Source: a virus. Taken from it: a stretch of 50,762 nucleotides of DNA. The stretch covers positions 1 to 50,762 of the IMG/VR virus record IMGVR_UViG_3300045988_092582. One strand, 5' to 3'. The translations under genes and the position numbers were made by a program. Under the pieces are notes generated by a model. It did no database searches. It was not told the origin of the DNA and saw only the letters and a list, made by a program, of their open reading frames with translations. Every line of letters begins with the position of its first letter. Position 1 is the stretch's first letter. Of this stretch, positions 1-50,762 are shown in pieces.

Positions 1-55
1 GGGCTGTTGGCGCAGGAGGCTCCGTGCTTTTCACATCAGTAATAACTATATACAC
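1..55. repeat. 55-bp exact copy of 50708-50762 (terminal overlap of a circular contig)
   Basis: gggctgttggcgcaggaggctccgtgcttttcacatcagtaataactatatacac is present at both window ends in the same orientation. Joining them restores one in-frame CDS. Confidence 0.95.
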
Positions 56-415
56 AGTCAAATCCGCTTCCGGAACCGTCTGGCAAGTGAAGGTCAGATT
101 ATTGGCAGCTTGTCCGGTACAGAGGATTCCGGCAGCAAGGTAAGCGGCTTGCGAGGCAATAGCAGGCACAGGCTGAATCAGCTGCTTTGTCTCGTCGGCA
201 AGTACTCCTGGAACAGTGATTGTCTGAGCATTTCCAGACCATGCAGACGCGAGAAGCGTCACACCATGGACCATCGGCTTTCCGCCCGCATTGGCGAGTA
301 CTTCCTGAAATTCTTCCTCCGTCCCCGTATATCCCCCATCCACCGCATACTGATAAGCTGATTTGCCGGGAAGTCCAATCCCTGCCACCAGCTTTCCATT
401 TACTTTGATTGCCAT
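1..415 (-). CDS. tail fibre protein, N-terminal 138 codons of a CDS that wraps the contig junction (continues 50707..49674)
   Basis: ATG at 415; absent from the ORF track because the frame runs off the edge. Hand translation MAIKVNGKLVAGIGLPGKSAYQYAVDGGYTGTEEEFQEVLANAGG...LTVYIVITDVKSTEPPAPTA has no stop down to position 1 and overlaps the first residues of ORF 49674..50762. The SAYxYAVxxGYxGTEEEF motif is typical of phage fibre N-termini. Confidence 0.85.
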   Translation of the reverse strand, partial: MAIKVNGKLVAGIGLPGKSAYQYAVDGGYTGTEEEFQEVLANAGGKPMVHGVTLLASAWSGNAQTITVPGVLADETKQLIQPVPAIASQAAYLAAGILCTGQAANNLTFTCQTVPEADLTVYIVITDVKSTEPPAPTA

Positions 416-418
416 TGT

Positions 419-1816
419 TTACCCCACTTTAATAAATGTATTTACCCCAGCAATATTGATTGTCGGCAATTTCCGAAACCTCATATCGTAGTATCTAATC
501 CCGTTATTAACAGGCGACGCATTAGGTTGTGCGGAACATATTAGAAAATAGTCATGCACTAGTAGTCCGCAGGAAGAGACTGCGCCTGCCAGCGATGTAA
601 TATACCCTATTTCCCAGTTCTGCAAATCTTCTGAAAACACACAACCAAGATAATAAGTTGTACTGCTTGAAACCGTTTTAAAACCGCAGAATGCGGCATA
701 ATACATTCCGCCTTCATAGACAACAGCGCTAATGGTTCCGTCTCTTAACGAAAGTTCACTGAATGTCCATTCTCCACCAATAGAGTCTGAAAAGAGGATA
801 GCATTATATGAGGCAGCCGTTTCAACGTATTTTTGGAAAATAAGATATTTCCCATTTAGATATGTGAACAGGTTTGGAGAATAACTATTTTTCCTCTCAC
901 ATACGTCCTGATACTCCCACGGGCCATTTAAACTGCTGGCATATTTTAGGCCAACGTGCCAAGTTGAATTCTCGTCCTGCTGCATTACACACAGCACGTA
1001 TTTGCCTTCCGCATAAACAATCCGCCATACCCGGGGTATAAAATCCATGGGAATTGCGGCCCATGCCCCATCTGGTGATTGTGCGGTGTAAAAATAGTGT
1101 TTCGCTACGGAGTTGACCGTTTCCGATGTCATCAGCACAAACTGACCATTGATGTACTGGACGGATCTGCCGTAAGAACCTGTCCCTGTTGATTGATGGA
1201 CATCCACCGCGCTCCATGGGCCATTTAAATCAGACGCGTACCATACCCGTGAAACCCAATGATCTGAATCATAAAATTGGCTGGCCGCGACATAATATCC
1301 GTTCGCAAACAGAAAATCATTGATTGTCCCGCTAGAACCCGCCGGGATAATGACGGATTCTGTCCAATTTGCATCAGGAGAGCTCGCGTAGTAGATTTTA
1401 TTTTGAAAAACGCAAATATAATTCCCGTTGATATGTTGCAAGACACTGTTTCCAGATGGGCCACTTGTCTCTCCAAACAGATTTTCTTTATATGATGTCC
1501 CAAACTTAAACGGAAATTCTTCCACATACTTCGGATAATCTTCCGCCGAAATGATAGTGCCGTTTGCCAATACCCAGTTCTCACCTAGTTCGGTTTTTGT
1601 TGTTAAGCGAACATCTCCAATTGCGAAAGATTCTCCACTACTTTCCCCAGAACCAGCCTCCTCCGTAAACTCAATCGTGTACGGGCCGGAGCCGAGGGTT
1701 TCGGACATAGAAGCCGTTCCGCTTCCGGGAACCGTAACGGCCTGATTCGCTCTTGCGATTCCCTTGTCAATTTCCGGTCCCGTGTAGGCCCCGTTATATC
1801 CATCTGTTGTCGGCAT
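419..1816 (-). CDS. receptor-binding tail protein with six Asp-box (BNR-like) repeats, predicted 6-bladed beta-propeller
   Basis: 465-aa ORF with SD GAGGGAG before the ATG. Six spaced SxDxxxW-type motifs: SSPDANWT, SDLNGPWS, SPDGAWA, SSLNGPWE, SDSIGGEWT, SEDLQNWE. Lies in the fibre gene series and is visibly AT-richer than its neighbours. Confidence 0.7.
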   Translation of the reverse strand: MPTTDGYNGAYTGPEIDKGIARANQAVTVPGSGTASMSETLGSGPYTIEFTEEAGSGESSGESFAIGDVRLTTKTELGENWVLANGTIISAEDYPKYVEEFPFKFGTSYKENLFGETSGPSGNSVLQHINGNYICVFQNKIYYASSPDANWTESVIIPAGSSGTINDFLFANGYYVAASQFYDSDHWVSRVWYASDLNGPWSAVDVHQSTGTGSYGRSVQYINGQFVLMTSETVNSVAKHYFYTAQSPDGAWAAIPMDFIPRVWRIVYAEGKYVLCVMQQDENSTWHVGLKYASSLNGPWEYQDVCERKNSYSPNLFTYLNGKYLIFQKYVETAASYNAILFSDSIGGEWTFSELSLRDGTISAVVYEGGMYYAAFCGFKTVSSSTTYYLGCVFSEDLQNWEIGYITSLAGAVSSCGLLVHDYFLICSAQPNASPVNNGIRYYDMRFRKLPTINIAGVNTFIKVG

Positions 1817-1820
1817 ATGA

Positions 1821-2195
1821 TCACTCCCTCATGCAGAGATATGGCTCCCCATCGGCGGTAATGTAGGCTGTGCTGCCAACAGGAATATAATAGTAGTTGT
1901 CGTTCCAGCTTCCGTCTTCCCCCTGTGCAAAGAGGGAAATTCGATAGTTCCCGTCTCCATGAACAAGGTAATCGTCATACACCTCGAAACTCCGCTGTGT
2001 GTTCGCCGGGGTGGTGGAGAAGGACGCGATCAGCGCCCCCTTCCCCACGCCGTACTCCTCCCCAGCCTTCGTAGCGCGGCACTCAAACGCCTGATAGGGA
2101 ATATCTGACTGAAACGCCACAATGATATAATCAAAGCCAGACACGGCGGAGACCTTTTCTCCGGAAATAGAGAATGTCAGCTTTGGGGCCGCCAT
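1821..2195 (-). CDS. tail-associated hypothetical protein
   Basis: ATG at 2195 overlaps the upstream stop (TAATG). MAAPKLTFSISGEK... Sits in the fibre module with tight coupling. Confidence 0.6.
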   Translation of the reverse strand: MAAPKLTFSISGEKVSAVSGFDYIIVAFQSDIPYQAFECRATKAGEEYGVGKGALIASFSTTPANTQRSFEVYDDYLVHGDGNYRISLFAQGEDGSWNDNYYYIPVGSTAYITADGEPYLCMRE

Positions 2196-2857
2196 TATGC
2201 CACACTCCAAATTCCTGCGGCAGTCTTGACGAAGACCTTGACAATCTTCACGCCGTCTCCGGTAGACGCGCTCTCCAAATCGGTTCCGTTAATCGTAACC
2301 TGGATATTAGTGGTGGCGGGATAATTGCCTTCGTTTCCGCTGGTGTTGATGGAGCCGCCAGTGGTGGGGATCAGGGTGCCCGCATCCTGCTCGCTGGAAT
2401 TGGCAGGAACCACGCAAACCTTGTACTCGTCAAACTCCACATCGGAAGTAAAGTTGATAACAGACTGATTGAATCCCGCAATCTTGGAAATCTTGCTCTT
2501 GTCCGGGCCGGTGACTGTGACCACGGGAACCGTAGTGTTGAGAGTGATATCATCCGTCACCTCGGCGCTCTCGTTGCCCACATCGTCACGGACCTTGATA
2601 TGTACAGTCTTCAGGCCATCCCCAGAAGTCAGGTTGACGCTCTTGCTGGTGGCAAAGGTCTCCCAGCTGGCGGACTCTTCCTCCGCGACACCATCAATTC
2701 CCCAGATTTTCATCTGGTAGCCGGTGGTCTGCTCGTCGCTGACTCCAATGGTCAGCTTTACCGCTGTACTGGTCGCATACAGTGCCCCATCATTGATTTG
2801 CAGTGTCAGGCCAGACGGTGCGGTGGTATCAAGAGTTAGGTTAAAATAGCTTGCCAT
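2195..2857 (-). CDS. tail/baseplate protein with Ig-like beta-rich composition
   Basis: 220-aa ORF, T/S/V/N-rich. Coupled to flanking fibre genes. Confidence 0.6.
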   Translation of the reverse strand: MASYFNLTLDTTAPSGLTLQINDGALYATSTAVKLTIGVSDEQTTGYQMKIWGIDGVAEEESASWETFATSKSVNLTSGDGLKTVHIKVRDDVGNESAEVTDDITLNTTVPVVTVTGPDKSKISKIAGFNQSVINFTSDVEFDEYKVCVVPANSSEQDAGTLIPTTGGSINTSGNEGNYPATTNIQVTINGTDLESASTGDGVKIVKVFVKTAAGIWSVA

Positions 2858-3001
2858 TTACTGACTCTCCTTTGTGTCAAGTTGGATATATACATAGGCC
2901 CCTGGCCTTTCATAAACATTCTCGCTGCCAGCCATGATGGTTTTAATCCCCATCTCTCCCAGCATCAAGGTCTCTATGGTCTCTGTTCCTGCATAAATCA
3001 T
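2858..3001 (-). CDS. small tail-module protein (47 aa)
   Basis: Hand translated: MIYAGTETIETLMLGEMGIKTIMAGSENVYERPGAYVYIQLDTKESQ. It exactly fills the gap between two fibre genes. Below the ORF-track size cutoff. Confidence 0.55.
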   Translation of the reverse strand: MIYAGTETIETLMLGEMGIKTIMAGSENVYERPGAYVYIQLDTKESQ

Positions 3002-3005
3002 TTTG

Positions 3006-3683
3006 CTACCCCCGAATCAGATAGAGCGTGGTGGGGCTCTTTGTGGGAAGCTCCTCATATTCCTGCCTGTCCATCACACGGATCACTGATATCTCCGGAG
3101 ATGATACATTGCCGGAACCGGAGCCTCCCAAAACCCACTCCGCAGCGCCGTCCAGAACACCCAGAAACTTTCCTTCGTCCTCTGGGGTAATTTCCGGCAC
3201 TCCATCTCCGGGCGGTCCCTGTGGCCCCTCCGGGCCGGGTTCTCCATCAAACTTTCCGGCATCCGCGTCATCCCGTACACTCTGCGCAATCTTTTCCGCC
3301 TGTTCGGCGGCTTCTAAAATCTGACTGTACACATCTGGCGTGGGAGGCTGCGCGTTGCTGCCCAGCGACACGCCCTCCCGAATTTCTCCCAGCTGCGCCC
3401 AGATGGTGGGGAGAACGACTGTGCCGCCCTTTGTTCCATATACGCCAACCGACAGGTTTCGTCCCGGATTCTCCAATACCTCCCACGGAATTTGGCACTC
3501 GTTAGAGTCGTCCAACACCACGGAAATTTGATCGTCGCCCGCGTGGAATACCGCCGTCCTGTCCAGGCCATCCCAATCCGAGTTGAAGGAAAATCGAACC
3601 ATGTAGACATTAACGGAACCACTGGTCACGCCCTCTTTTGCGCAGACTTCCAAATATATTTTGTTGGCTTGTAGATGGAACAT
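3006..3683 (-). CDS. baseplate upper / fibre protein with short collagen-like tract
   Basis: SD AAGAGGTG before the ATG. BppU-like N-terminal region, then a Gly-X-Y run GEPGPEGPQGPPGDG. Confidence 0.65.
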   Translation of the reverse strand: MFHLQANKIYLEVCAKEGVTSGSVNVYMVRFSFNSDWDGLDRTAVFHAGDDQISVVLDDSNECQIPWEVLENPGRNLSVGVYGTKGGTVVLPTIWAQLGEIREGVSLGSNAQPPTPDVYSQILEAAEQAEKIAQSVRDDADAGKFDGEPGPEGPQGPPGDGVPEITPEDEGKFLGVLDGAAEWVLGGSGSGNVSSPEISVIRVMDRQEYEELPTKSPTTLYLIRG

Positions 3684-3746
3684 GATGCACCTCTTTCGGA
3701 CGCTGAATTAGGAATAAATTACTGGAATAACTCCGCACAAAGGCAA

Positions 3747-4514
3747 TTAAAATATGTCGAATTCAATGTTATACACACTGTAGCCAGGTTTTGCGATAAA
3801 GGCTCCGTAGGAAATTCTATATCCAGAAACGTCCTTAGTAGTGTCTACCCAGTATGTATTATCAAAGCCTTCAATAACTTTAGGGCGAAACTGATTGTTG
3901 TTTGAGTCCATAATGTTAACAAAAATAACAGTACCAGGAACATAAACCGATATGACATCATTAACAACTTGATTATATCTTTGTATAAGTCCTGCGGGTG
4001 ATACAAACTCAACAATATCCGTCGCGCTTCTAACACGAAGGGTGCCTGTGAAAAACTGTGATAATTGTCCTGTACCACTCACCTTTACCCCCGCCTCGCT
4101 GGTAAAGGTCTTTCCTGCGGCTACGTCTGCGGCGGTGGCGTTGCCAAAGTTGCTAATTGGACACATCATATTAAGTATCGAATCTTTTCGCATGATTCTG
4201 TCCATTTCAAATGTGTAGTCCAGCTGAAGATTGGTACTGTTTAGTGTTGGGGTCGTATCTATCACCGTATAACCGGAACCTGCGGTACTTTCTCTTAATG
4301 TCCCCGTCACAATCTCGCCATTCTGGTCAATCAGCTGCTTCCCCTGTGCCATATCTGCCGCCGTGCCGGGATTTGTCAATGTTGGAAGCTGCGTCCCCGT
4401 CTCAATCGCCGCGATTCTCGCCGGGAAATCATTGGCAGCAATAGGGTCAGAGCTGCCTTCTTTCGCTCTAATAGCGTCCGCAATCGCTTTCAGCTTGTCC
4501 CCCTGAGTGCTCAA
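3747..4514 (-). CDS. fibre/receptor-binding protein, paralog of 49163..49660
   Basis: TTG start at 4514, preceded by GGGAGG plus 7 nt and overlapping the upstream TGA; the track start at 4529 is the alternative. Twice-repeated motif A(A/T)AxD(V/M)xxGKxxxxxxGxxVxGT is shared with 49163..49660. Confidence 0.7.
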   Translation of the reverse strand: MSTQGDKLKAIADAIRAKEGSSDPIAANDFPARIAAIETGTQLPTLTNPGTAADMAQGKQLIDQNGEIVTGTLRESTAGSGYTVIDTTPTLNSTNLQLDYTFEMDRIMRKDSILNMMCPISNFGNATAADVAAGKTFTSEAGVKVSGTGQLSQFFTGTLRVRSATDIVEFVSPAGLIQRYNQVVNDVISVYVPGTVIFVNIMDSNNNQFRPKVIEGFDNTYWVDTTKDVSGYRISYGAFIAKPGYSVYNIEFDIF

Positions 4515-5125
4515 TAGCTCGCCTCCCAACTGTCCAGGATCGCCGCCTGAATAGAGGTATCTGTGTGGCTCTTCGCGGAGTCCAGAATCCCGTCCGCGTA
4601 AGTAAAAATATCCGTGTTCTTATTCTTCGTGTCGTATACGCTTTTCAGCATATCGCCGGAGCCGATGCCGTCCGCGCCATTGTACACGGTAAATGTTCCA
4701 ATCGCTTCATCGTCCGAATCGTACATCGTGTAGGTGTCTGTGGTTCCCGCCGCTCCGGTACCGCTGGTGCGCGTAATGCTTTTTACAGACGTTCCCTGCG
4801 GGCCGACAGGACCCTCCGCCTGAATGGTGGTATCTTCATAGGCCCCGGTTCCGCTGTTCCATACCTGCCAGAAGCCCGTCTCCTCGTTCACCTGGGGCGG
4901 GTGGGCTGTTACCTGCGCCGCCGCTTCTGCAGTCTCTGCGGCCTCCTGCGCTTTTTCCGCCGCGTCCACAGCCGCTTGTACATTGGCGTTAGCTGCTTCC
5001 TTGGCAAATGACGCAACCTGCGCGCCCGTCACTTTGGAGGCCACCCCCTGCTGCTCCGCAACAAAGAGGGAGTCATTGTCGATGCTCTCCACTGCCGGGA
5101 GTGTGCTGATATTCTTATCGGCCAT
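4511..5125 (-). CDS. tail fibre protein (Ala-rich coiled stalk, GPVGPQG)
   Basis: SD AAGGAGG before the ATG. Coiled-coil-like AAVDAAEKAQEAAETAEAAAQ stalk and a short collagen-like element. Confidence 0.65.
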   Translation of the reverse strand: MADKNISTLPAVESIDNDSLFVAEQQGVASKVTGAQVASFAKEAANANVQAAVDAAEKAQEAAETAEAAAQVTAHPPQVNEETGFWQVWNSGTGAYEDTTIQAEGPVGPQGTSVKSITRTSGTGAAGTTDTYTMYDSDDEAIGTFTVYNGADGIGSGDMLKSVYDTKNKNTDIFTYADGILDSAKSHTDTSIQAAILDSWEASY

Positions 5126-5264
5126 CGTGTTCCTCCTTGAGATTTGCGGATGCTTTCCGCAGCTTGCTCTTGGCTGCTGCCATCACTTCTACCGCGTCTC
5201 CATTCACAGAAAGCGTTGAAAGAATGGCAATCGCATCATCAATCAATTTCTTTGTCTCTTCCAT
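5115..5264 (-). CDS. small tail-module protein (49 aa)
   Basis: Hand translated: MEETKKLIDDAIAILSTLSVNGDAVEVMAAAKSKLRKASANLKEEHDGR. SD GGAGGG present. Below the track cutoff. Confidence 0.55.
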   Translation of the reverse strand: MEETKKLIDDAIAILSTLSVNGDAVEVMAAAKSKLRKASANLKEEHDGR

Positions 5265-5265
5265 A

Positions 5266-6618
5266 TCAGCCCTCCAAAGCTTTCAATCGTTGTTCCAACT
5301 GCTGAATTTTCGCCGTCAGCACCGCGACAAACTCTCCATAAGAAAGGCCATACCGCCCCTCGTCATCTACGGACAAGGCCGCGAAATCATCCAGCGGCAT
5401 CCCGATTTCATTTAAAACATCCTCCACATCCTGTGCGATAAAGCCCAGGTGGCGCTTGGCTTCTTTCCCTTTATAGAGAAAGCTCACTGGGTTCAGCCGG
5501 TCAAACAGAGAGATATATTTTTCAGCAACATCATACCGAATGTCATCCTTTGCGTTCCGATCAGAAGTCACATTCAGCTCCACATCTGATGTAAAGCGGT
5601 TTGCGTACACATTGACGGCATTTCGGGTGTCCAGTGTAATATTGGTTGCCACAACGACCTCGCCATTATCGGTGGTCATACGAACGCCGCCGCTAGTAGC
5701 AACTACCTGATTTTCACTGACAGCTTCAATCATACCCATCCCATAGGTGCGGGAGCCGTTATAATCGTAGCTGGTCACATACCCGATGTAGCCGCCCAGG
5801 TCAGCCCTGGAACTAAGGCTCTCATAGACTGCCATTTCTCCGCCCAGCCGGATATATTCTGCGGAGACCTCGCCAGTCAAAATGTTGTCTCCGGAAATCA
5901 TGGTGGAGCCGTCGGTCAGGCTGGACTCAAACACCACATCCCCAGTAAATCGAATGACCTGCGAGGCAACCGTAACGCCGCCCACAGAGAGATCAATATA
6001 CGAGCGGTCCGTGCCGTTCTGCACCGTGAGTGTGATGTTGTTCACCTTTTGCGAAATCGTGGAAACCTGTCCATTCAAACCCTGCACTGTGGATGTAATG
6101 CTATCCAACTGAACGGAAATGTTGGACGACAGACCTTCAATTTCGTTTTCCACTTCCAGACGGATTTCTTCCGCCGTTTTTGTGATCGTGGAACGGGTCT
6201 CCGCAATCTTACGATTAAACTCCTGCGTCATGGGACCAGCAGCCGGGTATTCGTCCTCCAGCTCCACCTCTCCGGGAGCGGATATGCTTGGATAGCCGTC
6301 TCCATCATCTTCCAGACTGGAAATAAAGGAATATAGACCACTGACAGTAACGCCGTCCCCAAGCTCTGCGGACGGGTCTAGATTGGCCGCATCCGCTGTA
6401 AATGATTGATATTCATAGCCTTGCAGCTGTGATAAAAGCGTGTTAACCATGTCCTGTGTTGCATGGGGGCAGGAAGCCGTGATCTCCAGCCCTGTATCGT
6501 CCCCTGCCGTCAATACGCTTTCGTCATCGACTATCAACGTCACACGGGAAATGGGTTTATACTTTCCGGTATTCTCAAAGCCTGTGATGTCCAGGCCGAC
6601 AAAGAATTGTTCAGACAA
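5266..6618 (-). CDS. tail spike/fibre protein with C-terminal intramolecular chaperone (peptidase S74-type) domain
   Basis: C-terminus SDRNAKDDI...LNPVSFLYKGKEAKRHLGFIAQDVEDVLNE...LSYGEFVAVLTAKIQQLEQRL matches the auto-cleaving chaperone domain of endosialidase-type fibres. Start TTG 6618 chosen because GGAGGTGA lies 8 nt upstream; ATG 6660 is the alternative. Confidence 0.75.
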   Translation of the reverse strand: MSEQFFVGLDITGFENTGKYKPISRVTLIVDDESVLTAGDDTGLEITASCPHATQDMVNTLLSQLQGYEYQSFTADAANLDPSAELGDGVTVSGLYSFISSLEDDGDGYPSISAPGEVELEDEYPAAGPMTQEFNRKIAETRSTITKTAEEIRLEVENEIEGLSSNISVQLDSITSTVQGLNGQVSTISQKVNNITLTVQNGTDRSYIDLSVGGVTVASQVIRFTGDVVFESSLTDGSTMISGDNILTGEVSAEYIRLGGEMAVYESLSSRADLGGYIGYVTSYDYNGSRTYGMGMIEAVSENQVVATSGGVRMTTDNGEVVVATNITLDTRNAVNVYANRFTSDVELNVTSDRNAKDDIRYDVAEKYISLFDRLNPVSFLYKGKEAKRHLGFIAQDVEDVLNEIGMPLDDFAALSVDDEGRYGLSYGEFVAVLTAKIQQLEQRLKALEG

Positions 6619-7288
6619 GGATTCTGTCACCTCCAAAGGTGATGGCGTCTCCGTGTTCATCCACTAAATAATTTGTTTCCGGAGGAGCGGACAGGAGCGG
6701 AACCAGATATAAGGTATTTGCGTCTGTTATCATCCAGTTCCCCGCATGGGCGGCGGCGATAAAGCACAGTTCGTTCCGGATGGTGTAATCGTTGGCCGGA
6801 TAATCAATGGTGTAGTTGGCGTTCAGCGCCGTCCGGCTGTCCAGCGTTACTCCCAGAATGCGGCAGAACTCCGCAACAGCGTCCGGCATGGTCATGGGAA
6901 ATTCCAGGCTCTGGTCCGGCTCCCAAACCACCTCTGCCTTACGCATGGCATCATAGGCTTCCAGCGTCCAATAGCCGTCGTCCTCGCTCCTGCGGTTGGT
7001 GAAGAATGTGCCCTTCGGAATCCATTCGGAAACCTGCGTCCTATTTTTCAGGCGGACATACCGCTTAATGGTCGCCGCTTTTGGAATGTTGTCCGCAAAG
7101 AGGCTGATCTTCAAGCTGGCAGTGTACGCGTTGCCGATTCCGAAATCCTCAAACAGGCCGTTGCTGTAAGAGTGCTCCACTTCCTGATCTGGACCGTACT
7201 CAACTCCGTTGATCTCAAACTTGTATTCCCGCTCTGTGTTTGACATCCTCCAAAGGCTTTTCCACAGTTTGCTTGTCGTCTGTGCCAT
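6611..7288 (-). CDS. tail tip (Tal-like, N-terminal part) protein
   Basis: ATG 7288 with SD GAGGTG. Lies between the Dit-like gene and the spike gene. Confidence 0.5.
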   Translation of the reverse strand: MAQTTSKLWKSLWRMSNTEREYKFEINGVEYGPDQEVEHSYSNGLFEDFGIGNAYTASLKISLFADNIPKAATIKRYVRLKNRTQVSEWIPKGTFFTNRRSEDDGYWTLEAYDAMRKAEVVWEPDQSLEFPMTMPDAVAEFCRILGVTLDSRTALNANYTIDYPANDYTIRNELCFIAAAHAGNWMITDANTLYLVPLLSAPPETNYLVDEHGDAITFGGDRILV

Positions 7289-7290
7289 AG

Positions 7291-7653
7291 CTACACCTCT
7301 ATGATATTGAAAGACGCTCCCTCCCAAATATCAGTATCGCCGTCCCATACTTCACTGATATTGGCGCTGAACGAGGAACAGTAAAATGTCTTGGTCATGG
7401 TACCATGTAGATCACGGTATGTAGCTGGAAATGTGGCGGAGCTTAAATCGTCATCCAACTGCGCTAAAAGATTTTGGTTCATTTCCAGCATGGCATAAGA
7501 CAGCTTTCGCTTGGTTGTAATTTTATGGCGGCGCATTTTCCCATTTTTTGTGCGGGTCGTTTTATCGCTGTCTAGGTCCTCCCTGCTCCAGCCAAAGCCT
7601 TTGCTCTTCACATATGTGGAATAGTCGTGCCCGTTAATTTTCAAAATCTCCAT
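7291..7653 (-). CDS. small distal-tail-like protein
   Basis: Immediately follows the tape measure gene. ATG 7653 with GAGGTGG upstream. Confidence 0.45.
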   Translation of the reverse strand: MEILKINGHDYSTYVKSKGFGWSREDLDSDKTTRTKNGKMRRHKITTKRKLSYAMLEMNQNLLAQLDDDLSSATFPATYRDLHGTMTKTFYCSSFSANISEVWDGDTDIWEGASFNIIEV

Positions 7654-7660
7654 ATCCACC

Positions 7661-9889
7661 TCAGAAGTTTAGAACCGGCTTTCCGGCTTGCTGTGTCATG
7701 CGGTTAATATGGTTAACCGTGTTCCTTGCGACCTCTCTTCCGTCCAAATTGACAACTACCGTTATCGTGCCATTCCCCTGTCCACCAACCTCACGCATGG
7801 CTTCCACTACCGCCTGCTTGATGGTAGCAAGCGGCGCTTCAATGTTGGTTCCGCTCCGCTGGTCTCCTAAGACAGCCAGGAATTCCCGGTTGGGGGGAAT
7901 CACTGCGCCCTGTGCCAAGCGCGGAATTGATACTTTTGAAATTCTTGGAATGTTGATTCCTTTGAACGAATAGCCTCCCAACCAGTCCGGGAGTTCAAAA
8001 GCTGTCAATGCTTGGAGGCCGTCTAGCAGTTTATTGATCCCGCTGATAATCAGGTTAATGGCGCTTTCGATCACACTGACAATTCCATTCCAAGCCCCTT
8101 TGAAAATATTTTTAATCCCTTCCCATGCAAGGTCCCAGTCTCCGGAAAAAACGCCTCCAATGAATTGAACCAACCCTGTAAAAATTTGTTCAATAGCGTT
8201 AATTACATTCGTAACAGTAGTTCTAATTCCATCAAACGCGGATCTAAACAAATTCTTAATTGTATCAATAATAGGACTGAGTACGCCGCCGGTTTTTTCG
8301 TCCAACCAGTCTAGGAAGCTTTGAATCATAGTCTTGATTGCGTCAAAAATCGCTGTAATCGCAATATTAAGACCATCAAAAATTCCAGTAATTCCCGCGA
8401 CAGCCTGTTCAATGTTTCCTGTAAATACTCCAACAAAGAAGTCAATAAATCCTTGCAGAATCATTCGAATTCCGTTTAATAAGGCTTCTCCTTGTCCGTA
8501 AGCGGTCGTAATTGCCAAGACAATAGCCGCAATTCCTGCAATCAGCATTGGAATCCAGGAACCTATGAAAAGTGCGATCCCCGCTCCCGTTGCCAAAATT
8601 CCCGCGATAGAGAGAATCAGATTTTGTAAGTTCCACCCATTTTCATACGCATCTCTGAATCCGGTTACAAGCATTGTCAAACCCGTTACGATCAAGCCAA
8701 CGGCCGCTCCGACTCGTCCAAAAACTAACCAAAGCCCTGCCACAAGTTCAGCCGCCCTTAAAAGCATTCCTAGGAGGTTGTCCCATGTAACACCGTTTAC
8801 CCATGCGTCAAATGTATTCCTGATAAATTCGATTGCACCATCTAGCGCAAGAAATAACCCCAAGAGAGTCTTTAAACCGTTTCTAAACTGCGCGGGAATT
8901 TTCCAATATAGCAACGCTGTCCCGATCAATTTGACAAGGTTTAAAATTTTATCAAGAATCCCTGTGTCTTGTTCTTCAAAGTCAAATGTCGGCGCAATGT
9001 TGTTTCCAGCAGTGCCGCCCCCGCCGTCTTTGGATTCCCCTGCCAACTGATTAATTTCGTCAAACCCGGCTAGTGATCCGGAAGCCTCATCTGCCGCCGC
9101 CCCAACTCCTTCTAAAGCCTCAGCTTCTTTGTTCAGTCCTTCCGCTGCCTGTGCAGATTGTTTAATGGTACTTCCAAACAGCATGGAAACAACATTAGCG
9201 ATTGCTGTAATGATTCTCGACAAAACATTTACAAATACTGTAAATGCTGGTATAATCACATTTACTAGGGGCTGTACTAATGTAAGGAGGGCCCCCTTTA
9301 ATCTACCGATGGCCGCAGTCGCTTCGTCATTGGTTTTAATGACCTTTCCGAACCATTCTCGCAGAGAGGCAAGTCCCTGAGAGATCACCGTAAAAATCAA
9401 CGCGCTTCGTACCACTTCTCGTAGTCTCATGGAAAACTTTCCGGCGCTCTTTTGCATCCGCTCCATGGCCTGTGACATTATTTCTGTGTTTGGTCCAGAA
9501 GATGCAAGTTGCTTTTGGATATCTCCCGCTCTTTCTTTGGTCAGATTAAGGGCAATGTTGGTTTTCTCAATAGAAGCATCGTAGCTCTCCACCTTTTTCT
9601 GCACAGCATCCCATTCTTTTTGGAGCTGCTTTACCTTTTCTGCCTGCTGATTGATACTGGAAGACGTGAAAAACTCGCCGCCGCTTCTCATGCTTTCCAG
9701 TTTTGCTTTTGCAGCATCCAGCTCTGCCCCAAGTTGCCTAGATTGTTCAATCAACGGCATTTGTTGTTGCTGCTTAATATAAATCTGATCATTTAAGCTC
9801 TCAATTTTTTTGTTTAGTTTGTTCAGTTCTTGTTGCGCCTTTTTATTATCAAGATCAACATCAATTACAATAGAGCCATCAGCGGCCAT
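7661..9889 (-). CDS. tape measure protein
   Basis: 742 aa from ATG 9889. N-terminal coiled coil, a central stretch of many hydrophobic/Gly-rich helices, and the canonical position after the tail chaperones. Confidence 0.85.
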   Translation of the reverse strand: MAADGSIVIDVDLDNKKAQQELNKLNKKIESLNDQIYIKQQQQMPLIEQSRQLGAELDAAKAKLESMRSGGEFFTSSSINQQAEKVKQLQKEWDAVQKKVESYDASIEKTNIALNLTKERAGDIQKQLASSGPNTEIMSQAMERMQKSAGKFSMRLREVVRSALIFTVISQGLASLREWFGKVIKTNDEATAAIGRLKGALLTLVQPLVNVIIPAFTVFVNVLSRIITAIANVVSMLFGSTIKQSAQAAEGLNKEAEALEGVGAAADEASGSLAGFDEINQLAGESKDGGGGTAGNNIAPTFDFEEQDTGILDKILNLVKLIGTALLYWKIPAQFRNGLKTLLGLFLALDGAIEFIRNTFDAWVNGVTWDNLLGMLLRAAELVAGLWLVFGRVGAAVGLIVTGLTMLVTGFRDAYENGWNLQNLILSIAGILATGAGIALFIGSWIPMLIAGIAAIVLAITTAYGQGEALLNGIRMILQGFIDFFVGVFTGNIEQAVAGITGIFDGLNIAITAIFDAIKTMIQSFLDWLDEKTGGVLSPIIDTIKNLFRSAFDGIRTTVTNVINAIEQIFTGLVQFIGGVFSGDWDLAWEGIKNIFKGAWNGIVSVIESAINLIISGINKLLDGLQALTAFELPDWLGGYSFKGINIPRISKVSIPRLAQGAVIPPNREFLAVLGDQRSGTNIEAPLATIKQAVVEAMREVGGQGNGTITVVVNLDGREVARNTVNHINRMTQQAGKPVLNF

Positions 9890-9998
9890 AAGATCACCTT
9901 GCTTCCTAGCGGTTTTATATATTGAGGAGGGGATTTGTATAGAAAATATACTTTTACTTGTTTTTTGATATTTTAAAGAAAAATGGAGGGTATTTGGA

Positions 9999-10643
9999 AT
10001 GGGAAAGATGACAAAATGCAAATCTTGCGGAGCTGAAATCGCAAAGTCGGCAAAAATGTGTCCTCAATGTGGTGCGAAACAAAAACACGCTTTAAAAAAT
10101 GTAGCTTTTATTCTTATTGCTATTTTTTTAATAGGTGTTTTTGCATCTATATTTGGGGATAACAGCAATCCAGAATTAGTACAATCAGATAATCAAGGAG
10201 ATAATTCTACACAGTCAGAAGATGTTCAGAAAGAAACCGAGGAAAAAACTGTTTTTAATGTTGGAGAAACAGCTGCTTTAAATGATATTCATGTAACCTT
10301 GGTTAACGTTTCTGAAAATAACGGCGGAAATTATATGACTCCAACAGACGGAAACGTTTTTATCGTCTGTGAATTTGAGATAGAAAATAATTCTGACACA
10401 GATATAGCCGTTAGTTCTATCATGTCGTTTGAAGCTTATGTTGATGATTATTCTACTTCAATGAACCTTTCAGCAATGTTGAGCACCAACCAGAAACAGC
10501 TTGATGGTTCTGTTGCAGCAGGAAAAAAGATGAATGGTGTTATTGGATATGAGGTTCCATCTGGATGGTCCACAATAGAAGTGAAGTTTACCCCCGATTT
10601 TTGGTCTGGAAAAGATATTGCGTTTACTTATTCAAAGCAGTAA
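9999..10643 (+). CDS. zinc-ribbon / single-TM / DUF4352-like extracellular domain protein (moron)
   Basis: CKSCGAEI...CPQCGA, then TM segment VAFILIAIFLIGVFASIF, then the DUF4352-like pattern FNVGETAALNDIHVTLVNV...FIVCEFEIENNSDTDI...GYEVPSGW. SD GGAGGG present. Opposite strand to the tail operon and AT-rich. Confidence 0.75.
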   Translation: MGKMTKCKSCGAEIAKSAKMCPQCGAKQKHALKNVAFILIAIFLIGVFASIFGDNSNPELVQSDNQGDNSTQSEDVQKETEEKTVFNVGETAALNDIHVTLVNVSENNGGNYMTPTDGNVFIVCEFEIENNSDTDIAVSSIMSFEAYVDDYSTSMNLSAMLSTNQKQLDGSVAAGKKMNGVIGYEVPSGWSTIEVKFTPDFWSGKDIAFTYSKQ

Positions 10644-10692
10644 AAATGTAGAATCCCCTGCTATCTCTATTGAGTTTTCAAGGTGTAGTTTC

Positions 10693-10721
10693 TTGACAGC
10701 TATCCAGCCAGCCCGTATAAT
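10693..10721 (+). promoter_or_regulatory. consensus sigma70-type promoter TTGACA-17-TATAAT
   Basis: TTGACA at 10693-10698, 17-nt spacer, TATAAT at 10716-10721. Lies 21 nt upstream of ATG 10743. Confidence 0.75.
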
Positions 10722-10742
10722 AGCAAACAAGAGGTGATCGGG

Positions 10743-11012
10743 ATGCTAGATGAAAAGGACCTGCAAGCGATTCATACGATGATGGAGCAGCAGAAGAAAG
10801 AAATCCTCAAAGAGTCTATGGCAAATATGCAGGTAATCATTGAGAATACATTTGCCCCACAATTCAAATTATTGTTTGAAAAGCTAGATTCAATGGGGTC
10901 TAAAATGATCCCGCAAGAAGCTATGGACATTATGGAAGATCGCGTGGATGATCTTGAAAAAACGGTGGCTATACATACCCGGCAAATTGAAGAATTGAAA
11001 AAAGCTCAGTAA
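10743..11012 (+). CDS. small coiled-coil hypothetical protein (moron)
   Basis: ATG 10743 with SD GAGGTGA plus 5 nt. MLDEKDLQAIHTMMEQQKKEILK... Has its own promoter and terminator. Confidence 0.65.
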   Translation: MLDEKDLQAIHTMMEQQKKEILKESMANMQVIIENTFAPQFKLLFEKLDSMGSKMIPQEAMDIMEDRVDDLEKTVAIHTRQIEELKKAQ

Positions 11013-11020
11013 TGAATGCC

Positions 11021-11620
11021 TCAGACGGTGCCTGTTTCGGGTGCCGTCTTACTTTTTGTCCATGCCTTCAAAAGCTCTTGCTCCGTATAAGTGTACTGTG
11101 TTTTTAGGTCAATGATATCCCGGTTTTTTCTATAAAACTCTTTGTCTGCTTTATCCAACGGTTTTCCAAGTGCTCTTTTTTCCCGAATACGAATGATCTG
11201 TGCAAATAAGCAGTCCCCAATTTCCATGTAGGCACCTAGCCAAGTCCACCAATGAACTCCTCCTGTATTGGTCTGCGGATCATATTCTTTTGCCCGCACT
11301 TCATATCCAAGGACTCGGTTGATTGGGGCAACAATCATAGAAAAATCATGTTTCCAGGAAATCAGCTGCGGCTGTTTTTGTTTGGATATTTCTTCTCTTC
11401 CACCGTTAATAAAGCGAAAGCACTCCTGAATCGCCGCGTCATAATCCGTCAGTTGGTCAAATTCCACATAGAAGATTTGGAGCACGGCAAGAGCTCGTTC
11501 TTGATCGTTGAAATCTGGGTTGTTCAGAATTTCAAAAATGTCAAGGATGACACGATAGTCATAGCGAATAGCAAACTCTTCTCCGTCTATTTCAACGGTT
11601 TTGGGCAGTCCATAACTCAT
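11021..11620 (-). CDS. Gp15-family siphovirus tail assembly protein
   Basis: MSYGLPKTVEIDGEEFAIRYDYRVILDIFEILNNPDFNDQERALAVLQIFY resembles the bacteriophage Gp15 family. Position is before the tape measure gene. Confidence 0.7.
   Translation of the reverse strand: MSYGLPKTVEIDGEEFAIRYDYRVILDIFEILNNPDFNDQERALAVLQIFYVEFDQLTDYDAAIQECFRFINGGREEISKQKQPQLISWKHDFSMIVAPINRVLGYEVRAKEYDPQTNTGGVHWWTWLGAYMEIGDCLFAQIIRIREKRALGKPLDKADKEFYRKNRDIIDLKTQYTYTEQELLKAWTKSKTAPETGTV
11023..11057 (+). terminator. intrinsic terminator of the plus-strand moron unit
   Basis: Stem agacggtgcc / ggtgccgtct (10 bp, including 2 G-U pairs) followed by tacttttt. Overlaps the 3' end of the convergent Gp15-like gene. Confidence 0.6.
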
Positions 11621-11635
11621 GCCGTGCTCCTTACT

Positions 11636-12067
11636 TCAGTTTCTTTGATACTTTTGGTACTTATTTAGATACTTTTGGAGCTTGGGATTCGTGGCTTTCT
11701 GTTCGCGCGCAAATGAAGAATCAATTTCATCCATCACAGCCAGCATGAGATTACACCACACCGGAATCCCGTTTGCCAAAGCATAAACATTCATACCGCC
11801 AAACAGCACATCACAAACCGCGTCGCCAAACACGCCGTCAATGATGCCGCGCATTTCAGCATCCCGCTCTTTTGCAAAGGCAAAGATTTCCCGCTTGTCT
11901 GCAATTTTTTCAATTTGTGCCTTATACCCTTCCTGCTTTTTATCCAGTTCTTCAAAGGCGGAGTACAGCTTTTCCACAAAGTTGCTGTCAGTCGGGTTAA
12001 AAGATACCTCACACTTCCCATTCAGGGAATATGTAACAAGTCCGCTGTCAAAGCTCAGTTCTTTCAC
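11636..12067 (-). CDS. tail assembly chaperone
   Basis: 143-aa acidic protein between the major tail protein and Gp15-like genes. Confidence 0.6.
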   Translation of the reverse strand: MKELSFDSGLVTYSLNGKCEVSFNPTDSNFVEKLYSAFEELDKKQEGYKAQIEKIADKREIFAFAKERDAEMRGIIDGVFGDAVCDVLFGGMNVYALANGIPVWCNLMLAVMDEIDSSFAREQKATNPKLQKYLNKYQKYQRN

Positions 12068-12070
12068 GTC

Positions 12071-12598
12071 TTACACCTCGTCTGGAGTAAAAGTCACCTT
12101 AGCGCCGGAAACAGACGCCGTTCCGGTGGTTCTTGTACCACCCAAGGTCACATCATAGGGCATTCCAACAGAGCCGCCGCCCTCCCCGCCCAGGCTGGAC
12201 GGCTTAACCATACAGGCGGAATAGCGCTCCGCAAACGCAGCGGTTTGGGCTGTGCCAGCATAAAGGTGTACAATCAACATGTCCTGGTTTGCAAGAGCAG
12301 CAGCGTTCTGCTCTCTGACCGCCAAATTCCAAATCTTTGTGATGGCGGGGTCTCCTGCATCCAACTCACTGGGGTCAAAGCTCTGTGTGATGATCGGCTT
12401 TTTCATGCTGGTTCTGGTGGTCCCCAGGATATCCTTTGTAGAGTCCTCCTGCCAATCGTATTCCATAGAACTGTCTGTGACACGGGTCCCCAAGGGACTC
12501 CAAACAGGTGTAGAACTGTTCCCCGTATTGAGATACGCCACCAAAAGCTCACGGTCTACCGTTTGACCGGCTGTCGTATTAAATTCCATATCGGGCAT
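12071..12598 (-). CDS. major tail (tube) protein
   Basis: ATG 12598 with SD AAAGGAGAG. Size, position and T/G-rich beta composition fit. Confidence 0.7.
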   Translation of the reverse strand: MPDMEFNTTAGQTVDRELLVAYLNTGNSSTPVWSPLGTRVTDSSMEYDWQEDSTKDILGTTRTSMKKPIITQSFDPSELDAGDPAITKIWNLAVREQNAAALANQDMLIVHLYAGTAQTAAFAERYSACMVKPSSLGGEGGGSVGMPYDVTLGGTRTTGTASVSGAKVTFTPDEV

Positions 12599-12612
12599 TG
12601 GTTTCTCTCCTT

Positions 12613-13089
12613 TCAAACTCCGACTTCATAAGTCAGGCGCATTAAAATCTGATAATCTTCATAGCCGTTTTCAAGTGCGGCCAGCTTTGCGGCCTGTGTG
12701 GTAGGCTCCACTCTCAGTGCGCGGATTCCCTCTCCCAGCTCCGGTTTATTCGTTCTGGCCCAGTCTCCGAATCTGTTCAACAGCTCGACAGCTTCTAATC
12801 GTGCATCTATGCTGTTTCCCGGTTTGATTCGATAGAGCATTTCAAACTGATATTCCGCTTGATATCCGCCCAGAATGTATTTGCTTGTAATGTAAGTTCC
12901 CGGAATCGTGGAGAGAGTCATTCCTACCTCAGCGGGCTTTGCCATGTCCACATCTAAAAATTCATAGTTGATGATGGCAACGGGCTTGTCCGGAAAGGTA
13001 TTTGCCCAAACCAGCATAGAACGGGAAATTGTTTGAACCTCTTCCGCCGCAGCCAACACTTTAGGTCCTTCTTTTTTATCAGAGATCAT
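12613..13089 (-). CDS. head-tail joining / tail completion protein
   Basis: Third of three consecutive minor-capsid-type genes between the connector and the tube protein. Confidence 0.55.
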   Translation of the reverse strand: MISDKKEGPKVLAAAEEVQTISRSMLVWANTFPDKPVAIINYEFLDVDMAKPAEVGMTLSTIPGTYITSKYILGGYQAEYQFEMLYRIKPGNSIDARLEAVELLNRFGDWARTNKPELGEGIRALRVEPTTQAAKLAALENGYEDYQILMRLTYEVGV

Positions 13090-13489
13090 TCTTCACCGCC
13101 TTGTCTGCTACTCGCACCCACTTCTCAAGGTTTTCTGACTTGCTAGCCTCGAACCAGTGGGATTGGGCCTGTGCGTGCATCGATTTGTTAAAAACCAGGT
13201 CCTTATCTGTGACCACCTTTGTGCCGCCTTTTGGCGCGTAGCTGCTTCCCGTCTCGGGATCAACCATCAATTTCCCGTAATATAGCATCCTGGATTCTGG
13301 CCCTGGATATATAATGCGAGGCCCGTCTACTTTTGTTCTCCTATCCAAGTCTCCTGTTAAGGCAGGAACGTAAGGAGACGTGTCCTTACGGATTTGAATA
13401 GCAAGAGTGTGTTCAGCTTTTGAAGATGCTTGCATCAATTTATCCTTGATTTCCTCCAGGCCTTTGGTGTGTACCGTGAGTCTCAGCAT
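13079..13489 (-). CDS. head-tail joining protein (HK97 gp10-like)
   Basis: ATG 13489 with SD GGAGGTG. MLRLTVHTKGLEEIKDKLMQ... Confidence 0.55.
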   Translation of the reverse strand: MLRLTVHTKGLEEIKDKLMQASSKAEHTLAIQIRKDTSPYVPALTGDLDRRTKVDGPRIIYPGPESRMLYYGKLMVDPETGSSYAPKGGTKVVTDKDLVFNKSMHAQAQSHWFEASKSENLEKWVRVADKAVKNDL

Positions 13490-13490
13490 T

Positions 13491-13943
13491 TCAAACACCT
13501 CCCACTTGAAAGTGCGACATATCTCCGCCAAAATCCTTGAAGTCCACCTTACTCACATCGTAGACGTTATCATATGCCGCTTTGATGGTCTGCACCGTCC
13601 AATCTGGGTGTACGGCCTCCCCTTTGACGAAAAAGCAGTCGCGGCTTACAGAGAGCGTCCACAGGCCGGTCTTGTCGTCTGCATTCCAAAATTCTCTTGG
13701 TCCGACATACCGCTTCTTTCTGCCTGTTAAGCCATCCACAGCATCAACATTGACCGGGATATACAAGGTAACGGCGTCCGCCCCTTCCAGGCCGCTCTTG
13801 TTCACATTAACGCCCTTGGAGGCGTCCAGGAGTACACCACGAAGAACAGTGATGTGATTGACCAAAGTAGGCTCAAATTTGTTTTCCGGCAGCTCTATAC
13901 TCTTCGTGTTATAGAGTGTAACAACATGTGGAAACATGCTCAT
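13491..13943 (-). CDS. head closure / minor capsid-type protein
   Basis: 150-aa ORF coupled to the connector gene by an ATGA overlap. Confidence 0.55.
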   Translation of the reverse strand: MSMFPHVVTLYNTKSIELPENKFEPTLVNHITVLRGVLLDASKGVNVNKSGLEGADAVTLYIPVNVDAVDGLTGRKKRYVGPREFWNADDKTGLWTLSVSRDCFFVKGEAVHPDWTVQTIKAAYDNVYDVSKVDFKDFGGDMSHFQVGGV

Positions 13944-14362
13944 GCGTAGTACCCCTTTGCTTTCAAAAGCCCAGTTCCAGCAAGATACATTTTCGCCGTC
14001 TCCATAAGAACTCCTTGTGCACTTTCTGCCGCATTCAGCGCGTCTTTGGCGCTTGACCCTCCGGAACGATAGGTTTTGGACCAGCTTCCAACGGTTTGGC
14101 TTTGTAGTTCCCCGGAATCGCCGACAGACGCAGATAAGCTTTTGCTTGCCGAACTCCTTGCCGCGTCAATCGTTTGATAAGCTTCAGCGATTGCACAACA
14201 CGCCATCTTTACCGCTTCCAGGTCTGCATGTTTGGCGGCTCTTCCAGCCGTACACCAGTCAAGGTAGGAGCTTGCCCGAAGCGCGAGTCTCGGAAAATCA
14301 GATGGCTCAATAGATTTCCCGAAGTACACATACGAATAGAACTCGTAACCCGCATAAATCAT
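13940..14362 (-). CDS. head-tail connector (gp6-like adaptor)
   Basis: MIYAGYEFYSYVYFGKSIEPSDFPRLALRASSYLDWCT... has a typical adaptor N-terminus. Lies downstream of the capsid gene. Confidence 0.6.
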   Translation of the reverse strand: MIYAGYEFYSYVYFGKSIEPSDFPRLALRASSYLDWCTAGRAAKHADLEAVKMACCAIAEAYQTIDAARSSASKSLSASVGDSGELQSQTVGSWSKTYRSGGSSAKDALNAAESAQGVLMETAKMYLAGTGLLKAKGYYA

Positions 14363-14469
14363 AGCGCCGTCCTCCGGAGTACCGCCAAAATATCGGCCTT
14401 TTTCATGGAGCTGTTGACACCCTCCACGCCGTTCTCCACAGCATAATCAAGCATTTCTGCCCGAGTCAT
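14359..14469 (-). CDS. small HeH/SAP-like protein (36 aa)
   Basis: Hand translated: MTRAEMLDYAVENGVEGVNSSMKKADILAVLRRTAL. This helix-extended-helix motif commonly follows capsid genes. Below the track cutoff. Confidence 0.55.
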   Translation of the reverse strand: MTRAEMLDYAVENGVEGVNSSMKKADILAVLRRTAL

Positions 14470-14516
14470 GCTGGAGAAGTCGGGCGTGGAGAGTGAAGCC
14501 GCGCTCAACAGCTCAT

Positions 14517-15560
14517 TTAACCCCCCGAGGCAGCGTCTGGCTTTACAGAGGCCACAAACAGGCCGTTGGGGTCAGGAAGGACCGGGATAAACAATCCGGT
14601 GGCCTTCGTCCACACCGCCACAGGGTCAGGCGTCGCCCATTGGGTAATGGTGATGTACTGATCGGCGGACTTTTCGTTGTATTGTCCATACTCCGCCTCT
14701 TCTGGAGACACGCCCCACAAGCCCACACCCACCTGCGGGACTGCGGTGAAAGTGATCTTATCCTCCGGATAGAAGCGGTGCGTCGCCTCCGTGCCGTCCG
14801 CCTTCTGAGTCTTATATCGCAGATCATAGGTTGTGATGGTTCCAAATCCGAAGAGCTGCGAAAACAAACCGCGTAGACGCTCGTTGGGAACATAGGTCCC
14901 CTGTCCAACAGAACCAAAGATCAGGGTCTGAATGCCCTTGTTGGTCGCTAACTTACGGACTACCTTGTTAGAGGTAATCGCCTCGTTGATGGTGTACCCC
15001 ATCTCAGCGGCTTGGTCCACAATGGCTTGAATCTGACCAATGACATCAGCATCAGCGGACATGTCCAAATCGAAGGCCAGGTTTTCACTGGGAACTTTAT
15101 AATCAACGGTCATCTTAAGGCGATTCTCATTGATGTTCATCTTGCCGGTGGCAAGCACATCCATCTTGGCAACTTCGGTTCGGACCTTGACTGCATCCGC
15201 CATCAGACGCATATCATCAAACACATAGCGCACGATAGCCTCATCGCCATACACGCCGGATTCAGTCAGGAGCCGCACGCGCTCGGTCTGATTGATCTTG
15301 CGCTTGATCAGCAGCTTTTCGACCTCCATCTTGTCAAAGGTAGGCCGGGAACCGATTTCCGCCTCCGTGTCAAAGGCGTGGACGGTAGCCATCACAGGCA
15401 GGGTAGCGCCATTGGCAAGACGCATATATTCCGCCTTGAGGTTTTCGGTCTTCTGATCAGGGAAAAGCCGGTCGCCTAGGTATGCAGGGCGGGCAACAGA
15501 CAGGTTCTGAGAGAAGTCCAGTCTTTCAGCATCGGAAATCAAAGTTAAAATATCAGCCAT
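14517..15560 (-). CDS. major capsid protein (lambda gpE-like family)
   Basis: 347 aa. N-terminus MADILTLISDAERLDFSQNLSVARPAYLGDRLFPDQKTENLKAEY fits the capsid protein E family pattern. Follows the scaffold and decoration genes. Confidence 0.85.
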   Translation of the reverse strand: MADILTLISDAERLDFSQNLSVARPAYLGDRLFPDQKTENLKAEYMRLANGATLPVMATVHAFDTEAEIGSRPTFDKMEVEKLLIKRKINQTERVRLLTESGVYGDEAIVRYVFDDMRLMADAVKVRTEVAKMDVLATGKMNINENRLKMTVDYKVPSENLAFDLDMSADADVIGQIQAIVDQAAEMGYTINEAITSNKVVRKLATNKGIQTLIFGSVGQGTYVPNERLRGLFSQLFGFGTITTYDLRYKTQKADGTEATHRFYPEDKITFTAVPQVGVGLWGVSPEEAEYGQYNEKSADQYITITQWATPDPVAVWTKATGLFIPVLPDPNGLFVASVKPDAASGG

Positions 15561-15576
15561 TTGTCAATCCTCCTTG

Positions 15577-16140
15577 TTAGACGCCTGCGGAAGTCCAGAC
15601 GGGATAGAGCTTTGCATCCTTGGTCATCTTGACCGATGTAACCGCAGGCCCGCCGCTGGAGAGCGCCCATCCGGTTTGTGTATTGCTCGCTTTAGTCAGC
15701 GGATAATCGGTTGATACAGGAGCATAGCTGCCCTCCTGGTATTCATGGGTATCAACCGGAGGCGTGCCTGTACCATCGTCCTTTTCATAGGTCAGGCAAT
15801 ATCCCCTGGTAACTTCGGGCGCATCCACAAACACAATCCCAGCCGCTTTCAGCGGTGTCTCGGCGGCGCTCTGGATATTCAGGCGTTCTTTCAGAACACG
15901 GCCAGCCAGCATGACGCTCCCTTCGTGGTCGCCGTGGGTGACATCCACATCGTCAAAAACGATACCCGCGGCGCTCCCATCATTGGACGGGAACACAGTT
16001 CCGGCGGCAACGATTTTGTTTCCATACTCATCCGCCACGCCCATAGAAGCTGGAATCTGATAGGTTTTCAGGACAAGCCCAACCTCGCTTTCCAGGAAGT
16101 TCGGCCGAAAAGTGCCATTCACTCTGTAAAAATGAGACAT
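15577..16140 (-). CDS. head decoration-type protein with C-terminal Listeria-Bacteroides (InlB B-repeat-like) domain
   Basis: ATG 16140 with SD AAGGAG plus 8 nt. C-terminus GYCLTYEKDDGTGTPPVDTHEYQEGSYAPV...KASNTQTGWALSSGGPAVTSVKMTKDAKLYPVWT matches the y-v-f..ngg...G..F.GW....LYA.W repeat pattern. Confidence 0.6.
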   Translation of the reverse strand: MSHFYRVNGTFRPNFLESEVGLVLKTYQIPASMGVADEYGNKIVAAGTVFPSNDGSAAGIVFDDVDVTHGDHEGSVMLAGRVLKERLNIQSAAETPLKAAGIVFVDAPEVTRGYCLTYEKDDGTGTPPVDTHEYQEGSYAPVSTDYPLTKASNTQTGWALSSGGPAVTSVKMTKDAKLYPVWTSAGV

Positions 16141-16145
16141 TCGTT

Positions 16146-16739
16146 TCACTCCTTCGTAGTATTTTGGGTTGCGTACATTTGATTGAACTGCTTGGCGTAC
16201 ATGGCTCCTTTGCTCTCGTGAGCAGGAGGCCCGCCAGGGCCAACAGGCTTTGCAAACGACGGGGCAGGCTTGTCCCCCTGGAACGCAGCTGGGTCGCTGT
16301 CTTGCTGCGCCTTCAGGTAATCTTCAAACCCTTCCAGAGCCCCGTTTTTGAGCGTCAGGCGGTTGGCGGTAAGGTCCGCAACAAACGCCTTTTCCGCGGC
16401 TTTAGAGCTGAACTTTACACCCTTGTCGGCAATCGCATGATTGACAGCATCTGCATAGTCACGATCTGCAATCTGCTTCTGATACTGCTCTGTCTCCGTG
16501 GTGTACTTGGCCTGCAGGTCAGCTAACTGCTGCTTGATGCCATCCACATCACCGGCAGATTTTTTTAACTTCTCAATATCCGCATCTCTCTGTGAAAGTT
16601 GTTCCTGAGACGCTTCAAGGTCCGCCTTTGCTGTATCTGCCGCCTTTTTGTATCGTTCAATGTCTTTCCCGTTGATCGCCAAAACCTTTGTCGCTTGTTC
16701 CTCTGTCAGTCCAATTTCAAGCAGTTCTTCTGTTTTCAT
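16146..16739 (-). CDS. scaffolding protein
   Basis: ATG 16739 (SD AAAGGAGAA). Charged coiled-coil protein MKTEELLEIGLTEEQATKVLAINGKDIERYKK located upstream of the capsid gene. Confidence 0.75.
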   Translation of the reverse strand: MKTEELLEIGLTEEQATKVLAINGKDIERYKKAADTAKADLEASQEQLSQRDADIEKLKKSAGDVDGIKQQLADLQAKYTTETEQYQKQIADRDYADAVNHAIADKGVKFSSKAAEKAFVADLTANRLTLKNGALEGFEDYLKAQQDSDPAAFQGDKPAPSFAKPVGPGGPPAHESKGAMYAKQFNQMYATQNTTKE

Positions 16740-16860
16740 GCGTTCTCCTTTGCGGCTAGGCTTTTTAGGTCGTTGCCGTGACCAACCGCCCCGCACTTTT
16801 AGGCTTGCGGATAGCCAAATTTAATTGAATCTCCCGTAGTTTAGCGACTTCGGGTCGGTC

Positions 16861-16905
16861 AAAAGAAAAAGGGTCAACCACCGAGAAATCCTCGGTAGTT
16901 GACCC
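16861..16905 (-). terminator. strong intrinsic terminator inside the head module
   Basis: 15-bp stem gggtcaac(c/t)accgag / ctcggt(a/g)gttgaccc followed on the minus strand by TTTTTCTTTT (plus-strand 16861-16870). Confidence 0.7.
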
Positions 16906-17073
16906 CAACGGTCCTTCCCCGGCCCCTATCGGTCGGGGGAGCGATATACTGTTTTTTTCTTTTCCTCGATGATGAGAAATCCACTTTCTTTTTTTCGAAT
17001 AATCGCGTCATTCCCGCGGTCAAGAATGGCCCCAATTATGGCCCACGCTTTAATAGTTTCTTTGTTTGTTTTT

Positions 17074-17292
17074 TCATCCAATAATCTCGATGCGCTCAAT
17101 CTCGTCCTCCGTAAATCCAATCAACAAGCCGTGTTCATTCTCCACATCGAACTCCAGAAATTCATTTCCATCATCATCAAAATCGTAGTCATACCCATAG
17201 AGTTCCCCGGTCGTTACACGTCCACTTGTGGAAAAAACTTTAATTTTCTTCCCAAAGTAAATCGTGGGATCGTTAATTATCATTTTTTCCAC
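17074..17292 (-). CDS. small acidic protein, candidate immunity protein for the MuF C-terminal toxin domain
   Basis: 72 aa, D/E-rich (YGYDYDFDDDGNEFLEFDVENEHG). Start overlaps the MuF stop by 13 nt. AT-rich relative to the head genes. Confidence 0.45.
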   Translation of the reverse strand: MEKMIINDPTIYFGKKIKVFSTSGRVTTGELYGYDYDFDDDGNEFLEFDVENEHGLLIGFTEDEIERIEIIG

Positions 17293-18842
17293 CCCCCTGA
17301 AAACGGAACACCATGCGTACCGCTTTTGCTGTAATGGATTTTGATACTTCTTGCAATTATTATATCACCGTTTCTGTTAACTGTATAGCCAATTTCTTTT
17401 CCGGCATCAATAATTTCTGTGTTTTTCCACTTTGTAAAATCATCTGTAAGATTGATTTTTCCGCTACCTGCCTTCGCGTTTATGATCGCTTGCAACTCCT
17501 CCACAGAAACCGTTATCACGCTTCTGCCCGGTGTAGCAGTGCCGGCCATATGCCGCGCCTGTTTCTCCGGATTGATCTCTAATGGATATTCACCGTTGCG
17601 GATCGCCTGCCTGATTGGCGCTTCTGCATCACGCTGCACTTTGAGTGCCGAGGCGGTTTGTTCGGATTCAATATCCGTATAGGTAACCTGCATCCTTTCC
17701 CGCTGCAATGGCAAACCCGCAGCTTCGCTAAAATCTCTGTATTCCTTGTTCAGACGCCGGATGCGGGCTGTCACCGTCTGGGCGTCCTCTTCAAGCCCTG
17801 CCGCCTTATATGCAGTCTGTTCCCGCTTCAGCTTTCGGATGGTCCGCTCGATCTGGCGTTGCTTTTGTGTAGCTTCATAAGCTGTATAACGTTTGCCCTC
17901 AAACTCCACATCATGCCCGTCGTCAATGTGTTCCAGTTCTTTGTCGGTATACGTCCGCTCCATCACGCCGTCTACAAAAGCGGTCCTGATATGACGGCAG
18001 TTGGCTCCCTCTAAACCATCCACATAGCCAAGTCCGCATACTTCATAGATACTTGGGTATTTGTCTCCGGTTCTAACAGAATACACCCGGCCCTGCCACG
18101 CTTTATGGTTCTGCCATCCAGTACCTTGATCTCGTGCCCCGATATGGGCTGATACTTCAAAATATGGCGTTTCTAAATATTCCGCACTCTGCTCCGTGTA
18201 TTTGGCACAGAGCTGGGAGACGCCCGTCATCACTGCTCGGCGGGCTGCTACGTCGATTTGGTCCCGGTGTCCGCTCTCATAAGCCACAATCTTGATGCCG
18301 CTGTCTGCAAGCTGCTTAACAGTATTTCTAATAGCTTGGTTATAGCTGACTGCTCCGCTCATAACCTGCATCTCAGCATTGTCTAGTGCCCACTGATAAG
18401 CCCTAGCCGGAGCCAGCATAGTTCTTCCATTGTCTACCAGAAAGCCCATAGAGCGGGTCAGGTTTCTCATAGTCTGGCGTGTCTGCTCGTAGATGGCCCA
18501 TGTGTCCTCAGTGCTTACCAATGTCTCAGGAGCCGTCATCCCCGCAAGGTCTATGACCTCTTTGTAATACCGCTGGTTACGTTCCACCACGTCCTCCAGC
18601 AGCCTATTGAGCCGTTGCTCGCTGATATTGGCCGTTCGCTGGATGGCCCTCTCTATCTCTTTTAGGCCAATTCCATGTGACCGCAGAGCCCGGATATCCT
18701 GCACCGTGACCTCATTCAGTTCTCCGGCCAGTTTCAGACGAGAGCATATTTCATCAAGGAGCGTCTCTTCCAGGCTTCGGAACAACTCCGCTAATTCTTC
18801 CGGAAGCGCATCCAAAACTTCTGGAGAAAACGGGTATCTCAT
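17280..18842 (-). CDS. MuF / SPP1 gp7-type head morphogenesis protein with C-terminal Ntox50-like polymorphic-toxin domain
   Basis: The central region (AVSYNQAIRNTVKQLADSGIKIVAYESGHRDQIDVAARRAVMTG...) is typical of gp7/MuF. The last ~110 aa (EKQARHMAGTATPGRSVITV...GKEIGYTVNRNGDIIIARSIKIHYSKSGTHGVPFSG) resemble the type-50 toxin domain pattern Q.KH..GT...rS...G...ihYsk.GtH.vP. Confidence 0.65.
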   Translation of the reverse strand: MRYPFSPEVLDALPEELAELFRSLEETLLDEICSRLKLAGELNEVTVQDIRALRSHGIGLKEIERAIQRTANISEQRLNRLLEDVVERNQRYYKEVIDLAGMTAPETLVSTEDTWAIYEQTRQTMRNLTRSMGFLVDNGRTMLAPARAYQWALDNAEMQVMSGAVSYNQAIRNTVKQLADSGIKIVAYESGHRDQIDVAARRAVMTGVSQLCAKYTEQSAEYLETPYFEVSAHIGARDQGTGWQNHKAWQGRVYSVRTGDKYPSIYEVCGLGYVDGLEGANCRHIRTAFVDGVMERTYTDKELEHIDDGHDVEFEGKRYTAYEATQKQRQIERTIRKLKREQTAYKAAGLEEDAQTVTARIRRLNKEYRDFSEAAGLPLQRERMQVTYTDIESEQTASALKVQRDAEAPIRQAIRNGEYPLEINPEKQARHMAGTATPGRSVITVSVEELQAIINAKAGSGKINLTDDFTKWKNTEIIDAGKEIGYTVNRNGDIIIARSIKIHYSKSGTHGVPFSGGWKK

Positions 18843-20221
18843 TCAATCTCATTCTCTCCTTCGTTCGTCATGTCCTCCATTTTCGGCAGCATTTTCTTGG
18901 CTGTGGCCTCGTCCTCTCCATACCATTTTGCCCGGTATTCCCAATCATTCATCACGCCCATGGAAACATCCTGCCGGTCGTTAGCCCGCTCCTTTTCCTT
19001 TGCGTCAGCGTCATCAAGAACGCTGTCTCCCCAAGAATAGGTGACTTCATAGCCTCCAGCAGGCGCCAGATTGTACAGTGTAGCATACACGTCCATGGCA
19101 TAGATCAGGCTGTCAAAGGTATGCTGTAACGCTTTTTGAATGCTATCGATAGTGATAAACATCCGCTGTTTGCTGTTGCGAATCTCTGTCGCCGTCTTTT
19201 CAACACTTTGTGGGTCTGACAGCGTGCCATAAGAGAGGCCAACCTGGAACTCAATTTGTTTCAGAATATTTTGTAGCCCTCGATAAAGCGGTTCGTCCCG
19301 AAAAGAGGGTTCAAACTGTTCAAAAAACTTGCCGTCCCTGGAGAACGGAGCAATCTCAAACAAGCGTTTGTCGAAGTCCCTTGCTACTGTTTCTGTAGCG
19401 TCCATAAATATCTTTCTCTGGCCGCTCTTGTACTCCCACCGGATCAAATCCCACTGCTCGTCCGCTCTTTGGATGAGGTCTACCGCGGACCCTCCATATA
19501 CGGACACACCGGTTTTATCATCGGTGTCCACATTGTTTGACTGCGGGGGCTTAAAATAGGCAAAGAGCGGTCCTTCCAGGTTTTCTATCTTGACTTCTGG
19601 CGGGATATCCGCCCAATCCGGAACCTCATTCAAAGCGGCTGCAGGTCCCACGGAACCGCCGCTGTCGCTGCGGTATGCTTTGTTCTGGATGGTATATGTA
19701 GTACCCTCTAAGTTGTGGTATTCCAGCCGGACATAGTATTTATCATTGGCTTGTGCTTTTTCACGGAACACGCCTCCAACACAGGTACCAGAAGCATCAA
19801 ATTTTGTAGGCTGAAACGCTGCCGCGCTAGTTCCGTCCACCAAAATACGGTTCCCGTAAACATACGGTTTCAGCGCAATACCACCTGTTGCAAGCCCAAG
19901 CTCAAGCTGCTGTAGGAACCTTTCTTGCGCTGCTTGAAACTGCTCGTTGTGATAGTCCGCCCTGGCACTGCCCGCAATGCTTACTGTGAGTTCCGCCAGC
20001 GTCGGGCGGGCAATCTCTCTACAGATCGCTGCTGGCAGGCCCATCGGAACCACAGGAGGAACCGCCCAGGGCGGTCGGTTGACATACATAGCAAACCACA
20101 GGTTGATGTTCCGCTCCATTGTCTGTCCCGTGGCAGGCTTAACGCCAAACTCCCGCTGAGTCACCGCCTGCGGAAATATGAAGTTTTTCAAGCGGCCCAA
20201 CCAGCCGACAAAAACACTCAT
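18839..20221 (-). CDS. portal protein (SPP1 gp6-like)
   Basis: ~460 aa directly after terL. ATG 20221 (SD GGAGAG) overlaps the terL stop as ATGA. Confidence 0.85.
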   Translation of the reverse strand: MSVFVGWLGRLKNFIFPQAVTQREFGVKPATGQTMERNINLWFAMYVNRPPWAVPPVVPMGLPAAICREIARPTLAELTVSIAGSARADYHNEQFQAAQERFLQQLELGLATGGIALKPYVYGNRILVDGTSAAAFQPTKFDASGTCVGGVFREKAQANDKYYVRLEYHNLEGTTYTIQNKAYRSDSGGSVGPAAALNEVPDWADIPPEVKIENLEGPLFAYFKPPQSNNVDTDDKTGVSVYGGSAVDLIQRADEQWDLIRWEYKSGQRKIFMDATETVARDFDKRLFEIAPFSRDGKFFEQFEPSFRDEPLYRGLQNILKQIEFQVGLSYGTLSDPQSVEKTATEIRNSKQRMFITIDSIQKALQHTFDSLIYAMDVYATLYNLAPAGGYEVTYSWGDSVLDDADAKEKERANDRQDVSMGVMNDWEYRAKWYGEDEATAKKMLPKMEDMTNEGENEIE

Positions 20222-21393
20222 GCGATCTCTCTCCACATAATGGTGTTACAAAAATAGCGCATCTGGTCCATTGAGTGATCTGACTCTTTAATGACTTTGT
20301 CTTCCCCGGCATCTCCATCCCACATGTAGGATTGAAATTCCTGGAACGTATTCTCGCAGCTCTCGTGAAACTTGATCCGTCCGGTTTGCAGCAAAGTTGC
20401 CGTCAGCCGGATTCCATCCAAAACAGAGTTATCCGCATCCCACACGGCAAATTTCCCATGCCGATGTATGCACTCCTTGAAACTTGCCGCAGAAGGGTCA
20501 ACGATCACACGTTCGATCTTCTTTCCATCCGCAAAATTCTCCAGGTCCTGATAATATTCTTCATCGGTCTTTTGTTTTTTCTTCGCCCGACCATCGTAAT
20601 AATACTCCTTCAGCATGACAGCCTCCCCGCGATAAACGCGCCAGAGCCCCATCGCCGTTGGATTCATTGTGCCGTAGTCGATAGCGATATAATATAATCC
20701 AGGTCCATCAGGGTTTCCGCGAATAACATGCTTGTCCATGCTGAACATAGGGTAGACAAGTCCCTCTGCCAGCGCCCATTCTCCTAATATGTACCGATCA
20801 TAAAATACCGTTCCGGTGTACTCTCTTTTTAAATCGTCAACAAATTTTTTTGGCAAAAACGGGTTATCATCAATGGTATATGTCTGGCTGTATATATCCG
20901 CATCACTATCAAGAAACTGTTTTAGCCAGTGTCCGGGATATTGCGGATTGAAGGTACCATCAAAGCAAGAATACTCTTTATCTAGGCGGCTTTTCAGAAG
21001 TTCAAATACCTCTTCGCTCCAGTCGGCCACCTCATCCCCATAGCAGTATTTGATGGATGCGCCACGAATTTTTGATACTTGGGAAACCTTCTCAGCTCCC
21101 AGGCAATAGCATTTCTCTCCAAACAACCATGCTGTGTTATCACTGGAAATTGAGCCAACCAGCGTGTCTCCATATAGGTTCCGCATCGGCTCCAACACAT
21201 TTCGTTCAATCGTTGATTTTGTAACCCCAAGAATAACTGTCAGCCCATCTTTCCCGACGCGATCTCGGATGCGAATTGGAATCATCCACCGAAAATCAAG
21301 ATAAGTCTTTCCGCTTCTGGTTGCGCCACCTTTGAAATTCCACCGCCTATTGGCGTTCAGAACAAATTCATGTTGTTTCGGACTTAACAGCAT
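20218..21393 (-). CDS. terL: terminase large subunit (PBSX-like)
   Basis: Walker A-like GGATRSGKT near the N-terminus. Nuclease half has an acidic signature (VIVDPSAASF...). SD AAAGGAG present. Confidence 0.85.
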   Translation of the reverse strand: MLLSPKQHEFVLNANRRWNFKGGATRSGKTYLDFRWMIPIRIRDRVGKDGLTVILGVTKSTIERNVLEPMRNLYGDTLVGSISSDNTAWLFGEKCYCLGAEKVSQVSKIRGASIKYCYGDEVADWSEEVFELLKSRLDKEYSCFDGTFNPQYPGHWLKQFLDSDADIYSQTYTIDDNPFLPKKFVDDLKREYTGTVFYDRYILGEWALAEGLVYPMFSMDKHVIRGNPDGPGLYYIAIDYGTMNPTAMGLWRVYRGEAVMLKEYYYDGRAKKKQKTDEEYYQDLENFADGKKIERVIVDPSAASFKECIHRHGKFAVWDADNSVLDGIRLTATLLQTGRIKFHESCENTFQEFQSYMWDGDAGEDKVIKESDHSMDQMRYFCNTIMWREIA

Positions 21394-21787
21394 CTTTGAA
21401 CTCCTTTAACAGCCCATCCAATTTGTTTAAGCTGTCGTTTCCGCTTGCCGTGTTCTTTGTGGCTTTATCAACGATGATCCCGAAGGAAGTCGCAATTTGA
21501 GACAAACCAGCATCGTCTATCTTTTCAGGGTCCGTCAGTGCATTAAGATGAAGGTCTATTGCCTCTTGCATCTTCTCTTTACGGGAATCCATAAAGGCAA
21601 GCATATCCAATGTATTCTGTTTCTTTTTTTGTTGCGCTTTTTGGAAGAATCCTTCGCAATTCAGCACAATGCGTTTTACCGTGTCCTTTGATACACCATT
21701 CATCTTTGCCGTGGCGTTATAACTCTCGGTTTCCAGATAATCAGCCACTATTTTCTTTTTCTGGCGATCTGTCAGCCGTGCAGCCAT
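21368..21787 (-). CDS. terS: terminase small subunit
   Basis: N-terminal HTH-like segment (LTDRQKKKIVADYLETESYNATAKMNGVSKDTVKRIV), 139 aa, overlaps terL. Confidence 0.7.
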   Translation of the reverse strand: MAARLTDRQKKKIVADYLETESYNATAKMNGVSKDTVKRIVLNCEGFFQKAQQKKKQNTLDMLAFMDSRKEKMQEAIDLHLNALTDPEKIDDAGLSQIATSFGIIVDKATKNTASGNDSLNKLDGLLKEFKDAVKSETT

Positions 21788-21812
21788 AACACCACCTTCC
21801 TGTCAACTATTC

Positions 21813-22448
21813 TTATAGTTCCATATTGGGGTAAACTTTTTCCCACACGTTCACGTGGTAAGTATTGACTTCGCCATAATTGGCATCGAAAATCTTTTTA
21901 ACTCCATATCCCTGTCGTTGGCTTTCGAGTTTGAGCTTCCGCCAGTCAAAAACCTTATATGATACTCCATTCAGATGTGCTACTCGTTTGATGGAATACC
22001 ATTCCTTGCTCCTATCCAGCTCTGTCTCCAGCGCCTTTCTCTTATCCTGTTCGTCTCTCAGCGCAGTAAGCAGTTTGATGCCAAACTCCGGAGAGTTTAT
22101 CATCTTATCGATCGTGTCCGAGGTCATGTAAGCCCCGTGCTTGCGAATGCTGGGTAATACCTCACTCGTCACCCAGCGCTTGAACTTCTTGGCCCCGGGA
22201 AGCTTGCTGGAAAGGACGAGGGAATACAGGCCGCTCTCGTTGATAAGTACAATCGGTGTCCCGTTGACGCTGAACGTTTCGTTCACCGTCTTATCCTCAT
22301 CATCAACGTGGTCACGGATTGCCTTTTGTGGGTTCGTGTAACCCAGTGCTAATGCCACATCCTTACCAACCAGCAATGGCTCCCCGTCCAATCCCACAGT
22401 ACGAATCTCCCCAAACTCAGGGTTGTTAAAAATCATCAAGTCGTTCAT
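21813..22448 (-). CDS. phage antirepressor (BRO-N domain plus KilAC-like C-terminus)
   Basis: ATG 22448. FNNPEFGEIRTVGLDGEPLLVGKDVALALGYTNPQKAIRDHVDDEDK...NESGLYSLVLSSKLPGAKKFKRWVTSEVLPSIRKHGAY is a classic BRO-N pattern. Confidence 0.8.
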   Translation of the reverse strand: MNDLMIFNNPEFGEIRTVGLDGEPLLVGKDVALALGYTNPQKAIRDHVDDEDKTVNETFSVNGTPIVLINESGLYSLVLSSKLPGAKKFKRWVTSEVLPSIRKHGAYMTSDTIDKMINSPEFGIKLLTALRDEQDKRKALETELDRSKEWYSIKRVAHLNGVSYKVFDWRKLKLESQRQGYGVKKIFDANYGEVNTYHVNVWEKVYPNMEL

Positions 22449-22688
22449 GATATACCACCCTTTCTTAAATTTCGTTTCCACCATTTATGTTGACCCGGGG
22501 AAGAGGAGTAAGGTGGCACCTCCCTTTTCGGCCCGTCGGCCTATCCCCGGTATTCAACCATTTTTCGAGAGACGGCGGGAGATTACCCCGCCATGCGTTT
22601 CCTCCCATTATCCCCACCCCCGTCTCGCGCAACTGCGGGGCAACATATAGCCGGTTTGGACGCATCCGCCCCGGCAAGCGTACTCCGG

Positions 22689-22699
22689 AGAGATACGCC
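22689..22699. repeat. 11-bp direct repeat AGAGATACGCC, copy 1 (flanks the tRNA)
   Basis: The same 11-mer recurs at 22933-22943. This copy lies 7 nt beyond the tRNA 3' end. Confidence 0.8.
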
Positions 22700-22706
22700 G
22701 CAATTC

Positions 22707-22780
22707 TGGTAGCCAGCTGTGGAGTCGAACCACTATCCTGCGGCTCAAAGCCGCCCGCTCTGCCATTGAGCTATCTGGCC
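22707..22780 (-). tRNA. tRNA-Gln (anticodon UUG), CCA encoded
   Basis: Hand-folded cloverleaf: acceptor GGCCAGA/GCTGGCT (6 of 7 pairs, G1-U72), D arm GCTC-AATGGCA-GAGC, anticodon loop CTTTGAG, T arm with TTCGACT loop, then ACCA. Mismatches close the anticodon stem (G27-A43) and T stem (A49-A65). Confidence 0.75.
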
Positions 22781-22932
22781 GTTTATGTGCGCTTCCCGCT
22801 TAGATTGTCACACCCTGACTGCTACCTTTTCAGGACATCATAGTGCGGGTAGTTTTCAGCGGGGTAGCGCTTGTTGGAAGGCCCGGAGGCGGAGGTGAAC
22901 CTCCGGGCAGAGGGGAAAAGGAGTGGGAGTGC

Positions 22933-22943
22933 AGAGATACGCC
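22933..22943. repeat. 11-bp direct repeat AGAGATACGCC, copy 2
   Basis: Identical to 22689-22699. Sits in the loop of hairpin 22925-22954. Confidence 0.8.
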
Positions 22944-23029
22944 CCCACACTCCCATTTTCCCATACATTGACTTTTCTGCTCCCACTTTTGTGGGAATTA
23001 CCGCCTTATATTTTTGAGATGATGAAAAG

Positions 23030-23260
23030 TTATAGCCTGTGTACAAACGGGAAAGTTGTCCGCCCCAGCAGATAGTCAGTGCTGACTCCATAGTAATCCG
23101 CGATCTTGTAAAGCGCATCCATTGAGGGCTCTACTTCTCCCCGCTCATATCGTCTTAACATATCAGGGTGCAGCCCCATCAGCTGTGATGTAACTGTCAT
23201 ACTCCGAACTGGCCGCATACTCTCCCTCAGCCTCCTCAGCCTATCCGGGAACTCATTCAA
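23030..23260 (-). CDS. XRE-family HTH protein (76 aa)
   Basis: FPDRLRRLRESMRPVRSMTVTSQLMGLHPDMLRRYERGEVEPSMDALYKIADYYGVSTDYLLG is a typical Cro/CI-type HTH. Last gene before the non-coding region. Confidence 0.8.
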   Translation of the reverse strand: MNEFPDRLRRLRESMRPVRSMTVTSQLMGLHPDMLRRYERGEVEPSMDALYKIADYYGVSTDYLLGRTTFPFVHRL

Positions 23261-23619
23261 GGGCTATCCCTCCTCACCTTTGGCGTATAAATTCGATTCT
23301 CGGTGTTCTTCTCAGCTTTCCGCACATCTCCTAGCAACCGCTCAAGGCTTTTGATCGTTGAACGATTTGCGTCTATCCAGTCAAGAACCGGGGCCGTCTC
23401 ACTCATAGTGTCCTTGGCAGCCCGTCTTTTCTGGCGGACTCCTCTCAGCTCCTTTGATAGACGAGCAAAGTCGTGATAGTCATGATCTTGAAGCTCCAAG
23501 CTATGTAGAATGTCCTGTGTCTCGTCATTTGCTTCCTGCTCGTCCAATTCTGCCATGTGGTAACGTTTCTCGGTTTCTCGTAGATAGGAGAGGAAGGCTT
23601 CTATTCCTTGACTGGTCAA
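23257..23619 (-). CDS. hypothetical early protein (120 aa)
   Basis: TTG start with SD GAGGAGGG plus 7 nt. Overlaps the downstream HTH gene by 4 nt. Confidence 0.6.
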   Translation of the reverse strand: MTSQGIEAFLSYLRETEKRYHMAELDEQEANDETQDILHSLELQDHDYHDFARLSKELRGVRQKRRAAKDTMSETAPVLDWIDANRSTIKSLERLLGDVRKAEKNTENRIYTPKVRRDSP

Positions 23620-23622
23620 TCG

Positions 23623-23760
23623 CTATCCCTCCTCATGCTTGTCTCTGTTCTTGCTTGCAAGGGCATTCGCAATCGCGCATACTATTTCGTCGATGACGAG
23701 CAGAGCAAAAGTCAGCAAGAAAAAGGTCATCCACGGATGGGCAAGACACCATTCGGTCAT
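23623..23760 (-). CDS. small membrane protein (45 aa)
   Basis: Hand translated: MTEWCLAHPWMTFFLLTFALLVIDEIVCAIANALASKNRDKHEEG. ATGA overlap with the upstream gene. Confidence 0.5.
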   Translation of the reverse strand: MTEWCLAHPWMTFFLLTFALLVIDEIVCAIANALASKNRDKHEEG

Positions 23761-24038
23761 GTGGCTATCCCTCCCACAATTCTAGCGCCCGCTTCAGACT
23801 CTAAAACGGTATGTAAATCCTCAATGCTGCAGTAGCCTTCCGCGATGCTGTCCGCCAAGTCTCCAACCTCTTTCCAGACCTTTTGCAGAGCTTCCAGATC
23901 AAAGCCCTCCTTATCGCGCAGGGCCATCAAGAATAGAGCGCTTGCGAATTTGATGCCATCATCCCGCCCACGAAGCTCAGCCCGTTTTACATCTGCCTTT
24001 GACGCCGGTTGTCTGCGGGGGTTGACTTTTTTACTCAT
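23757..24038 (-). CDS. hypothetical early protein
   Basis: ATG 24038 immediately after the upstream stop. MSKKVNPRRQPASKADVKRAELRGRDDGIKF... Confidence 0.6.
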   Translation of the reverse strand: MSKKVNPRRQPASKADVKRAELRGRDDGIKFASALFLMALRDKEGFDLEALQKVWKEVGDLADSIAEGYCSIEDLHTVLESEAGARIVGGIAT

Positions 24039-24039
24039 G

Positions 24040-24249
24040 CTACTGATTCTCCTTTGGTGGTTCGGGGAGGGGCATCCATGCAACAACCTCAATCCAAGGT
24101 CGGCCTGTATTGTCAAGTAAATACCAATGGTCCCCTGTGTAATGTGTCAATTCAAAATGTTCCGCTTTTTGAGATGTATTCCGCCAGTATACCAACACTT
24201 CTTGCCTCACTTCCGGCAACCGCTCCCTGACGCTAATCCAATCGCTCAT
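24040..24249 (-). CDS. DUF551-like protein
   Basis: WISVRERLPE...VLVYW...VVAWMPLPEPP fits the DUF551 pattern. ATG 24249 with SD GAGGTGG. Confidence 0.65.
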   Translation of the reverse strand: MSDWISVRERLPEVRQEVLVYWRNTSQKAEHFELTHYTGDHWYLLDNTGRPWIEVVAWMPLPEPPKENQ

Positions 24250-24653
24250 GCTGTCCGCCACCTCTCTAACACATTGATTATCTCAACTGCCGTGTCATAG
24301 TCGATACGGAATCTATTATAATATAGTTCGGAAATCAGGTTCCGCGCCTTGTAGATGGTGTCTCGCCGCTTCTTCTCAGCAGCATCTTCCGCTTCTTGAA
24401 GCTCTGCCTCGATAAGCAATTCTGCCGTTGGCGGGCTAATCTCTCCAGGTGTTTTCCCATAGCCGCCTACTCTTCCAGACCAGCTCCATGGAGATTCTTT
24501 AAAACTGCCCCGATTGGTCCTGACAATACCAGATGGAGTGACTTTTTCTACTTTGGCAGTTTGAATCCTTCCCGCAACCCCAAACCCGCTGTATATCACG
24601 ATATCTCCCGGCTTTAACGATTTCACCCATGCCAGTGATTCTTCTTTTGTCAT
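24246..24653 (-). CDS. hypothetical early protein
   Basis: 135-aa ORF, SD GGGGAGGG, coupled to neighbours. Confidence 0.6.
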   Translation of the reverse strand: MTKEESLAWVKSLKPGDIVIYSGFGVAGRIQTAKVEKVTPSGIVRTNRGSFKESPWSWSGRVGGYGKTPGEISPPTAELLIEAELQEAEDAAEKKRRDTIYKARNLISELYYNRFRIDYDTAVEIINVLERWRTA

Positions 24654-25030
24654 TGCCCGCCCTCCCCGTCGTGGATGTTGCTGATGATCTCAATTCCGCT
24701 CGTTGAAAGGTGCTTGTTTGCGCCCATACTTTCAGCGCCATTCAGCCAAACGCAAAATCTATTCCATTCTGGGTCATAGCATACAGGAGCTTCTTTTTGT
24801 TCACCTTTCCAGTTCGTCCAGCGGATAATATCCCCCTCAAAAATCTTCTTCCTGTTCCTGTTGGTCAGGCCGGTGTACTCGCAGACCGTTGAGGGGTCAA
24901 CCTCGTAAGCTTCACCATGTCGATTTCTGAGCATAATAAAGGGATTTAAGCTATCATGGAGTCGGTATAGATAACCTTCCACCCATGCACCATCACTCAG
25001 CCGTTTGGCTTTGAAAAGGATATCTCTCAT
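24650..25030 (-). CDS. YopX-family protein
   Basis: MRDILFKAKRLSDGAWVEGYL...YTGLTNRNRKKIFEGDIIRW matches the YopX signature. Confidence 0.75.
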   Translation of the reverse strand: MRDILFKAKRLSDGAWVEGYLYRLHDSLNPFIMLRNRHGEAYEVDPSTVCEYTGLTNRNRKKIFEGDIIRWTNWKGEQKEAPVCYDPEWNRFCVWLNGAESMGANKHLSTSGIEIISNIHDGEGGQ

Positions 25031-25347
25031 TCTTTGCCCTCCATCTCAATCAAAAACGCCGCATTGCAGGCCAGATGCCATAGATGAGGCAGGCCGCTTT
25101 CCGGATCGCACTTCTCACCCTTAAGATAGGACAGCCAGTGCCGGTATAAAGCATCCTGATAGCGCTGCGGCTCCACCTGCCGCCAATTCTCCGGGTCGTG
25201 ATACTTTTCGTTCCCGTACATTCGGACCGCCGTCACAGCCTCGATCAGAGACACAGGAACCAGAGTAGGACGAGGCTTCCCCGCGTCGGCTTTGGCCTGC
25301 TGGTCATCTTCATGGACCCATTTGTTGGTAATCATAACTTCGTTCAT
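25027..25347 (-). CDS. MazG/MazZ-like all-alpha dATP/dGTP diphosphohydrolase-domain protein
   Basis: DAGKPRPTLVPVSLIEAVTAVRMYGNEKYHDPENWRQV...YQDALYRHWLSYLKGEKCDPESGLPHLWHLACNAAFLIE carries the KY..NW / RH / D.ESG..HL.H motif set of this family. Confidence 0.65.
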   Translation of the reverse strand: MNEVMITNKWVHEDDQQAKADAGKPRPTLVPVSLIEAVTAVRMYGNEKYHDPENWRQVEPQRYQDALYRHWLSYLKGEKCDPESGLPHLWHLACNAAFLIEMEGKE

Positions 25348-25652
25348 TCCGCACCTCCGCTGTTCTCATCCGAAAACGGGTCAGGAGTCAGAATCTTATC
25401 TTCCCATCCAAGCTTCTCATAATTCGCCCTGCAAGTTGGGCAATTATGACCTACACGAACTTCCAGCGGATCATAGAAACAGCCGCCCAGAACATCCCCA
25501 ATTTGTTCTCCACACCGTGCACAGTAGACATACCCGAAGCAACCTGTGGTAATATGGCTATATCCAAGGAGCGCACACGTCACGCTTTTTCGCCTCTCCT
25601 CATCGAGCGGTTCCAATGCCGCAATTTTCTTTTCATATTCTTTTCTTGTCAT
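25344..25652 (-). CDS. Cys-rich (zinc-ribbon-like) hypothetical protein
   Basis: CARCGEQ...CPTC pairs; 102 aa. Confidence 0.6.
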   Translation of the reverse strand: MTRKEYEKKIAALEPLDEERRKSVTCALLGYSHITTGCFGYVYCARCGEQIGDVLGGCFYDPLEVRVGHNCPTCRANYEKLGWEDKILTPDPFSDENSGGAE

Positions 25653-26380
25653 TGGGCACCTCCGATGATCTCGTCAAGGGTGGAAATTTGTCCATTTTTC
25701 ATGCTTGGAAATAGGTCAGCATGCAGATAGGCTATTGCCCCAATATCCGTGTAAACACGAATAACACATGGTATTAATTCCAGTTTTTCAGCATTTGGAT
25801 AAATAAGTTTGATCGCCTTCGCCCTCTCCACCTCCTGCTCCGTCCAGCGGGACGGTTCAGACAGGTCCCAATATTTGGGGCTTGCGGATTCTCCTTTTTT
25901 TCCGAGGTATTTGTCGCAGAATTTTTTGATTTTGCACGAACTGCACCGTTCAGAAGTGTTTCTCTGTTTTTTGCAATATTCCTGCACCTCAGAAAACGTC
26001 CAGTCCTTCAATGGCTTGTCCATGTTGGCCTCCTCCTTCGTGTATGGTACCCAGCAAGTGCCGTCCTTTTTCCTGTGCTGACAATCCTCGTTTTCGTCCC
26101 AAGAGCAACAGGGGCCGCCATGAGCACAGTCGCAGCACATACCCTCCACGGCGTTAGCCGTGTTGGCCTCCCCCTTTACCGGGGTACAATTTGTACCCTC
26201 ATTCAATCCGTTACAATCTGAAACGGGTTCATCCTCCACCACCTCATAGCCCATCAGGCGGGCGGCTTCGTGGGGATGCACTTTTACCCATTCTGTATCA
26301 CGGAACATAAAAAATCTCAGCCATTCCATAGGAAGCTCTTTAACGCTAAAAACTTCCCCCGTCTTACTTCGAAACTTCAT
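25649..26380 (-). CDS. Cys-rich hypothetical protein (243 aa)
   Basis: ATG 26380 with SD AGGAGG. MCCDCAHGGPCCSWDENEDCQHRKKDGTCW and CSSCKIKKFC clusters. Confidence 0.6.
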   Translation of the reverse strand: MKFRSKTGEVFSVKELPMEWLRFFMFRDTEWVKVHPHEAARLMGYEVVEDEPVSDCNGLNEGTNCTPVKGEANTANAVEGMCCDCAHGGPCCSWDENEDCQHRKKDGTCWVPYTKEEANMDKPLKDWTFSEVQEYCKKQRNTSERCSSCKIKKFCDKYLGKKGESASPKYWDLSEPSRWTEQEVERAKAIKLIYPNAEKLELIPCVIRVYTDIGAIAYLHADLFPSMKNGQISTLDEIIGGAQ

Positions 26381-26525
26381 GGTCGGCCTCCTTTCTCTCC
26401 CACTCCCTGCACCGCTGCTCCGGCTCCGTGAAGTCGGCGCAGTGCTGGGAATCTCCATTGAAACACACGCCCTGGAAGTCCTCATACCAGACGCAGGTGG
26501 CGCAGGTGTTAAAAAGACCATTCAT
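26364..26525 (-). CDS. small Cys-rich protein (53 aa)
   Basis: MNGLFNTCATCVWYEDFQGVCFNGDSQHCADFTEPEQRC... Internal ATG of track ORF 26364..26630. Confidence 0.5.
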   Translation of the reverse strand: MNGLFNTCATCVWYEDFQGVCFNGDSQHCADFTEPEQRCREWERKEADHEVSK

Positions 26526-26649
26526 CTGCTTCCGTGTTCCTCCATTCCTCAAATTCAACTTCTGGATCGTCTCTGCTGGTTTCCAAAGCGTCATCAAACG
26601 ATTTGGCTTCAATGATGTAATAGCCCTCATAATAAACCTTAACTTTCAT
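26509..26649 (-). CDS. small acidic protein (46 aa)
   Basis: Hand translated: MKVKVYYEGYYIIEAKSFDDALETSRDDPEVEFEEWRNTEADEWSF. SD GAAGGAGG present. Confidence 0.5.
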   Translation of the reverse strand: MKVKVYYEGYYIIEAKSFDDALETSRDDPEVEFEEWRNTEADEWSF

Positions 26650-26729
26650 GCTCGGCCTCCTTCATCAAAGCGCCGCAGTTGGGGCAGTATGGAGTTTTGT
26701 CTCTGCATTCTCCCTCTCGATGTACTCCT

Positions 26730-26867
26730 TCATTCGTCCACCGCCCACTTCTTCATATTCACGTATAGTTCATCCATTTTTTTGTTCCATCCCTTAAGTT
26801 TCCAAAAGGTAAGAATACCCAAGACTATCCACTCCACAGCGGCTATAATTGTCAAAATATCAGCCAT
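26730..26867 (-). CDS. small membrane protein (45 aa)
   Basis: Hand translated: MADILTIIAAVEWIVLGILTFWKLKGWNKKMDELYVNMKKWAVDE. SD AGGAGGGAG present. Confidence 0.5.
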   Translation of the reverse strand: MADILTIIAAVEWIVLGILTFWKLKGWNKKMDELYVNMKKWAVDE

Positions 26868-27057
26868 CCTGCTCCCTCCTTAGTGCGTCCCTTAAATCCT
26901 CCAAGTCGTACTCGTCGCCCAGGATGTCCTCAATAGCTGCGAGGCGGTCTATAACATCCGTTATTTTCATTGTCTGCTGCAACGGCGTAGCCCCATCTCT
27001 GTTCGCGATTGACGCTCGCCCGTCCTTTCTCCATACAGTTAATCGCTCCACGCTCAT
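26860..27057 (-). CDS. hypothetical early protein (65 aa)
   Basis: ATG 27057 overlaps the upstream stop (ATGA). MSVERLTVWRKDG...DRLAAIEDILGDEYDLEDLRD. Confidence 0.55.
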   Translation of the reverse strand: MSVERLTVWRKDGRASIANRDGATPLQQTMKITDVIDRLAAIEDILGDEYDLEDLRDALRREQDG

Positions 27058-27260
27058 TCCTCCCAGCTCTTCAAAATCTGATGTTTCCGCTTCTGGCACC
27101 ATGCGAACACCGGGAACCGAAAGCCTCTATTACTTTCGCACTGGTTGAGATATCCGCATTCATTACACTTCCCAGTAGCCACGGCCTCGGAAATCGCAAG
27201 TCCTTCTGCCTGCTTCTCCTGCGAATATTCCCGGTCAAAAATGGTAATATGCTTTCCCAT
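27054..27260 (-). CDS. hypothetical early protein (68 aa, CxxC)
   Basis: ORF with ATG start, tightly packed with neighbours. Confidence 0.55.
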   Translation of the reverse strand: MGKHITIFDREYSQEKQAEGLAISEAVATGKCNECGYLNQCESNRGFRFPVFAWCQKRKHQILKSWEE

Positions 27261-27261
27261 G

Positions 27262-27732
27262 TCATTCCTCCTTCTGGCCGTCCCACTTCCATGTGGGGCA
27301 AAGTTTGTGTAGGTCCTCTACTGCCGCATCCCTCTCCCGCTTCATCTGATCCAACTCGGTCTCTTGTTCTTTCAGCAGTTTGTCCCGCCGTTCCAATTCT
27401 GCGGCCTGCTGAGCAATCAGTTTTGATTTCTGCTCCAGCTCGGCTTGTACCGCTTCCAACTCCTCGTGCGCCTTGATGATTTCCGTTTTTGCACAGACGA
27501 TGGGGCAGTCATGGCATTTGTCCTCGTAGTGTTTCAGGCGGGTGATCTCTGCCCCGGCCTGCTCAAGCTCGGCCCGCAGCTTCTCGTTTTCGGCCTGGAG
27601 CGTGGAGAGGGCGGTGGCGGCATTGTCCAGCACGTCCTCCTGATCGGCAAATGCCCGCCCAAGAGTTTTCCCATTTCGATATGCGTCGGCATCATTCCGC
27701 AATCGTCTAATCAGCTTTTCGTAGTCCATCAT
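27262..27732 (-). CDS. coiled-coil hypothetical protein
   Basis: Long heptad-like E/L/A/Q-rich sequence. SD GGAGGAGAA present. Confidence 0.6.
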   Translation of the reverse strand: MMDYEKLIRRLRNDADAYRNGKTLGRAFADQEDVLDNAATALSTLQAENEKLRAELEQAGAEITRLKHYEDKCHDCPIVCAKTEIIKAHEELEAVQAELEQKSKLIAQQAAELERRDKLLKEQETELDQMKRERDAAVEDLHKLCPTWKWDGQKEE

Positions 27733-27988
27733 GGTTCTCCTCTCCCTCCGGCGGGCGGCGGTAGTAATTATCTTTTTTGTCTCTCATACAAGACGAGCAT
27801 TTTTCAAGTGCCCCCATTTCCGCCCATAGACACCCATCGCATATTAGCGCCTCGTTCGGCGGGGTGAGGGTGGGCTGTCTTGCAATCTGATCGGCAAAAT
27901 ACTTTGCAATGTCCATATAGTTATAGGGGCCGATGTATGCAAGACCGTTGTAATCAAATACTATTGCATCCGCATCAATCGGTCGCAT
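27707..27988 (-). CDS. hypothetical early protein (CxxC...CxxC)
   Basis: 93-aa ORF in the early operon. Confidence 0.55.
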   Translation of the reverse strand: MRPIDADAIVFDYNGLAYIGPYNYMDIAKYFADQIARQPTLTPPNEALICDGCLWAEMGALEKCSSCMRDKKDNYYRRPPEGEENHDGLRKAD

Positions 27989-28346
27989 CTTTCAATTCCT
28001 CCATCCTCTCCATCACCATCTCCACGGCCTCGTCCGTCATGGGAGCGCCGCACATAGGGCAAAAATCGTTCTTGTAGGGATAACTTTTCTCGCACCTCGT
28101 ACAGTGCCATATCCCGCCCCGGCCATTCTTGCCGCCACCGTGCAGTTCCCACTCACCCCTCCACACCTTCTCCACCTGCTCCCGGCTGACGGGGCGGAGG
28201 GCGGCGAGGGCGATTTCGGCCATATCCTTACGTCTACGGTACAAGAAGTCGTTCTCTCCCGGATTGCTCCCAAATCCGCTGTCCAGAACCACCTGCGCCG
28301 CCGTGAGTTGTTTTTCAAAAAGGGCAATCGCTTCTTCCCGCGTCAT
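27975..28346 (-). CDS. hypothetical protein with C-terminal zinc ribbon
   Basis: ATG 28346 (ATGA overlap). CTRCEKSYPYKNDFCPMCGAP. Confidence 0.55.
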   Translation of the reverse strand: MTREEAIALFEKQLTAAQVVLDSGFGSNPGENDFLYRRRKDMAEIALAALRPVSREQVEKVWRGEWELHGGGKNGRGGIWHCTRCEKSYPYKNDFCPMCGAPMTDEAVEMVMERMEELKDATD

Positions 28347-28624
28347 GGCTGGGCCTCCTCGTCCATATACTTTTTCCGATATGCGCACTCCCGGCACTTC
28401 AATGCCTTTTCACGCTTTACCATGTCCCAGCGGAGCACATCGGCTTTATAAACCTCAAAATCTTGCTTGTTTTGCAAATACTCCATCGTGTTTTTGGCAC
28501 AAGCAGAAATTTTTGACCACATGACTTGGATATAGTACACAATCATGACCACCACGAAAAATGCCCCGGCTATAATGACTACCAGCGATGCAATCCCCAT
28601 AGCATACAAAATCAGTGTGTTCAT
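28343..28624 (-). CDS. membrane protein (1 TM)
   Basis: MNTLILYAMGIASLVVIIAGAFFVVVMIVYYIQV... Confidence 0.55.
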   Translation of the reverse strand: MNTLILYAMGIASLVVIIAGAFFVVVMIVYYIQVMWSKISACAKNTMEYLQNKQDFEVYKADVLRWDMVKREKALKCRECAYRKKYMDEEAQP

Positions 28625-28944
28625 TCCATCCCCTCCAGCATCTTCATCTCCTCCGCGCTCAGAATCAGTGCGCGGGTGTTCCAGGCGAGCATAGCCTCAT
28701 ACTCAGTGTCATATCGGCCTCCATAGTCAACATCCCATCCGAACATCATTTCACATTCGTTGCAAGAAACGCTATAAACATGGTTCCTTGATGGGCGCAA
28801 TAATCTTGGGCCATATGCTACAACTTCCGCCTCTCCCCCGCAGAACGGGCACGGAACCAGCACACCCGCGTCCGTTAGTCGCTTACTTGCCTCGTGGTCG
28901 CCCAAGAGGGCGCGTTTCATGTCTTGGTTCATGCTCTCTTTCAT
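28621..28944 (-). CDS. Lar-family restriction-alleviation-like protein
   Basis: ATG 28944. VPCPFCGGEAEVV...VSCNECEMMF...AMLAWNTRA reproduces the Lar family pattern (PCPFCGG ... C..C ... AWN.Ra). Confidence 0.65.
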   Translation of the reverse strand: MKESMNQDMKRALLGDHEASKRLTDAGVLVPCPFCGGEAEVVAYGPRLLRPSRNHVYSVSCNECEMMFGWDVDYGGRYDTEYEAMLAWNTRALILSAEEMKMLEGME

Positions 28945-28948
28945 TGAT

Positions 28949-29338
28949 TTACCTCTTGTAAATAATCCTTGTACACCCGCATGGGCATTCCAAAGATACC
29001 TCTGCATGGGGGCCATAATTGTCGCTATCATAGTCCCCCACAAACCACTTTTTAACATGAACATCTGCCCGTGTTTCTCCGCATTTTTGGCATTTTAGTT
29101 CAGTCAATTTTTCGTAGTCTACCTCTTTTCGGAACCAGTTAGGGTCATCAAAAATGCTTTTTCCAACTCTGAAAGACCGAATATGTCCCCCGCTTCTGTC
29201 TGGGATCACAATTTCGTAAAAATCATGGTTTTCACGGTCACTTGTACAATCCCAATGATGATCAATGCCTCTACACTTGAACACAGTTCCGGCAGGACTG
29301 TCAGGTAAATCTTTTAATTGGGTAAATTTATATTTCAT
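28949..29338 (-). CDS. hypothetical protein (C-terminal CxxC / CPCGC)
   Basis: 129-aa ORF. Confidence 0.55.
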   Translation of the reverse strand: MKYKFTQLKDLPDSPAGTVFKCRGIDHHWDCTSDRENHDFYEIVIPDRSGGHIRSFRVGKSIFDDPNWFRKEVDYEKLTELKCQKCGETRADVHVKKWFVGDYDSDNYGPHAEVSLECPCGCTRIIYKR

Positions 29339-29377
29339 GTGATCTTCCCTTCCAGTAAGCAGCTATTCACCATATAT

Positions 29378-29842
29378 TCACCATACCAGCATCGCACCAC
29401 AGTCCTCACAGAATCGTGGCCTTCTATCTGCGTGTTCCCGGTTAAAAAATTTCCTGCAGCACGGACAGTTTGCTCCATGTTCTGATAGGATCACATTTTT
29501 TTGCAGCTCTTTTTTTAAAATTCCATCAATGGTATTCACCAGCGCAAGGCAGTTTTCTGTTGTTGGTTCTTTCCGCGCCTTGATTCTGGCTTGCTCTGAA
29601 AGCCGCAGAATTTTCTCCCGCTCATAGGCGGTATTGTCCCGGAAGTTGTCAGTTTGAATTTCATTCAATGCACGAGCTTTTAGTTTCCTCTTTCTGTCAA
29701 TCGCCTGTTCTCTAGTGATGGTCCCCTTTTGGTACATTTCGTAAATCTCGGACAAACTCCGATAACCACCTTCATCAAACAGGGAAAGTCCATCTGGAAC
29801 AGGTTCGTGGTTCTTGGCCTGCTCTTCATAATTAAAGAACAT
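29378..29842 (-). CDS. hypothetical protein with C-terminal zinc ribbon
   Basis: 154 aa. CPCCRKFF...CEDCGAML. Confidence 0.55.
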   Translation of the reverse strand: MFFNYEEQAKNHEPVPDGLSLFDEGGYRSLSEIYEMYQKGTITREQAIDRKRKLKARALNEIQTDNFRDNTAYEREKILRLSEQARIKARKEPTTENCLALVNTIDGILKKELQKNVILSEHGANCPCCRKFFNREHADRRPRFCEDCGAMLVW

Positions 29843-29856
29843 TTTTCCCTCCTTTT

Positions 29857-30042
29857 GTAACGGATAGTAACGAACTGTAACGAATCTATCGTTACGCTGA
29901 AATGATTGTGCCGCAACGGCTTCACGGTTTTGTAACGATGTAACGAAGATTTATACCACTTCCAAAAAACAAATATTGCGTACACAATTTTTTTATTTTA
30001 GAAAAACATTAAAAAAGTTCGTTACATTCGTTACATCGTTAC
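29857..30042. repeat. iteron array: 9 copies of (T)GTAACGA(A), 5 direct and 4 inverted, flanking an AT-rich core; putative replication origin
   Basis: GTAACG at 29857, 29867, 29877 (10-bp phasing), 29932 and 29940. CGTTAC at 29890, 30020, 30029 and 30037. AT-rich 29946-30019. Lies in the only sizeable gap of the replication module, directly upstream of the helicase gene. Confidence 0.7.
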
Positions 30043-30047
30043 ACCCG

Positions 30048-31892
30048 CTAAGGTAGTAAAGAGCCGTCAATATCGTCCAATTCATCATCAAAATCCGAAA
30101 TTTTGAGCCAAACACAGCGGGAAACGCGTCCATTTATTCGTTTTGGCTTTGTTGGCTCTCCCTTTTTTGAACAATGAATGTAACCGCGATTTTTCGCCCA
30201 GCCAAGGAAAGCGGATGCGTTATAACCCTCGTCGGACAAAATTTGATCGAACTTTGACCGGATGATACAGGCGTATTCTCCGTCTAGCTCTCCCCATATT
30301 TCTCCCTGGTGGGCGTCTGCTTCCGGTGTGAATCTGGACTGATTGATGTTGATAAAATCATAGAGGTATTGCAGCGCCCGAGCGTTCTGGTTGACGGCCT
30401 CTTTGGAGACAAGGTATTTTGAGATGTCTTCCGGCTGAAGAAAAATTCCATCTTGAAAAATCCACTCCTCTGCAAGCCTGTCTGCAGCTAATATTAGCGC
30501 CGCAGAAGCTGTTTGCTTATCCATTGTGTCACCGGTCTTTAGTGTGTCCTGCATGGCCTCCTGTAGCTTCTGGACGCGCTCCTGAACGCCATCTTCCATC
30601 AAGTGTTTTACGAATTCCGGGCCAGCAAATCCGTAATTTGCATACAAGCTGGTCGCGGTTTTCTTAGGATCGTCAAAGAGTTTGGTGTCGTGACAGTCCA
30701 CTTCAATTGTTCGGTTGACTGCGCCCTCACCGCTGTTGGATGAAATGATGGGGAATTCGCCGGTTGTGATAATGCAGTTCCGCCAGGTGGGCGTTTTCTG
30801 CAATCCGCCCTGCTTCTGTCCCCTTGCCCGGCCAACGCCCTCAGAGAGCTGATAGATCATCTTGTCGAAGTCCTTACGATTGTCCTTGACAAGCTGTAGT
30901 TCGTCGATGACCAGAGGGAGAGAATTGCAGAACGCTGCGCCCAGCTCTTTTCCCACTTCCGTGGCATTGAAGGTTTGGATGTAAACACCAATCTCTGGAT
31001 TTGCCCATACGCTGGCGGCCAAAACAAGGCTTAGGCTTTTTCCCGTCTCTGATCCGCCCCACAGGTGAACAAAAAAGGGGAGGCAGCTGCAGGGCTTAAC
31101 CAGAACAGATGCGAATGACGCTGCCAGGACAATCCGTGCAACAACATTTCCAGGTGTTTTTCCTGCTCTGACAGACCTCACGCAGTCTAACCACGCCTGA
31201 CGGCTTCCTTTTTCCTGAATGCTTTCAAACCGCGTCCTGAAAGTTTCCTCTCCGTCAAAGACAAGGTCCTCCTCGTAAGGAGAAAATCCATATCCGTCAA
31301 TCCACCCAAGACGGCCCACACTAGACACCTCTGGTATAGTATCGTAGTTGAGCTGTTCTACATCTGCTAAGTATCGGACTAAGGCTTTGCTAGTTTCGCT
31401 GTTGACCATGATCCCGTACTTGGAAAGGCCGATAATTGACCGGCTGTCAGAAATCACGTTTTTGTCCTCGATCACGGTTTCCCAACGTCTTCCTAAACGA
31501 TAGGCCAACATGACCTTGTGTACTTTGGTGTCTACATTTACCAGCCGCTGCACCGGCATGATGGGATGGTAGCATGCCACTACTTCGAAGCCGAGCTTGT
31601 CTGTTCCGTAAATTCCGGTGTCAGATGCCGACCAGCTCCCGCAGTCCAGCTCCAGCTCCTGTCCGGTAAAATCTGTTCGGTTGAAACCTGGGGCTGAGGT
31701 CCCACTGACTGTTTCCATGTATGCTTTGAATAGGGCGGCCAAGTTCCTGATTCCTACAGTTTGAGCCTGTGCGGACATGACGCCCAAAAGCTGTTTTAGC
31801 TCGAACTTATTATCTTTGTGGGCATACAGGTATTCAAAAGGTTTCGTTGTTGTGAGGTAGTCGTCTCTTGTGTAAACGGGCACGTCCCCCAA
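30048..31892 (-). CDS. SF3 (D5/P4-type, DUF927/VirE-like) replicative helicase-primase-associated ATPase
   Basis: Walker A HLWGGSETGKSLS and Walker B LPLVIDELQ. 614 aa from TTG 31892 (SD GGGAGG plus 9 nt). Confidence 0.75.
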   Translation of the reverse strand: MGDVPVYTRDDYLTTTKPFEYLYAHKDNKFELKQLLGVMSAQAQTVGIRNLAALFKAYMETVSGTSAPGFNRTDFTGQELELDCGSWSASDTGIYGTDKLGFEVVACYHPIMPVQRLVNVDTKVHKVMLAYRLGRRWETVIEDKNVISDSRSIIGLSKYGIMVNSETSKALVRYLADVEQLNYDTIPEVSSVGRLGWIDGYGFSPYEEDLVFDGEETFRTRFESIQEKGSRQAWLDCVRSVRAGKTPGNVVARIVLAASFASVLVKPCSCLPFFVHLWGGSETGKSLSLVLAASVWANPEIGVYIQTFNATEVGKELGAAFCNSLPLVIDELQLVKDNRKDFDKMIYQLSEGVGRARGQKQGGLQKTPTWRNCIITTGEFPIISSNSGEGAVNRTIEVDCHDTKLFDDPKKTATSLYANYGFAGPEFVKHLMEDGVQERVQKLQEAMQDTLKTGDTMDKQTASAALILAADRLAEEWIFQDGIFLQPEDISKYLVSKEAVNQNARALQYLYDFININQSRFTPEADAHQGEIWGELDGEYACIIRSKFDQILSDEGYNASAFLGWAKNRGYIHCSKKGEPTKPKRINGRVSRCVWLKISDFDDELDDIDGSLLP

Positions 31893-32425
31893 TGTTCTTT
31901 GCCTCCCTTCTCCACGAAGTCGTCAAGCCAGTATTCAATATACGGGAGGCGCTTGACGGCCTCGACATATAATGGATGGTAAAACACAACGTCTTCTTGC
32001 CGGATTGGCTGGAAGGTGTTTCGTATTTCCTTCCAGTATTGAAATTCTCGAATCATAAACTGGAAGTTTGCCTCTGCCTGGGCGTTTTTCCGCTGTTCTT
32101 CCCGGCGGGCTTCCAGCGTGGCAGACTGGGCGGCTCGGTCCGGCTTACTTTCTATCAGGCCCAGGCGAAAGTCCGCATTGATACGGAGTATCGCTTGGCG
32201 GAAATTTAAGTCGAACAGACGCATCACAAAATCAATGACACTTCCGTGAGCCCCACAAGCAAAACAATGAAACCCTCCTTGCCCATCGTATAGCTTCAGG
32301 CTGGCCGTATGGTCCCCTGAGTGCCACGGGCACTTCATGAATCCAGAACGATTCACCTGAAAACCATAAAATTCTACAACCTCTCTGACGGTAAGCCTCT
32401 GCCGGATTTCTTGCGCCATATCCAT
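31796..32425 (-). CDS. DnaG-type CHC2 zinc-finger primase-domain protein
   Basis: CPWHSGDHTASLKLYDGQGGFHCFACGAHGSVIDFVM is the CHC2 primase finger. The 3' end overlaps the helicase ORF by 97 nt. Confidence 0.75.
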   Translation of the reverse strand: MDMAQEIRQRLTVREVVEFYGFQVNRSGFMKCPWHSGDHTASLKLYDGQGGFHCFACGAHGSVIDFVMRLFDLNFRQAILRINADFRLGLIESKPDRAAQSATLEARREEQRKNAQAEANFQFMIREFQYWKEIRNTFQPIRQEDVVFYHPLYVEAVKRLPYIEYWLDDFVEKGGKEHWGTCPFTQETTTSQQRNLLNTCMPTKIISSS

Positions 32426-32429
32426 GCCA

Positions 32430-32939
32430 TTACCCCCTCTTTAACCTGTCTCTCACCCAGTAATAAAGAGTGCTGTACATGATTTGTGCCGTTTCAGATG
32501 GCTTGCAGAAAATCACGGTCAGGTTGTATTCTGCTTGCCAGGACATAAGAGAGGCAAAAAGGCTTTTTGGCTCTAGGCGAGAGCGGTAGTTGTGGAGAAA
32601 AATGTCCGTCCAGGTAGCGTTCTCCACCACCAGAAACAGCTTCATTCCCCTTGCTTTGGCACGGATCATTTCACGCTCGAATCGCTCTCTGCCTGTAGTA
32701 AAATTCCCGGCAATCTCGTCCAGATTTGCCTTGCGTTCAAAAGCCACCTCGTCTTCAAACGTGGTATCTCCCAACATGGCGGAGTAGTCTCCCGTCTCCA
32801 AGGCCCGGCTTTTGTGTTGGATGTGGTTTTTGTCCAGCCAGGTAATCAGATGGTCATTGACCTGTTCCCGACTGTCAGCTATGACTACCAACTCCTTCAA
32901 TTTCTGCTTGATCTCCGCGTCTGTATAGTGGGTCAGCAT
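32430..32939 (-). CDS. ERCC4-type (Mus81/Hef-like) nuclease
   Basis: VVIADSREQ...LETGDYS...VAFERKANLDEIAGN matches the ERCC4 GDY...ERK motif. Confidence 0.75.
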   Translation of the reverse strand: MLTHYTDAEIKQKLKELVVIADSREQVNDHLITWLDKNHIQHKSRALETGDYSAMLGDTTFEDEVAFERKANLDEIAGNFTTGRERFEREMIRAKARGMKLFLVVENATWTDIFLHNYRSRLEPKSLFASLMSWQAEYNLTVIFCKPSETAQIMYSTLYYWVRDRLKRG

Positions 32940-32948
32940 TCTCCCACC

Positions 32949-33383
32949 TCAGTTCCACGGGAGGTCTCCGTCATCCTCAAGCTCACTGATCTTTGTAAGC
33001 TCTTGCCGTTCCGGGAGCTTTCCTTCCCAGGGCGTGAGCTTCTCTGCGCGGTCCTTGTTGATGAAATAATGTACTTTCAGATATCCCTGGTCATCCTCTT
33101 TTAGGCGGGCAGCGCCCACAGCGCCGATCCAGGTGGGGAGTGCAAAGTCTCCGTCATCAATGTTGAAGGAGTCAAAGAAATCTGTCATGTTACGATTGAA
33201 GTATTCATTTTTCACAATATAGTGATAAATGATAATGTCGCTTCCGTTTGGCCGCACCCCGATTACCAGCATGGGATTTCCCTTTTTGCTCTCTTTTTCC
33301 TCAACACTGACAATCTCTACCCGATAATCTCCAGGTGTCAGGCGGGGGCGCTCTTCCCGCTGATAGCTATCCCAATTACCCAT
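32949..33383 (-). CDS. DUF669-like single-strand DNA-binding protein
   Basis: RLTPGDYRVEIVSVEEKESKKGNPMLVI core and acidic tail EDDGDLPWN (SSB-tip-like). Adjacent to the Sak4-like ATPase. Confidence 0.65.
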   Translation of the reverse strand: MGNWDSYQREERPRLTPGDYRVEIVSVEEKESKKGNPMLVIGVRPNGSDIIIYHYIVKNEYFNRNMTDFFDSFNIDDGDFALPTWIGAVGAARLKEDDQGYLKVHYFINKDRAEKLTPWEGKLPERQELTKISELEDDGDLPWN

Positions 33384-33404
33384 ATTTCAAATCCTCCAAA
33401 TCTT

Positions 33405-34001
33405 TTAATATTTGCTTCTCCAGTTTTGGCAGTAAAGGTCTACCAGATTTGTCTTGTCCATCCAGGTCATAAACCGCCGCACGGTTGTCTCGATGGGTTC
33501 TGTGTCCTCTGGCAGATATACTTCACGATATACATAGCTTCCGTCGCTGATGATGTACTCAAATCGCCGGACCTCCGGGCAGAGGTAGAAGTACATAGGA
33601 TGCTGCGGACTATCAAGGTATTTCCCCACGCGATAAGTCCGGCTGAATTTTGTGTCGTAGATGACTCCTGCTTTTAGGAAATCCAGGATTCCAAAGCAGA
33701 CAAACTCCACGTTGTCCATTACCAGAGGCCGGGATGCCTTGACTTGATACTGCCCCTGGGTGATGATCTTGCAGATTTCTACAATCGGTTTGTACCACTC
33801 CTGCTCCGGCCCGATGTCCACCCCTTCGCTGACAGCGTGGACCACGTTTTCAAACCGGATGCCGTCCAGCATGGCCTTTGATTGGGGCTTTTTCTCCCGG
33901 CGGAGAGTGGATAAAAATTCATCCATTTCTCCACCTTTTAGGGCATACTGCCACGAAGACAAAAGGCTCTGCGTCAGCAGAAATTTATTCGGCCCGCTCA
34001 T
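33405..34001 (-). CDS. PD-(D/E)XK (Cas4/RecB-like) nuclease
   Basis: ATG 34001 with SD AAGGAGA. GILDFLKAGVIYDTKFS supplies the D...D-x-K motif. Confidence 0.6.
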   Translation of the reverse strand: MSGPNKFLLTQSLLSSWQYALKGGEMDEFLSTLRREKKPQSKAMLDGIRFENVVHAVSEGVDIGPEQEWYKPIVEICKIITQGQYQVKASRPLVMDNVEFVCFGILDFLKAGVIYDTKFSRTYRVGKYLDSPQHPMYFYLCPEVRRFEYIISDGSYVYREVYLPEDTEPIETTVRRFMTWMDKTNLVDLYCQNWRSKY

Positions 34002-34911
34002 AAACTTTCGTCTCCTTGTTGTAGACGATGCCAAGTTCCTTAATCCGCTCCATCAGAGCCGTTTTCAGTTCCCGTTCGCTGGTCAGGGCGTGTGGCAAGC
34101 CCTTGATGGCCTTTGTAGCCTCTTGGACATCTTCTGGGGTTTCAATGGATTCAATAATTTTCCTACCATCCAGCACAGTCTTGTTGTACTGTTCCTGCCG
34201 GGGCTGAAGCGCAGCATGTTCGGCAACAATGTTGGCCTTGACCTGATCAAACAAACGAGTGAGAAAATCATTTGGCTCGCCGTCCTTTAGCTCTGGAACC
34301 TTAACAAGACCTTTGATGCCGTAGGCCGCTTTCGCGTTATAATTCATGGTAGGAGTAAAGCCAAGATAGCGCTCTCCATTAACGATGTGCAGATAGGCGC
34401 CCAGATCGGCAGGCTGCCATACCAGCGTTTTTGTGGAACCCTCACACACAATGTCATAAAAAACGTCATCTCCCTGCCGGTCCTTGGAAGCGTGGAACAG
34501 GAATACTACATTGAACTTCTTTCGCAGTTCAGCAGACAGACGAAGGAACTCAGTCTTGACAAAGCCGTAACCCTGTTGGGAAAAACCTCCGGATTTCTTA
34601 CTGGCAGAGGGTTCATTTCTCATGGCCCAGTCTTTCATCAAGTCGATGAGTGCCCCACAGGTGTCAATCACTACTGTCTTGTAGTGCCCCTCAAAACTTT
34701 TGATGTCTGCAAGAAGCTCCTCATAGGTCTTAATCATGGAGCTGTCCTTTCGGTGCTCTGGTTTCACACGGCTCAATCCCTCGTCCGCGTCGATCAGAAC
34801 TACGTCTGGTGCAGACAGTGCCAAAGTGGTTTTCCCCACGCCGGGAAGTCCACTGATAATCACGATGATATTCTTGTTGGAAAAATCCATACTCTCGGGC
34901 TTGACGATCAT
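33985..34911 (-). CDS. Sak4-like RecA-fold ATPase (AAA_24-type)
   Basis: Walker A IISGLPGVGKTT and Walker B VVIDT. Typical partner of DUF669 SSB in phage recombination modules. Confidence 0.75.
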   Translation of the reverse strand: MIVKPESMDFSNKNIIVIISGLPGVGKTTLALSAPDVVLIDADEGLSRVKPEHRKDSSMIKTYEELLADIKSFEGHYKTVVIDTCGALIDLMKDWAMRNEPSASKKSGGFSQQGYGFVKTEFLRLSAELRKKFNVVFLFHASKDRQGDDVFYDIVCEGSTKTLVWQPADLGAYLHIVNGERYLGFTPTMNYNAKAAYGIKGLVKVPELKDGEPNDFLTRLFDQVKANIVAEHAALQPRQEQYNKTVLDGRKIIESIETPEDVQEATKAIKGLPHALTSERELKTALMERIKELGIVYNKETKVYERAE

Positions 34912-35097
34912 TTATTTTTCCTCCTTAATTTCCACTAAGTCATATCCCTGGATGATGATTTGCGAAACAATGTGTTTAGCTGATAGTCCGGTCTCCCTCT
35001 GGAGCTGCTTTACCAGTTTTTCAGCCTGCTCGTTCAGCCGAACGACTCCGCACACGCCCTTTTCTGGACGGTATACGTTTAAAACAATTTTGCTCAT
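34912..35097 (-). CDS. hypothetical early protein (61 aa)
   Basis: ORF abutting the Sak4-like gene start. Confidence 0.55.
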   Translation of the reverse strand: MSKIVLNVYRPEKGVCGVVRLNEQAEKLVKQLQRETGLSAKHIVSQIIIQGYDLVEIKEEK

Positions 35098-35255
35098 GTT
35101 TCCTCCGTGTTTTCAAAATATTGTTCTCCCATCCAACAGGAGGGGCACACAACCTTGATTTGCCGCTCCCGGTTTCCATCGCTATCCAAAATTTCATTAC
35201 GTATGACCAGAAGCGGATGATCAAATTCAAGCCCGCAGATCATGCAGCGGTACAT
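35094..35255 (-). CDS. small zinc-ribbon protein (53 aa)
   Basis: Hand translated: MYRCMICGLEFDHPLLVIRNEILDSDGNRERQIKVVCPSCWMGEQYFENTEET. ATGA overlap downstream. Confidence 0.5.
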   Translation of the reverse strand: MYRCMICGLEFDHPLLVIRNEILDSDGNRERQIKVVCPSCWMGEQYFENTEET

Positions 35256-35269
35256 GTTTTATCTCCCCC

Positions 35270-35506
35270 TCAAGTTGGTTTCTTTCGCTTATTTCGTTTA
35301 GTTGCGACGTCCCGGCAATCCGCACTGCAAAAGTGGTGCTGACGGGGGCGAAGAACTGCGCCGCACACCTCACAGTACCGGGCTCCAATCGGGGAATGTC
35401 CCTTTCTGGGCGATGGGTCTCCGGGATGATCTGGCTTCCATTTCCCGTATGTCTTGTGGTCTTTCCTACAGTCAACGGAGTCCTGAATCAGCTTTTCCAT
35501 GCTCAT
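35270..35506 (-). CDS. small Cys/His-rich basic protein
   Basis: 78 aa. YCEVCGAVL...HHFCSADC. Confidence 0.55.
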   Translation of the reverse strand: MSMEKLIQDSVDCRKDHKTYGKWKPDHPGDPSPRKGHSPIGARYCEVCGAVLRPRQHHFCSADCRDVATKRNKRKKPT

Positions 35507-35507
35507 T

Positions 35508-36023
35508 TCAGGACACCCCTTCCTCGCACCACCAAATATCAGCCGTTTTCACACCCAGTGATAAGGCCTCTTGGTGCCCCTGGACTGCCAAATCTATACG
35601 GTTTCCCCGGATAGCAGGGCCGGTATCGTCCGCCCGCAGGCGCAGCATTTCGCCGTTGCGCTCGATCATGATGGTGCTGCCCAGCGGAATCACGGCAGGG
35701 TCCACAGCGCAGCTTACATAGGGCGTCACGCGCCGTCCGCTGGCAGTGATGCCGGAGCCTGTCCCGCAGATGTGGGGCCGTTCCTCGCAGCAGTAGAAGG
35801 TGATCGTCACGTCCTCCAGCTTGGTTGAGCGGGCCAACAGCGCGGCCTCAATAAGCTCATTCTCTGCGGCCTCCAGCTCGTCCAACGTGATCTCCGGCAT
35901 GATGGCTTTTGTGTGTTCCGGGCGCGGAGGCTCCGCATCCACATTCAGCGCCAGGAATCCAATTAACCAGATTGCCAGAAGCCCAACGAAGCAAAGATAT
36001 GTAAGAATCTGCCGTCGCTTCAT
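35508..36023 (-). CDS. 3D-domain (MltA/RlpA-like double-psi barrel) secreted protein
   Basis: N-terminal TM/signal YLCFVGLLAIWLIGFLAL. ITASGRRVTPYVSCAVDPAVIPLGSTIMIE...LRADDTGPAIRGNRIDL is the 3D domain pattern. Confidence 0.7.
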   Translation of the reverse strand: MKRRQILTYLCFVGLLAIWLIGFLALNVDAEPPRPEHTKAIMPEITLDELEAAENELIEAALLARSTKLEDVTITFYCCEERPHICGTGSGITASGRRVTPYVSCAVDPAVIPLGSTIMIERNGEMLRLRADDTGPAIRGNRIDLAVQGHQEALSLGVKTADIWWCEEGVS

Positions 36024-36115
36024 GCCCGCCCCTCCAGCTTGTCCACTGGGCGGAACAGCCAGCTTGTGGCTGTCCCTATTCCAATCAAAACGAAAACCAG
36101 TTCAATCGTTGTCAT
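36020..36115 (-). CDS. mini membrane protein (31 aa)
   Basis: Hand translated: MTTIELVFVLIGIGTATSWLFRPVDKLEGRA. ATGA overlap with the 3D-domain gene. Confidence 0.4.
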   Translation of the reverse strand: MTTIELVFVLIGIGTATSWLFRPVDKLEGRA

Positions 36116-36224
36116 CTTTCTCAACCTTTGTAACAGTAATTTCTGCTGTAACGCCTAGCTGCTCCAAACGCTTTGTCTTTAAGTAAATCAGCGCTTTCTG
36201 AAAGCAATCCAGATTTTCTTCCAT
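36102..36224 (-). CDS. small protein (40 aa)
   Basis: Hand translated: MEENLDCFQKALIYLKTKRLEQLGVTAEITVTKVEKDDND. SD GAGGAGG present. Confidence 0.45.
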   Translation of the reverse strand: MEENLDCFQKALIYLKTKRLEQLGVTAEITVTKVEKDDND

Positions 36225-36325
36225 AGCAAACTAACCTCCTCAAGAACTTGGTAAATTTTATGTGATTGCATCTTGTCCAATCCCTTCGGAAGTGATATAG
36301 TGTAAAAGGGATTGTTCGTGGTTGC

Positions 36326-36493
36326 TCAATCCTTACCCTCGTCGTGCTGCGAACACGGCGGGGGATTTTCTTTGCCCAGCCGGATTGCTTCGTCAAAGGT
36401 CATTCCATACGCTGCACGGTTGAGCTTGTCCATCAGGTGCTTCGTGTTTCGCGCCTGGGCTTCCAGGTCTTTGATACTGTCTTTTTCGTTCAC
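36326..36493 (-). CDS. small protein (55 aa, GTG start)
   Basis: Hand translated: VNEKDSIKDLEAQARNTKHLMDKLNRAAYGMTFDEAIRLGKENPPPCSQHDEGKD. SD GGAGGA plus 7 nt. Confidence 0.5.
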   Translation of the reverse strand: MNEKDSIKDLEAQARNTKHLMDKLNRAAYGMTFDEAIRLGKENPPPCSQHDEGKD

Positions 36494-36511
36494 AAAAATA
36501 TCCTCCTATTC

Positions 36512-36540
36512 TTGCCAGAGGCCGGAGGATGTGTTATACT
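36512..36540 (+). promoter_or_regulatory. near-consensus sigma70 promoter TTGCCA-17-TATACT, antisense to the early operon
   Basis: TTGCCA 36512-36517, 17-nt spacer, TATACT 36535-36540. Confidence 0.65.
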
Positions 36541-36546
36541 GTCTCC

Positions 36547-36622
36547 GATACCTCGTAGCTTCCTTACGTGGTGTCATGGGCTGTCCTCTGTTTCCGCCAG
36601 AGGCAGCCCGCTTTTTATTTTT
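36547..36622 (+). ncRNA. putative ~75-nt antisense sRNA (OOP-like)
   Basis: The promoter at 36512-36540 is followed ~40 nt later by a 12-bp GC-rich hairpin (36578-36590 / 36598-36609, one bulge) and CTTTTTATTTTT. There is no plausible ORF. It is complementary to the 3' end of CDS 36615..37037 and the downstream intergenic RNA. Confidence 0.5.
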
Positions 36623-37037
36623 CGTCCACAATGATTGTCCCTGTGGTGTAATAAATCATGTGACGATTCCCGTCTTCATCATCGAATAAAATGTAACTCT
36701 CCCGGTCTGTTTCAACGTCAAACTTTCCCGAATACTCCTTGATAAGCTGACCGTTTATGTCGTAGACAGATACTGTCCTCTCAATCCCACCAGACAAATT
36801 GCTCTGCTGGTCTTTCAAAGCCCTATGTCCGCTCTCAGAATTAAGCCGATACCAGATATAGGCGCCACAAATCAGCGCAGTAATTAAAACTGTTGCCGCT
36901 GTTGCGATTGAGAGTCCAATTTTCAAGCCCTTTTCGTATTGTTTATCAGTCGCTATTGCTCCCCGTAACAAAAATCCTGCGATAGATAGGCCGAAAACTC
37001 CTGTGATAATAACGAATACCCATGCTCCGATTGTCAT
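36615..37037 (-). CDS. membrane protein (2 TM plus soluble C-terminal domain)
   Basis: 140 aa. WVFVIITGVFGLSIAGFLL and IGLSIATAATVLITALICGAYIW. Confidence 0.65.
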   Translation of the reverse strand: MTIGAWVFVIITGVFGLSIAGFLLRGAIATDKQYEKGLKIGLSIATAATVLITALICGAYIWYRLNSESGHRALKDQQSNLSGGIERTVSVYDINGQLIKEYSGKFDVETDRESYILFDDEDGNRHMIYYTTGTIIVDEK

Positions 37038-37083
37038 AGTTTATAAACCTCGCTTTTTTATTTTCCTAAAAATAGGTGCGCTG

Positions 37084-37112
37084 TTGTGCTCACTTACTTG
37101 CCATGGTAGAAT
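37084..37112 (+). promoter_or_regulatory. sigma70-type promoter with extended -10 (TTGTGC-17-TGgTAGAAT)
   Basis: TTGTGC 37084-37089; TG 37104-37105; TAGAAT 37107-37112. Lies 21 nt before ATG 37134. Confidence 0.6.
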
Positions 37113-37133
37113 GTGGGCGAAAGGGGTGTCTTT

Positions 37134-37814
37134 ATGGGTTATCTTTGTCCGTACTGTAATCACACTTGTTTTGACAATGGAGAAATCACAACAACTTACT
37201 ATCCTTCACACGATAGCGCAGATTTGCCAGAAATGAGCGAAAAGGATGCTATAACCAATGCTGTTCAACTTGATTTCAGTACTTGTCCAAACTGTGGAAA
37301 AACCGCCATTAGGATGATTCCGTATTGGAAAAATGGAAATATGAAATTCAGTTTTTCCTACCCTCCAACTATGGCAATCCACCTCCCTGAATATATTCCA
37401 GAGGCAATCCGTTCTGATTATGAAGAAGCTGTGTCCATAGTAGATCTAAGCCCAAAAGCGTCCGCTACATTGGCACGCCGCTGCTTACAGGGAATGATCC
37501 ACGATTTTTGGAAGATTAAAGAGAAAAACTTAAATGCAGAAATCACAGCACTCAGAGGAAAAGTCTCTTCTTCCCAATGGAAAGCGATAGACGGGCTTCG
37601 CAAAATCGGAAACATTGGGGCACATATGGAAAAAGATGTTCAACTGATTATTGATGTTGACCCAGGAGAAGCAAAAAAACTAATCAAGTTGATTGAACTT
37701 TTGATTGAAAAATGGTATATTTCCCGATATGATGAAGAACAACTTTTCGATGAAATATCAAGTATGGCTGATGAAAAAGAATCTAAACGAAACTTAGGAC
37801 CCAGTGGCAAGTAA
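37134..37814 (+). CDS. zinc-ribbon plus DUF4145-domain protein (candidate prophage defence/abortive-infection gene)
   Basis: N-terminus CPYC...CPNC. C-terminal half IPEAIRSDYEEAVSIVDLSPKASATLARRCLQGMIHDF...IDGLRKIGNIGAHMEKD...EAKKLIKLIELLIEKWY matches the DUF4145 pattern. AT-rich, with its own promoter. Confidence 0.7.
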   Translation: MGYLCPYCNHTCFDNGEITTTYYPSHDSADLPEMSEKDAITNAVQLDFSTCPNCGKTAIRMIPYWKNGNMKFSFSYPPTMAIHLPEYIPEAIRSDYEEAVSIVDLSPKASATLARRCLQGMIHDFWKIKEKNLNAEITALRGKVSSSQWKAIDGLRKIGNIGAHMEKDVQLIIDVDPGEAKKLIKLIELLIEKWYISRYDEEQLFDEISSMADEKESKRNLGPSGK

Positions 37815-37958
37815 TTCCCCTTCCAAACTCCAGTATCGTGTTTGGATTCTGCAAGGATCTTCTTCAGTCCCCCTCCCCTCCAAGGATTTTGTAACAATAA
37901 CCTGAATCACCTTTGCGCTGTCCGTCCCTCTGGGGCGGGCAGTTTTATTTCCTTCCAT
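37794..37958 (-). CDS. small early protein (54 aa)
   Basis: Hand translated: MEGNKTARPRGTDSAKVIQVIVTKSLEGRGTEEDPCRIQTRYWSLEGELLATGS. SD GGTGAGAGG present. The 3' end overlaps the convergent DUF4145 gene by 21 nt. Confidence 0.5.
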   Translation of the reverse strand: MEGNKTARPRGTDSAKVIQVIVTKSLEGRGTEEDPCRIQTRYWSLEGELLATGS

Positions 37959-37993
37959 CCTCTCACCCCCTCACCATCCATAAGAAACGAATG

Positions 37994-38122
37994 TCATGTA
38001 AAAATGATAGCCCACCCAAGCCACCATAGCGCCTCGTCATTCTCTTTCTCATATTTAAAATGGGTGGCGGCTGTTGCACATAAAATATAGATTATAAACA
38101 CAATCGTTTTAAAAACCGACAC
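37994..38122 (-). CDS. hydrophobic mini-protein (42 aa, 2 predicted TM)
   Basis: Hand translated from a GTG start: VSVFKTIVFIIYILCATAATHFKYEKENDEALWWLGWAIIFT. SD AGGAGA plus 5 nt. Confidence 0.45.
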   Translation of the reverse strand: MSVFKTIVFIIYILCATAATHFKYEKENDEALWWLGWAIIFT

Positions 38123-38178
38123 TTCAATCTCCTGTCGCTCCCGTCATGCTGGTAATGCGGCGGGGCATCTTTATTTGG

Positions 38179-38207
38179 TTGTCCTCCCTGCTATGCCGTG
38201 CTATACT
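38179..38207 (+). promoter_or_regulatory. sigma70-type promoter TTGTCC-17-TATACT
   Basis: TTGTCC 38179-38184 and TATACT 38202-38207. Upstream of ATG 38231 (SD AAAGGAGGTG). Confidence 0.6.
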
Positions 38208-38230
38208 GGCGGGGAAAGGAGGTGAATTTT

Positions 38231-38476
38231 ATGAGTTTCCCATCGTTCAAAGATTTTCGTGAAACACTTACAGAAGAACGATTATCAGAAATTTTTTCTG
38301 ATATATACCGAATAGATGTCATTGAAATAAATGGATTGACGCCAGAAAACATAAATGCTTTTATTTCAAAGCTTAGATATGACACGATCGGTGCTTCTAT
38401 TAGTGCGTCTCTCGATCTGCTTGAAGCCTATCATGAGTGGCTTTCACAAGAACTTTCGGGTCAATATCTACCTTGA
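38231..38476 (+). CDS. hypothetical protein (81 aa, moron)
   Basis: Strong SD GGAAAGGAGGTG plus 6 nt before the ATG. MSFPSFKDFRETLTEERLSEIF... AT-rich. Confidence 0.6.
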   Translation: MSFPSFKDFRETLTEERLSEIFSDIYRIDVIEINGLTPENINAFISKLRYDTIGASISASLDLLEAYHEWLSQELSGQYLP

Positions 38477-38567
38477 TTTCTCCATTCCATCGCTGGCCCT
38501 GTAGTGCAAGTACAAGGTCAGCGATTTCTTTTGGCTCACCCGTAATTTTGATTTCTATTGGTTTCAC
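38400..38567 (-). CDS. possible small early protein (55 aa, GTG start)
   Basis: Hand translated: VKPIEIKITGEPKEIADLVLALQGQRWNGEIKVDIDPKVLVKATHDRLQADRETH. Downstream of the Cro-like gene. Overlaps the 3' end of 38231..38476 antisense by 77 nt, so one of the two calls may be wrong. Confidence 0.35.
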   Translation of the reverse strand: MKPIEIKITGEPKEIADLVLALQGQRWNGEIKVDIDPKVLVKATHDRLQADRETH

Positions 38568-38626
38568 CTCCACTCCACTCTATTTGCGTGTGCAGTTATT
38601 GTTGGCTTTGCTTCTGCTGCCCTCTA

Positions 38627-38848
38627 TCATTGGAGGACTTCCTTTTCTCCGTTGGTGCTGCTGTCTTCTGAAAGAAGCTCGTCCACCGTGATGCAGAAAT
38701 AATCGGCTACCAGTTTCAGATTGTCCACGCTGGGAGAAACCTTACCCCACTTGTAAACCGTCCCGAAACCAAGTCCGACAGCCTTCTCCAAGGCCGTGAT
38801 GTTTATGCTGTTCTCCCGACAAAGACGCTTGATATTGTCAAGAATCAA
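38627..38848 (-). CDS. Cro-like XRE-family HTH regulator (first gene of the minus-strand lytic series)
   Basis: TTG 38848 preceded by GGAGGTGA plus 4 nt. ILDNIKRLCRENSINITALEKAVGLGFGTVYKWGKVSPSVDNLKLVADYFCITVDELL is a Cro/CI-type HTH. The longer track ORF would run antisense through the 38934 gene. Confidence 0.7.
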   Translation of the reverse strand: MILDNIKRLCRENSINITALEKAVGLGFGTVYKWGKVSPSVDNLKLVADYFCITVDELLSEDSSTNGEKEVLQ

Positions 38849-38875
38849 GGTATCACCTCCGATTGGAATATCTTC

Positions 38876-38904
38876 TTGAATCGTCCCCCCCTTAGTGATA
38901 TTAT
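38876..38904 (+). promoter_or_regulatory. sigma70-type promoter TTGAAT-17-TGaTATTAT (lysogeny-side promoter)
   Basis: TTGAAT 38876-38881, TG 38896-38897, TATTAT 38899-38904. Divergent from the Cro-like gene. Confidence 0.55.
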
Positions 38905-38933
38905 TGGGACAAAGGAGGGAGATATTTACGATT

Positions 38934-39452
38934 ATGTTTTGGAAAAAACTATCAAGGTCCGAAATCCAATGTATCGAATCGAATATACGACAGCTCAAAG
39001 ACAGCGAAAAATTGATAAATACAACTGTAAATCCAGCGGTGTTTTTTGGAAGGATCAATTTTACATTAGATTTGCTTCTTCATTTATCGCAATATGAAAA
39101 ATACAAAATATTTAAAGGGGCTACTCCAACACATGACTACAATATAATATTGGAAAATATAGAGTTAACAGTCGATAAGTTTATAGATCGTGCATTGGAG
39201 AGCAATCAGAAGAAAATCGAGACCTTAAAAACAGATGGAGCCAAAAGAAGAAACTACGAAAAGTTTACGTCCGCATTGATTGCAGCGTTTGATTGCGCAA
39301 ACACATTTTGGACTGGAAATGCTGGATTCCCTCACTATACTGGGCCTCTTTATACTTGGAAGAATTATGAAAGAGTAAAAGCGATTTATGAATCTTCCAG
39401 TAAATTTCTATCAGAAAAACAAATCCCTCCCTCCCAAAATTTCTTAAAATGA
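38934..39452 (+). CDS. hypothetical protein (172 aa) upstream of the repressor and integrase genes
   Basis: ATG 38934 with SD AAGGAGGGAG. No recognisable family. AT-rich. Confidence 0.6.
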   Translation: MFWKKLSRSEIQCIESNIRQLKDSEKLINTTVNPAVFFGRINFTLDLLLHLSQYEKYKIFKGATPTHDYNIILENIELTVDKFIDRALESNQKKIETLKTDGAKRRNYEKFTSALIAAFDCANTFWTGNAGFPHYTGPLYTWKNYERVKAIYESSSKFLSEKQIPPSQNFLK

Positions 39453-39656
39453 ATTAGAAAACACCCTCCTTTTCCTTGACGGAAATCGGAAAATATGCTA
39501 ACATTGAATTGCTGATACAATTACATATATTCCGATTAGGCCCGTATCATATAGGGGCTTGGTTTTTGTTACCCTATGCCTCTATTATATTAGCAAATTT
39601 ACCGATTGTCAACAAAAATTTAGGAAATTTACTAATTATTTTCAAGGGGTGATTTT

Positions 39657-39980
39657 TTGGTCGACAGGATTAGAGAATTGTGTTCTTTAACTGGAAAATC
39701 TTTATTTTCTTTGGAAAAAGAATGCGGTTTTGGAAACGGGACAATAAATAAATGGGATAAAAGTTCTCCGTCTATAGACCGTGTGTCTAAAGTCGCAGCG
39801 GCGCTCGGAGTGACCGTCGGAGATATTTTGGGCGAAAAAAATACCGCCCCCATTTCTGAGGACGGTAAAGCTGAAATCTTATCTATTTTTGATTCCTTAT
39901 CTCTTGATAGGCGTTCCAAATTGATTGAACTGGCTCGTCTTTATTTAGCCGATCAGCGCAAAAGCGAAGAAATGAAATAA
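39657..39980 (+). CDS. CI-like XRE-family repressor
   Basis: TTG start with SD AAGGGGTGA. IRELCSLTGKSLFSLEKECGFGNGTINKWDKSSPSIDRVSKVAAALGVTVGDILG HTH plus a C-terminal extension. Same strand as int. Confidence 0.75.
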   Translation: MVDRIRELCSLTGKSLFSLEKECGFGNGTINKWDKSSPSIDRVSKVAAALGVTVGDILGEKNTAPISEDGKAEILSIFDSLSLDRRSKLIELARLYLADQRKSEEMK

Positions 39981-40286
39981 AATCATTTTCATTATCCACT
40001 CTTTCGCAGAGCAATTCACCGCAGGTCATATCTCGTTCATCCATATTCCAGTTGCCCCTCCTCGTTCAAGAACATTTGTTCTAGTGATTTGATAATATCA
40101 TAGCACCGAGGATAATATAAGGCAATCAGCAGATTTTCACAATTTTTTCCATTTATATTTTGTATTGACCTATATCTAGTGGTCTTTATTTTTATACCAC
40201 AATTTTACTTTTTACGATAGGTTTTCATTCTAGTGAAAAGCCGCCGTCAGGAATCACCTGGCGGCGTGATCTTAGGAGGTGGAGCT

Positions 40287-41627
40287 ATGCAACGAGCTGC
40301 ATTATATATAAGGGTTAGTACAGAAGAACAAGCCCGGCATGGCTTGTCTCTGGAAGACCAAAAAAATAGTCTGACCCAATTTTCAAAATCCCATGGAATG
40401 AAGATTGTCGGCATCTATGAAGATGCTGGCATCTCCGCCAGAAAACCATATAAGAAACGCCCTGCACTCCTAAAACTTCTGGATGATTGCAGGGTTGGAA
40501 AAATTGATCTGATATTGTTTATAAAACTGGACCGATGGTTTAGAAATGTGGGGAACTACTATGCTGTTCAGGAAATCCTAGATCAATATGGTGTATCTTG
40601 GCAGGCGACACAAGAGGATTATGAGACGACAACCGCATCCGGGCGGCTGAAAGTAAATATCATGTTGTCCGTTGCCCAAGATGAAGCAGACCGGACCAGT
40701 GAGCGTATCAAATTCGTTTTTGAGGGAAAGCGGGCGCGGTTGGAGCCTCTTACCGGGAATATACCTTTTGGTTATAAAATTGAAGGAAAATCATTCAAAA
40801 AAGACGAATCCAAAGAGGCTCTTGTTAACGATTTCTTTAAGAAGTATTTAGCCTCCGGTTCCATTTCTAAAACTTCCGAATTTATCAGAGAAAAATATGG
40901 TGTTTTAATGAGATACCATCTTATTGATAAGATGCTGCGCAGCACTACATATTATGGGAAATATTACAATATGGACGGAATGTGTCCTGCCTATATCACT
41001 AAAGAAGATCATGAACAAATTCAAGCTATGCGGAGGAAGGTTGTCCGAAAGGCAAAGAATAATCGTACCTATCTGTTTTCCGGATTAGTGGTTTGCCCGG
41101 AGTGCGGCAACAGGATGGGTGCTCGTATTAACACAAAGCAGACGTATGTGTTCTACAATTGCAACGGACACTATACAAAGCAGAATGGATGCCAAAATCG
41201 CGTTAATCTTGGTGAAAGGAAAATTGAAGAGTATCTTCTTGCGACAGTAGCCAATAAATTTCACGAATACAAGGCCAACTTTTCCGCTCTCAAAAATGCG
41301 GAAATCAACAAAAGGTCACGTGCAGAAATCTCTGCTGCAAAGTCAAAGTTAAACAAACTGAAGGATTTATATTTGAATGATATCATCACACTAGAAGAAT
41401 TAAAGACAGACCGTGAAGCATTGCTTGCAAAAATCAGTGATTTGGAGAAAGCCGCACTCCCTGAGCAAAAGCAAGACTTCGAGAGTATTGATAGGGTGTT
41501 AACCGAAAACTGGAAAGAATCTTACGACGGACTCAACCGCGAAGAAAAACGAGAATTTTGGAGAATTATTGTCAAAGAAATCAAAATATACCCTGATAGG
41601 CACATAGAATATTCCTTAAATGTGTGA
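40287..41627 (+). CDS. int: large serine recombinase (integrase)
   Basis: MQRAALYIRVSTEEQARHGLSLEDQ resolvase-type catalytic N-terminus, recombinase domain, zinc-ribbon CPECGN...YNCNGH, C-terminal coiled coil. ATG 40287 with SD AGGAGG. Confidence 0.9.
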   Translation: MQRAALYIRVSTEEQARHGLSLEDQKNSLTQFSKSHGMKIVGIYEDAGISARKPYKKRPALLKLLDDCRVGKIDLILFIKLDRWFRNVGNYYAVQEILDQYGVSWQATQEDYETTTASGRLKVNIMLSVAQDEADRTSERIKFVFEGKRARLEPLTGNIPFGYKIEGKSFKKDESKEALVNDFFKKYLASGSISKTSEFIREKYGVLMRYHLIDKMLRSTTYYGKYYNMDGMCPAYITKEDHEQIQAMRRKVVRKAKNNRTYLFSGLVVCPECGNRMGARINTKQTYVFYNCNGHYTKQNGCQNRVNLGERKIEEYLLATVANKFHEYKANFSALKNAEINKRSRAEISAAKSKLNKLKDLYLNDIITLEELKTDREALLAKISDLEKAALPEQKQDFESIDRVLTENWKESYDGLNREEKREFWRIIVKEIKIYPDRHIEYSLNV

Positions 41628-41696
41628 AAAAAATTTCCAAAAGTTTATTACTTAATATTACTTCCTCTGTAGTTGCAGTAATATTATGTAATATAA

Positions 41697-41722
41697 TCCC
41701 CGCCCTCATAAGAGAGCGGGGA
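41697..41722 (-). terminator. hairpin terminator between convergent int and cargo cluster
   Basis: tccccgccctc / gagagcgggga (11 bp, 1 mismatch, loop ataa). U-rich tail only on the minus-strand side. Confidence 0.5.
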
Positions 41723-41728
41723 CTATCA

Positions 41729-42211
41729 TCAGTGCTTCACGACAAACTCATAGTACCGGGCAAGCTTGTCAGGAGCGGCGTCCTGGTCATCCAGAAACGC
41801 TTTCGCAATTTCGGCATAGAAGTCGATGTTGCTGACATTGAGCTTCTTAGCAACTTTGCTGTAATCGGAATAGACCATGTTCATAGCAGCGTAGAACTCC
41901 GCAGGGTCGCAGTTGATTCCCCTCTGCGTCATGATCTGGTTGGTTTGTTCCAACGTCCAGTGAGGGCCGGTAGTGCCGTCTACATTCTGCATTGCGCTGG
42001 TCCACTCTTTCGCCTCTTCCTGTGTGAACGGTTTAGCTGAATTGGAATAGGAAGGTTTTCTGTTTTCCCATTGGCAGATAGCGTTGTAAGCGCCGCTGTA
42101 AGCGCTTAAACGTTCTGCCGTCCGTTCGCTCATTGGTTCAACCATGCATTCCGCAATTTTTAAAAGGAGCCATTCTCGGGAGCCTTCCCGCGCTTCGTTG
42201 GTGCCATTCAT
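41729..42211 (-). CDS. cargo-cluster protein 8 (160 aa, unknown family)
   Basis: ORF with ATG. FTQEEAKEWTSAMQNVDGTTGPHWTLEQTNQIM...FYAAMNMVYSDYSKVAKKL. Last gene before the terminator. Confidence 0.65.
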   Translation of the reverse strand: MNGTNEAREGSREWLLLKIAECMVEPMSERTAERLSAYSGAYNAICQWENRKPSYSNSAKPFTQEEAKEWTSAMQNVDGTTGPHWTLEQTNQIMTQRGINCDPAEFYAAMNMVYSDYSKVAKKLNVSNIDFYAEIAKAFLDDQDAAPDKLARYYEFVVKH

Positions 42212-42223
42212 GGCGGCACCCCC

Positions 42224-42643
42224 TTACTCACGGTCCAGCTGTTCCATGCAGCGGCGGATAGCCTCACGCTCCCGCTCATTTGACACAGAGCCCATCATGT
42301 CCTCCAACTGGGCCATCATCTGCTCTTTTGCATCATGACGGCTGTAACCGCTTTCACGGCTGTAGCCGCGATTGCTGTAACCATCTCGGGAGTAGTGACC
42401 CCGGACATAGTGTTTTCCGCGATTGGCGTAGCTGGAACCGCGATTGTAAGACCCGCGCCCTTCCCAGTCTCCGGCCTCGGAGTAACCGCCATCTTCCTCC
42501 AGAGCACAAATTTTGTCAATGTTCTTGATGGTGTCGGTGAGCTTATGTGCCAGCTCCAAATCGCCAGCGCCCAGCTCTCCCTTCCGAGCTAGTTCTTCCA
42601 GCTCCATCTCAAACTTCTCTTTCAGCTCATACAGTGCTTTCAT
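42224..42643 (-). CDS. cargo-cluster protein 7: helical N-terminus plus R/G/S/Y-rich low-complexity centre
   Basis: ATG 42643 (SD AAAGGAGAG). GGYSEAGDWEGRGSYNRGSSYANRGKHYVRGHYSRDGYSNRGYSRESGYSRHD. Confidence 0.65.
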   Translation of the reverse strand: MKALYELKEKFEMELEELARKGELGAGDLELAHKLTDTIKNIDKICALEEDGGYSEAGDWEGRGSYNRGSSYANRGKHYVRGHYSRDGYSNRGYSRESGYSRHDAKEQMMAQLEDMMGSVSNEREREAIRRCMEQLDRE

Positions 42644-42657
42644 TTTGCTCTCTCCTT

Positions 42658-43080
42658 TCAGCATACACGCTCAACAATCACGTTGGCATTTTCCAGCTCA
42701 ATCGTCTCTGTGGAGGTGTTTTTGACAGCCACTGTCACACAGCAGCCACGGGGAACCTCAATAAATGCGGCAGCAAATACATTGAAGAACTCATTAACTG
42801 CTGCAGGGGTGACAATAGCGGTCGCACTTCCAAGGGCCTCGCCCTCCACGGCGATAGCGACAGAGATGGGACCCACTGCCCCGCCGGTCGGGATGGCAAT
42901 ATTCCCGCCAAATACCACCTTGTAACGGGCACGGCACTGATTGGTCATCCCCCGCAGAGTGATGATGCCAGAACCTTCCCGATGAACGATACAATTGGAG
43001 CCGGAAACGGGCGTTTCGCTGAAAACTGCATTCCCATTAGCCGCGATCTGCTGAACAAATACTCCGGTAAATTCAGCCAT
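42658..43080 (-). CDS. cargo-cluster protein 6: BclA-C-terminal / C1q-TNF-like jelly-roll protein
   Basis: 140 aa. The pattern ...IITLRGMTNQCRARYKVVFGGNIAIP...ISVAIAVEGEALGSATAIV...FIEVPRGCCVTVAVKNTSTETIELENANVIVERVC parallels BclA-CTD-type beta-sandwiches. Confidence 0.5.
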   Translation of the reverse strand: MAEFTGVFVQQIAANGNAVFSETPVSGSNCIVHREGSGIITLRGMTNQCRARYKVVFGGNIAIPTGGAVGPISVAIAVEGEALGSATAIVTPAAVNEFFNVFAAAFIEVPRGCCVTVAVKNTSTETIELENANVIVERVC

Positions 43081-43099
43081 AAAATCAATCCTTTCTCAT

Positions 43100-43130
43100 A
43101 AAAGAATACGGCGGAGCCATTGCCCCGCCG
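43100..43130 (-). terminator. intrinsic terminator/attenuator inside the cargo cluster
   Basis: Minus-strand stem CGGCGGGGC / GCTCCGCCG (9 bp, one G-U), loop AATG, then TATTCTTTT. Confidence 0.55.
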
Positions 43131-43195
43131 CGTTGTTGTAGTATCGGCACGGGGCCGAACATTCCGGTCATGCCGGAAAGCTGATGTATTTGGTT

Positions 43196-44011
43196 TTAGC
43201 AGCCGCAACCGCAGGAGCTATAGCACCCACAACCGGCATAAGGGTTCGGAACCTGATAGGCTGGAACGGGACACGGACGGAGCTGGTTGACCAAGTAATT
43301 GTTCTGAGCCTGCTGAGAAGCCGCCAGCCGCAGAGCCTGATTCTCGTCCCGCAGGGCCTGAGCCTTATCCGCCGCAAGGTAATCAATGATGCGATCTCCC
43401 ACGCGGTCAATGGCTTGCAGGGTGTTGCAATTCATCTGCTGGGCCTCGAAGCGCGTCTGCATGGTGGACTTCTCAATGTCACAGCAGCAATTCTGAATCT
43501 GGTTCTGGATGGCAGTGGTGTTCATCACACCCTGGGTAGTGTTCGCCTGGATCATCGCCTGTGTCGCATTTGCGTTTTGAAGCGCGTCATAGCGATTGGT
43601 GCAGCAACAGTCTGCAATCTGTGCCTGCAAAGCGTTGTTGCCCTGCATGATTGCCATCTGGGTTGCGTTGCCGTTGGTCAAAACAGCGGTGTTTAAACCG
43701 TTGATCTGCTGTGCGGTAGTGTAAAAACCGTCGCAAAGACCCTGCTGAACAGTGTCCAGCTTGCGCTCTACCTGGGCGAAGTCAGAGGCGAGGACATAGT
43801 TGTCGATTGCGCCGGAGCCGGAGGGGGTTGCACCGTTTCCATTGCCGCCCCAGTTGCCGCGATTCCAACCACCGGCGAAGATAAACAGGAACAGGATAAT
43901 AATCCACCACGAGCCATCGTTACCCCAGCCCATGCCACCGCCGCCATTGCCGCTCGTAGAACCAGCTGGAACCACAGGCATGGTAAAGGGAGTTTCAGAA
44001 TTAAGAGACAT
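43196..44011 (-). CDS. cargo-cluster protein 5: Gly/Trp/Asn-rich N-terminus with TM, N/Q-rich repeats with two CCC triplets, Cys-rich C-terminus
   Basis: 271 aa, 14 Cys. GNGGGGMGWGNDGSWWIIILFLFIFAGGWNRGNWGGNGNG; IADCCCT and IQNCCCD 40 aa apart; ends AGCGCYSSCGCGC. Confidence 0.7.
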   Translation of the reverse strand: MSLNSETPFTMPVVPAGSTSGNGGGGMGWGNDGSWWIIILFLFIFAGGWNRGNWGGNGNGATPSGSGAIDNYVLASDFAQVERKLDTVQQGLCDGFYTTAQQINGLNTAVLTNGNATQMAIMQGNNALQAQIADCCCTNRYDALQNANATQAMIQANTTQGVMNTTAIQNQIQNCCCDIEKSTMQTRFEAQQMNCNTLQAIDRVGDRIIDYLAADKAQALRDENQALRLAASQQAQNNYLVNQLRPCPVPAYQVPNPYAGCGCYSSCGCGC

Positions 44012-44067
44012 GTGATTTCTCCTTTCAAAATTTGTTTTCTATGCTAAATCGTGGCCACGATTCAAGC

Positions 44068-44292
44068 CTATTGATTGCTCATCATTTGCTGAAATGCTCT
44101 TGCCATTCCCTGCAATTCGTTGAATTGCGCCTGGGTCATCTGGCCGGAGTTGAGAAGCTCCTGTACTTTCGCTTTTGGGTCACCCTGAAAAGTTTGGCGG
44201 AATTCCTTGAACTGTTGGAGCATTCCCATCATGTTTCCCATAGGGCCGGGGAGATTACCGCCGCCCATAGCGTTGAAAAACGGATTACTCAT
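44068..44292 (-). CDS. cargo-cluster protein 4 (74 aa, M/Q/G-rich)
   Basis: MSNPFFNAMGGGNLPGPMGNMMGMLQQFKEFRQTFQGDPKAKVQELLNSGQMTQAQFNELQ... Confidence 0.6.
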   Translation of the reverse strand: MSNPFFNAMGGGNLPGPMGNMMGMLQQFKEFRQTFQGDPKAKVQELLNSGQMTQAQFNELQGMARAFQQMMSNQ

Positions 44293-44746
44293 CGTTCGCG
44301 GCCTCCTTCTTCGCCTTTGCGATTTTTGGCGTACTCAGAGCGTCCACACGGGCCGCTAGAGCGTCCAATTGCTCACGGGTGGCATATTCCACTGCCGGGG
44401 CCTGCGAGGGCTGTGCAGGGCTTGCAGGAGCATTTGAGGCGATTCTTTCCACCAGGTCGTAAATCTTGGTAGTGGGCTTTCCAGAGGCGTCAGCCTGTTT
44501 GAGGTAGATCACCGGCGCGGTGCTGTCCCACAGGGCAACGGCACTATTGGGGGCTACCGGGTACTCGAATGCCGCCTGCCCACCGGGAACCCACACAATC
44601 TGTGTGTTGTTCTGCTGGGGTGGTTGTTGCATATTTTGCAGCGGCTGGGGCTGATACTGCCCAACCCTCAGCTGTGCCATCTGGTCAGGCATAGGCGGCT
44701 GATAGGGTTGATAGGGATTGTAGTAAGACGGATAACCATAAGCCAT
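44285..44746 (-). CDS. cargo-cluster protein 3: Y/P/Q-rich N-terminus plus small beta domain plus Lys-rich tail
   Basis: MAYGYPSYYNPYQPYQPPMPDQMAQLRVGQYQPQPLQNMQQPPQQNNTQ, then IVWVPGGQAAFEYPVAPNSAVALWD..., ending PKIAKAKKEAANDE. Confidence 0.65.
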   Translation of the reverse strand: MAYGYPSYYNPYQPYQPPMPDQMAQLRVGQYQPQPLQNMQQPPQQNNTQIVWVPGGQAAFEYPVAPNSAVALWDSTAPVIYLKQADASGKPTTKIYDLVERIASNAPASPAQPSQAPAVEYATREQLDALAARVDALSTPKIAKAKKEAANDE

Positions 44747-44749
44747 GAA

Positions 44750-45118
44750 TTAATCCTCCTTCATCCAGTAGTACAAAACGATCTCATTCCCGCTGTCCCA
44801 GGTGTCATATATAATAGAATCCTGAACGCAGACCACATGTCCGGACAGAGCAAGAATATAGGTCCCATGAGGGTTCTCTGCTGCGAAATCCGCTACGGAC
44901 ATATCATCTCGGACAATGTCCCTCTCGAAGCCCTGCCTGCGCAGATACGCTCCCCACACGGCGTTGCTTGAAGGCATATCTTTGAGCAGGTTCCCTTCAA
45001 TGCAGAGATTCCAATAGGTAGCGTCCCAACTTTGGCCCAGGGCTTTAGAAATCGCTCTGACTGTGCAATCTCCAACATTGCGTCCGGCTGGGTTTTCGTT
45101 GTAAAATTCAAACCGCAT
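44750..45118 (-). CDS. cargo-cluster protein 2: putative papain-fold Cys-His(-Asp) enzyme
   Basis: ATG 45118. NVGDCTVRAIS (Cys) ... ALSGHVVCVQDSIIYDTWDSG (His, Asp). 122 aa. Confidence 0.5.
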   Translation of the reverse strand: MRFEFYNENPAGRNVGDCTVRAISKALGQSWDATYWNLCIEGNLLKDMPSSNAVWGAYLRRQGFERDIVRDDMSVADFAAENPHGTYILALSGHVVCVQDSIIYDTWDSGNEIVLYYWMKED

Positions 45119-45281
45119 ATTCACGCCGGTCATCGAACAACAATTCCTGCTGCCGGATGAACGCCTCCAATTCCGAAAATTTCCCCTCTGCCGCATATTG
45201 AAAACAGGTGTCAGCGGCGTTGGATGTGGTCCATCCGCAGGCTACCAGCCGCTTGACAAGCTCAGACCCATTCACAAGCAA
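45108..45281 (-). CDS. cargo-cluster protein 1 (57 aa)
   Basis: Hand translated from TTG 45281: (M)LVNGSELVKRLVACGWTTSNAADTCFQYAAEGKFSELEAFIRQQELLFDDRREYAV. Overlaps the next ATG. Below the track cutoff. Confidence 0.45.
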   Translation of the reverse strand: MLVNGSELVKRLVACGWTTSNAADTCFQYAAEGKFSELEAFIRQQELLFDDRREYAV

Positions 45282-45453
45282 AATAACACGTCCTTTGCAA
45301 CAAAAATAAGGAGTCCGTGAGGAGGGCGGCGACGTGTACCAACCCTTGAATCCTCACGTCCTCCATGTCTATATTGTCGCATAAAAAATCCCCGCATGGG
45401 TGGCAATCCAGCTGGAATTATGTGTGGCTTGTGTGATTTATTTTGAAAATTAC

Positions 45454-45482
45454 TTGACACATCTCAAAAATTTTCATATACT
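45454..45482 (+). promoter_or_regulatory. consensus sigma70 promoter TTGACA-17-TATACT
   Basis: TTGACA 45454-45459, 17-nt spacer, TATACT 45477-45482. About 100-nt leader before ATG 45584. Confidence 0.75.
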
Positions 45483-45583
45483 AGTACTGCGGAGATGGCT
45501 ATAAAGCCTGCCTCTGCCAAGCTACGAACATGGGGGGTTGCGCTTATGCGTAGCTCCCCACAAAACTTTTAGGTGGGATAGAT

Positions 45584-46168
45584 ATGTTAAGGGGCGCTGT
45601 CTTTGTAGACCATATGAATTTTAATATCGCCGTAGGCGACTACTACAATTCTCTCGGGAAAAAAACGCCAAATTTGGATTACAATACGGTTTTTTGCGGC
45701 GTAGTCAGCTTGATCCCCGGCATCAGCTATACAAAAACTACGATTTTCGCGCCAGAGCCGGACTCCTTTCTTATGCAAGACCCATATCTTGCAAAATACT
45801 ACAAATGGGTACAGGGTATGAGAAACGCAAGATATCTGGACGTTGTGGAAGGGCGGTATATTGGACGCCCCGTGATTGACACGGCCCCCATGGACATCAG
45901 AGACAAATCCACATATTATAAGGTCGAAAAAGGCACGGACATCAATCTGGCTATTTACGCACTCAGCAAGGCATACAACAATGCGTATGACGTTGCCTTT
46001 GTTCTCAGTGCAGACACAGATTACATCAGTCTTTACCGACAACTGAAAATGATTGGAAAGCTGGTTGTGGCCGTAGCGGTCAAGGGTCAGAATTTGCGAA
46101 AGGTCATCCCAGAAGTAGATGATTATCTTATTTTGGATGATACCTTTTTCTCTCAATACACTAGATGA
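45584..46168 (+). CDS. NYN/LabA-like (PIN-related) nuclease-domain protein (moron)
   Basis: GAVFVDHMNF ... KGTDINLAIYAL ... DVAFVLSADTDYISLYRQLKMIGKLVVAV follows the NYN/LabA motif order. Has its own promoter and terminator and is AT-rich. The antisense 189-aa ORF is rejected. Confidence 0.75.
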   Translation: MLRGAVFVDHMNFNIAVGDYYNSLGKKTPNLDYNTVFCGVVSLIPGISYTKTTIFAPEPDSFLMQDPYLAKYYKWVQGMRNARYLDVVEGRYIGRPVIDTAPMDIRDKSTYYKVEKGTDINLAIYALSKAYNNAYDVAFVLSADTDYISLYRQLKMIGKLVVAVAVKGQNLRKVIPEVDDYLILDDTFFSQYTR

Positions 46169-46170
46169 AA

Positions 46171-46207
46171 AGAGCCGGGGATTACCCGGCTCTTTCTTTT
46201 TGTTTTA
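46171..46207 (+). terminator. intrinsic terminator of the NYN unit
   Basis: agagccggg / cccggctct 9-bp stem, loop gatta, then ttctttttgtttt. Confidence 0.75.
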
Positions 46208-46439
46208 GCCGTTCAGCTGTCCGCTGGACCTCCTGCATAATGTGAGGCAAATGGTGCGAAACCGTTGACCGTTCCCACCCGAGTTCCGCCGCGATGTCCA
46301 CTTGCGGACACTTCTCAACGATATATCGTCGGGCGATCAATTCATCATCCCGGTGTAGGGCAGCTTCCCGGATGGCTGTTTCCAATTCTGAGCGCAAGAG
46401 GTCCGCTAACTCTGGCGGCAGCTTCACTCTTGCGCTCAT
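46182..46439 (-). CDS. small sigma-70 region-4-like / HTH DNA-binding protein
   Basis: DELIARRYIVEKCPQVDIAAELGWERSTVSHHLPHIMQEV resembles a sigma region 4 / LuxR-type HTH. 85 aa, follows the endolysin gene. Confidence 0.5.
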   Translation of the reverse strand: MSARVKLPPELADLLRSELETAIREAALHRDDELIARRYIVEKCPQVDIAAELGWERSTVSHHLPHIMQEVQRTAERLKQKERAG

Positions 46440-46461
46440 TGGTTCACGTCCTTTCAGGTGT

Positions 46462-47805
46462 TCAGGCTTTTCCGAATTTCTGATGATACCTGTACAGCAT
46501 CACGGCAAACTGCCTGCGGGTAACGGGCTGGTCCAGCATCATGTCGCCGTTCGTGTTGCCCAGCATAATGCCGTTCTCCTGCACCCACTGGACCGCCAGA
46601 TCACTTTCAGAAGGATTGTCCACAGTTTCCTCCTTCCAGGCAATCCCCAGATAGTTCAGGATGCCCTTTGCTTCCGCTTCCGCTAGTTTTTGCCGGTATG
46701 CGGAGTTTTTGAGATTTGCGGTGTCTGTTTGATTGGTGTGGAAGCCATGCTCGATCAGAACAGCCGGAGCCACGGTGCCTTTCAAGACATACAGCGACGA
46801 GTCCGCCACAATCGGTGTAGACCTGACAGTAATTCCGGCGTCTTTGACGGCCTCCAGGATATCCTTTGCCGCCTTATAGCCGCTCCCGCTGGTCTTATAG
46901 ACATATGCGCTCCAGCCAGAGGCAGAAGACCAGCCTCCATCTCCAGCGGCGTTGCTGTGCAGGCTCACGAACAAATCCAGGTCTTTGATGGCGTTTGCAA
47001 TCGCACACCGCTGCGCAAGGCTGACTTCCCCGCCGCCAGTCCTGGTCATGGTGACGGCAATGCTATGCCGCTCCAGGATGCTCTGAATGCGTTTCCCCAT
47101 GTCCAGGGCAAACTCATGCTCATAATAGGTTCCGTCCGGGCTTTTGTTGGCGAGGTTTCCCGCGTCATGGCCCGGGTCCAGGACCACCTTCTTCTTTCCC
47201 ACAGTTGTCTCCCCTTTCTTGAGATAGACCAGAATCAAATCATGCACGTTCCTGCTGCTCTGGATGACCGCTCCATTGAAATAACACTGGCTGGAGCCGC
47301 CGCTATCCAGCATAACCGCGGAATCCCATCCTGCCGCCGCCAAATCGTCTCTGAGGGCTTCCGGCGTCCGGGTCATACTCCCTCCGTCCCTCGTACAGTA
47401 CAGGGCCAGAGAGCCGCCCTTGACGCCAATGGCAGAGCGCCCACGTTTGCCGCCCTGCCCCTCGTCATAGATCAATTTGGAGAGTGGCTTTCCGGAAACA
47501 ATCAGCGGTGTGCAAGTGATATAATTGCGCTGAGAGGCGTCTGGCAGCGTGTCCATAGAAATGTCCGGCCCATCATTCCAGGAGTAGCCGGAGACTGTGT
47601 AATCCGGTTTGCAGAGTACCTTCCCGTCTGCTTTCAGGTGGCAATTAGGTACAAACGTGCTCATGTTGTAGAGCGTGCCGTTGAGGATGTAATCCGCCCC
47701 GGTCTCCCTCTGAATTTGAGAGAGAGACCGGCGAGCGGTGTTGATGTAAAGCTGGATGCGCTGGATCTCTTTCAGGGGGATTGTTACCGCCAGATGGTCA
47801 GGCAT
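46462..47805 (-). CDS. three-domain endolysin: phosphodiester glycosidase (DUF2233/NAGPA-like), Amidase_3, SLH-like wall-binding repeat
   Basis: ATG 47805 (SD GGGGAGTGGTGG). GKRGRSAIGVKGGSLALYCTRDG...AVMLDSGGSSQ; VVLDPGHDAGN...LFVSLHSNAAG...IEHGFHTN; AVQWVQENGIMLGNTNGDMMLDQPVTRRQFAVMLYRY. Confidence 0.8.
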   Translation of the reverse strand: MPDHLAVTIPLKEIQRIQLYINTARRSLSQIQRETGADYILNGTLYNMSTFVPNCHLKADGKVLCKPDYTVSGYSWNDGPDISMDTLPDASQRNYITCTPLIVSGKPLSKLIYDEGQGGKRGRSAIGVKGGSLALYCTRDGGSMTRTPEALRDDLAAAGWDSAVMLDSGGSSQCYFNGAVIQSSRNVHDLILVYLKKGETTVGKKKVVLDPGHDAGNLANKSPDGTYYEHEFALDMGKRIQSILERHSIAVTMTRTGGGEVSLAQRCAIANAIKDLDLFVSLHSNAAGDGGWSSASGWSAYVYKTSGSGYKAAKDILEAVKDAGITVRSTPIVADSSLYVLKGTVAPAVLIEHGFHTNQTDTANLKNSAYRQKLAEAEAKGILNYLGIAWKEETVDNPSESDLAVQWVQENGIMLGNTNGDMMLDQPVTRRQFAVMLYRYHQKFGKA

Positions 47806-48076
47806 TTCCACCACTCCCCAGCTGCTTGAAAACCTGATTTGCACCGGTAGCCGCCAGGCCAGACACGATGCCGACAGCCGCAGCGGTGATGTAATCCGTG
47901 GCGGGGAATTCTGGCATAATGAACATGCCCGCAACACCCAGAACGCCGCCAAACACTCCGCAGACAATGGGAATCCACTTGTTGTCAAGCCCGGATGCCT
48001 TCACGCCTTGCCCGATCAGCAGGCAAATGACGGTGATTGCCGCCACACCGGTGATGCCGAGAGAAGAAACATCCAT
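47798..48076 (-). CDS. holin (3 TM, phi LC3/Hol44-like)
   Basis: 92 aa with three hydrophobic segments. Overlaps the endolysin start by 8 nt. Confidence 0.7.
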   Translation of the reverse strand: MDVSSLGITGVAAITVICLLIGQGVKASGLDNKWIPIVCGVFGGVLGVAGMFIMPEFPATDYITAAAVGIVSGLAATGANQVFKQLGSGGNA

Positions 48077-48079
48077 AGA

Positions 48080-48481
48080 TTAAACCCTCCCATGGTCCTT
48101 GTCGTAGTCCGCCATAGACTTGGGCTGATACTTGCAGGACCCGTCCTCGGCATAGATGTACCGCAGAGCGCCCTTCACCACTTCCTGGCCGTGATACTTG
48201 GGCCGGTTGTACACCATATCCTTTTCGGGGATGTACTTGTCGATCTCCTCCTGCCACGCGACAGCGCTGGTGAAGGTGTGCATGGAGGCCCACCAGGGAG
48301 TCTCAACGGGAGCGGGAATAAAGCCCTCCTCCATCTCTTCCTTCGTCCAGCCGCCTCCAGGGTTCTTGTTCGGGTCCAGAGAAAAGTTCGCGCCAGCCTC
48401 TTTCAGCTTCGCGTTGGCTTCCTCCAGGGTGATCTTACCGGCCTTGTACTGCTCCATGATGTCGTTGATAGTCTTGTTCAT
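48080..48481 (-). CDS. hypothetical protein in the lysis cassette
   Basis: 133-aa ORF, SD AAAGGAAG, between the XhlA-like and holin genes. Confidence 0.6.
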   Translation of the reverse strand: MNKTINDIMEQYKAGKITLEEANAKLKEAGANFSLDPNKNPGGGWTKEEMEEGFIPAPVETPWWASMHTFTSAVAWQEEIDKYIPEKDMVYNRPKYHGQEVVKGALRYIYAEDGSCKYQPKSMADYDKDHGRV

Positions 48482-48502
48482 AATATGTACTTCCTTTCTT
48501 TT

Positions 48503-48832
48503 TTACAGCCCGATTCGGGCCAGAATAAACGTAATCACTGCCGCTAGGACCGCCCAAATCACTTTATCCACAATGGAATCCCAGCGCTTCTTTGGGCTGG
48601 CCTGTTCTGTCTCCTGCCATGCGATCAGCTTGTCCAGCTTTTCCATGATGTTGTCATACTGCTCATTCCGGGCGGCCTCTGCCTTTTCCAGGTCTCGAAT
48701 CCGGTCAAACAGTTTTCCATGGGTGTCTCTTGCCTGTTCCTGTAATTTTTCCATCTGCTTTTCTAGCATGTTTGCTTTTTGCAGGCCCAAACAATCCCGC
48801 TGTGGGTCTATGATACATTTTTCATTACTCAT
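48503..48832 (-). CDS. XhlA-like protein (coiled coil plus C-terminal TM)
   Basis: MSNEKC...LEKQMEKLQEQARDTHGKLFDRIRDLEK coiled coil, then VIWAVLAAVITFILARIGL. Architecture matches XhlA of PBSX-like lysis cassettes. Confidence 0.5.
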   Translation of the reverse strand: MSNEKCIIDPQRDCLGLQKANMLEKQMEKLQEQARDTHGKLFDRIRDLEKAEAARNEQYDNIMEKLDKLIAWQETEQASPKKRWDSIVDKVIWAVLAAVITFILARIGL

Positions 48833-48877
48833 GGGCAGCACCGCCTATCTGTGGTATAGTCTTTTTGAGGTGATGAT

Positions 48878-49072
48878 ATGGATATGGATTTGTATAAAGT
48901 TACCGTGATCTGCTCAAAGTGTGGACGAATGGCCCCTTTCACTCTGCCAGATGGTTCCAATATATGGGGTTCTTGGGACTGGCATCATCCCTGTTCCTTT
49001 TGCGGGAAAACTGCATGGGTTGCCCACGAACCGGGCCGGGACTGGAAAACTGGGAAGCCGCTGGACCCTTAA
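48878..49072 (+). CDS. small zinc-ribbon protein (64 aa, plus-strand insert)
   Basis: SD GAGGTGA before the ATG. CSKCGR...CSFCGK. Extended -10 TGgTATAGT at 48852-48860. Confidence 0.55.
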   Translation: MDMDLYKVTVICSKCGRMAPFTLPDGSNIWGSWDWHHPCSFCGKTAWVAHEPGRDWKTGKPLDP

Positions 49073-49162
49073 GGTCTGGCGCGCATACTTGATCTCGCTT
49101 TTTATGAAAAAGCCTGTGTGATTTGCTTGTTGAAAATGTATGGACATTACGCCACAAAGATT

Positions 49163-49660
49163 TCATGTTACTTTGTATACTCTCACATCAGTGCCAGGAG
49201 CATTCATATCGGTAACATTTCCTGATAATGTCAGATATGAGCTATATTTCATATAAATTAAGGTGCCCTGCACGGCATTGAATGAGTCTCCACTTGCTGT
49301 ACTAGGGGTTACTAATACACTAGTCTGAATAAGATAGCCTGCATTCAAAGCTGTAAAATATATACGAATATTATCAGATATACCTGAATTTGTAATCGTG
49401 ATCCTTTTCACAGCTGGCGCTTTAACAGATAGTGTACCCACAACATTAACACCGGACACGCTTGTAAATGTCTTTCCACTCGTTACATCTGCCGCAGTAG
49501 CGGTTCCCAGGTTTGCAAGCATATCACAAACTTCTGCCGTGCCAGTGATTATTTCACCGCTGCTATCTATGGCCTGTTTTCCGGCAGCTAGATTCTCCGC
49601 TGTTGCTGGATTAGACAGCTCTGGAAGAGATGTACCAATGATCATCTGATTTGCAATCAT
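49163..49660 (-). CDS. fibre/receptor-binding protein, paralog of 3747..4514
   Basis: ATG 49660 with SD GAAGGAGG. LPELSNPATAENLAAGKQAIDSSGEIITGT and LGTATAADVTSGKTFTSVSGVNVVGT align with the 3747..4514 product. C-terminus is unrelated and AT-richer. Confidence 0.7.
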   Translation of the reverse strand: MIANQMIIGTSLPELSNPATAENLAAGKQAIDSSGEIITGTAEVCDMLANLGTATAADVTSGKTFTSVSGVNVVGTLSVKAPAVKRITITNSGISDNIRIYFTALNAGYLIQTSVLVTPSTASGDSFNAVQGTLIYMKYSSYLTLSGNVTDMNAPGTDVRVYKVT

Positions 49661-49673
49661 GTGTCCTCCTTCA

Positions 49674-50762
49674 TCATGGGAGTTTTTGAAGACGGCAGCC
49701 GATGTTATTGCTTGTCCCTGCAGCGGAATTCTGTCCATTTAGATGGAATGCACCGTAATCATGGCTTTGTCCATAGGAACCACCAATAAGCAGTACAGCT
49801 CCATTTGCATTGTAGAAACATTTATCACATACGAAAGTGCTCTCGCTCCCAGACACCGCGTTTGGGTACAATGCGTATTCATAGCCCTCTGCCGTTGGAT
49901 TCGTCCAGGCAGAAATAAAGCCGATAGACGTAGCCCTCTGCCCTACCAGCACCCCGTTTTCTGCATCACTAAAGTTATCAGGGTTTTTAATGCAGTACAC
50001 ATTGGCACCCGAAAAGTAAACACCATCACAAATGGTGACTGCATTATCCCACAAACCTTCGATATGACGGTACTGACAGCATCCGTATGTGTCGCGACTA
50101 GCTGCGCTGGTGCCTGTATGATACACCATAGCGTCCGTCAAACCCATATTAAACATCTGTTTGTTGGGGGAGCAACCGTAGCCGATGGTGGCCTGGCTGT
50201 TCCAGTTGGCGTACTCCACCAGGTAGAGCATCATGATCGTCCAGTACATGGCGAAGTCGTACTGCCAGATGGTGCCCCCCAGGTTGTGGATGGAAGTTCT
50301 CGCCGTGGCTTTTGTAATATTTCCTAGCGGTTGGCTGCCGGCTTGGGATTTATAGGACATGCTGCAGTGGTAGCGGCCCACATACACCACGTCCCGCTCT
50401 CCATGGCCGTCTCCCCGATCCGCGTGGGCGGGAGAGACGTGAAATCCATCCTCCGGCCCGTCCGCGATCTGCAGTTTCATGGTGTTTCCGCTGCGGGTCC
50501 ACTTGTACCAGTATTTCGGAATTTTCACCAGTGTGCCCGCCACAGCATCCTCCTCAATCACCATGCCGCTCCATGGCATGAGGTTGTCAAAGGGACTGCT
50601 GCCGTTGCCGTTGTTGACTGCGGGCGATGGATTTCCAAAACCGGCTGCCTCGTCTGTCCTCGTCCATGTAGTAGCCGCGCTTCCATCCCATTCCGCTCCA
50701 TAAATATGGGCTGTTGGCGCAGGAGGCTCCGTGCTTTTCACATCAGTAATAACTATATACAC
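49674..50762 (-). CDS. tail fibre protein, C-terminal part of the junction-spanning CDS; FGE-sulfatase / C-type-lectin-like domain
   Basis: The frame is open to the window edge; the first track residue is GTG read as M, not a real start. Unique part 49674-50707 plus 1-415 gives 1449 nt (482 aa). C-terminus ...AVLLIGGSYGQSHDYGAFHLNGQNSAAGTSNNIGCRLQKLP resembles the rGGs......iGfR ending of FGE-sulfatase-fold domains. Confidence 0.8.
   Translation of the reverse strand: MYIVITDVKSTEPPAPTAHIYGAEWDGSAATTWTRTDEAAGFGNPSPAVNNGNGSSPFDNLMPWSGMVIEEDAVAGTLVKIPKYWYKWTRSGNTMKLQIADGPEDGFHVSPAHADRGDGHGERDVVYVGRYHCSMSYKSQAGSQPLGNITKATARTSIHNLGGTIWQYDFAMYWTIMMLYLVEYANWNSQATIGYGCSPNKQMFNMGLTDAMVYHTGTSAASRDTYGCCQYRHIEGLWDNAVTICDGVYFSGANVYCIKNPDNFSDAENGVLVGQRATSIGFISAWTNPTAEGYEYALYPNAVSGSESTFVCDKCFYNANGAVLLIGGSYGQSHDYGAFHLNGQNSAAGTSNNIGCRLQKLP
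50708..50762. repeat. 55-bp exact copy of 1-55 (terminal overlap of a circular contig)
   Basis: Identical to positions 1-55. Confidence 0.95.

Follow-up and report, generated by a model that had tools for sequence, protein, structure and literature searches.

The window, a 50,762-nucleotide stretch of viral DNA (IMG/VR record IMGVR_UViG_3300045988_092582), carries a gene cassette whose six core genes, g2 to g7, keep one order and move as a unit in thousands of tailed phages that infect Clostridia of the gut and rumen. Their clustering is far beyond chance. Our preferred reading, which we hold tentatively and at somewhat less than even weight, is that the cassette is a self-contained and dispensable phage operon whose products assemble with each other, and neither a row of independent morons nor cargo for the spore.

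Conservation and placement of the cassette

Eight minus-strand genes had been proposed from the sequence alone to lie between the lysis genes and the integrase. The ORF check recovered all eight with unchanged coordinates, and the matches of the flanking genes (Hol44 holin, NAGPA+Amidase_3 endolysin, NYN and a large serine recombinase, int) bore out the arrangement. The cassette and its control elements are as follows.

46182..46439, minus strand: x_85, 85-aa helix-turn-helix protein, encoded directly after the endolysin
45310..45364, minus strand: RAGATH-31 RNA (Rfam RF03101), in the leader immediately 5' of g1, with a U-run after it
45108..45281, minus strand: g1, 57-aa protein with a TTG start (ORF); its 3' end overlaps the g2 start
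44750..45118, minus strand: g2, 122 aa, Cys-His-Asp triad; the ORF reaches 45196, likely start 45118
44285..44746, minus strand: g3, 153 aa (alignment, composition, phrog_21718)
44068..44292, minus strand: g4, 74 aa, Q/M/G-rich (alignment, phrog_22984)
44047..44062, no strand assigned: perfect 16-bp palindrome AATCGTGG/CCACGATT, about 35 nt upstream of the g5 start
43196..44011, minus strand: g5, 271 aa (alignment, composition, phrog_16490)
43100..43191, minus strand: three-hairpin RNA of the g5-g6 interval (H1 covarying, H2 sequence-conserved, H3 terminator plus U-run)
42658..43080, minus strand: g6, 140 aa, predicted stand-alone TNF/C1q/BclA-CTD-like jelly-roll (AF2 and Foldseek)
42224..42664, minus strand: g7, 146 aa (alignment, composition, phrog_28802)
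41729..42211, minus strand: g8, 160 aa, DUF7841 (Pfam PF25223, E 2.8e-34)
41693..41726, no strand assigned: inverted repeat between the convergent g8 and int ends, arms of 15 nt, 87% complementary

Neighbouring cassette genes overlap or stand tightly spaced. The GC content of the cluster (0.533) resembles that of the phage core (0.490 over positions 1-37000), as had been claimed, and is unlike that of the AT-rich morons (0.441 for the NYN gene); int has 0.411.

Gene families were detected by iterated profiles in 83 sequences, namely 82 related loci and the window. Genes g2 to g7 were found in 79-82 of the 83, and their order was identical in every locus with both cassette ends on the contig. 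This order is kept across g6 identities of 63-100% and also in more distant phages; for example, the core is still intact in Butyrivibrio virus Ceridwen and in locus L090, where g6 identity is 38-45%. The co-occurrence check thus confirmed a conserved cluster and not scattered morons. Many loci add an upstream x_85, g1 and a RAGATH-31 leader to the core. The optional members are x_85 (upstream of the cassette in 63 of the related loci, with conserved position), g1 (53 loci) and g8 (19 loci).

In most loci the cassette comes behind the tail and lysis genes and has their orientation. Dulem virus 35 carries it within the head-gene block, where minor-capsid and major-capsid genes flank it, and in Dulem virus 39 it follows the integrase and replication genes. 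The position therefore differs between genomes, i.e. the cassette is mobile, and the lysogenic-conversion slot between lysis genes and int that was assigned to it holds in the window but not in Dulem virus 35. The lysis and structural modules paired with the cassette also differ between genomes. It is dispensable, because two relatives with close lysins do without it: in L109 the lysin (97.4% identical) is joined directly to the equivalent of window positions 41788..40008 (99.3%), a clean deletion, and L098 has no cassette either. The true variable moron slot is the upstream interval from x_85 to the leader, which holds the NYN gene in the window and a SocA/Panacea pair in L078. HNH homing endonucleases were found inserted at the g4/g5 junction. 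All cassette contexts retrieved were phage or prophage, and phages of the spore-former C. perfringens carry a partial cassette. In L102 and the C. perfringens phage CPD1, a protein of 125-131 aa with N-terminally clustered Cys follows g5 in place of g6. These two proteins are mutually homologous (E 3e-12) and have no relation to g6, which suggests partner swapping at a fixed slot after g5.

Proteins and RNA elements

The AF2 model of g6 is confident (pLDDT 96.4), and its best Foldseek match in the PDB is the F-BclA CTD (9h38, E 2.5e-7, TM 0.69-0.79), followed by BclA (1wck/3tyj), ExsFA (7r1m), BxpB (8d02) and TNF ligands. The BclA-CTD/C1q-like jelly-roll of the sequence-only reading is upheld by this model, from which g6 is predicted to have the fold of spore-surface proteins. 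TNF-like folds serve many different roles. In BFVD the matches are stand-alone gut-phage proteins of about 135-140 aa, with TM up to 0.93. A total of 7143 homologues were found, or 655 clusters at 50% identity, and none exceeded 205 aa among the 150 listed. Conservation within the cassette is highest for g6, which lacks a segment for attachment at its N-terminus, and Pfam and NCBIfam searches of the products gave no sequence match to the exosporium leader (TIGR03720), the collagen repeat or BclA_C. Cys clusters are conserved in both g5 and g6.

The g2 ORF of 148 aa exists as reported, but the start is probably codon 27 (45118), giving 122 aa, since the homologues begin there. Its Cys-His-Asp triad is invariant in a 13-sequence alignment; in a 58-sequence set the His and Asp are invariant and the Cys is at least 90% conserved. 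For the AF2 model (pLDDT 95.2), the top Foldseek matches (ComA C39 domain, staphopain, Josephin and Tae4) are all papain-like but weak, with E >= 0.2 and TM <= 0.49. The proposed papain-fold Cys-His enzyme is therefore backed by the triad, and only weakly by the fold. The protein matches phrog_3754 and gave no sequence match in Pfam or the PDB. When compared with papain-like (clan CA) peptidases, g2 shares the near-invariant triad and has its top fold matches all in this group, but it is smaller than most members; transglutaminase-like enzymes have the same triad. The putative reaction is cutting, deamidating or cross-linking. The g2 family is also found without the rest of the cassette, in Bacillus Tsamsa-like phages, in Geobacillus GBK2 and in Lak phages, and so g2 may act on host targets instead.

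Composition counts agreed with the compositions first described for g3, g4, g5 and g7. Protein g3 consists of a Q/P/Y-rich N-terminus, a conserved beta-rich core of about 60 aa, a coiled-coil stretch and a Lys-rich tail, and a PDB sequence search with it found no match. The N-terminus of g4, MxNPxFNAMGG, is conserved in the alignment, and g4 faintly resembles a PHROG for an internal head protein (E 0.03). Protein g5 has a Gly/Trp-rich N-terminus, one short hydrophobic segment with a modest hydropathy peak (1.29 at residue 30), a Q/N-rich helical region containing CCC, and a PVPAYQVPNPY..CGC..CGCGC end. Of its 14 Cys, CCC triplets stand at residues 135 and 175 and the C-terminus reads CGCYSSCGCGC; the alignment shows conservation of the CCC and of the two termini, and variation with indels in the middle. 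An R/G/S/Y low-complexity core lies between helical ends in g7. In L102 a DUF7841 domain is fused behind an R/Y-rich low-complexity N-terminus, a fusion that appears to link g7-type to g8-type proteins. It had been stated that no product belongs to a nameable family. This fails for g8 (DUF7841), and g2 to g7 match PHROG families of unknown function; g1 has no family match in Pfam, NCBIfam or PHROGs. Several x_85 family members have weak Pfam matches to KorA and sigma-70 region 4, and x_85 is a candidate regulator only. No signal peptide was detected in any cassette product.

The cassette carries its own RNA elements, namely the RAGATH-31 leader, the palindrome before g5, and the three-hairpin RNA with terminator before g6. 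The leader of g1 matches the full RAGATH-31 model (RF03101) at 79.5 bits, above the gathering score of 71.8 (E 4.9e-16). Among the retrieved loci, to which the link with the cassette genes refers, a RAGATH-31-like sequence was present in 49 of 78 g2-bearing loci; its strand never varied, it lay 163-199 nt upstream of g2, and every such locus also had g1. Most RAGATH motifs are uncharacterised (PMC11061315). The internal terminator and the perfect 16-bp palindrome noticed earlier are both present in the window and conserved in relatives. A palindrome centred on GGCC or GCGC, with changing flanks, was found in 20 of 24 distinct g4-g5 spacers, and that at 44047..44062 may act as an operator bound by a protein or fold as an RNA hairpin. 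The terminator-like hairpin H3 (43131-43108, minus strand) has 10 pairs, 8 of them GC, and a U-run. A covariance model of the whole three-hairpin RNA gave exactly one plus-strand match per locus in 81 loci (73-100 bits), with 98.1% of cells paired and compensatory changes at 11 pairs. Its covariation score was 0.433, compared with 0.18 in shuffles (0 of 500 reached 0.433) and 0.05-0.09 in slid controls, and Rfam contained no match to it at E <= 5. Terminator-like hairpins set the cassette apart from the lysis genes, and thus read-through from the late operon may not occur. A consensus terminator scan made no call at the inverted repeat 41693..41726, and a sigma-70 promoter scan gave no result above chance.

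A proposed self-assembling operon and its alternatives

Under the preferred operon reading, the products, given that they lack signal peptides, would be synthesised in the cytoplasm and would then assemble with each other. Protein g5 would contribute a hydrophobic anchor that is probably inserted in the membrane, together with a helical stalk rich in Cys and with Pro-rich ends. Protein g6 would be a probably trimeric TNF-like hub that docks partner peptides, as ExsF/BxpB does with the Pro-rich leaders of BclA and F-Anchor. The low-complexity proteins g3, g4 and g7(-g8) would serve as clients or matrix, to be cut or cross-linked by g2, and the hairpins and terminators may govern the proportions in which g1-g4, g5 and g6-g8 are made. 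Assembly would take place in the course of phage development, independent of sporulation, and its product would be destined for particles, the host membrane or the lysate. Counted for this reading were the synteny, the distant Ceridwen and L090 cores, mobility, dispensability, the L102/CPD1 partner swap and the L102 fusion; the fold and stand-alone size of g6, the precedent of leader docking by ExsF and trimming of BclA, the g2 triad and the g5/g6 Cys clusters; and the RNA elements conserved at three junctions together with the HNH insertions at g4/g5. Counted against it were the weak g2 fold match, the g2 family alone elsewhere, the modest g5 hydropathy, the lysis-gene hairpins, the many roles of TNF folds and the identification of only two host lineages.

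The closest known parallel is the Bacillus exosporium, where ExsFA/BxpB and the BclA and F-BclA CTDs have the same jelly-roll as that modelled for g6 (TM 0.68-0.79) and where ExsFA/BxpB, like g6, stand alone at about 140-170 aa. Pro-rich leaders dock as peptides in clefts of the ExsF trimer, and BclA loses its first 19 residues to proteolysis (PMC12357932). This set of TNF-like trimer, Pro-rich leaders and leader-trimming protease resembles g6, its Pro-rich-ended partners and the g2 Cys enzyme. However, g6 is only 8-17% identical in sequence to the Bacillus proteins, with no Pfam BclA_C or NCBIfam match; the cassette has no collagen repeat or exosporium leader, its contexts are phage or prophage, its identified hosts are non-spore-forming, and docking and trimer formation by g6 are predicted only.

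The sequence-only reading had proposed sporulation-expressed lysogenic-conversion cargo by which the spore coat or exosporium gains a cross-linked layer or an appendage. To this we give little credence, even though exosporium proteins head the structural matches of g6, the products are rich in Cys, Tyr, Gln and Gly and, like coat proteins made in the mother cell, have no signal peptide, C. perfringens phages have part of the cassette, and the separating hairpins would permit timing of its own. The place of occurrence is what disfavours it. Ceridwen, with the full g2-g7 set, was isolated lytically, has no annotated integrase or excision genes and was judged virulent by its authors, who added that an antirepressor-like ORF could point to lysogeny (PMC7372960), and its host genus Butyrivibrio is non-spore-forming (PMC6249431). 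The host of a near-identical prophage has an RNase Y with 95% identity to those of Dysosmobacter and Oscillibacter, and the Dysosmobacter type species, D. welbionis, is non-spore-forming (PMC13599835). These are the two host lineages identified, and spore-surface conversion of a sporulating host does not fit either; nor do the head-gene location in Dulem virus 35, the missing exosporium sequence signatures, the exclusively phage or prophage contexts among those retrieved and the negative sigma-70 promoter scan. Homologues thus occurred in non-spore-forming hosts, yet they were clustered and not scattered.

The sequence-only reading also named a virion-accessory and a defence module as alternatives. 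A virion accessory module, for example with g6 as a TNF-like knob or decoration and with g5, g3, g4 and g7 as the fibre or internal set that carries it and that g2 matures, would explain the Dulem virus 35 location, the common place after tail and lysis genes on one strand, the faint g4 match and the homing endonuclease insertions, which are typical of conserved phage genes. TNF-like domains also cap phage fibres and spikes (cyanophage A-1(L) tail fibre, phi812 spike, BFVD collagen-repeat proteins). We nevertheless consider it unlikely, as the modules around the cassette vary and offer no fixed outside docking partner, a close relative does without it, and g6 lacks an attachment segment and is better conserved than any other member, which is not what a receptor-binding tip would show. 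Rather more doubtful is a role in defence, superinfection exclusion or inter-phage competition, with the g5 membrane protein and g2 protease as effectors and g6 as sensor. Accessory presence or absence among close relatives, changing position, separation by hairpins and the adjoining variable slot agree with it, but no PADLOC model matched apart from a weak one to g5 residues 117-238 only (E 0.0026), no nuclease, NTPase or other usual effector is present, low-complexity sequence makes up most of four of the six core proteins, a feature uncommon in known defence systems, and g6 is highly conserved and not fast-evolving. That unrelated morons without joint function merely stand together is very improbable: the optional g8, g1 and x_85 and the solitary g2 relatives would allow it, while synteny in about 80 loci at g6 identities of 63-100% and beyond, tight gene spacing and conserved junction RNAs contradict it. 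Like morons and lysogenic-conversion cassettes, the window cassette is dispensable and lies between lysis genes and int with a terminator-like hairpin and inverted repeats around it; it differs from them in its core-like GC, in its six to eight co-ordered genes, and in being found also in a phage judged virulent and inside a head-gene block.

Gene content, order and flanks

The eight minus-strand genes at 41729-45281 form a conserved, mobile and dispensable operon which carries its own RNA elements and was seen only in phage or prophage contexts. It encodes a stand-alone TNF-like protein, an enzyme with a Cys-His-Asp triad, a hydrophobic protein rich in Cys, and several proteins of low complexity. 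In the window, eight ORFs on the minus strand fill this interval. They are called g1 to g8 here, with g2 to g7 as a six-gene core, and x_85 is a small gene upstream of the cassette.

Genes of the cassette and its upstream neighbour (window coordinates)
g1: 45108-45281 (-), 57 aa
g2: 44750-45196 (-), likely true start 45118, giving 122 aa
g3: 44285-44746 (-), 153 aa
g4: 44068-44292 (-), 74 aa
g5: 43196-44011 (-), 271 aa
g6: 42658-43080 (-), 140 aa
g7: 42224-42664 (-), 146 aa
g8: 41729-42211 (-), 160 aa
x_85: 46182-46439, 85-aa HTH gene directly after the endolysin

The start of g2 was placed at 45118 because its homologues start there. Neighbouring cassette genes overlap or lie a few bases apart, except at the g4-g5 spacer (56 nt) and the g5-g6 spacer (115 nt). 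The flanks are as the sequence-only reading described them, with a Hol44 holin, a NAGPA+Amidase_3 endolysin and an opposite-strand NYN gene on the late-operon side and a convergent large serine recombinase (int) on the other side. A composition count also bore out its statements on the amino-acid composition of the products and on the GC content of the cassette. Between the convergent ends of NYN and x_85 there is a hairpin with a perfect 11-bp stem (46169-46195), which looks like a candidate bidirectional terminator.

Conservation was evaluated from an IMG/VR scan with g6, which returned 75 loci, followed by iterated profile searches of these loci and of others that had been retrieved; the counts refer to 83 sequences (82 loci and the window). 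Whether the families cluster had been left for checking, and they do: g2, g3, g4, g5, g6 and g7 are each detected in 79-82 of the 83 sequences, the misses being contig ends, and the order is invariant, namely x_85, a variable slot of 0-2.8 kb, g1, g2, g3, g4, g5, g6 and g7. The less constant members are g8 (19 loci), g1 (53) and x_85 (63). Within the cassette, conservation is highest in g6 (63-100% identity), and g5 and g3 are the most divergent.

The variable slot (45282-46181 in the window) holds the opposite-strand NYN gene, which is also present in the related locus L102. In the near-identical prophage L078 it holds a SocA/Panacea pair (6559-7436), and in many loci it is empty. Since the contents of the slot change, the true moron hotspot is upstream of the cassette and not the cassette itself. 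Insertions inside the cassette were seen at two places. HNH homing endonucleases (NUMOD4+HNH_3) interrupt the g4/g5 junction in L001 (9750-10301) and L061 (4252-4794); they are encoded on the opposite strand and adjoin a conserved palindrome. Between g6 and g7, an uncharacterised ORF of 264-274 aa is found in Ceridwen, a Butyrivibrio phage, and in some loci, for example L068 (6458-7282) and L082 (7518-8312). In a Pfam scan the Ceridwen copy gave a weak HTH_17 match at its C-terminus and nothing else; judging by its motifs, this ORF may be another homing endonuclease.

Few of the families carry a name. When all eight proteins were scanned against Pfam, g8 was assigned to DUF7841, the sole named family of the cassette, and the NCBIfam and PADLOC scans of the same proteins gave nothing useful. 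The one weak PADLOC match (PDC-M16A, E 0.0026) is confined to residues 117-238 of g5, and the cassette proteins do not make up a defence system under the PADLOC models. The proteins g2-g7 each match one PHROG family with unassigned function; therefore, these families are already catalogued in phages, without an assigned function. Profile or sequence searches against PDB sequences with g2, g3, g7, g8 and the two g6-replacing proteins described below returned nothing meaningful.

Positions, loss and variant forms in other genomes

The cassette occupies different positions in different phages. Among the GenBank phages that carry it, Dulem virus 33 has it flanked by the lysin and integrase genes. 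In Ceridwen, g2-g7 lie downstream of the endolysin, and the inserted ORF separates g6 from g7. Dulem virus 35, a temperate phage with a complete genome, carries g2-g7 among its head genes, with the minor-capsid gene on one side and the scaffold and major-capsid genes on the other. The lysis-integrase slot of that genome contains two small genes only. In Dulem virus 39, integrase and replication genes are followed by g5 and g6. On one contig whose g6 is 38% identical, genes of the same sizes follow one another in the same series, with SSB, HU and integrase genes as neighbours. From these varied positions we conclude that the cassette moves as a unit.

A second scan was anchored on the endolysin. 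Most close relatives carry the cassette, the exceptions being L109, L098, L102 and L103. In L109, the lysin (97.4% identical) is joined straight to the equivalent of window 41788..40008 (99.3% identical), so that L109 10345-10457 corresponds to window 46484..41788; everything from x_85 to most of g8 has been cleanly deleted. In L098, which has the same lysin, the cassette is absent from the 6 kb downstream. With flanks 97-99% identical to the window, the L109 deletion gives the cassette the dispensability of a moron. Confinement to temperate phages, at the prophage end by int/att, does not hold, as Ceridwen and Dulem virus 35 demonstrate. The same two genomes, one without an annotated integrase and the other with a head-block copy, tell against the proposal that the cassette is lysogenic-conversion cargo. 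In L078, an Amidase_3+SH3_3 gene (11426-12124) follows the cassette and is itself followed by the host RNase Y gene; as no integrase is adjacent to the cassette, the structure of this prophage end differs from that of the window.

L102 and L103 carry a variant core (L102 11490-14640; a variant cassette also lies at L087 4364-6798). The leader upstream of g1, g1 itself and the end of g8 are kept, g2 is missing, and g3, g4 and g5 are diverged. A protein of 131 aa, with Cys residues clustered near its N-terminus, occupies the place of g6, and a 254-aa protein consists of an R/Y-rich low-complexity region fused to DUF7841. This fusion indicates that g7-type and g8-type proteins are functionally linked. 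In the C. perfringens phage CPD1, genes resembling g3 and g5 flank a Q/M-rich gene of the size of g4, and after the g5-like gene a 125-aa protein with an N-terminal Cys cluster replaces g6. The 131-aa and 125-aa proteins are homologous (36% identity, E 3e-12), and no relationship between the 131-aa protein and g6 was detected. Thus, either of two different partner proteins can stand behind g5.

Two host lineages were identified, in addition to the spore-former C. perfringens for the partial variant. When representative bacterial genomes were scanned with g6, at least one locus was recovered. L078 ends beside host genes, and its adjoining RNase Y is 95% identical to proteins of Dysosmobacter sp. 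and Oscillibacter valericigenes. D. welbionis has been described as a non-spore-former (PMC13599835). Ceridwen was isolated as a lytic phage on B. fibrisolvens and has no annotated integrase or excision gene; its authors judged it virulent but remarked on an antirepressor-like ORF that could point to lysogeny (PMC7372960). The genus Butyrivibrio is non-spore-forming (PMC6249431).

Non-coding elements

Three conserved non-coding elements accompany the cassette: a RAGATH-31 leader, a three-hairpin RNA unmatched in Rfam, and a palindrome before g5. The leader upstream of g1 (45310-45364, minus strand) matches RAGATH-31 (RF03101) over the full model (positions 1-54 of 54); its 79.5 bits exceed the gathering threshold of 71.8. 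A RAGATH-31-like sequence occupies this position in 49 of 78 loci, all of which also have g1. In the loci retrieved, this orphan motif is thereby tied to a defined gene set. A search of the window for ribozymes found none.

The internal terminator (hairpin 43131-43108) and the 16-bp palindrome (44047-44062) of the sequence-only reading were both recovered. The palindrome belongs to a pattern in the g4-g5 spacer, centred on GGCC or GCGC with changing flanks, which is present in 20 of 24 distinct spacers. An Rfam "drum" match at this junction was rejected as chance (27 bits against a threshold of 43). The terminator is the last hairpin of a three-hairpin RNA in the g5-g6 spacer (43100-43191, minus strand). 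With a covariance model, exactly one copy per locus was found in 81 loci. In its alignment 98.1% of the cells are paired and compensatory changes occur in 11 pairs; the covariation score is 0.433, compared to 0.18 in shuffles (0 of 500 reach 0.433) and 0.05-0.09 when the structure is slid. It has no Rfam match at E <= 5, and we regard it as a candidate new cis-regulatory or small RNA motif. The graded expression proposed earlier is plausible, with control more elaborate than one terminator.

Matches to sigma-70-type promoters in the cassette region were no commoner than in shuffled sequence. A repeat upstream of the leader, CACATAAC, was dropped as a general regulatory motif, having no enrichment elsewhere in the window. 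Elsewhere in the phage, the minus strand carries a GP20-b RNA (16757-16816), an int-alpA RNA (22481-22551) and a tRNA-Gln (22707-22780).

The proteins and what they may build

The g6 product was modelled with AF2 on a diverse alignment as an all-beta protein (pLDDT 96.4). Foldseek matched the model to PDB entries 9h38, 1wck and 3tyj (E 2.5e-7 to 9e-6, TM 0.68-0.79) and also to 7r1m, 8d02 and 9h3d (TM 0.66-0.76). The best matches are the F-BclA C-terminal domain, BclA, ExsFA, BxpB and the ExsF-F-Anchor complex, followed by TNF ligands and by the knobs of some phage fibres or spikes. The guess of a BclA-CTD/C1q-like jelly-roll was therefore correct as to the fold, and g6 is predicted to share the TNF-like jelly-roll of C1q-TNF proteins and the BclA C-terminal domain. 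Unlike the BclA family, g6 has no match at E <= 1 to BclA_C (PF18573) or to any other Pfam or NCBIfam family. Like ExsFA/BxpB, it is a stand-alone TNF-like protein; unlike the BclA-type glycoproteins, its 140 residues open directly with a beta-strand, without a leader or a collagen-like GXY stalk. The TIGR03720 exosporium leader is matched by no cassette protein. The g6 family comprises 655 clusters at 50% identity, and since none of the 150 representatives listed exceeds 205 aa, a fusion to a long stalk is not seen among them. In BFVD the best matches are stand-alone proteins of 135-140 aa that come from uncultured gut phages, and a few of these proteins carry the label "BclA protein". At 90% identity the family has more than 7,000 sequence clusters, and one variant is on at least 1,000 contigs. 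With a family of this size, the cassette ranks among the more frequent gene sets without explanation in phages of human-gut and rumen Clostridia.

The g2 model has a pLDDT of 95.2. An alignment of 13 sequences shows no change at C19, H95 or D106; across 58 sequences H94 and D105 do not vary either, and the conservation of C18 is 90% or more. The conserved Cys, His and Asp suggest a likeness to the papain-like (clan CA) peptidases, and the top Foldseek matches are all of clan CA but weak (E 0.2-1, TM <= 0.49). Unlike clan CA peptidases, g2 has no Pfam, NCBIfam or PDB-sequence match to a curated family such as Peptidase_C39, and a Pfam scan of g2 family members gave nothing. Members of the g2 family are also found on their own, in Geobacillus phage GBK2, Bacillus Tsamsa-like phages and Prevotella Lak megaphages; such copies lie among early or unassigned genes (L085 4992-5381, L086 3980-4375).

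In g5, the conserved features are an N-terminal MSLSSD..MPV.PA motif, a hydrophobic segment flanked by Gly and Trp, a CCC that does not vary, and at the C-terminus the motif P.PVPAYQVPNPY with a Cys cluster after it. In the window, g5 carries CCC twice, at residues 135 and 175, together with an additional internal segment; a single CCC is usual in relatives, and the second one suggests an internal duplication. Alignments of g3, g4 and g7 each show a low-complexity region with a short conserved segment. No N-terminal signal peptide was recognised in the cassette proteins when the sequences were read by eye.

The cassette products may assemble with each other, because the gene order is fixed, the partner after g5 is exchangeable, proteins of g7 and g8 type are found fused, and ExsF provides a precedent for docking. 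ExsF, as a trimer, docks the Pro-rich leaders of its partners, which are trimmed by a protease (PMC12357932), and the conserved Pro-rich ends of g5 and g3 are candidate docking peptides of this type. At its fullest, the proposal is a previously unrecognised RNA-gated phage system building a cross-linked protein structure, which in its entirety we hold to be rather unlikely. Such a structure would be sited in the infected cell, on released particles or on the host envelope. Its anchor would be hydrophobic and Cys-rich, its beta-rich head would be exchangeable between the TNF-like protein and the alternative with the N-terminal Cys cluster, and the remaining parts would be low-complexity matrix proteins and a dedicated Cys enzyme. 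The docking would resemble that of ExsF/BclA without the spore context and be common across gut-Clostridia phages. If the assembly is borne out, phages would be using an exosporium-type docking fold for a non-spore purpose.

Of the rival explanations, a virion add-on is the likeliest, followed by a defence or competition system, and under either one the cassette would still be a new type. Remodelling of the spore or cell surface of a sporulating Clostridia host, as originally proposed, comes last and has a low probability. It is favoured by the fold resemblance of g6, by the composition of the products and by the hairpins that separate the cassette from the late operon. ExsFA/BxpB are encoded in spore-formers, unlike the cassette, whose identified hosts are Butyrivibrio and a Dysosmobacter/Oscillibacter-like bacterium and whose retrieved contexts were all phage or prophage. 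These host data weaken the spore hypothesis, as two lineages and not a census, and the lifestyle of Ceridwen and the head-block site in Dulem virus 35 also stand against it.

The gene set of the cassette is common to no characterised system, and its links to known biology are at the fold level (TNF-like, papain-like) and through an orphan RNA motif only. Literature searches on DUF7841 and on RAGATH-31 found no paper, and a search on phage-encoded exosporium or BclA functions found nothing relevant. On these grounds we class the cassette as a new kind of system, with the caveat that each family taken singly already has an entry, marked "unknown", in PHROGs, Pfam or Rfam. Since a cultured cassette-bearing pair exists (Ceridwen on B. 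fibrisolvens DSM 3071) and natural deletion and swap variants are known, the question of what the cassette does is directly testable.
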